From: an uncultured virus (IMG/VR IMGVR_UViG_3300042197_001183)
Taxonomy: Duplodnaviria; Heunggongvirae; Uroviricota; Caudoviricetes
Length of the DNA: 20,000 nucleotides
IMG/VR virus record: IMGVR_UViG_3300042197_001183
Strand: one strand, 5' to 3'
Position 1 is the first letter of the stretch; every line of letters starts with the position of its first letter. Below, one piece after another: positions 1 to 20,000 of this stretch. Position numbers and translations under genes: made by a program. The notes beneath the pieces are model-generated. The model was not told the origin of the DNA. It worked only from the letters and a program-made list of their open reading frames with translations, and searched no databases.

Positions 1-35
1 GTGGATTGATTGTTTAACAATTAGAACAATGATAA

Positions 36-1058
36 ATGTCTAAGGTACTTTTAGTAGATGGTGATAATTTACTTACAATCGGATTTTTTGCATTAAAAAA
101 TCATTTTTACAAAGGAGAACATATTGGTGGAATATATCATTTTATTAATACTATTCGTCTTTTTATTGATAAACATCATTTAGATAAGGTAGTTGTTTTT
201 TGGGATGGTGAAAATGGGTCACAAACCAGAAGAAGTTTTTATCACCAATACAAACAAAACAGAAGAGTAAGGATAAGAACAGAAGAAGAAGTAAATTCAT
301 ATGCTAAAGAACGAAATCGGATAAAACAATATTTGGAAGACCTCTATGTTAGACAAGGGGAATATGAAAATTGTGAAAGTGATGATTCAATTGCTTACTA
401 TGTTCAAAATTCACCAAATGAAAATAAAATAATATTTTCTGCGGATGGAGATTTGACTCAATTAGTATCTGAAAATACAAGATTGTATAACCCATCTCAT
501 GGTAGAATGTATCAACAAAACGATATGTTTACATATAAAGATGAAGAAATTCTTATTAAGAACATTAAATTGGTTAAAATGGTATGTGGGGATTCATCTG
601 ATAATATTGCAGGTATAAAAAGTTTAGGTATTTCAAAATTAGTAACAGCTGTTCCCGAATTAAAAGAGAGAGAATTAACGTTGGACTACATAAAAGAAAG
701 ATATAATCTTTTATTTGAAAACGATAAAAATAACAAATCAATTAAGAATTTATTAACCGGTGTTACTAAATTTGGTGTTTTGGGTGACGAGTTTTTTCAA
801 GTCAACGAAAGATTAGTTAATCTTGAAAACCCTTTTTTAACCGAAGACGCAAAGGAATCCGTAATTTTACTTGTAAATGACTACATGGATTCAGATGGTC
901 GTTCATATAAAAACACATTAAAAATGATGATTGAAGATGGTATATTTTCACTATTACCAAAATCAGATGATGCGTGGATTAAATTTTTAAATCCATTTTT
1001 AAGACTAACAAGAAAAGAAAAAAATAAAAAAACAATTAAAATTAAAACAAATGAATAA
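36..1058 (+). CDS. 5'-3' exonuclease / flap endonuclease (T4 RNase H / PolA N-terminal-like), 340 aa
   Basis: Family motifs LLVDGDNL, VFWDG, RRxxYxxYKxNR, ESDDSIA, SADGDLTQL and helix-3-turn-helix GDSSDNIAGIKSLG. Confidence 0.92.
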   Translation: MSKVLLVDGDNLLTIGFFALKNHFYKGEHIGGIYHFINTIRLFIDKHHLDKVVVFWDGENGSQTRRSFYHQYKQNRRVRIRTEEEVNSYAKERNRIKQYLEDLYVRQGEYENCESDDSIAYYVQNSPNENKIIFSADGDLTQLVSENTRLYNPSHGRMYQQNDMFTYKDEEILIKNIKLVKMVCGDSSDNIAGIKSLGISKLVTAVPELKERELTLDYIKERYNLLFENDKNNKSIKNLLTGVTKFGVLGDEFFQVNERLVNLENPFLTEDAKESVILLVNDYMDSDGRSYKNTLKMMIEDGIFSLLPKSDDAWIKFLNPFLRLTRKEKNKKTIKIKTNE

Positions 1059-1494
1059 TCAAGAACTATCAAAATTTGAATTTTTACTTACACTTGAAAA
1101 CAACATCGTGTGTCAAAGGTTTTTTAATGTAAAAGAATATAATCCTGAGATTCGACATTCTTTGGATTTGTATTATGTTGTAAAAAATATTTGTGAAGAA
1201 ATTAGTGATGATTTAAAAAGAAAAACTATGGACTATCTATATGATAATGTGGACTTTTTTCACGATTCAAACAATTTGGAATCACAAACAGATACAACAA
1301 ATGAGTCCTTCGTTTTAGAAATTAAGTTGGGTGATGAAGTATTTATCAGAAATATGTTTCCCGCCAATTATTATCACCCTAAGGTAAGATATACTGTAGA
1401 TATTCGTCCACACCTTAAAAGGTATTTGTCCGAATTAACAGGTATTTTATCATCTAAAAATTTGGAAACTACTTTTTTAAATTACGAACTATAA
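1051..1494 (+). CDS. hypothetical protein, 147 aa
   Basis: ORF overlaps the exonuclease end by 8 nt and fills the gap to the helicase; A-rich start context; no recognisable motif. Confidence 0.8.
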   Translation: MNNQELSKFEFLLTLENNIVCQRFFNVKEYNPEIRHSLDLYYVVKNICEEISDDLKRKTMDYLYDNVDFFHDSNNLESQTDTTNESFVLEIKLGDEVFIRNMFPANYYHPKVRYTVDIRPHLKRYLSELTGILSSKNLETTFLNYEL

Positions 1495-1507
1495 AATAAA
1501 ATAAATT

Positions 1508-2884
1508 ATGTCAGAAAAGAATTTTGGTTTTTTAGGTGCATCATTTCAACAAACATTATTAAAGGCGATTATTGAAAATAAAAAATATGGGGAACAAATT
1601 ATTGATGTAATTGAACATAAATATTTTGATAATACTTCGTTTAGGTATATTACAACACACATTAAAGAGTATTATAAAAAATATAACAGAATTCCTGACT
1701 ACCAAAGTTTATCACAGATGATTGTTAAGGAGTATGGTTCTCAAGAATTGGCGAGAGTTCATCTTGATACCATACAAGATTTAATGGATAACACCAAAGA
1801 AGACCCCATGGTCCAAGAGGAGGCGTTAAATTTTTGTAAGCAACAAAATCTTAAAAAAGAGATTAAACATGTAAACACCATTATTGAAAATGGTGCGTTT
1901 CAAGAATATCATAAAATTGAAGGGATAATACAGAAAGCTCTTAGAGTTGGGTTACCACCTGATGAAACTGTGGATGTGTTTCAAGACATTGACCGGGCCT
2001 TAGAAAAAGACAATAGATGTCCCATACCAACTGGTATTAGTGGTTTAGATAGTGCACTTAAAGGTGGTTTAGGTAAAGGTGAATTGGGTGTCGTATTGGC
2101 ACCGACAGGTACGGGAAAATCAACGTTATTAACTTTATTTGCTAATACAGCATATAATCAAGGATTCAATGTTCTTCAAATCTTCTTTGAAGATAGTACA
2201 GATGTAATTAAACGTAAACACTATACTATATGGTCAGGGGTATCACCGGATGAACAACCGGATAATAAAGAAGAAGTAAAAAATGCTGTTTTAGAAAAAA
2301 GTAAAAATAGTAAGGGGAGTCTTGATTTATTAAAACTACCAAGTGATTCTGTTACAATTTCTGAAATAAAAACAAGAGTCAGAAAAAGACTATCTGAAGG
2401 AAAAAAAATAGACTTATTAATAATTGACTATGTTGATTGTATATCACTAGAAAAATCACAATATGGAGAGGAATGGAAAGGTGAGGGTTCCGTAATGAGA
2501 AGTTTAGAATCAATGACAAATGAGTTTAATATGGTAATATGGACTGCTACCCAAGGTAATAGGGAATCCATTTCATCAGAAGTGGTTAATAGTGACCAGA
2601 TGGGTGGTTCCATTAAGAAAGCACAAATTGCTCATGTAATTTTATCAATAGGTAAAACGATTGAACAAAAAGACCATAAAATGGCAACAATGACCCTTCT
2701 TAAATCAAGGATTGGTAAGGATGGAATTATATGGCAAAATTGTAAATTTGACAATGAATATTTAATTATTGATACCGAGTCACAAACAACTCTTCTTGGG
2801 CATAAAGAAGAAAAACAAAAAGACAACGCCACGAGAGCAAAAGAAGCGTTTATTCGGAGAAATCAAATGTTGAATACAAATTAA
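1508..2884 (+). CDS. replicative DNA helicase, DnaB / T4 gp41-like (SF4), 458 aa
   Basis: IPTGISGLD; Walker A GELGVVLAPTGTGKS; Walker B LLIIDYVD; SF4 motifs IWTATQGNR, GGSIKK and LKSR. Confidence 0.93.
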   Translation: MSEKNFGFLGASFQQTLLKAIIENKKYGEQIIDVIEHKYFDNTSFRYITTHIKEYYKKYNRIPDYQSLSQMIVKEYGSQELARVHLDTIQDLMDNTKEDPMVQEEALNFCKQQNLKKEIKHVNTIIENGAFQEYHKIEGIIQKALRVGLPPDETVDVFQDIDRALEKDNRCPIPTGISGLDSALKGGLGKGELGVVLAPTGTGKSTLLTLFANTAYNQGFNVLQIFFEDSTDVIKRKHYTIWSGVSPDEQPDNKEEVKNAVLEKSKNSKGSLDLLKLPSDSVTISEIKTRVRKRLSEGKKIDLLIIDYVDCISLEKSQYGEEWKGEGSVMRSLESMTNEFNMVIWTATQGNRESISSEVVNSDQMGGSIKKAQIAHVILSIGKTIEQKDHKMATMTLLKSRIGKDGIIWQNCKFDNEYLIIDTESQTTLLGHKEEKQKDNATRAKEAFIRRNQMLNTN

Positions 2885-2899
2885 AAATTAAATAAAATT

Positions 2900-3877
2900 A
2901 TGAAAGAAAAGATTTTACAAGAAAATCCGGGACGCTTTGTCCTTTTCCCAATCGAATATCACGATATATGGAAACTCTATAAACAACAACAAGCTTGTTT
3001 TTGGACCGCAGAAGAAATCGATTTAAAAGACGATATATATGATTGGGAAAATAAATTAAATGAAGATGAACAACATTTCGTAAAACACGTATTGGCGTTT
3101 TTCGCGGCATCAGATGGGATAGTAAATGAAAATTTGGCTATGAATTTTGTTAACGAGGTTCAATATACTGAAGCCAAAATGTTTTATGGGTTTCAAATTA
3201 TGATGGAAAATATTCATAGTGAGACTTACTCGTTGTTGATTGATACTTACATTAAAGATAAACAAGAACAGAATAAATTATTCAACGCAATTGAAACAAT
3301 TCCCGCGATTAAAAAGAAAGCGGAGTGGGCCATAAAATGGATTAATTCTAATTCATTTGTTGAAAGGTTAATTGCATTTGCGGCTGTCGAGGGGATTTTC
3401 TTTTCTGGTTCGTTTTGTTCCATATTTTGGTTAAAAAAGAGAGGTTTAATGCCGGGTCTAACATTCTCAAACGAATTAATTTCAAGAGATGAAGGAATGC
3501 ATTGTGATTTTGCTTGTCACCTATATAATCAACATATCCAAAACAAATTATCTGAAAAGAAAATAAGGGAAATTATTTGCGGGGCATTAGAAGTTGAAAA
3601 GGAATTTATTCTTGAGGCATTACCTGTTAGATTAATCGGTATGAATTCTGACCTAATGTCTCAGTATTTGGAATTTGTAACGGACAGATTATTAGTTTCG
3701 TTAAATTGTTCTAAAGTATATAATGTTGAAAACCCATTTGATTTTATGCAAAATATTGCTCTTCAAGGTAAAACTAACTTCTTTGAAAAAAGAGTTGCTG
3801 AATATCAAAAAGCGGGAGTTAACAATAGTAGTTCTATTGAAGAAATGAATGGTTCATTTGATGATATTGATTTTTAA
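2900..3877 (+). CDS. nrdB: ribonucleoside-diphosphate reductase class Ia beta subunit, 325 aa
   Basis: [31 protein letters not shown] (radical Tyr), [29 protein letters not shown]. Confidence 0.97.
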
Positions 3878-3890
3878 AATTTAAAAAAAT

Positions 3891-6800
3891 ATGAAAGTTA
3901 AAAAGAGAGATGGGTCATTAGAAGAAATGAGATATGACAAAATCACAAGAAGAATTCAAAATTTTTGTGACGATTTAAATCTTGAATATATTGACCCCAC
4001 ATGGATAACACTTAAAGTAACGCAAGGTATATACGATGGTATATCAACAACGGAATTAGATGTATTAGCAGCGGAGACCGCTGCCTCTCTTGTTACTTCT
4101 CATTCAGACTATGCAAAATTAGCTGGTAGATTGGCAGTATCTAATTTACACAAAACAACACCAAAGAAATTCTCTCAATCAATAAAAGAATTACATTCTT
4201 TTGTTGAACCAAAAACAAACAAAGAATCTTCGTTAATATCTAACGAAACATATTCATTTGTTCAACAATATAAAGATGTTTTAGATGGTGCCATTGTTCA
4301 AGAAAGAGATTTTGATTTTGATTATTTTGGTTTTAAGACATTAGAACGTTCATATCTATTGAAGATTGGTAATCGTATTGTTGAAAGACCGCAATACATG
4401 TATATGAGAGTTGCTGTTGGTATTTGTAATAACGACATTGAAAACGCTTTAAGGATTTATGATGATTTATCTCAACATTTTTATACCCACGCAACTCCAA
4501 CATTATTTAATGCGGGAACACATAGACCACAAATGTCATCCTGTTTTTTGATTGGTAATAAAGGTGATGATATTGATGGTTTATTTGACACAATAAAAGA
4601 TGTTGCAAAAATATCTAAATGGGCGGGTGGTATTGGTTTACATGTTCACGATGTAAGAGGTAAGGGTGCGTATATTAAAGGGACGGGTGGTGAGTCAGAT
4701 GGTTTATTACCGATGATGAAAACATACAACGAAGTTGCTCGCTGGATTAATCAATGTTTTACACCTGACACTTTATTATACACCAGTGAAGGTGTAAAAA
4801 GAATGGACGAATTACGAAATGGTGATTTAGTATTAACTAAAGAAAGAAAATATTCCGAAGTAGGTGAGGTTTTAGTTTATCACCAAAATGGTGGAATGAT
4901 TGAGATTGAAACCAAATCAACCTTAAAACCACTAAGGTTAACAGATTCACATCCGTTGTTTGGGTTTAAGAATACATATAGTAGAATATCTAGAGAAAAT
5001 AGTGAATTTCTTAATCAATTAGAAAAGGGTATTGTGACCCCTGATTGGATTGATAGTGGTGAATATAAAGTTGGTGATTTTATCGGTAAACCAATCCCAA
5101 AAGAAATTATTGATGTTGAAGATTTCACAGAAGACGACGCGTTTATTTATGGGTTATTATTGGGTGATGGTCACATTAGTAGAAAGGAAGTGGGTATATC
5201 ATTTAATAAAATAACTAACGAAAACGAAGTTAATTTTGTTAAAGACTATTTAACTAAAAAAGGTATAAATTTTTGGGAACACAGTTCAGATGAAAGACCA
5301 TATTTAAATGTGAGATTTTCATTATCTAAATTATCGTGGTTATCATATGAGTTACTTTATAATGATAAAAAAGAGAAAAGGATTCATTTAAAATATTCAC
5401 ATTTACCTTTAAATAAATCAATTAGAATTATTTTAGGGTTAATTAAATCGGACGGAGGTGTTTATAGAAAAAATGAAATACATTTCTATAACACTAGTGA
5501 ACTATTAATTGAAGGTATGTCATATCAAATACTTAGATTTGGCGTTCCAACATATGGGGAATGGAGGGTTAGAGAGAATAATAGTGTTTATTTAAAAGAA
5601 AATGGTTGTAATAAAGAAAATACCTTATCGTGTGATTTAAGAATACCATCATTCAAAGAATTATCTGATTTGTTGAATATTGAACAAGTGACTAAGAAAA
5701 ATTGGATAATATGGGATAATATTCTTTATACTAGAATCACAAGTATAAAAATGTTAGATGATTATGATGGAAAAGTCTACGATTTAAAAATTAAAGAAAA
5801 TAGCGATGACCCATCATATACTCTGACCAGTTGTTTAGTTCACAATGGGGGAAAAAGACGCGGTTCATTTGCTGTTTATCTCGAACCATGGCACTCAGAT
5901 GTATTTGAGTTTATTGAATTAAGAAAAAACCATGGAAAAGAAGAATTAAGAGCCAGAGATTTATTTTTAGCGATGTGGGTTCCTGATTTATTTATGAAAA
6001 GAGTGGAACAAGATTTAGATTGGTCATTATTTTCACCAGATGAAGCACATGGATTATCCGACGTGTACGATGACCCGTATTTGTTTACTCAAGAATTTAC
6101 TGAACTTTATGAAAGATATGAGAAGGAAGGTAGAGCAAGAAAAGTCGTAAAGGCTAGAAAATTAATGGATGCCATTTTGACCGCACAAATTGAAACGGGG
6201 GTACCTTATATGTTGTATAAAGATGCTGCTAATTACAAGTCAAACCAAAAGAACTTAGGTACAATTAAATCATCTAACTTGTGTATAACAGGTGACCAAA
6301 GAGTGGTGACAACAAAGGGTTACTTAACAGCTAAAGAATTGTGTGAAATGGATGTGGAATTAGAACTTTTTAATGGTTCTGAAATTGTCAAATCATCCAA
6401 AATGATTAAACGAGGTGAAAATGAAGATGTTTATAAAATAACATTAGAAAATGGTATGGAACATAAAGTAACACCATATCATGGAATACCTGTAATTGAC
6501 TCAAGAAATAATATAACACGTATTGAATGTAAGGATTTAAAAATAGGTGATAAAATACCAATACAAATTAATAAAGGATTGTTTGGTTCAAAAGAAATGG
6601 TAGATGAGTCCTTTTTATTGGGTTTATATCAATCAGATGGTACGCAAAACAAATCATCAATTTTATTTGATTTATGGGAAAATGATTTTGATTTAGTTGA
6701 AGAGATTGAAAACAAAATTCAAAAATTATATTCAAAATACGAGTATAAACCTAGATATTCAACTAAAGGTGGTAAATTTATAGATTGTGTTGTTTCATTT

Positions 6801-8492
6801 TCTAAAGTAAAGAAAAAAAGATTATCTAGTGAATTTTTTAAAAAAGAATTACTCTTTGAAAAGGGATATGTACCCGAATGGATTTGGTCTTCAAATGAAG
6901 AAACGCAATGGTCTTATTTGCGGGGTTTATTATTTGCTGATGGAACAGCTAATAAAAATAAATCAAAAGGAGAACCAATACAAATAAGTTATGCCGACAT
7001 AAATATTGATTTTTTAAAAGAACTTCAATTAATTTTTCAAAATTTAGGTCTTCAAACATCTATTAGATTGTTAAGAAATGGAGGTCAACGGTCATTACCA
7101 AATGGTAAAGGTGGATATTCACTATACAAAACAAAAGATTGTTATAGATTAATTGTTGGTAATAAAAATGACTCACAAAAAATAAATGAAAAAATAGGGT
7201 TTCTTGATAGAAAAAACATAATCATTGACAATCGTGAATTTCGGGATAATACGAAAAAGGGATATAAAGTAAAATCCATAGAATATGTGGGTAAAGAAGA
7301 TGTTTATTGTCCAACAATTTATAATGATGAACATATTTTTATTTCACAAGGATTAAAAACATTTAATTGCACTGAAATTCTAGAATTTTCTTCTTCAGAA
7401 GAACAAGCGGTTTGTAATTTAGCATCTATTGCTTTACCAAAATACATTGTTAATAAAGATTTTAGTCACGAGTTACTTTATGAATATGTATATCAAGTAG
7501 TAAAAAATTTGAACAATGTTATTGATTTGAATTTTTACCCAACAGACGAAACGAAACTTTCGAATATGAGACACAGACCAGTTGGTTTAGGTGTTCAAGG
7601 ATTGGCCGATGTTTTTTGTATATTGAAAATACCATTTGAAAGTGAAGAAGCGAATAAATTACAGGTTGAAATATTTGAAACAATGTATTTTGCAGCATTA
7701 TCATCGTCAAAAGATTTATCAAAAGAAAATGGACCATATTCATCTTATGAAGGTTCGCCAATTTCTAAAGGTAAATTTCAATATGAACTTTGGGGTAAAA
7801 AAGATGAAGACACTAGTGGTAGATGGGATTGGAAATTTTTAAGAAATGAGATTTTAAACCATGGTGTAAGAAATTCTCTTTTAATTGCCCCAATGCCAAC
7901 GGCATCTACCGCTCAAATTTTAGGTAATAACGAAGCCTTTGAACCTTTTACCTCTAATCTCTATTCAAGAAGAACATTGGGTGGTGAATTTATTGTAATC
8001 AATAAACATTTGGTTAATGAATTATTAGAAAGAGGGTTATGGTCTGACGATATAAAGAAAAAACTAATAATGGAAAATGGTTCAGTACAAAACATACCAG
8101 AAATTCCTGTTGATGTAAAAGAAATTTATAAAACTGTTTGGGAGATGTCACAAAAAAGAATTTTAACAATGGCAGCTAACAGGTCAATTTATATTGACCA
8201 ATCCCAGTCATTAAATTTATTTATCGATAATGCTAGTAAAACAAAAGTTATGGCCGCTCATTTATATGGTTGGAAACTTGGATTAAAAACGGGTATGTAC
8301 TATCTTAGAACTAAGGCAGCCGTTGACCCAATTAAGGGTTTGGGTATTGATACTTCGTCTTCAAAACCAAATGTTGAAAATCATACAAACAATGTTAAAG
8401 AACAAAATTTAACAAGTAATTATGTTGAAGAAATGGTTTTATCGATTAAACCAAATGATTCACCATTTGAATGTGAAGGTTGTGGTTCATAA
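3891..8492 (+). CDS. nrdA: ribonucleoside-diphosphate reductase class Ia alpha subunit; 1533-aa precursor with two inteins (807 aa if both are removed)
   Basis: N-terminal ATP cone (VKKRDG), ATPTLFNAG, QMSSCFL, NL|CTEI catalytic motif, AVCNLAS, APMPTASTAQ, GMYYLRT, C-terminal CEGC. Confidence 0.97.
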   Translation: MKVKKRDGSLEEMRYDKITRRIQNFCDDLNLEYIDPTWITLKVTQGIYDGISTTELDVLAAETAASLVTSHSDYAKLAGRLAVSNLHKTTPKKFSQSIKELHSFVEPKTNKESSLISNETYSFVQQYKDVLDGAIVQERDFDFDYFGFKTLERSYLLKIGNRIVERPQYMYMRVAVGICNNDIENALRIYDDLSQHFYTHATPTLFNAGTHRPQMSSCFLIGNKGDDIDGLFDTIKDVAKISKWAGGIGLHVHDVRGKGAYIKGTGGESDGLLPMMKTYNEVARWINQCFTPDTLLYTSEGVKRMDELRNGDLVLTKERKYSEVGEVLVYHQNGGMIEIETKSTLKPLRLTDSHPLFGFKNTYSRISRENSEFLNQLEKGIVTPDWIDSGEYKVGDFIGKPIPKEIIDVEDFTEDDAFIYGLLLGDGHISRKEVGISFNKITNENEVNFVKDYLTKKGINFWEHSSDERPYLNVRFSLSKLSWLSYELLYNDKKEKRIHLKYSHLPLNKSIRIILGLIKSDGGVYRKNEIHFYNTSELLIEGMSYQILRFGVPTYGEWRVRENNSVYLKENGCNKENTLSCDLRIPSFKELSDLLNIEQVTKKNWIIWDNILYTRITSIKMLDDYDGKVYDLKIKENSDDPSYTLTSCLVHNGGKRRGSFAVYLEPWHSDVFEFIELRKNHGKEELRARDLFLAMWVPDLFMKRVEQDLDWSLFSPDEAHGLSDVYDDPYLFTQEFTELYERYEKEGRARKVVKARKLMDAILTAQIETGVPYMLYKDAANYKSNQKNLGTIKSSNLCITGDQRVVTTKGYLTAKELCEMDVELELFNGSEIVKSSKMIKRGENEDVYKITLENGMEHKVTPYHGIPVIDSRNNITRIECKDLKIGDKIPIQINKGLFGSKEMVDESFLLGLYQSDGTQNKSSILFDLWENDFDLVEEIENKIQKLYSKYEYKPRYSTKGGKFIDCVVSFSKVKKKRLSSEFFKKELLFEKGYVPEWIWSSNEETQWSYLRGLLFADGTANKNKSKGEPIQISYADINIDFLKELQLIFQNLGLQTSIRLLRNGGQRSLPNGKGGYSLYKTKDCYRLIVGNKNDSQKINEKIGFLDRKNIIIDNREFRDNTKKGYKVKSIEYVGKEDVYCPTIYNDEHIFISQGLKTFNCTEILEFSSSEEQAVCNLASIALPKYIVNKDFSHELLYEYVYQVVKNLNNVIDLNFYPTDETKLSNMRHRPVGLGVQGLADVFCILKIPFESEEANKLQVEIFETMYFAALSSSKDLSKENGPYSSYEGSPISKGKFQYELWGKKDEDTSGRWDWKFLRNEILNHGVRNSLLIAPMPTASTAQILGNNEAFEPFTSNLYSRRTLGGEFIVINKHLVNELLERGLWSDDIKKKLIMENGSVQNIPEIPVDVKEIYKTVWEMSQKRILTMAANRSIYIDQSQSLNLFIDNASKTKVMAAHLYGWKLGLKTGMYYLRTKAAVDPIKGLGIDTSSSKPNVENHTNNVKEQNLTSNYVEEMVLSIKPNDSPFECEGCGS
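4755..5846 (+). mobile_element. intein 1 in NrdA (C289-N652, 364 aa) with LAGLIDADG homing endonuclease; +1 residue is Gly
   Basis: Starts CFTPDTLL; block B LTDSHPLF; LAGLIDADG helices YGLLLGDG and LGLIKSDG; block F KVYDLKI; ends LVHN. Removal restores RWINQ-GGKRRGSFAVYLEPWH. Confidence 0.93.
6282..7367 (+). mobile_element. intein 2 in NrdA (C798-N1159, 362 aa) with LAGLIDADG homing endonuclease; +1 is the catalytic Cys
   Basis: Starts CITGDQRV; block B VTPYHGI; LAGLIDADG helices LGLYQSDG and LRGLLFADG; block F DVYCPT; ends KTFN. Removal restores KSSNL-CTEI. Confidence 0.95.
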
Positions 8493-8501
8493 GAACAATC
8501 G

Positions 8502-8579
8502 TGGGTGACCCCCTTAATAGTCAAGGATAACCTTGAGCACCTAATCGTTTAGTCATACAGGGGGTGAAAACTAAACGAT
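8502..8579 (+). ncRNA. candidate structured RNA with pseudoknot, family unassigned (strand inferred)
   Basis: TGGGTG 8502-8507 / CACCTA 8538-8543; TCAAGG 8521-8526 / CCTTGA 8531-8536; ATCGTTTAGT 8544-8553 / ACTAAACGAT 8570-8579; ACCCCCT 8508-8514 / AGGGGGT 8559-8565 in the loop of the last stem. Confidence 0.6.
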
Positions 8580-8583
8580 ATAT

Positions 8584-8614
8584 AATCCCATCGAATTCTC
8601 GATGGGATTTTTTT
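8584..8614 (+). terminator. intrinsic (rho-independent) terminator closing the replication/RNR unit
   Basis: 11-bp perfect stem AATCCCATCGA (8584-8594), loop ATTC, TCGATGGGATT (8599-8609), running into a T7 tract at 8608-8614. Confidence 0.88.
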
Positions 8615-8656
8615 ATATGTATAATACATGAAAAAATTTTTTGGTCTAATGGTTAT

Positions 8657-8685
8657 TTTGATTGTTTAATGTGAACTTAGATTTG
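8657..8685 (+). promoter_or_regulatory. possible Bacteroidota-type housekeeping promoter (-33 TTTG / -7 TAnnTTTG)
   Basis: TTTG 8657-8660, 17-nt spacer, TAGATTTG 8678-8685, upstream of the gp25-like gene. The spacer is shorter than the usual 19-21 nt. Confidence 0.35.
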
Positions 8686-8696
8686 GTCTTTCGCTA

Positions 8697-8704
8697 TATT
8701 TATA
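8697..8704 (+). promoter_or_regulatory. TATTTATA motif, putative phage late promoter
   Basis: 3 nt before the ATG at 8708; the same octamer precedes genes at 11044 and 19457. Confidence 0.5.
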
Positions 8705-8707
8705 AAC

Positions 8708-9160
8708 ATGGCGGGAACATATGGTATAGATTTTCCATTTAGACAAAGTCTTAAAGGTGATTTCTTAATAATGACAGAGACACCTGAAAGAGAAATTCGT
8801 GCAAATTTAATACATCTTCTTTTAACGAGAAAGGGTACTAGATATTATTTACCTGATTTTGGAACTAGATTGTTTGAATTTATTTTTGAACCAAACGATG
8901 CCATTACGTGGGGACAAATAGAAGATGAAATAAGAACATCAGTAAGACAATTTATACCTAATTTAGAAATTAAATCTATAAGGGTAACCGCTGCGGACCA
9001 AGACGAGGAAGAACCAACTAGTCCCCAAGAAGACGAAGATTCTAGATTATTTAGAGTTTCGGACTATTCAACTAAACCATACACCGCTAAGGTTAGGGTA
9101 GATTATGATATTAATAATGAACCATTTGTCTCTTCTGACTTTATAATTATAAACATTTAA
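8708..9160 (+). CDS. baseplate wedge protein, T4 gp25 / GPW family, 150 aa
   Basis: GIDFPF...IRANLIHLLLTRKGTRYYLPDFGTRLFEFIFEP...IEDEIRTSVRQFIP matches the gp25 pattern; adjacent to a gp6-like gene. Confidence 0.88.
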   Translation: MAGTYGIDFPFRQSLKGDFLIMTETPEREIRANLIHLLLTRKGTRYYLPDFGTRLFEFIFEPNDAITWGQIEDEIRTSVRQFIPNLEIKSIRVTAADQDEEEPTSPQEDEDSRLFRVSDYSTKPYTAKVRVDYDINNEPFVSSDFIIINI

Positions 9161-9161
9161 T

Positions 9162-10994
9162 ATGAGTAAAAAAATATCATACGCAGTTAGGGATTTTGCC
9201 GGTTTGAGGCAAGAATTAGTTAATTTAACAAGAGAGTACTATCCTGATTTAATTAAAAACACAAATGACGCATCTATTTTTTCTGTTCTTTTAGATTTAA
9301 ATGCGGCTGTTGCTGATAATTTACATTTTCATATTGATAGAGTTTGGCAAGAAACAATTTTGGATTTTGCTCAACAAAGAAACTCTCTTTACCATATCGC
9401 GAAAACATATGGTTTAAAAATACCAGGAAATAGACCATCCGTTGCGTTATGTGATTTTACTATTCAAGTACCTGTAAGGGGAGACAAAGAGGACACTAGA
9501 TATTTGGGTACAATTAAGACAGGTGCACAAATATCTGGCGGTGGTCAAATATTTGAAACGATTGAAGATATAGATTTTTCCAATCCTTTTAATGATAGGG
9601 GTGAACCTAACAGATTAAAGATACCAAATTTTGATGGGAATAATAGATTAATATCATATTCAATTGTCAAGAGAGAAGCGGTTATAAATGGTGTTACAAG
9701 AATATATAGACGAGTAATAACAGAACAAGACCAAAAACCATTTTTAAAAATTTTTCTTCCCGAACAAAATATTTTAGGTGTATCGTCGATTATACACAAA
9801 GAAGGAACAAGTTTTGCGGGTAACCCAACCGAATCCGAGTTTTTGACATCATCAAATAAATGGTACGAAGTTAAAACACTAATGCAAAATAAAGTTTTTA
9901 TACCTGACGCAACAACGGCTTCGGACTCTGAAAACTTTCTCTCTGGTACATACCTTTCTGTTTCAAACAAATTTATAACAGAATATACACCTGAAAATTA
10001 TTTTTCAATAACTTTTGGTTCGGGTAATGTGAACCCAATGGATAATTTAGATGACTACAATACGGGTAACCTAAAAGTAAACTTGGGGGTATATCTTAAC
10101 AACACTTCTTTGGGTGCGTTACCTAAATCAAACACAACTTTATTTGTGAAATACAGAATTGGTGGTGGTAGAGATAGTAATTTAGGTATCAATATTATAA
10201 CAAGTGTTGATGATGTCGATTTTGTTATTAATGGACCAAACACAACCACAAACACCCAAGTTCAAAATTCATTAACAGTAACTAATGTAACACCCGCAAT
10301 TGGTGGTGCTGACCAACCTACAATTGAAGAAATAAGAAATATGATTTCATATAATTTTGCGGCACAAAATAGGGCGGTTACATTAAATGATTATAAATCA
10401 ATGATTGAAACGATGCCATCAATATACGGAGCACCTGCGAAAGTTAATGTGATGGAAGAAGATAATAAGATAAAAGTTAAATTATTGTCATATGACGAAA
10501 ATGGTAGTTTAATTGACACAGTTTCAACGACATTAAAAAACAATATTATAAATTATTTGTCAGAGTATAGAATGATAAATGATTTTTTAGAAATTGAAAG
10601 TGGTGAAGTTGTCGATTTTTCTTTGGAAATAGATGTTGTGGTTGATAAAAACGGAAATCAAACAGATATAGTAAGGACAATAATTCAAGACACCATCGAT
10701 TATTTTTCAATTGACAAAAGAAAAATGGGTGACCCTCTTTTTGTTGGGGATTTGTATAGAATAATTGGTGAAGTTGCTGGTGTTGTAAATGCTATTGATG
10801 TTAGAGTTTTTAACAACATAGGTGGAGAATATTCATCATCTGAAGTTGCACAATCTTATGTTAATGAATCCACAAAAGAGATATCACAATCGGATATGAC
10901 GATATACATGAAGTCTAATCAAATATATCAAATTAGGTTTCCTGAAAAAGATATTAAGGTTAGAGTTAAAACGCTAGGGACAACCACATTTTAA
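9162..10994 (+). CDS. baseplate wedge protein, T4 gp6 / baseplate J-like, 610 aa
   Basis: RDFAGLRQEL, LDFAQQRNSLYHIAKTYG, ITFGSG, VKYRIGGG, GGADQPTIEEIR...AQNRAVTLNDY. Confidence 0.87.
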   Translation: MSKKISYAVRDFAGLRQELVNLTREYYPDLIKNTNDASIFSVLLDLNAAVADNLHFHIDRVWQETILDFAQQRNSLYHIAKTYGLKIPGNRPSVALCDFTIQVPVRGDKEDTRYLGTIKTGAQISGGGQIFETIEDIDFSNPFNDRGEPNRLKIPNFDGNNRLISYSIVKREAVINGVTRIYRRVITEQDQKPFLKIFLPEQNILGVSSIIHKEGTSFAGNPTESEFLTSSNKWYEVKTLMQNKVFIPDATTASDSENFLSGTYLSVSNKFITEYTPENYFSITFGSGNVNPMDNLDDYNTGNLKVNLGVYLNNTSLGALPKSNTTLFVKYRIGGGRDSNLGINIITSVDDVDFVINGPNTTTNTQVQNSLTVTNVTPAIGGADQPTIEEIRNMISYNFAAQNRAVTLNDYKSMIETMPSIYGAPAKVNVMEEDNKIKVKLLSYDENGSLIDTVSTTLKNNIINYLSEYRMINDFLEIESGEVVDFSLEIDVVVDKNGNQTDIVRTIIQDTIDYFSIDKRKMGDPLFVGDLYRIIGEVAGVVNAIDVRVFNNIGGEYSSSEVAQSYVNESTKEISQSDMTIYMKSNQIYQIRFPEKDIKVRVKTLGTTTF

Positions 10995-11030
10995 ATTGGA
11001 TTTATTTTAGGTAGAAAATTGTTTATTTTC

Positions 11031-11038
11031 TATTTATA
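11031..11038 (+). promoter_or_regulatory. TATTTATA motif, putative phage late promoter
   Basis: In the 49-nt gap, 5 nt before the ATG at 11044. Confidence 0.5.
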
Positions 11039-11043
11039 TAGAA

Positions 11044-14000
11044 ATGCAAAAACATAGAATATCCACAAATATTGGAAGAGACCAAAAGGTGGTTGTTGAA
11101 TTAAAAAACGATTTTGACCTTTTAGAGATTCTGTCTTTAAAATTTACTCAAACAGAAGCATACACTTCTATGTGTTCTGACTACGGAGTTGTTTGTGGTA
11201 GAATATTTGTAAACAATGGTTTTGGTATTCCAAATGCGAGAGTTTCTATTTTTATCCCCATTTCTGATGATGATGTAAATGACCCAGTAATATCTTCATT
11301 ATACCCATATACATCGATAAACGATAGAAATGAAGAAGGTTATAGATATAATTTACTCCCAAGTAGACAACAACACGGGGGTCATGAACCAACAGGAACA
11401 TTTCCTGACCAATTGGATATTTTAACAAGAGAAGAAATTTTAGAGGTATATGAAAAATATTATAAATACACCGCAAAAACAAATGATGCTGGTGATTTTA
11501 TGATATGGGGGGTACCTGTTGGTACACAAATTGTACATGTTGATGTTGATTTATCGGATATCGGTTGTTTTTCCTTAAGACCCGATGATTTTATTAGACA
11601 AGGTAAGGGTGTTGATAATTTTAAAAATACATATTCATATAAATCATCTGAAGACTTAGATTCATTACCTCAGATAATATCTTTTAATCAAACGATTGAA
11701 GTTTATCCTTTTTGGGGAAATGAAGATTTATGTGAAATTGGGATAACAAGAACCGATTTTGATTTATCAAGTCAAGGTGTAAAAATTGAACCCAAAGCGT
11801 ATTTATTGGGTTCAATTTATTCCGACCAAGGTAAAAATACTTTAAACAAAAATTGTCTACCAAGAAGTGCTATGGGTAGAAAGTGTGATTTAACAACTTT
11901 TGCCGCAGAGATTGAAATGATAAGATTCACTTCTTCAAAAGATTCATTGGGTAGACCAATATTAGAAACGTATCAAATAGAAGAAGACGTAGACGAAGAC
12001 GGTTCGTTTGTGATTCCGTTACCCATGAACATGGAATATCAGTACACAAACGAATTTGGTGAAACAGAAATTACAAATGACCCAAATAAGGGTATACCAA
12101 CGTCAGCGTGTTATAGATTTAGAATTTCAGGTAAAAACAATACACTAGGTAGAGTTAGATTTACCGGTAGTTATTTATTACCAAATATACGAGAATATAA
12201 TTCTGATGTTGATGGTTCATACGCGTTCTCTTTAGATTGGAACGATTACCCAACTGATTCCACAACTAATTCTGTAATTTTTAATCAGACATATGGTAGT
12301 TATTACCCTGAAGATTATTTTTTTAGATTCACATACAATAAAGTGTACACGGTAAGTTCGTACATGGGTAGTCACTTTAAAGGCGGTAAAGGCAATTATA
12401 TTGGTATAAAAGACATATCACCAAAAGAAGAAGAGGATTGTGAATCAAGTATAGTTACACCACCAATTAATTACGGGTGGAGACGATTTAGTTTTTCCAT
12501 TTTACTGGCAACTGTAATTAGTATATTCGAAAGAATAATATACGGGGCATTTATTGGGGCGATACAGGTATTAATATTACCATTTCAGTTTCTCATCGAT
12601 AATGGTAGAATATTTATTAGTGCGTTTGGGATAACCCTTATTGATTGGAATCCATTTTTGCGTTTTGATTCATTGGTTATTGAACCGTTGCAAAGATTTG
12701 GAACGGTTAATTTATCAATTGTTGTTTATCCTGAGTGTGAAACTTGTGAAGATTTTTCGAGTGAACAGGTGTTAATTCCCAGTGAAAGACCTGATGAACT
12801 TTATTGTAAAGTTGGAGAAGGAACCGCTGTTAGAGACACTTTAGATATTTATGGTTCACCACATATACCGATATGTGACCCTAATAATACAATTGATGAG
12901 TTTATTATGTTGTCATCTGGTTCAACTTTAGCCTCATATAATTTTACCGGATTAACATGTGGTGGCAATACTGTGGGGCAATCGTTGAATTTCATATACA
13001 ATACCTCTAATTTACCAATTAGTGGTAGAACATATTATATAGTTTTAAAACAGTATTTACCACATGGAAGTGCAGATTCTTGGGAAATTAGTAGATTAAA
13101 TACTTTAGAAACAGACACATATGCACAATTAACCATTGACCAATTTTCTTGCTCGCCACCTAACAGTGGGTATGTTGGAACAATTAATAATAATTTTGGA
13201 TGGTTAGTCTATCGATTGGGTAATGATGGTATACTCCCCCAATATGACTATCCATGTCCATGTCCTAATGACGATTGTTTTGATGGTCGATGGTGTATTA
13301 GTGATAATTATTTATTACCCTTTTCACAACCGGCTTGCGCGTCTGGTCAAACCCATAATGGAACTTGTGATTGTAGCGACATAAATTCTCTTGCTCCTAC
13401 TACTACAAGTATTACGTTTACCGATGCTATTTGTGCAACAATATATGATTATGTTTTATTTTATCACTCTAGTATAAAAGATTGTGATGGAACATCAGTT
13501 GAGACAATACTTGATGACCCTAGCACTATGATATTATCATCAGGAGATTACTCAAATGTAGTAACAAAAAGCGCTGGAACAATATCTAAAGGATTATCCT
13601 ATATGGTTGCCTTTTATTATTCAATACCTTCTGGTTACACCGCGTTATCTAATGTGAGAATGTCTATTGGTGACGCATCAATAGGTGAATGTTCCTATGG
13701 TGTTTATGATATACCAACACCGGTAAACAATAAATGGTATGTGTTACGTGTTGATATATCTGACATCGAGGCCTACGGTAATTTAACATCTTATATTTCA
13801 ACATCAAGCTGTATGAATTATGCTATAGGTTGTTCTGGACCATCGTCAGCAACCAATTCTTGTTGTTATAGTTCAATAAGTGGTGATAGTGTTGGTAATT
13901 CATCTATAAGAGATTTTCAATGGACAGGGTTTACTTACGAAATATATGATTCTTCTCTTAAATTGTCTCAACAAGTTTTAACAGGTTCAACCGGTGATTT

Positions 14001-15675
14001 ATCTTTAGGTTGTAACACACAGAATACAATATACGATGAAACACTTGTGCAACAAACGTATTGTGCCTCAAATATTAATGCTGATTATAATGACACAGGT
14101 TTAGTAACGGTTCAAAACGGAACATCGTGCACAAATCTATTACCTGTTGGACAAATATCATATAACACAAATAATAACCCTTGTTCAACTTGTAGTACTA
14201 GAAGTGGGTTTTCAGAATTTAGAAGGGGAACGTATACCATTATTCCCGCAGCTGCAACATCAAATTGGTTATACAATTTTAAATTGATAAGAGAATACGC
14301 CAGAAGAAAATTAGTTAATAAAGTTTTTTGTGAAGGGGTTGTAAATTATTCATTTATTGAAAATTGGTTAGCGGGTTCACTTTATTTATTTGCTTTTAAA
14401 GGTAGAGTTAGATGGGATAATGAGGAAAATTTAGTTTTAAATGTCAGAGGGACAAATTATTGTGAAGATTTGTTGTATTATAAAGTAAGTGAAAAATCAT
14501 CAGGTGACCCCGTTAAAAGATTTTACTATAGGTCAACAAAATGGAATGGTTCATCCTTTCAGTCAACACAAAATAATGGTGGAACAACGTTTAGTACCCT
14601 AAGACACCCAACTACAATTATGGATTTAGGACCAAGGGATGAATTTATAAAAGAAATATGTATTGACCCATCTTTGGACCCTAATTGTTCAGTCGTTAGG
14701 AATATTGGACCAACGTCTTTTCAAAACTTCAAAGAAATTTTTGGACTATATATTAACTATAGACTAGATACCAATAGTACATTTGAATATAGAGATTTTT
14801 TTCAAAACAACGGATTTAATTCGTATTTTCCATTTTTAATAGCAATGGGGCTAATTAATACAACAAAAGAAATATTAAATGGTGATATATTACAACTTAT
14901 ATCTATAAATAGTGAAGCTGGTGTAGAAGAATTTGATTTACAGAATAGATATTACGGACAATATAGTCCATTAATTATAGACCCAGACACATATTCTCAA
15001 TTATTTAGTTCACAAGCAGGAACACCAAATGGACCCATACCAATAAATTTCGTACTGGATGATGATGGATATAGGGTAAGAGTTTGTTTAAATGAACCAG
15101 GAAGATTAACTGAGTCATCTCAAATTGTTCCATTTTTTTATTGGGACAAACAAGGAGAGGGTTTTGGTGAAGGATATAATCAATCATGGGATTATAATAC
15201 TATAAGAACACATAGATTACAAGGAATGACATTTAATTATGCTTTTATAGGTGACACAACATATAACTATGTGTTATTTCCGATGACGAAAACATATTCG
15301 GGAAATACTTTTGACATTGTTGGTGCTGATGTAAACGACGGTTCATTTGACGTTGAGGACACAACCGATGTTCATTTACAATACAATAACCAAGAAGAAG
15401 GATTTACAGTTTTACACATTACTTCGGGGTCTACGTCTAATCCAATTGCGGGAATATTATGGATTAGAAAAGGTGATACGGGTGTATGGGATTCACAATC
15501 ATGGAACAACAATATTGATTATATATTAAAACCAACATTAAAAAATTACACAGGTGATTTACAAATATTATCGACACCATTTTTATTTTATTTTGGAATT
15601 CGACCAGGTAAAACCGCAGTGGATAAATTTGTCCAATTGTTTGGACCTAAAGACGCGTTTCCAACAGTTGAATAA
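11044..15675 (+). CDS. large putative virion (baseplate/tail-associated) protein, 1543 aa
   Basis: Follows the baseplate genes. The N-terminus resembles a carboxypeptidase-regulatory/transthyretin-like beta sandwich (GRIFVNNGFGIPNARVSI...KTNDAGDFMIWGVPVG); then a hydrophobic segment at aa ~482-535 and a Cys/Ser/Thr-rich middle. Function is inferred from context. Confidence 0.7.
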   Translation: MQKHRISTNIGRDQKVVVELKNDFDLLEILSLKFTQTEAYTSMCSDYGVVCGRIFVNNGFGIPNARVSIFIPISDDDVNDPVISSLYPYTSINDRNEEGYRYNLLPSRQQHGGHEPTGTFPDQLDILTREEILEVYEKYYKYTAKTNDAGDFMIWGVPVGTQIVHVDVDLSDIGCFSLRPDDFIRQGKGVDNFKNTYSYKSSEDLDSLPQIISFNQTIEVYPFWGNEDLCEIGITRTDFDLSSQGVKIEPKAYLLGSIYSDQGKNTLNKNCLPRSAMGRKCDLTTFAAEIEMIRFTSSKDSLGRPILETYQIEEDVDEDGSFVIPLPMNMEYQYTNEFGETEITNDPNKGIPTSACYRFRISGKNNTLGRVRFTGSYLLPNIREYNSDVDGSYAFSLDWNDYPTDSTTNSVIFNQTYGSYYPEDYFFRFTYNKVYTVSSYMGSHFKGGKGNYIGIKDISPKEEEDCESSIVTPPINYGWRRFSFSILLATVISIFERIIYGAFIGAIQVLILPFQFLIDNGRIFISAFGITLIDWNPFLRFDSLVIEPLQRFGTVNLSIVVYPECETCEDFSSEQVLIPSERPDELYCKVGEGTAVRDTLDIYGSPHIPICDPNNTIDEFIMLSSGSTLASYNFTGLTCGGNTVGQSLNFIYNTSNLPISGRTYYIVLKQYLPHGSADSWEISRLNTLETDTYAQLTIDQFSCSPPNSGYVGTINNNFGWLVYRLGNDGILPQYDYPCPCPNDDCFDGRWCISDNYLLPFSQPACASGQTHNGTCDCSDINSLAPTTTSITFTDAICATIYDYVLFYHSSIKDCDGTSVETILDDPSTMILSSGDYSNVVTKSAGTISKGLSYMVAFYYSIPSGYTALSNVRMSIGDASIGECSYGVYDIPTPVNNKWYVLRVDISDIEAYGNLTSYISTSSCMNYAIGCSGPSSATNSCCYSSISGDSVGNSSIRDFQWTGFTYEIYDSSLKLSQQVLTGSTGDLSLGCNTQNTIYDETLVQQTYCASNINADYNDTGLVTVQNGTSCTNLLPVGQISYNTNNNPCSTCSTRSGFSEFRRGTYTIIPAAATSNWLYNFKLIREYARRKLVNKVFCEGVVNYSFIENWLAGSLYLFAFKGRVRWDNEENLVLNVRGTNYCEDLLYYKVSEKSSGDPVKRFYYRSTKWNGSSFQSTQNNGGTTFSTLRHPTTIMDLGPRDEFIKEICIDPSLDPNCSVVRNIGPTSFQNFKEIFGLYINYRLDTNSTFEYRDFFQNNGFNSYFPFLIAMGLINTTKEILNGDILQLISINSEAGVEEFDLQNRYYGQYSPLIIDPDTYSQLFSSQAGTPNGPIPINFVLDDDGYRVRVCLNEPGRLTESSQIVPFFYWDKQGEGFGEGYNQSWDYNTIRTHRLQGMTFNYAFIGDTTYNYVLFPMTKTYSGNTFDIVGADVNDGSFDVEDTTDVHLQYNNQEEGFTVLHITSGSTSNPIAGILWIRKGDTGVWDSQSWNNNIDYILKPTLKNYTGDLQILSTPFLFYFGIRPGKTAVDKFVQLFGPKDAFPTVE

Positions 15676-17435
15676 TGGATAAGAAAAAAATAATATTACC
15701 ATCTAAAAAATTTTTTGGTTCAACAAATATAGACCAAAATATTAGAATTGGTTTGGATGAAAGTCGAAACTTATTAAGAGAGGGTGACAGAAATGTTATA
15801 TTAAATAATGTTGAGTTATTTAATAAAGAAAGAAACGAAAGTAATAGTTACAAAATTCATGGAAAAATAAAAATGGTTTTCAGGAATTTATATAGTGGTA
15901 ACACTGATTATGAACCACTTTTGGAAAAACTTTATTTAGTTGGTGATGGTGGAGACAATAATTTTAATGGATTTATACCATATGATGAATTCGCTTTTCT
16001 CAGAAAAGATGTTATAAGACAATCTAATTCAATACAAACACTATCTTCAATAACCACATACACCCCTTCAATATCTTATAGTGGTGAATCAAAACACGTT
16101 TCGATATCTAGTATAATGGCACCATATCACAATTGGAACATTCACTTATCCTATGTTTATGACCATGACACAAACTACCCAATGAAATATACTTTAAGTG
16201 GTAATACTGCATTTAGTTTTGTGTCAGGAGACGGGATACCTTTTAGAGTTCAAGATAATGGTAGAACATATAAATTAACTAGTCCTGTTGAACACGGAAT
16301 ATCCGCTGGTGAATATATCACAATAAGTGGTGGCACATTAAACAATTCAATTGCTGCAAGTGGAAGAACATTTTCTGTTGTTTCTGTTGGTGATTCTATT
16401 TTTAGGTCTGAAAAATTTGTGTTGGATATATCAAAATCAGAATTACCATCGGGTACCACTTTATCAACTGTGGTATTTGGTAAAAGATGTATTGATAAAA
16501 ATAATTTAACAGGAACCACTTCAACTTACTATGTTCATAAACATAAAACACTAACAGAGAAAAGCGATTATATTTTGGACAAAGTAGGGTTCGAATCACC
16601 AATTTGGGAAAATGAAAGAAAACTTCTATTAGAAAATAGTGCGGGTGTTAGTGATTATTTAGTGGAAAGAAATATGATGGAATCTTTAGTTTATGATTTT
16701 AAAGAACCATTTGTATTAACCGGTTTAACCAATAATTTAAAATATCTACCTACTGAAATTTATGTAACCACTTTGTTATCAAATAGAAACGGATATTTTG
16801 ATTACCCACCAAAAGTGGGTTGGAAATTTAATTTCCATGATACATGGGTGGACCAACATTTTGATGGTTCAAGTAGTGTTGAAACCTCTATTCCAACTAC
16901 TGCTTTTACAACAACAATAAGTGGTGTAACTTATAGTTTTACAGGTGGTACAGATGTACCAGTGGGTACTATATTACATGGTGCCTTTGTTGAATATAAT
17001 TTATCAGAATTAAAAGAAAGGATTATTAGTGAGGCATATCATAGATTTTCGAATCCATTATTTGTTTTTGATTATGGTCAAACAGGCTCAACTGTGACTT
17101 TCTCTGGTGCATCGGCCACGAATAAATTTGGTTTATTTTATCAACCACACCATAGAATTAAATTAAGACAATTGTCACCATATATTGAAACATCAACAAC
17201 CAATCAAATTTATGGGTTACCTCAAAATGCGAAATATTTTGAAAACGATGGTTTATGGAAATGGAGAGATTTATATGACCATGGGTTTATTGATTCGGAT
17301 GGTTTTGGTACAAATTTTTCATTTATTAATGGTATTCATTATGTAAAAAATAATATTGATTTCTATTTAAGAAATGAGAACATATATAGAAACAAACAAG
17401 ATTTAGTTAAAAATATAGAAAGTTTTAAGTGTTAA
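15675..17435 (+). CDS. putative virion structural protein, 586 aa
   Basis: TAATG overlap with the previous gene; Ser/Thr/Gly-rich, beta-type composition; structural-module context. Confidence 0.65.
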   Translation: MDKKKIILPSKKFFGSTNIDQNIRIGLDESRNLLREGDRNVILNNVELFNKERNESNSYKIHGKIKMVFRNLYSGNTDYEPLLEKLYLVGDGGDNNFNGFIPYDEFAFLRKDVIRQSNSIQTLSSITTYTPSISYSGESKHVSISSIMAPYHNWNIHLSYVYDHDTNYPMKYTLSGNTAFSFVSGDGIPFRVQDNGRTYKLTSPVEHGISAGEYITISGGTLNNSIAASGRTFSVVSVGDSIFRSEKFVLDISKSELPSGTTLSTVVFGKRCIDKNNLTGTTSTYYVHKHKTLTEKSDYILDKVGFESPIWENERKLLLENSAGVSDYLVERNMMESLVYDFKEPFVLTGLTNNLKYLPTEIYVTTLLSNRNGYFDYPPKVGWKFNFHDTWVDQHFDGSSSVETSIPTTAFTTTISGVTYSFTGGTDVPVGTILHGAFVEYNLSELKERIISEAYHRFSNPLFVFDYGQTGSTVTFSGASATNKFGLFYQPHHRIKLRQLSPYIETSTTNQIYGLPQNAKYFENDGLWKWRDLYDHGFIDSDGFGTNFSFINGIHYVKNNIDFYLRNENIYRNKQDLVKNIESFKC

Positions 17436-18259
17436 TGAAAATTTTAGTAAAAGATACTGACCAAAAAATAATTTTATCGTCAAATCAAACATTTAAAACA
17501 GATTTGGGGTGGACTGATAGTGCACAACAAATGGAACAAGAAATATTGTACGATATTATAAACCCAACTGAAAATTACGAAACAACTAGATATATTCATT
17601 CACCATACTCTGTAACATCAACTAGCGGGACAACTTTTACACAAACAGATATATGGTATAATTTTTATTTTTTAAACAATGCCGGTGTTTATAACCAAAA
17701 TTATGAATCTGTTGATATAACATTAAGAGAAAATGCTAAAATGTTAAAACAATCAACTAAAAGTTTTTTTCGGTTGGAATTTTATAAAACATCAAATGAC
17801 GATTCACCAAATCAAACAAATAGAAGATTGGTTTTTTCAAAAAATTTAATACTTCCATTAGGTGAAAAAGTTTATTTTACAGGAACCCCATCGGGTTCAA
17901 CATTGCCTTTAAATGATTTTGTTTTTCTACCCGTCTTTACGGGTTCAAATTATAGAAACACTGAAAATATGTATTTCTTTTGGTTTTTAGATGACACACC
18001 ATTTAGTGAAACGAACATCACAGGAAATACTTTTTATATGACCGCAAAATTTTATAACGCTAAAGATGGTACGATTATCGATTTTGTAAATAAACAAAAA
18101 TCTGTTGGTCAAGAAATCATAGAGGAACAGGATATCTATTATAAAGTAATTATTGATAGGTCCGATTATTCTTATATTGTTTATCAATACAATGGTTCAT
18201 TGGGCTCAAGGAATGGAGTACTTAATTCTCCAATAAATTTTTATGAAAGAAGACAATAA
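17435..18259 (+). CDS. putative virion structural protein, 274 aa
   Basis: ATG at 17435 overlaps the upstream TAA (TAATG) like its neighbours, so it is preferred over the GTG at 17429 in the ORF track. Confidence 0.65.
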   Translation: MKILVKDTDQKIILSSNQTFKTDLGWTDSAQQMEQEILYDIINPTENYETTRYIHSPYSVTSTSGTTFTQTDIWYNFYFLNNAGVYNQNYESVDITLRENAKMLKQSTKSFFRLEFYKTSNDDSPNQTNRRLVFSKNLILPLGEKVYFTGTPSGSTLPLNDFVFLPVFTGSNYRNTENMYFFWFLDDTPFSETNITGNTFYMTAKFYNAKDGTIIDFVNKQKSVGQEIIEEQDIYYKVIIDRSDYSYIVYQYNGSLGSRNGVLNSPINFYERRQ

Positions 18260-19431
18260 TGGATATCAAACCACCTTTAAAATACGAAATACGTAGGAAA
18301 TCAATTCCTAATTTAAAGTTGTATGCGGTTGATAAACCATATTGGTTCAATAGTTTAGGTGGTTTACTTGAGTTAACAAATACAGATTTAATTGATTCTT
18401 TAGATGGTTATATCATTTATAATGTTACGGGTGGTACAGTTTCTTCAGGTTATTATATTTGGTCTGGCGCAACTTTAGACGGGGCATCCTATGGTGATAC
18501 TGATTGTGATTTAAGTTTAAAATTATATGAATGGGAAAACATATCAAAATCCGAAGCATACGATGACCACGACATTCCTCTTTTTTTAGAGAGTTCGGTT
18601 GACGAAATGGGAGTGATGGTTGGATTTGATGGTCAAATTGAACAAGTTGAACAAATATGTAATTTTTCATATACACAGACAGGTAACACAGTATATGTGT
18701 ATAACACAATAGATACCACAAAAGTATCTGAAATATATGATATTAATTTCATAGTTGATTGGGGAGACGGGACTTCTTCAATATTAACCGCTACAGGTAT
18801 AACTGCAAATAAAACATATTCGTCAACAGGTGTAACAACAATATCAATTTCAGTTAACACACCATGGACACAATTTGAAACAAAAAAGATAATTCAAATA
18901 CCTTCAAATACCACAGTTCCCAATTCATTGGGAACGTTTTCAGGTTTCACAATTCCATATAGCAATATAACTGGTCAAACACAGGACTATCTTAATGACT
19001 ATGATAGTGATTGTGATGGGACATATACGGGTAACACTATATTTTATTATGCTTCAATTGGTAAAAGTAGAATTAACGAAAAGAAACTCTATGGTGGTAA
19101 CACATATACGGGAGTGACAACAGGAATAACAAATAATTTGGTTTATAGTGCGTATACAATTGATGATTTATATTATCGAGATTTTGAGGATGGTGTCACC
19201 ACGATTACTGGTGCAACATCTGGTTTTACAAAAGAAGAAGTGATTAATTGTGTTATAACAAGAAACGAACATTTCTTAGGATTTATTGATGAACCTGTGA
19301 TATATTCGGATATTTTTGTTGAAAGAGGTAAACAAGGTGTTCTTGAAAAAACATTTAGATTATCTGAGATTGAAAATACAGGGGAATTATCGTATTATGG
19401 TAATGGATATTTTAATATTAGAAAACAATAA
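18259..19431 (+). CDS. putative virion protein with a PKD/Ig-like domain, 390 aa
   Basis: TAATG overlap; PKD-like signature FIVDWGDGTS...KTYSSTGVTTISISV. Confidence 0.7.
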   Translation: MDIKPPLKYEIRRKSIPNLKLYAVDKPYWFNSLGGLLELTNTDLIDSLDGYIIYNVTGGTVSSGYYIWSGATLDGASYGDTDCDLSLKLYEWENISKSEAYDDHDIPLFLESSVDEMGVMVGFDGQIEQVEQICNFSYTQTGNTVYVYNTIDTTKVSEIYDINFIVDWGDGTSSILTATGITANKTYSSTGVTTISISVNTPWTQFETKKIIQIPSNTTVPNSLGTFSGFTIPYSNITGQTQDYLNDYDSDCDGTYTGNTIFYYASIGKSRINEKKLYGGNTYTGVTTGITNNLVYSAYTIDDLYYRDFEDGVTTITGATSGFTKEEVINCVITRNEHFLGFIDEPVIYSDIFVERGKQGVLEKTFRLSEIENTGELSYYGNGYFNIRKQ

Positions 19432-19437
19432 TTTTCA

Positions 19438-19449
19438 TATTTATAAATA
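19438..19449 (+). promoter_or_regulatory. TATTTATA motif (here within the palindrome TATTTATAAATA), putative late promoter
   Basis: In the 25-nt gap before ATG 19457; also contains the T4 late consensus TATAAATA at 19442-19449. Confidence 0.5.
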
Positions 19450-19456
19450 AAAACAA

Positions 19457-20000
19457 ATGGCAACGGGTTCTTACGGCATAATACGACCATCAGACATTTC
19501 ACCAGAAGATGTTGAAATTTATTTTCATTATGTTTCTGATAGGAATGCAACTTCTGATGTAACATTTAAAAGATTAAATTCTGTTGATGTTTTAACACCT
19601 GTTTATCATAATTCTGACACGACAGATGATACTTCAGCGCCGAATGTTGAAATATTAGGTGGTTTATATAATTTAAAACTTACCTCCGATGATTTTTCGG
19701 ATTTAGGTATATACACATTACACATAAGACCAAAACAAATTAGAACAACAATTACTGATTGTGGTATTTTGGCATCTTTACCTTCTGTTAGAGGTTTAAT
19801 TATTGATTTATCAAATGTCCCATCGGATGATAGAAATAAATTTACGCCTCAAGGATTAGTTGGATATAGAATTGAATACATTAATTCTTCCGATAATAAA
19901 AAAATACCTAATTTTTATAGGATTGTTACTTCTTCTTTTTATTGTACACCTATTGTTTCAAATTTAACAAGTACATCTCAAAAAGCTATAAGATATCAAT
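19457..20000 (+). CDS. hypothetical (probably structural) protein, 3'-truncated by the window edge; missing from the ORF track
   Basis: Open from ATG 19457 (MATGSYGIIRPSDISPEDVEIYFHY...) to the window end (...TSQKAIRYQ), 181 codons with no stop. Confidence 0.85.
   Translation, partial: MATGSYGIIRPSDISPEDVEIYFHYVSDRNATSDVTFKRLNSVDVLTPVYHNSDTTDDTSAPNVEILGGLYNLKLTSDDFSDLGIYTLHIRPKQIRTTITDCGILASLPSVRGLIIDLSNVPSDDRNKFTPQGLVGYRIEYINSSDNKKIPNFYRIVTSSFYCTPIVSNLTSTSQKAIRYQ

What the first reader, a model, noticed from the sequence alone, without database searches (positions are those of the whole stretch)
8502..8614. Compact pseudoknotted RNA between the nrdA stop and the terminator
Seen: within 78 nt there are four mutually compatible helices. 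P1 is 6 bp with one G-U; P2 is 6 bp with an AUAA loop nested in P1; P3 is a perfect 10 bp. A 7-bp pairing joins ACCCCCU in the P1-P2 internal loop to AGGGGGU in the 16-nt P3 loop. The element is GC-richer than its surroundings, starts 9 nt after the nrdA stop and ends 4 nt before a separate terminator, so it is not the terminator. The G-U pair in P1 favours the + strand. The topology loosely recalls ZTP (pfl) riboswitch architecture, but I do not see its conserved nucleotides nor the cores of hammerhead, twister, pistol or HDV-like ribozymes. Inference: an unassigned ncRNA, for example a small RNA or ribozyme processed from the 3' UTR, a nuclease-blocking element, or a switch controlling read-through from the replication genes into the baseplate genes. 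ATCGT at 8498-8502 could alternatively pair with ACGAT 8575-8579.
Basis: partly seen in the sequence, partly recalled or inferred. Interest (0 to 1): 0.7.

Follow-up and report, generated by a model that had tools for sequence, protein, structure and literature searches.

The report
New folded small RNA of giant phages
The flagged stretch is a real, tightly folded non-coding RNA belonging to a widespread and apparently uncatalogued family that large phages usually place among their tRNA and ribosome-rescue RNA genes; what it does is still unknown.

Summary
All four helices are at the stated coordinates, and the element is 43.6% G+C against 30.9% for the window. Folding energy alone is not significant (z -1.73); the evidence comes from relatives.

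A covariance model finds the element once in 72 of 81 sources around the gp25 gene and in 78 of 80 further phage contigs. P1, P2, P3 and the pseudoknot all keep pairing through compensatory changes. No Rfam 15 family matches.

The main result is context. Outside this clade the same core sits:
- flush between tRNA genes;
- behind its own promoter just ahead of a phage tmRNA;
- just after a tmRNA;
- or inside a tmRNA as an extra domain.

Jumbo phages carry one or two copies. It is therefore an autonomous RNA module. Here it is expressed as the tail of the ribonucleotide reductase transcript, and it is not a read-through switch or a nuclease block for nrdA.

Function is unknown. My best guess is a stable trans-acting RNA aimed at a conserved host factor, probably in translation. 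A new ribozyme or an aptamer remain possible.

Earlier notes of this scan describe comparable orphan RNAs in phage tRNA and tmRNA islands. One earlier window shares words with the commoner form of this family.

The parts
8490..8492 (+). Stop codon (TAA) of the 1533-aa class Ia ribonucleotide reductase large subunit gene (3891-8492), which carries inteins.
   Evidence: ORF list; Pfam Ribonuc_red_lgC, ATP-cone, Intein_splicing, LAGLIDADG_3 and Hint; sequence.
8499..8580 (+). Whole RNA element as matched by covariance model R1 (94.7 bits, E 1.1e-18).
   Evidence: The model was built partly from this sequence, so its own score is by construction. The independent evidence is the hits in relatives.
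8502..8507 (+). P1, 5' strand (UGGGUG).
   Evidence: Pairs with 8538-8543. The inner GGUG/CAUC is nearly invariant, and the outer two pairs covary: GU, GC, AU, CG and UA types, with 0 unpaired at the second pair.
8508..8514 (+). Pseudoknot, 5' strand (ACCCCCU), directly continuing from P1.
   Evidence: Pairs with 8559-8565. A-U to G-C, C-G to U-A, and U-G to C-G or U-A exchanges are seen in relatives.
8515..8520 (+). Conserved junction UAAUAG. In the family it reads UUAAUAGU or UUAAUGGU when the flanking bases are included.
   Evidence: Invariant or nearly so in alignments A2, A4 and A6. Part of this invariance in A4 and A6 comes from the search pattern.
8521..8536 (+). P2 hairpin (6 bp, loop AUAA; in most of the family the loop is CUGA or CCGA).
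   Evidence: 4 of 6 pairs and 5 of 6 pairs change on both sides.
8538..8543 (+). P1, 3' strand (CACCUA).
   Evidence: See P1 5' strand. The window has G-C where 58 of 59 distinct relatives in A4 have G-U.
8544..8553 (+). Closing helix P3, 5' strand (AUCGUUUAGU).
   Evidence: Pairs with 8570-8579. 5 of 10 pairs change on both sides in the window's clade. 40 of 90 unique family members close in this way.
8554..8558 (+). Conserved linker CAUAC, part of the family's (U)AUACA.
   Evidence: AUACA is invariant in A6. It reads AUAAA in several diverged members of the window's clade.
8559..8565 (+). Pseudoknot, 3' strand (AGGGGGU), inside the P3 loop.
8566..8569 (+). Conserved GAAA linker.
   Evidence: GAA is invariant in A6.
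8570..8579 (+). Closing helix P3, 3' strand (ACUAAACGAU).
   Evidence: Its last five bases could instead pair with 8498-8502.
8584..8616 (+). Intrinsic terminator: 11-pair stem, 4-nt loop and U tract. It gives the RNA its 3' end in this phage.
   Evidence: The stem sequence differs but the hairpin is kept in relatives.

Best explanation
The element is this phage's copy of a widespread, so far uncatalogued family of about 75-90-nt phage RNAs.

All members share one core:
- P1, with an invariant GGUG/CAUC.
- A 5-7-bp pseudoknot (GCUCCC/GGGGGC) that starts directly after P1's 5' strand.
- The junction UUAAUAGU.
- The P2 hairpin.
- The linkers AUACA and GAAA.

The core is closed in one of two ways. 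A helix may join the two ends of the RNA (P0), with a small hairpin P3 after P1. Alternatively, as in this window, a long helix after P1 encloses the pseudoknot's 3' strand.

Shown: the fold is under selection; the RNA reads on the + strand; the family is essentially confined to large phages; there are one or two copies per genome; and it is repeatedly placed in stable-RNA transcription units.

Inferred: the RNA is an autonomous module that needs only to be transcribed and trimmed. In tRNA arrays the tRNA-processing enzymes would trim it. In front of tmRNA, a promoter and RNase P would do so. In this phage it is the last 120 nt or so of the ribonucleotide reductase operon transcript, ended by the terminator at 8584-8616. 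It either stays on the mRNA or is released as a 3'-UTR-derived small RNA.

More speculative: about 30 near-invariant bases are kept across phages whose copies of the element range from 28% to 57% G+C. This suggests a pocket or surface for a factor conserved across bacteria. Because the RNA is linked with tRNA and tmRNA genes, and is grafted into tmRNA in some phages, the translation or ribosome-rescue machinery is the most likely target.

It does not regulate nrdA or read-through into the baseplate genes.
For: (1) Conservation. Model R1 hits once per locus, always on the gp25 strand, in 72 of 81 sources. It hits 78 of 80 loci found with an 18-nt pattern.

(2) Covariation.
- Type A alignment A6: 47 distinct sequences, 29 pairs, 96.2% of cells paired, 18 pairs changed on both sides, and 0 of 500 shuffles reach any measure. 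Sliding the partners drops pairing to 30-56%.
- A4: 59 distinct sequences, 96.7% paired, 0 of 500.
- Window clade A3: 28 distinct sequences, 88.5% paired, covariation score 0 of 500.
- Pseudoknot exchange table.
- Closing helix: mean longest helix 8.1 bp against 5.4 bp when 3' tails are swapped between sequences (maximum 5.8 in 200 trials).

(3) Strand. G-U in P1 (47 of 47) and U-G in the pseudoknot (47 of 47) are invariant.

(4) Context.
- Flush between co-oriented tRNAs, for example L131 with 5 and 13 nt gaps as measured from the regex core.
- 32 of 118 pattern loci have a tmRNA 5'-end-like sequence within 90 nt downstream. 28 of these also have a TTTG...TAnnTTTG promoter-like motif upstream. 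The tmRNA was verified in L099 and L140.
- Inside tmRNA genes in L092, L124, L161, L163 and L166.
- 52 nt after a tmRNA in the 636-kb phage LR756504.
- ARAGORN finds a tRNA or tmRNA within 200 nt, or enclosing the element, in 30 of 123 loci, all on the element's strand.

(5) Copy number. There is one copy in 4 of 5 jumbo phage records of 270-310 kb and two copies in the fifth. These phages carry 24-34 tRNAs, and 4 of 5 have a tmRNA match above cut-off.

(6) Independence from neighbours. In the window's clade the flanking genes change while the element stays. No protein family recurs next to it among 38 neighbouring ORFs scanned.

(7) Phage restriction. The 18-mer scan of 185,579 species genomes gave 56 loci, of which only 3 (L207, L235, L249) hold the RNA. 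By my reading of the flanks the rest are chance matches, most apparently within coding sequence.
Against: - No direct evidence of expression, ends or stability. The only RNA-library signal is a 62-nt assembled contig of another phage's copy, and contigs cannot show ends.
- No target is known, and linkage with tRNA and tmRNA genes may only reflect a shared need for strong transcription and processing.
- In the window's own clade some lineages are decaying. In 10 of 28 distinct sequences the pseudoknot is down to 5 pairs, AUACA is usually changed and P2 is partly degenerate. One group (L067-L071) keeps only the 5' half, with P2 followed by a T run. The RNA is therefore dispensable for some relatives.
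- The window's copy differs from the family at normally fixed places: both wobble pairs are Watson-Crick and the P2 loop is AUAA.
- On A3 two measures did not beat the shuffles: further pair types was reached in 500 of 500, and pairs changed on both sides in 19 of 500.
- A4 and A6 come from loci chosen with a pattern that fixes much of the pseudoknot's 5' strand. A3 to A5 are fitted to the model. The sequences are related to one another.
Confidence: 0.6

Rival explanations
1. A new class of self-cleaving (or otherwise processing) ribozyme that cuts the transcript it sits in. It would free tRNA or tmRNA ends in arrays, split tmRNA into two pieces when embedded, and here clip the tail of the reductase mRNA.
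For: - The commoner form has the strand order P1-5', PK-5', hairpin, P1-3', hairpin, PK-3'. As I recall them, this is the nested double-pseudoknot order of HDV-like ribozymes and of ZTP.
- HDV-like theta ribozymes are known to sit within 5 nt of phage tRNAs (PMC10879173, passages read).
- The family lies 2-6 nt after tRNA 3' ends in several loci.
- Its sporadic distribution across unrelated phages resembles that of small ribozymes.
Against: - No Rfam ribozyme model matches, even at E up to 10.
- The pair at the foot of P1 is not a conserved G-U: GU 22, GC 16, AU 8, CG 1 of 47.
- The only invariant C of the linker is not at its first position, where the theta ribozyme paper places the catalytic C. 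It is A in several window-clade variants.
- About 30 fixed bases is more than small ribozymes usually keep (recalled).
- A 7-13-bp P0 would hold a 5' cleavage product.
- Flush tRNA neighbours are already served by RNase P and RNase Z.
Confidence: 0.15
2. A small-molecule aptamer. It would be either a riboswitch whose read-out is the adjacent terminator, or a free RNA that soaks up a metabolite or a host signalling nucleotide.
For: - The degree and pattern of conservation resemble riboswitch aptamers: fixed junctions and pseudoknot, free stems.
- The topology is like ZTP (recalled).
- In the window a terminator follows 4 nt after the fold.
- Two nearly isoenergetic nested folds exist: -19.9 and -20.7 kcal/mol.
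Against: - Most members have no expression platform and no downstream mRNA: they lie between tRNAs, inside tmRNA, or are closed by P0.
- I saw no conserved pairing between the element and the terminator's 5' arm, whose sequence differs among relatives.
- No riboswitch model matches.
- No natural RNA sponge for a small molecule is known to me.
Confidence: 0.1
3. A purely cis-acting 3'-UTR element of the reductase mRNA: an exonuclease block, a helper of termination, or a switch for read-through into gp25.
For: Its position directly after the stop codon and before a terminator is kept in the window's clade. The stop-to-P1 distance is 2-9 nt.
Against: - The same core occurs in non-mRNA contexts.
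- In the L055 group the upstream gene is a class II reductase plus a DUF5522 ORF that reads into the element.
- In L001-L012 a GNAT gene, and in L002 a further 1.9-kb ORF, separates the terminator from gp25.
- A terminator hairpin alone already blocks 3' exonucleases (established knowledge).
Confidence: 0.07

Closest known systems
Small stable RNAs of unknown function in phage tRNA clusters
   Same: They are phage-encoded, non-coding, co-transcribed and processed with tRNAs, of unknown function and single copy.
   Different: I made no sequence or structure comparison, because no T4 sequence was at hand. The present family is not found in 50,697 GenBank phage records, apart from two uncultured huge phages. 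It also occurs in tmRNA and in a 3' UTR.
ZTP (pfl) riboswitch, Rfam RF01750
   Same: The strand order of the commoner family form matches, as I recall ZTP: P1, then pseudoknot strand in the P1-P2 internal loop, P2, a variable hairpin, and the 3' pseudoknot strand.
   Different: The covariance model gives no match at E up to 10. The element is not in a 5' UTR of purine or folate genes. In the window the pseudoknot's 3' strand lies inside the last helix's loop.
HDV-like ribozymes, including theta ribozymes of gut phages (PMC10879173)
   Same: The type A form has a nested double-pseudoknot strand order, and the element lies next to phage tRNA genes.
   Different: There is no model match. There is no conserved G-U at the start of P1. 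There is no C at the first position of the linker before the last pseudoknot strand. The hairpin is 5-6 bp with a 4-nt loop behind an 8-nt junction, in place of the short P3/L3 and P1.1 (recalled). The element is larger and far more conserved.
Pseudoknot domains PK2-PK4 of tmRNA (RF00023)
   Same: It is a compact pseudoknotted module. In five loci it lies in the pseudoknot string of a bona fide tmRNA, after the tag reading frame.
   Different: By my reading, it is an extra domain between a small H-type PK2 and PK3, not a replacement. It is not a simple H-type knot. No copy turned up within a bacterial tmRNA gene among the 56 loci of the 18-mer genome scan. Elsewhere it is a free RNA.

Membership tests
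Any Rfam 15 family (4227 models) | Covariance-model score at or above the family's gathering threshold | tested here: not met
   There were 0 matches in the window. Only tRNA and tmRNA matched in 21 related loci. In E-value mode the hits were noise: the best was 18.8 bits against a 49.5-bit threshold and was driven by the terminator. For a type A member the best was 15.9 bits.
ZTP (pfl) riboswitch | Match to RF01750, including its conserved core nucleotides | tested here: not met
   It is not among the hits at E up to 10.
ZTP (pfl) riboswitch | Cis-regulatory position in the 5' UTR of purine or folate metabolism genes, with an expression platform | tested here: not met
   The element lies after nrdA and before a terminator in the window. 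Elsewhere it lies between tRNAs or in tmRNA.
HDV-like / theta ribozymes | Nested double pseudoknot (P1, P2, P3 hairpin, P1', P4 hairpin, P2') | tested here: inconclusive
   This strand order is met by type A relatives. It is not met by the window, where the last helix encloses the pseudoknot's 3' strand. The definition is recalled.
HDV-like / theta ribozymes | Conserved G-U wobble at the first pair of P1 (cleavage site) | tested here: not met
   The outermost P1 pair is GU 22, GC 16, AU 8 and CG 1 of 47. The feature itself is recalled.
HDV-like / theta ribozymes | Catalytic cytosine at the first position of J4/2 | tested here: not met
   The feature is taken from PMC10879173 (passages). Here the corresponding linker is (U)AUACA, with C at the fourth or fifth position, and it reads AUAAAA in several relatives.
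HDV-like / theta ribozymes | Self-cleavage | not testable with these tools
   This needs an in vitro transcription and cleavage assay.
tmRNA pseudoknot domain | Lies within a tmRNA gene between the tag reading frame and the 3' tRNA-like part | tested here: not met
   There is no tmRNA in the window. The feature is met in L092, L124, L161, L163 and L166 only.
tRNA or tRNA-like gene | Cloverleaf recognised by ARAGORN or RF00005 | tested here: not met
   Neither tool calls the element in the loci scanned, while calling the flanking tRNAs.
Intrinsic terminator or attenuator | G+C-rich hairpin directly followed by a U tract; for an attenuator, a conserved alternative pairing with the terminator | tested here: not met
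   The terminator is a separate hairpin at 8584-8616. I found no conserved complementarity between the element and the terminator arms, which vary in sequence (by eye).
T4 species 1 / species 2 stable RNAs | Sequence or structure similarity to rnaC or rnaD | not tested
   I used no T4 sequence. A blastn search of GenBank phages with a type A member gave only two uncultured huge phages.

The most novel reading that the evidence does not exclude
A new class of phage RNA that plugs into the host's translation or ribosome-rescue system. It would be a self-contained, double-pseudoknotted module, working either free or grafted into tmRNA as a fifth domain. It would dock on the ribosome or capture a universally conserved host factor (or an immune signalling nucleotide) to keep phage protein synthesis running. 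Alternatively, it is a new self-cleaving ribozyme class with HDV/ZTP-like topology.
Probability: 0.25. Interest if true: 0.9.

Novelty: new member of a known kind. Interest (0 to 1): 0.72.

Why it matters
Large phages carry tRNAs and tmRNA to take over or protect translation. The extra stable RNAs in those gene clusters have stayed unexplained since the T4 species 1 and 2 RNAs.

This family is well suited to study:
- It is short, with a sharply defined consensus and about 30 fixed bases.
- It has two natural architectures of one core.
- It has natural fusions into tmRNA.
- It has natural decay and deletion variants.

Together these give a ready-made set of mutants for probing, binding and cleavage assays. 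If it binds a conserved host factor or ligand, or proves catalytic, it would add a new functional RNA class. It would also point to what giant phages need beyond tRNAs. For annotation, it explains a conserved G+C-rich gap that is otherwise easily mistaken for part of a terminator.

Tried and rejected
- **Known RNA families.** Rfam at gathering and E-value thresholds, on the window and on 21 related loci, gave nothing but tRNA and tmRNA.
- **tRNA or tRNA-like gene.** ARAGORN does not call the element.
- **Recoding signal for nrdA (read-through or frameshift knot).** I rejected this because the stop-to-P1 distance varies from 2 to 9 nt, I saw no slippery heptamer at the gene's end, and in the L055 group an ORF reads into the element.
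- **Shine-Dalgarno for a hidden ORF.** AGGGGGU or AAGGAGC is not followed by a start codon at a suitable distance (by eye).
- **Cellular homologues.** The 18-mer scan of species genomes gave 56 loci. Only 3 are real. By my own estimate about 140 matches would be expected by chance for that pattern, so the rest are noise.
- **Cultured phages.** blastn at E 0.01 found none. At E 10 it found two uncultured huge phages, and three 18-nt matches under annotated hypothetical proteins in Helicobacter phage records that I take for chance.
- **The window's own genome.** It is not held, and the nearest record (5.6 kb) has no match.
- **Expression.** The six listed runs hold only small shares. The four laid were contigs, which show no ends or levels. 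A 62-nt contig in two RNA-labelled libraries (one marked probably DNA) belongs to another phage's copy, so there is no verdict.
- **Conserved protein partner in cis.** None recurs among 38 neighbouring ORFs.
- **Literature.** Five full-text searches found no description of this motif. In PMC10690425 (10,006 candidate viral RNAs) I read passages and searched 6 supplement files without a hit. Three files could not be searched, so the family may be listed there anonymously.
- **Energy significance.** z of about -1.7 on either strand is not informative.

Full report
**1. The observation**

- The nrdA stop is at 8490-8492.
- P1 is 8502-8507 with 8538-8543, six pairs with one G-U.
- P2 is 8521-8526 with 8531-8536, with loop AUAA.
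- P3 is 8544-8553 with 8570-8579, ten perfect pairs and a 16-nt loop.
- The 7-bp pairing joins ACCCCCU 8508-8514 to AGGGGGU 8559-8565.

A separate intrinsic terminator follows at 8584-8609 plus a T run. The 78 nt are 43.6% G+C in a window of 30.9%, and only 1.4% of equal-sized windows are as rich.

The upstream ORF is a 1533-aa class Ia ribonucleotide reductase large subunit with inteins. The next gene is a gp25-like baseplate wedge protein.

Energy alone does not single the element out. The z-score is -1.73 on the + strand and -1.86 on the - strand, with 11 of 200 shuffles as good in each case. The energy minimum uses the pseudoknot helix as a nested helix, closed by the alternative AUCGU/ACGAU pairing. 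P1+P2+P3 (-19.9 kcal/mol) and that alternative (-20.7 kcal/mol) are nearly equal.

**2. Relatives in the same genomic place**

A search with the gp25 protein gave 80 IMG/VR loci. blastn found the element in 51 of them.

A covariance model was built from 21 distinct sequences with P1, P2 and P3. It found the element once per locus, on the gp25 strand, in 72 of 81 sources including the window. In 5 of those 72 it found only a 5' remnant.

On that alignment (28 distinct rows) 88.5% of cells pair. Sliding the partners drops this to 32-46%. The covariation score and the number of doubly changed cells exceed all 500 shuffles. P3 has 5 of 10 pairs changed on both sides, P2 has 3 of 6, and the pseudoknot has 2 of 7, plus a third pair that goes U-G, C-G and U-A.

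Two measures were not better than the shuffles. Further pair types was reached in 500 of 500, and pairs changed on both sides in 19 of 500. The alignment is fitted to the model and the sequences are related, so these figures lean towards the structure.

The pseudoknot exchanges are listed:
- ACCCCCU/AGGGGGU in the window;
- ACUCCCU/AGGGGGU;
- GCUCCCU/AGGGGGC;
- GUUCCCU/AGGGGAC;
- ACUCCCU/AGGGAGU;
- and a shortened GCUCC/GGAGC.

**3. The family is much wider and has a second architecture**

The 18-nt pattern GGTGRYTCCCTTAATRGT matched at least 118 viral contigs. The model hit 78 of the 80 loci fetched with full flanks.

Most of these are built differently. A helix P0 of 4-13 bp joins the two ends. 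P1, the pseudoknot's 5' strand, UUAAUAGU, P2 and P1's 3' strand follow as in the window. Then comes a small variable hairpin P3, which is absent in L112 and long in L128 and L136. After it come (U)AUACA, the pseudoknot's 3' strand, GAAA and the 3' strand of P0.

On a MAFFT alignment of 47 distinct sequences of this form (not fitted to a model), 96.2% of 1350 cells pair and 18 of 29 pairs change on both sides. That includes all 8 pairs of P0, 5 of 6 in P2 and 3 of 3 in P3. No shuffle reaches any measure, and sliding gives 30-56% pairing.

The G-U in P1 and the U-G in the pseudoknot are invariant (47 of 47), which fixes the strand. The pattern used for fetching fixes much of the pseudoknot's 5' strand, so its invariance in this set is partly by selection.

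Among 90 unique sequences with flanks, 42 close with P0, 40 close like the window and 8 are ties. The closing helix averages 8.1 bp against 5.4 bp after swapping tails between sequences.

**4. Where the family sits**

- **Between tRNA genes, on their strand and almost without spacers.** Examples are L131, L137, L168, L174 and L181 between tRNA-Gly and tRNA-Val or tRNA-Pro, plus L143 and L136.
- **At the head of a tmRNA transcript.** 32 of 118 loci have a tmRNA 5'-end-like sequence within 90 nt downstream. 28 of these also have a TTTG...TAnnTTTG motif upstream, which I recall as the Bacteroidota promoter consensus. The tmRNA was verified in L099 by Rfam and in L140 by ARAGORN.
- **Inside tmRNA genes.** In L124, L161, L163 and L092 (Rfam full-length matches) and in L166 (ARAGORN), the element lies after the tag reading frame. 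In L124 I read a small H-type PK2 before it and PK3 and PK4 after it, so it looks like an added domain. That tmRNA is 469 nt against 397 nt in L099. The pseudoknot assignment is by eye.
- **52 nt after a tmRNA** in the 636-kb uncultured phage LR756504.
- **After a reductase gene and before a terminator**, in the window's clade only (21 of 118 loci).

Five jumbo phage records of 270-310 kb, four of them with a tmRNA match above cut-off and all with 24-34 tRNAs, have one copy (four records) or two copies (one record). In the window's relatives G002 and G003 the tRNA arrays lie far from the element. No protein family recurs beside it among 38 neighbouring ORFs.

In cellular genomes the pattern gave 56 loci, and only three hold the RNA: a Ktedonobacter contig, and two candidate-phyla MAG contigs with tRNA or tmRNA. 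By my reading of the flanks the others are chance matches, most apparently in coding sequence.

**5. What this says about the window's copy**

The element cannot be a device specific to nrdA or to read-through into the baseplate genes.
- In L055-type relatives the upstream genes are a class II reductase and a DUF5522 ORF that reads into the element.
- In L001-L012 a GNAT gene sits between the terminator and gp25.
- In L002 a further 637-aa ORF sits there as well.
- The terminator's sequence varies while its hairpin is kept, and I saw no conserved anti-terminator.

The simplest reading is that the RNA needs only transcription and defined ends. Here the reductase operon and the terminator supply these.

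Some lineages of this clade are losing it: a shortened knot, a changed AUACA, a degenerate P2, and a 5'-half remnant in L067-L071. The window's own copy keeps the core but has Watson-Crick pairs at both normally wobble positions, and an AUAA loop.

**6. Function**

Nothing I could run shows what the RNA does. About 30 bases are fixed, in phages whose copies range from 28% to 57% G+C. That argues for a conserved partner.

The repeated linkage with tRNA and tmRNA genes, including grafting into tmRNA, points to translation or ribosome rescue. It could equally reflect only a shared need for strong transcription and processing.

The type A strand order equals that of HDV-like ribozymes and ZTP as I recall them, and theta ribozymes flank phage tRNAs (PMC10879173). 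However, the defining features tested here are not met (see the membership table). A ribozyme of a new class, or a ligand-binding RNA, cannot be excluded.

Whether P3 and the pseudoknot coexist in the window's architecture is open. The linkers are short and the nested alternatives are isoenergetic.

**7. Novelty**

No Rfam 15 family matches. Five full-text searches found no description. For the papers, I saw search listings, and passages of PMC10879173, PMC10690425 and PMC11915505. The supplements of PMC10690425 were only partly searchable.

Earlier notes of this scan report other unassigned structured RNAs in phage tRNA and tmRNA islands. One window (e1-5376346, a Bacteroidota giant lake phage with its own tmRNA) shares words with the type A form. 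I did not test those notes.

I therefore file this as a new family within a known but unexplained kind: stable RNAs that phages embed among tRNA genes, of which the T4 species 1 and 2 RNAs are the classic case (recalled).

**8. Limits**

- There are no raw-read expression data; one search gave contigs only.
- R-scape was not run.
- There is no 3D modelling.
- The alignments are biased by the search pattern or fitted to the model.
- The promoter, HDV and ZTP definitions are partly recalled.

Noticed in passing
window 8628-8669: There is a 13-codon ORF (ATGAAAAAATTT...) where close relatives have a 122-131-aa GNAT acetyltransferase gene between the terminator and gp25. A metagenome contig carries 354 other bases in place of window 8636-8667. 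The window's phage seems to have lost this gene.
   Followed up: partly
window 3891-8492: The reductase large subunit is 1533 aa. It has a Hint domain near residues 286-369, and an intein splicing domain with LAGLIDADG endonuclease near residues 822-1154, so it appears to carry two inteins.
   Followed up: no
L067-L071, e.g. L067:2081-2173: These loci hold a natural remnant of the RNA. P1's 5' strand, the pseudoknot's 5' strand, the junction and P2 are kept. A T run follows, so that P2 looks like a terminator, and the 3' half is gone.
   Followed up: partly
L055:2282-2527: An 81-aa DUF5522 ORF downstream of a class II (B12-type) reductase reads about 45 nt into the RNA element and stops in P1's 3' strand (CAUCUAA).
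   Followed up: partly
L124:1267-1735 (- strand); also L092, L161, L163, L166: These are phage tmRNAs of about 470 nt with the RNA element embedded after the tag reading frame (...ADLAVAA stop, my reading), between what I read as PK2 and PK3.
   Followed up: partly
L256:1421-1520: In the 462-kb uncultured phage LR756500 the conserved junction UUAAUAGU is replaced by a 31-nt insert, while P1, the pseudoknot strands, P2 and P3 are kept.
   Followed up: no
L112, 40 nt upstream of the element (locus 1524-1563, - strand): A tRNA D-arm-like sequence (AGCTCAACTGGACAGAGC) directly precedes an unusually long P0 (11 bp with one mismatch). Neither ARAGORN nor Rfam calls a tRNA there, so it may be a broken tRNA.
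   Followed up: no
L002:602-2515 (- strand): A 637-aa ORF with no Pfam match is inserted on the opposite strand between the terminator and the GNAT gene, in the closest relative of the window.
   Followed up: no
G006:C1:223690-223764 and 237214-237294: One 294-kb phage record carries two copies of the RNA in its tRNA region. The other four jumbo phage records searched have one copy each.
   Followed up: no
window 11044-15675 and 15675-19431: A 1543-aa ORF and the three following ORFs after the baseplate J-like gene have no Pfam match. They are probably further baseplate or fibre proteins.
   Followed up: no
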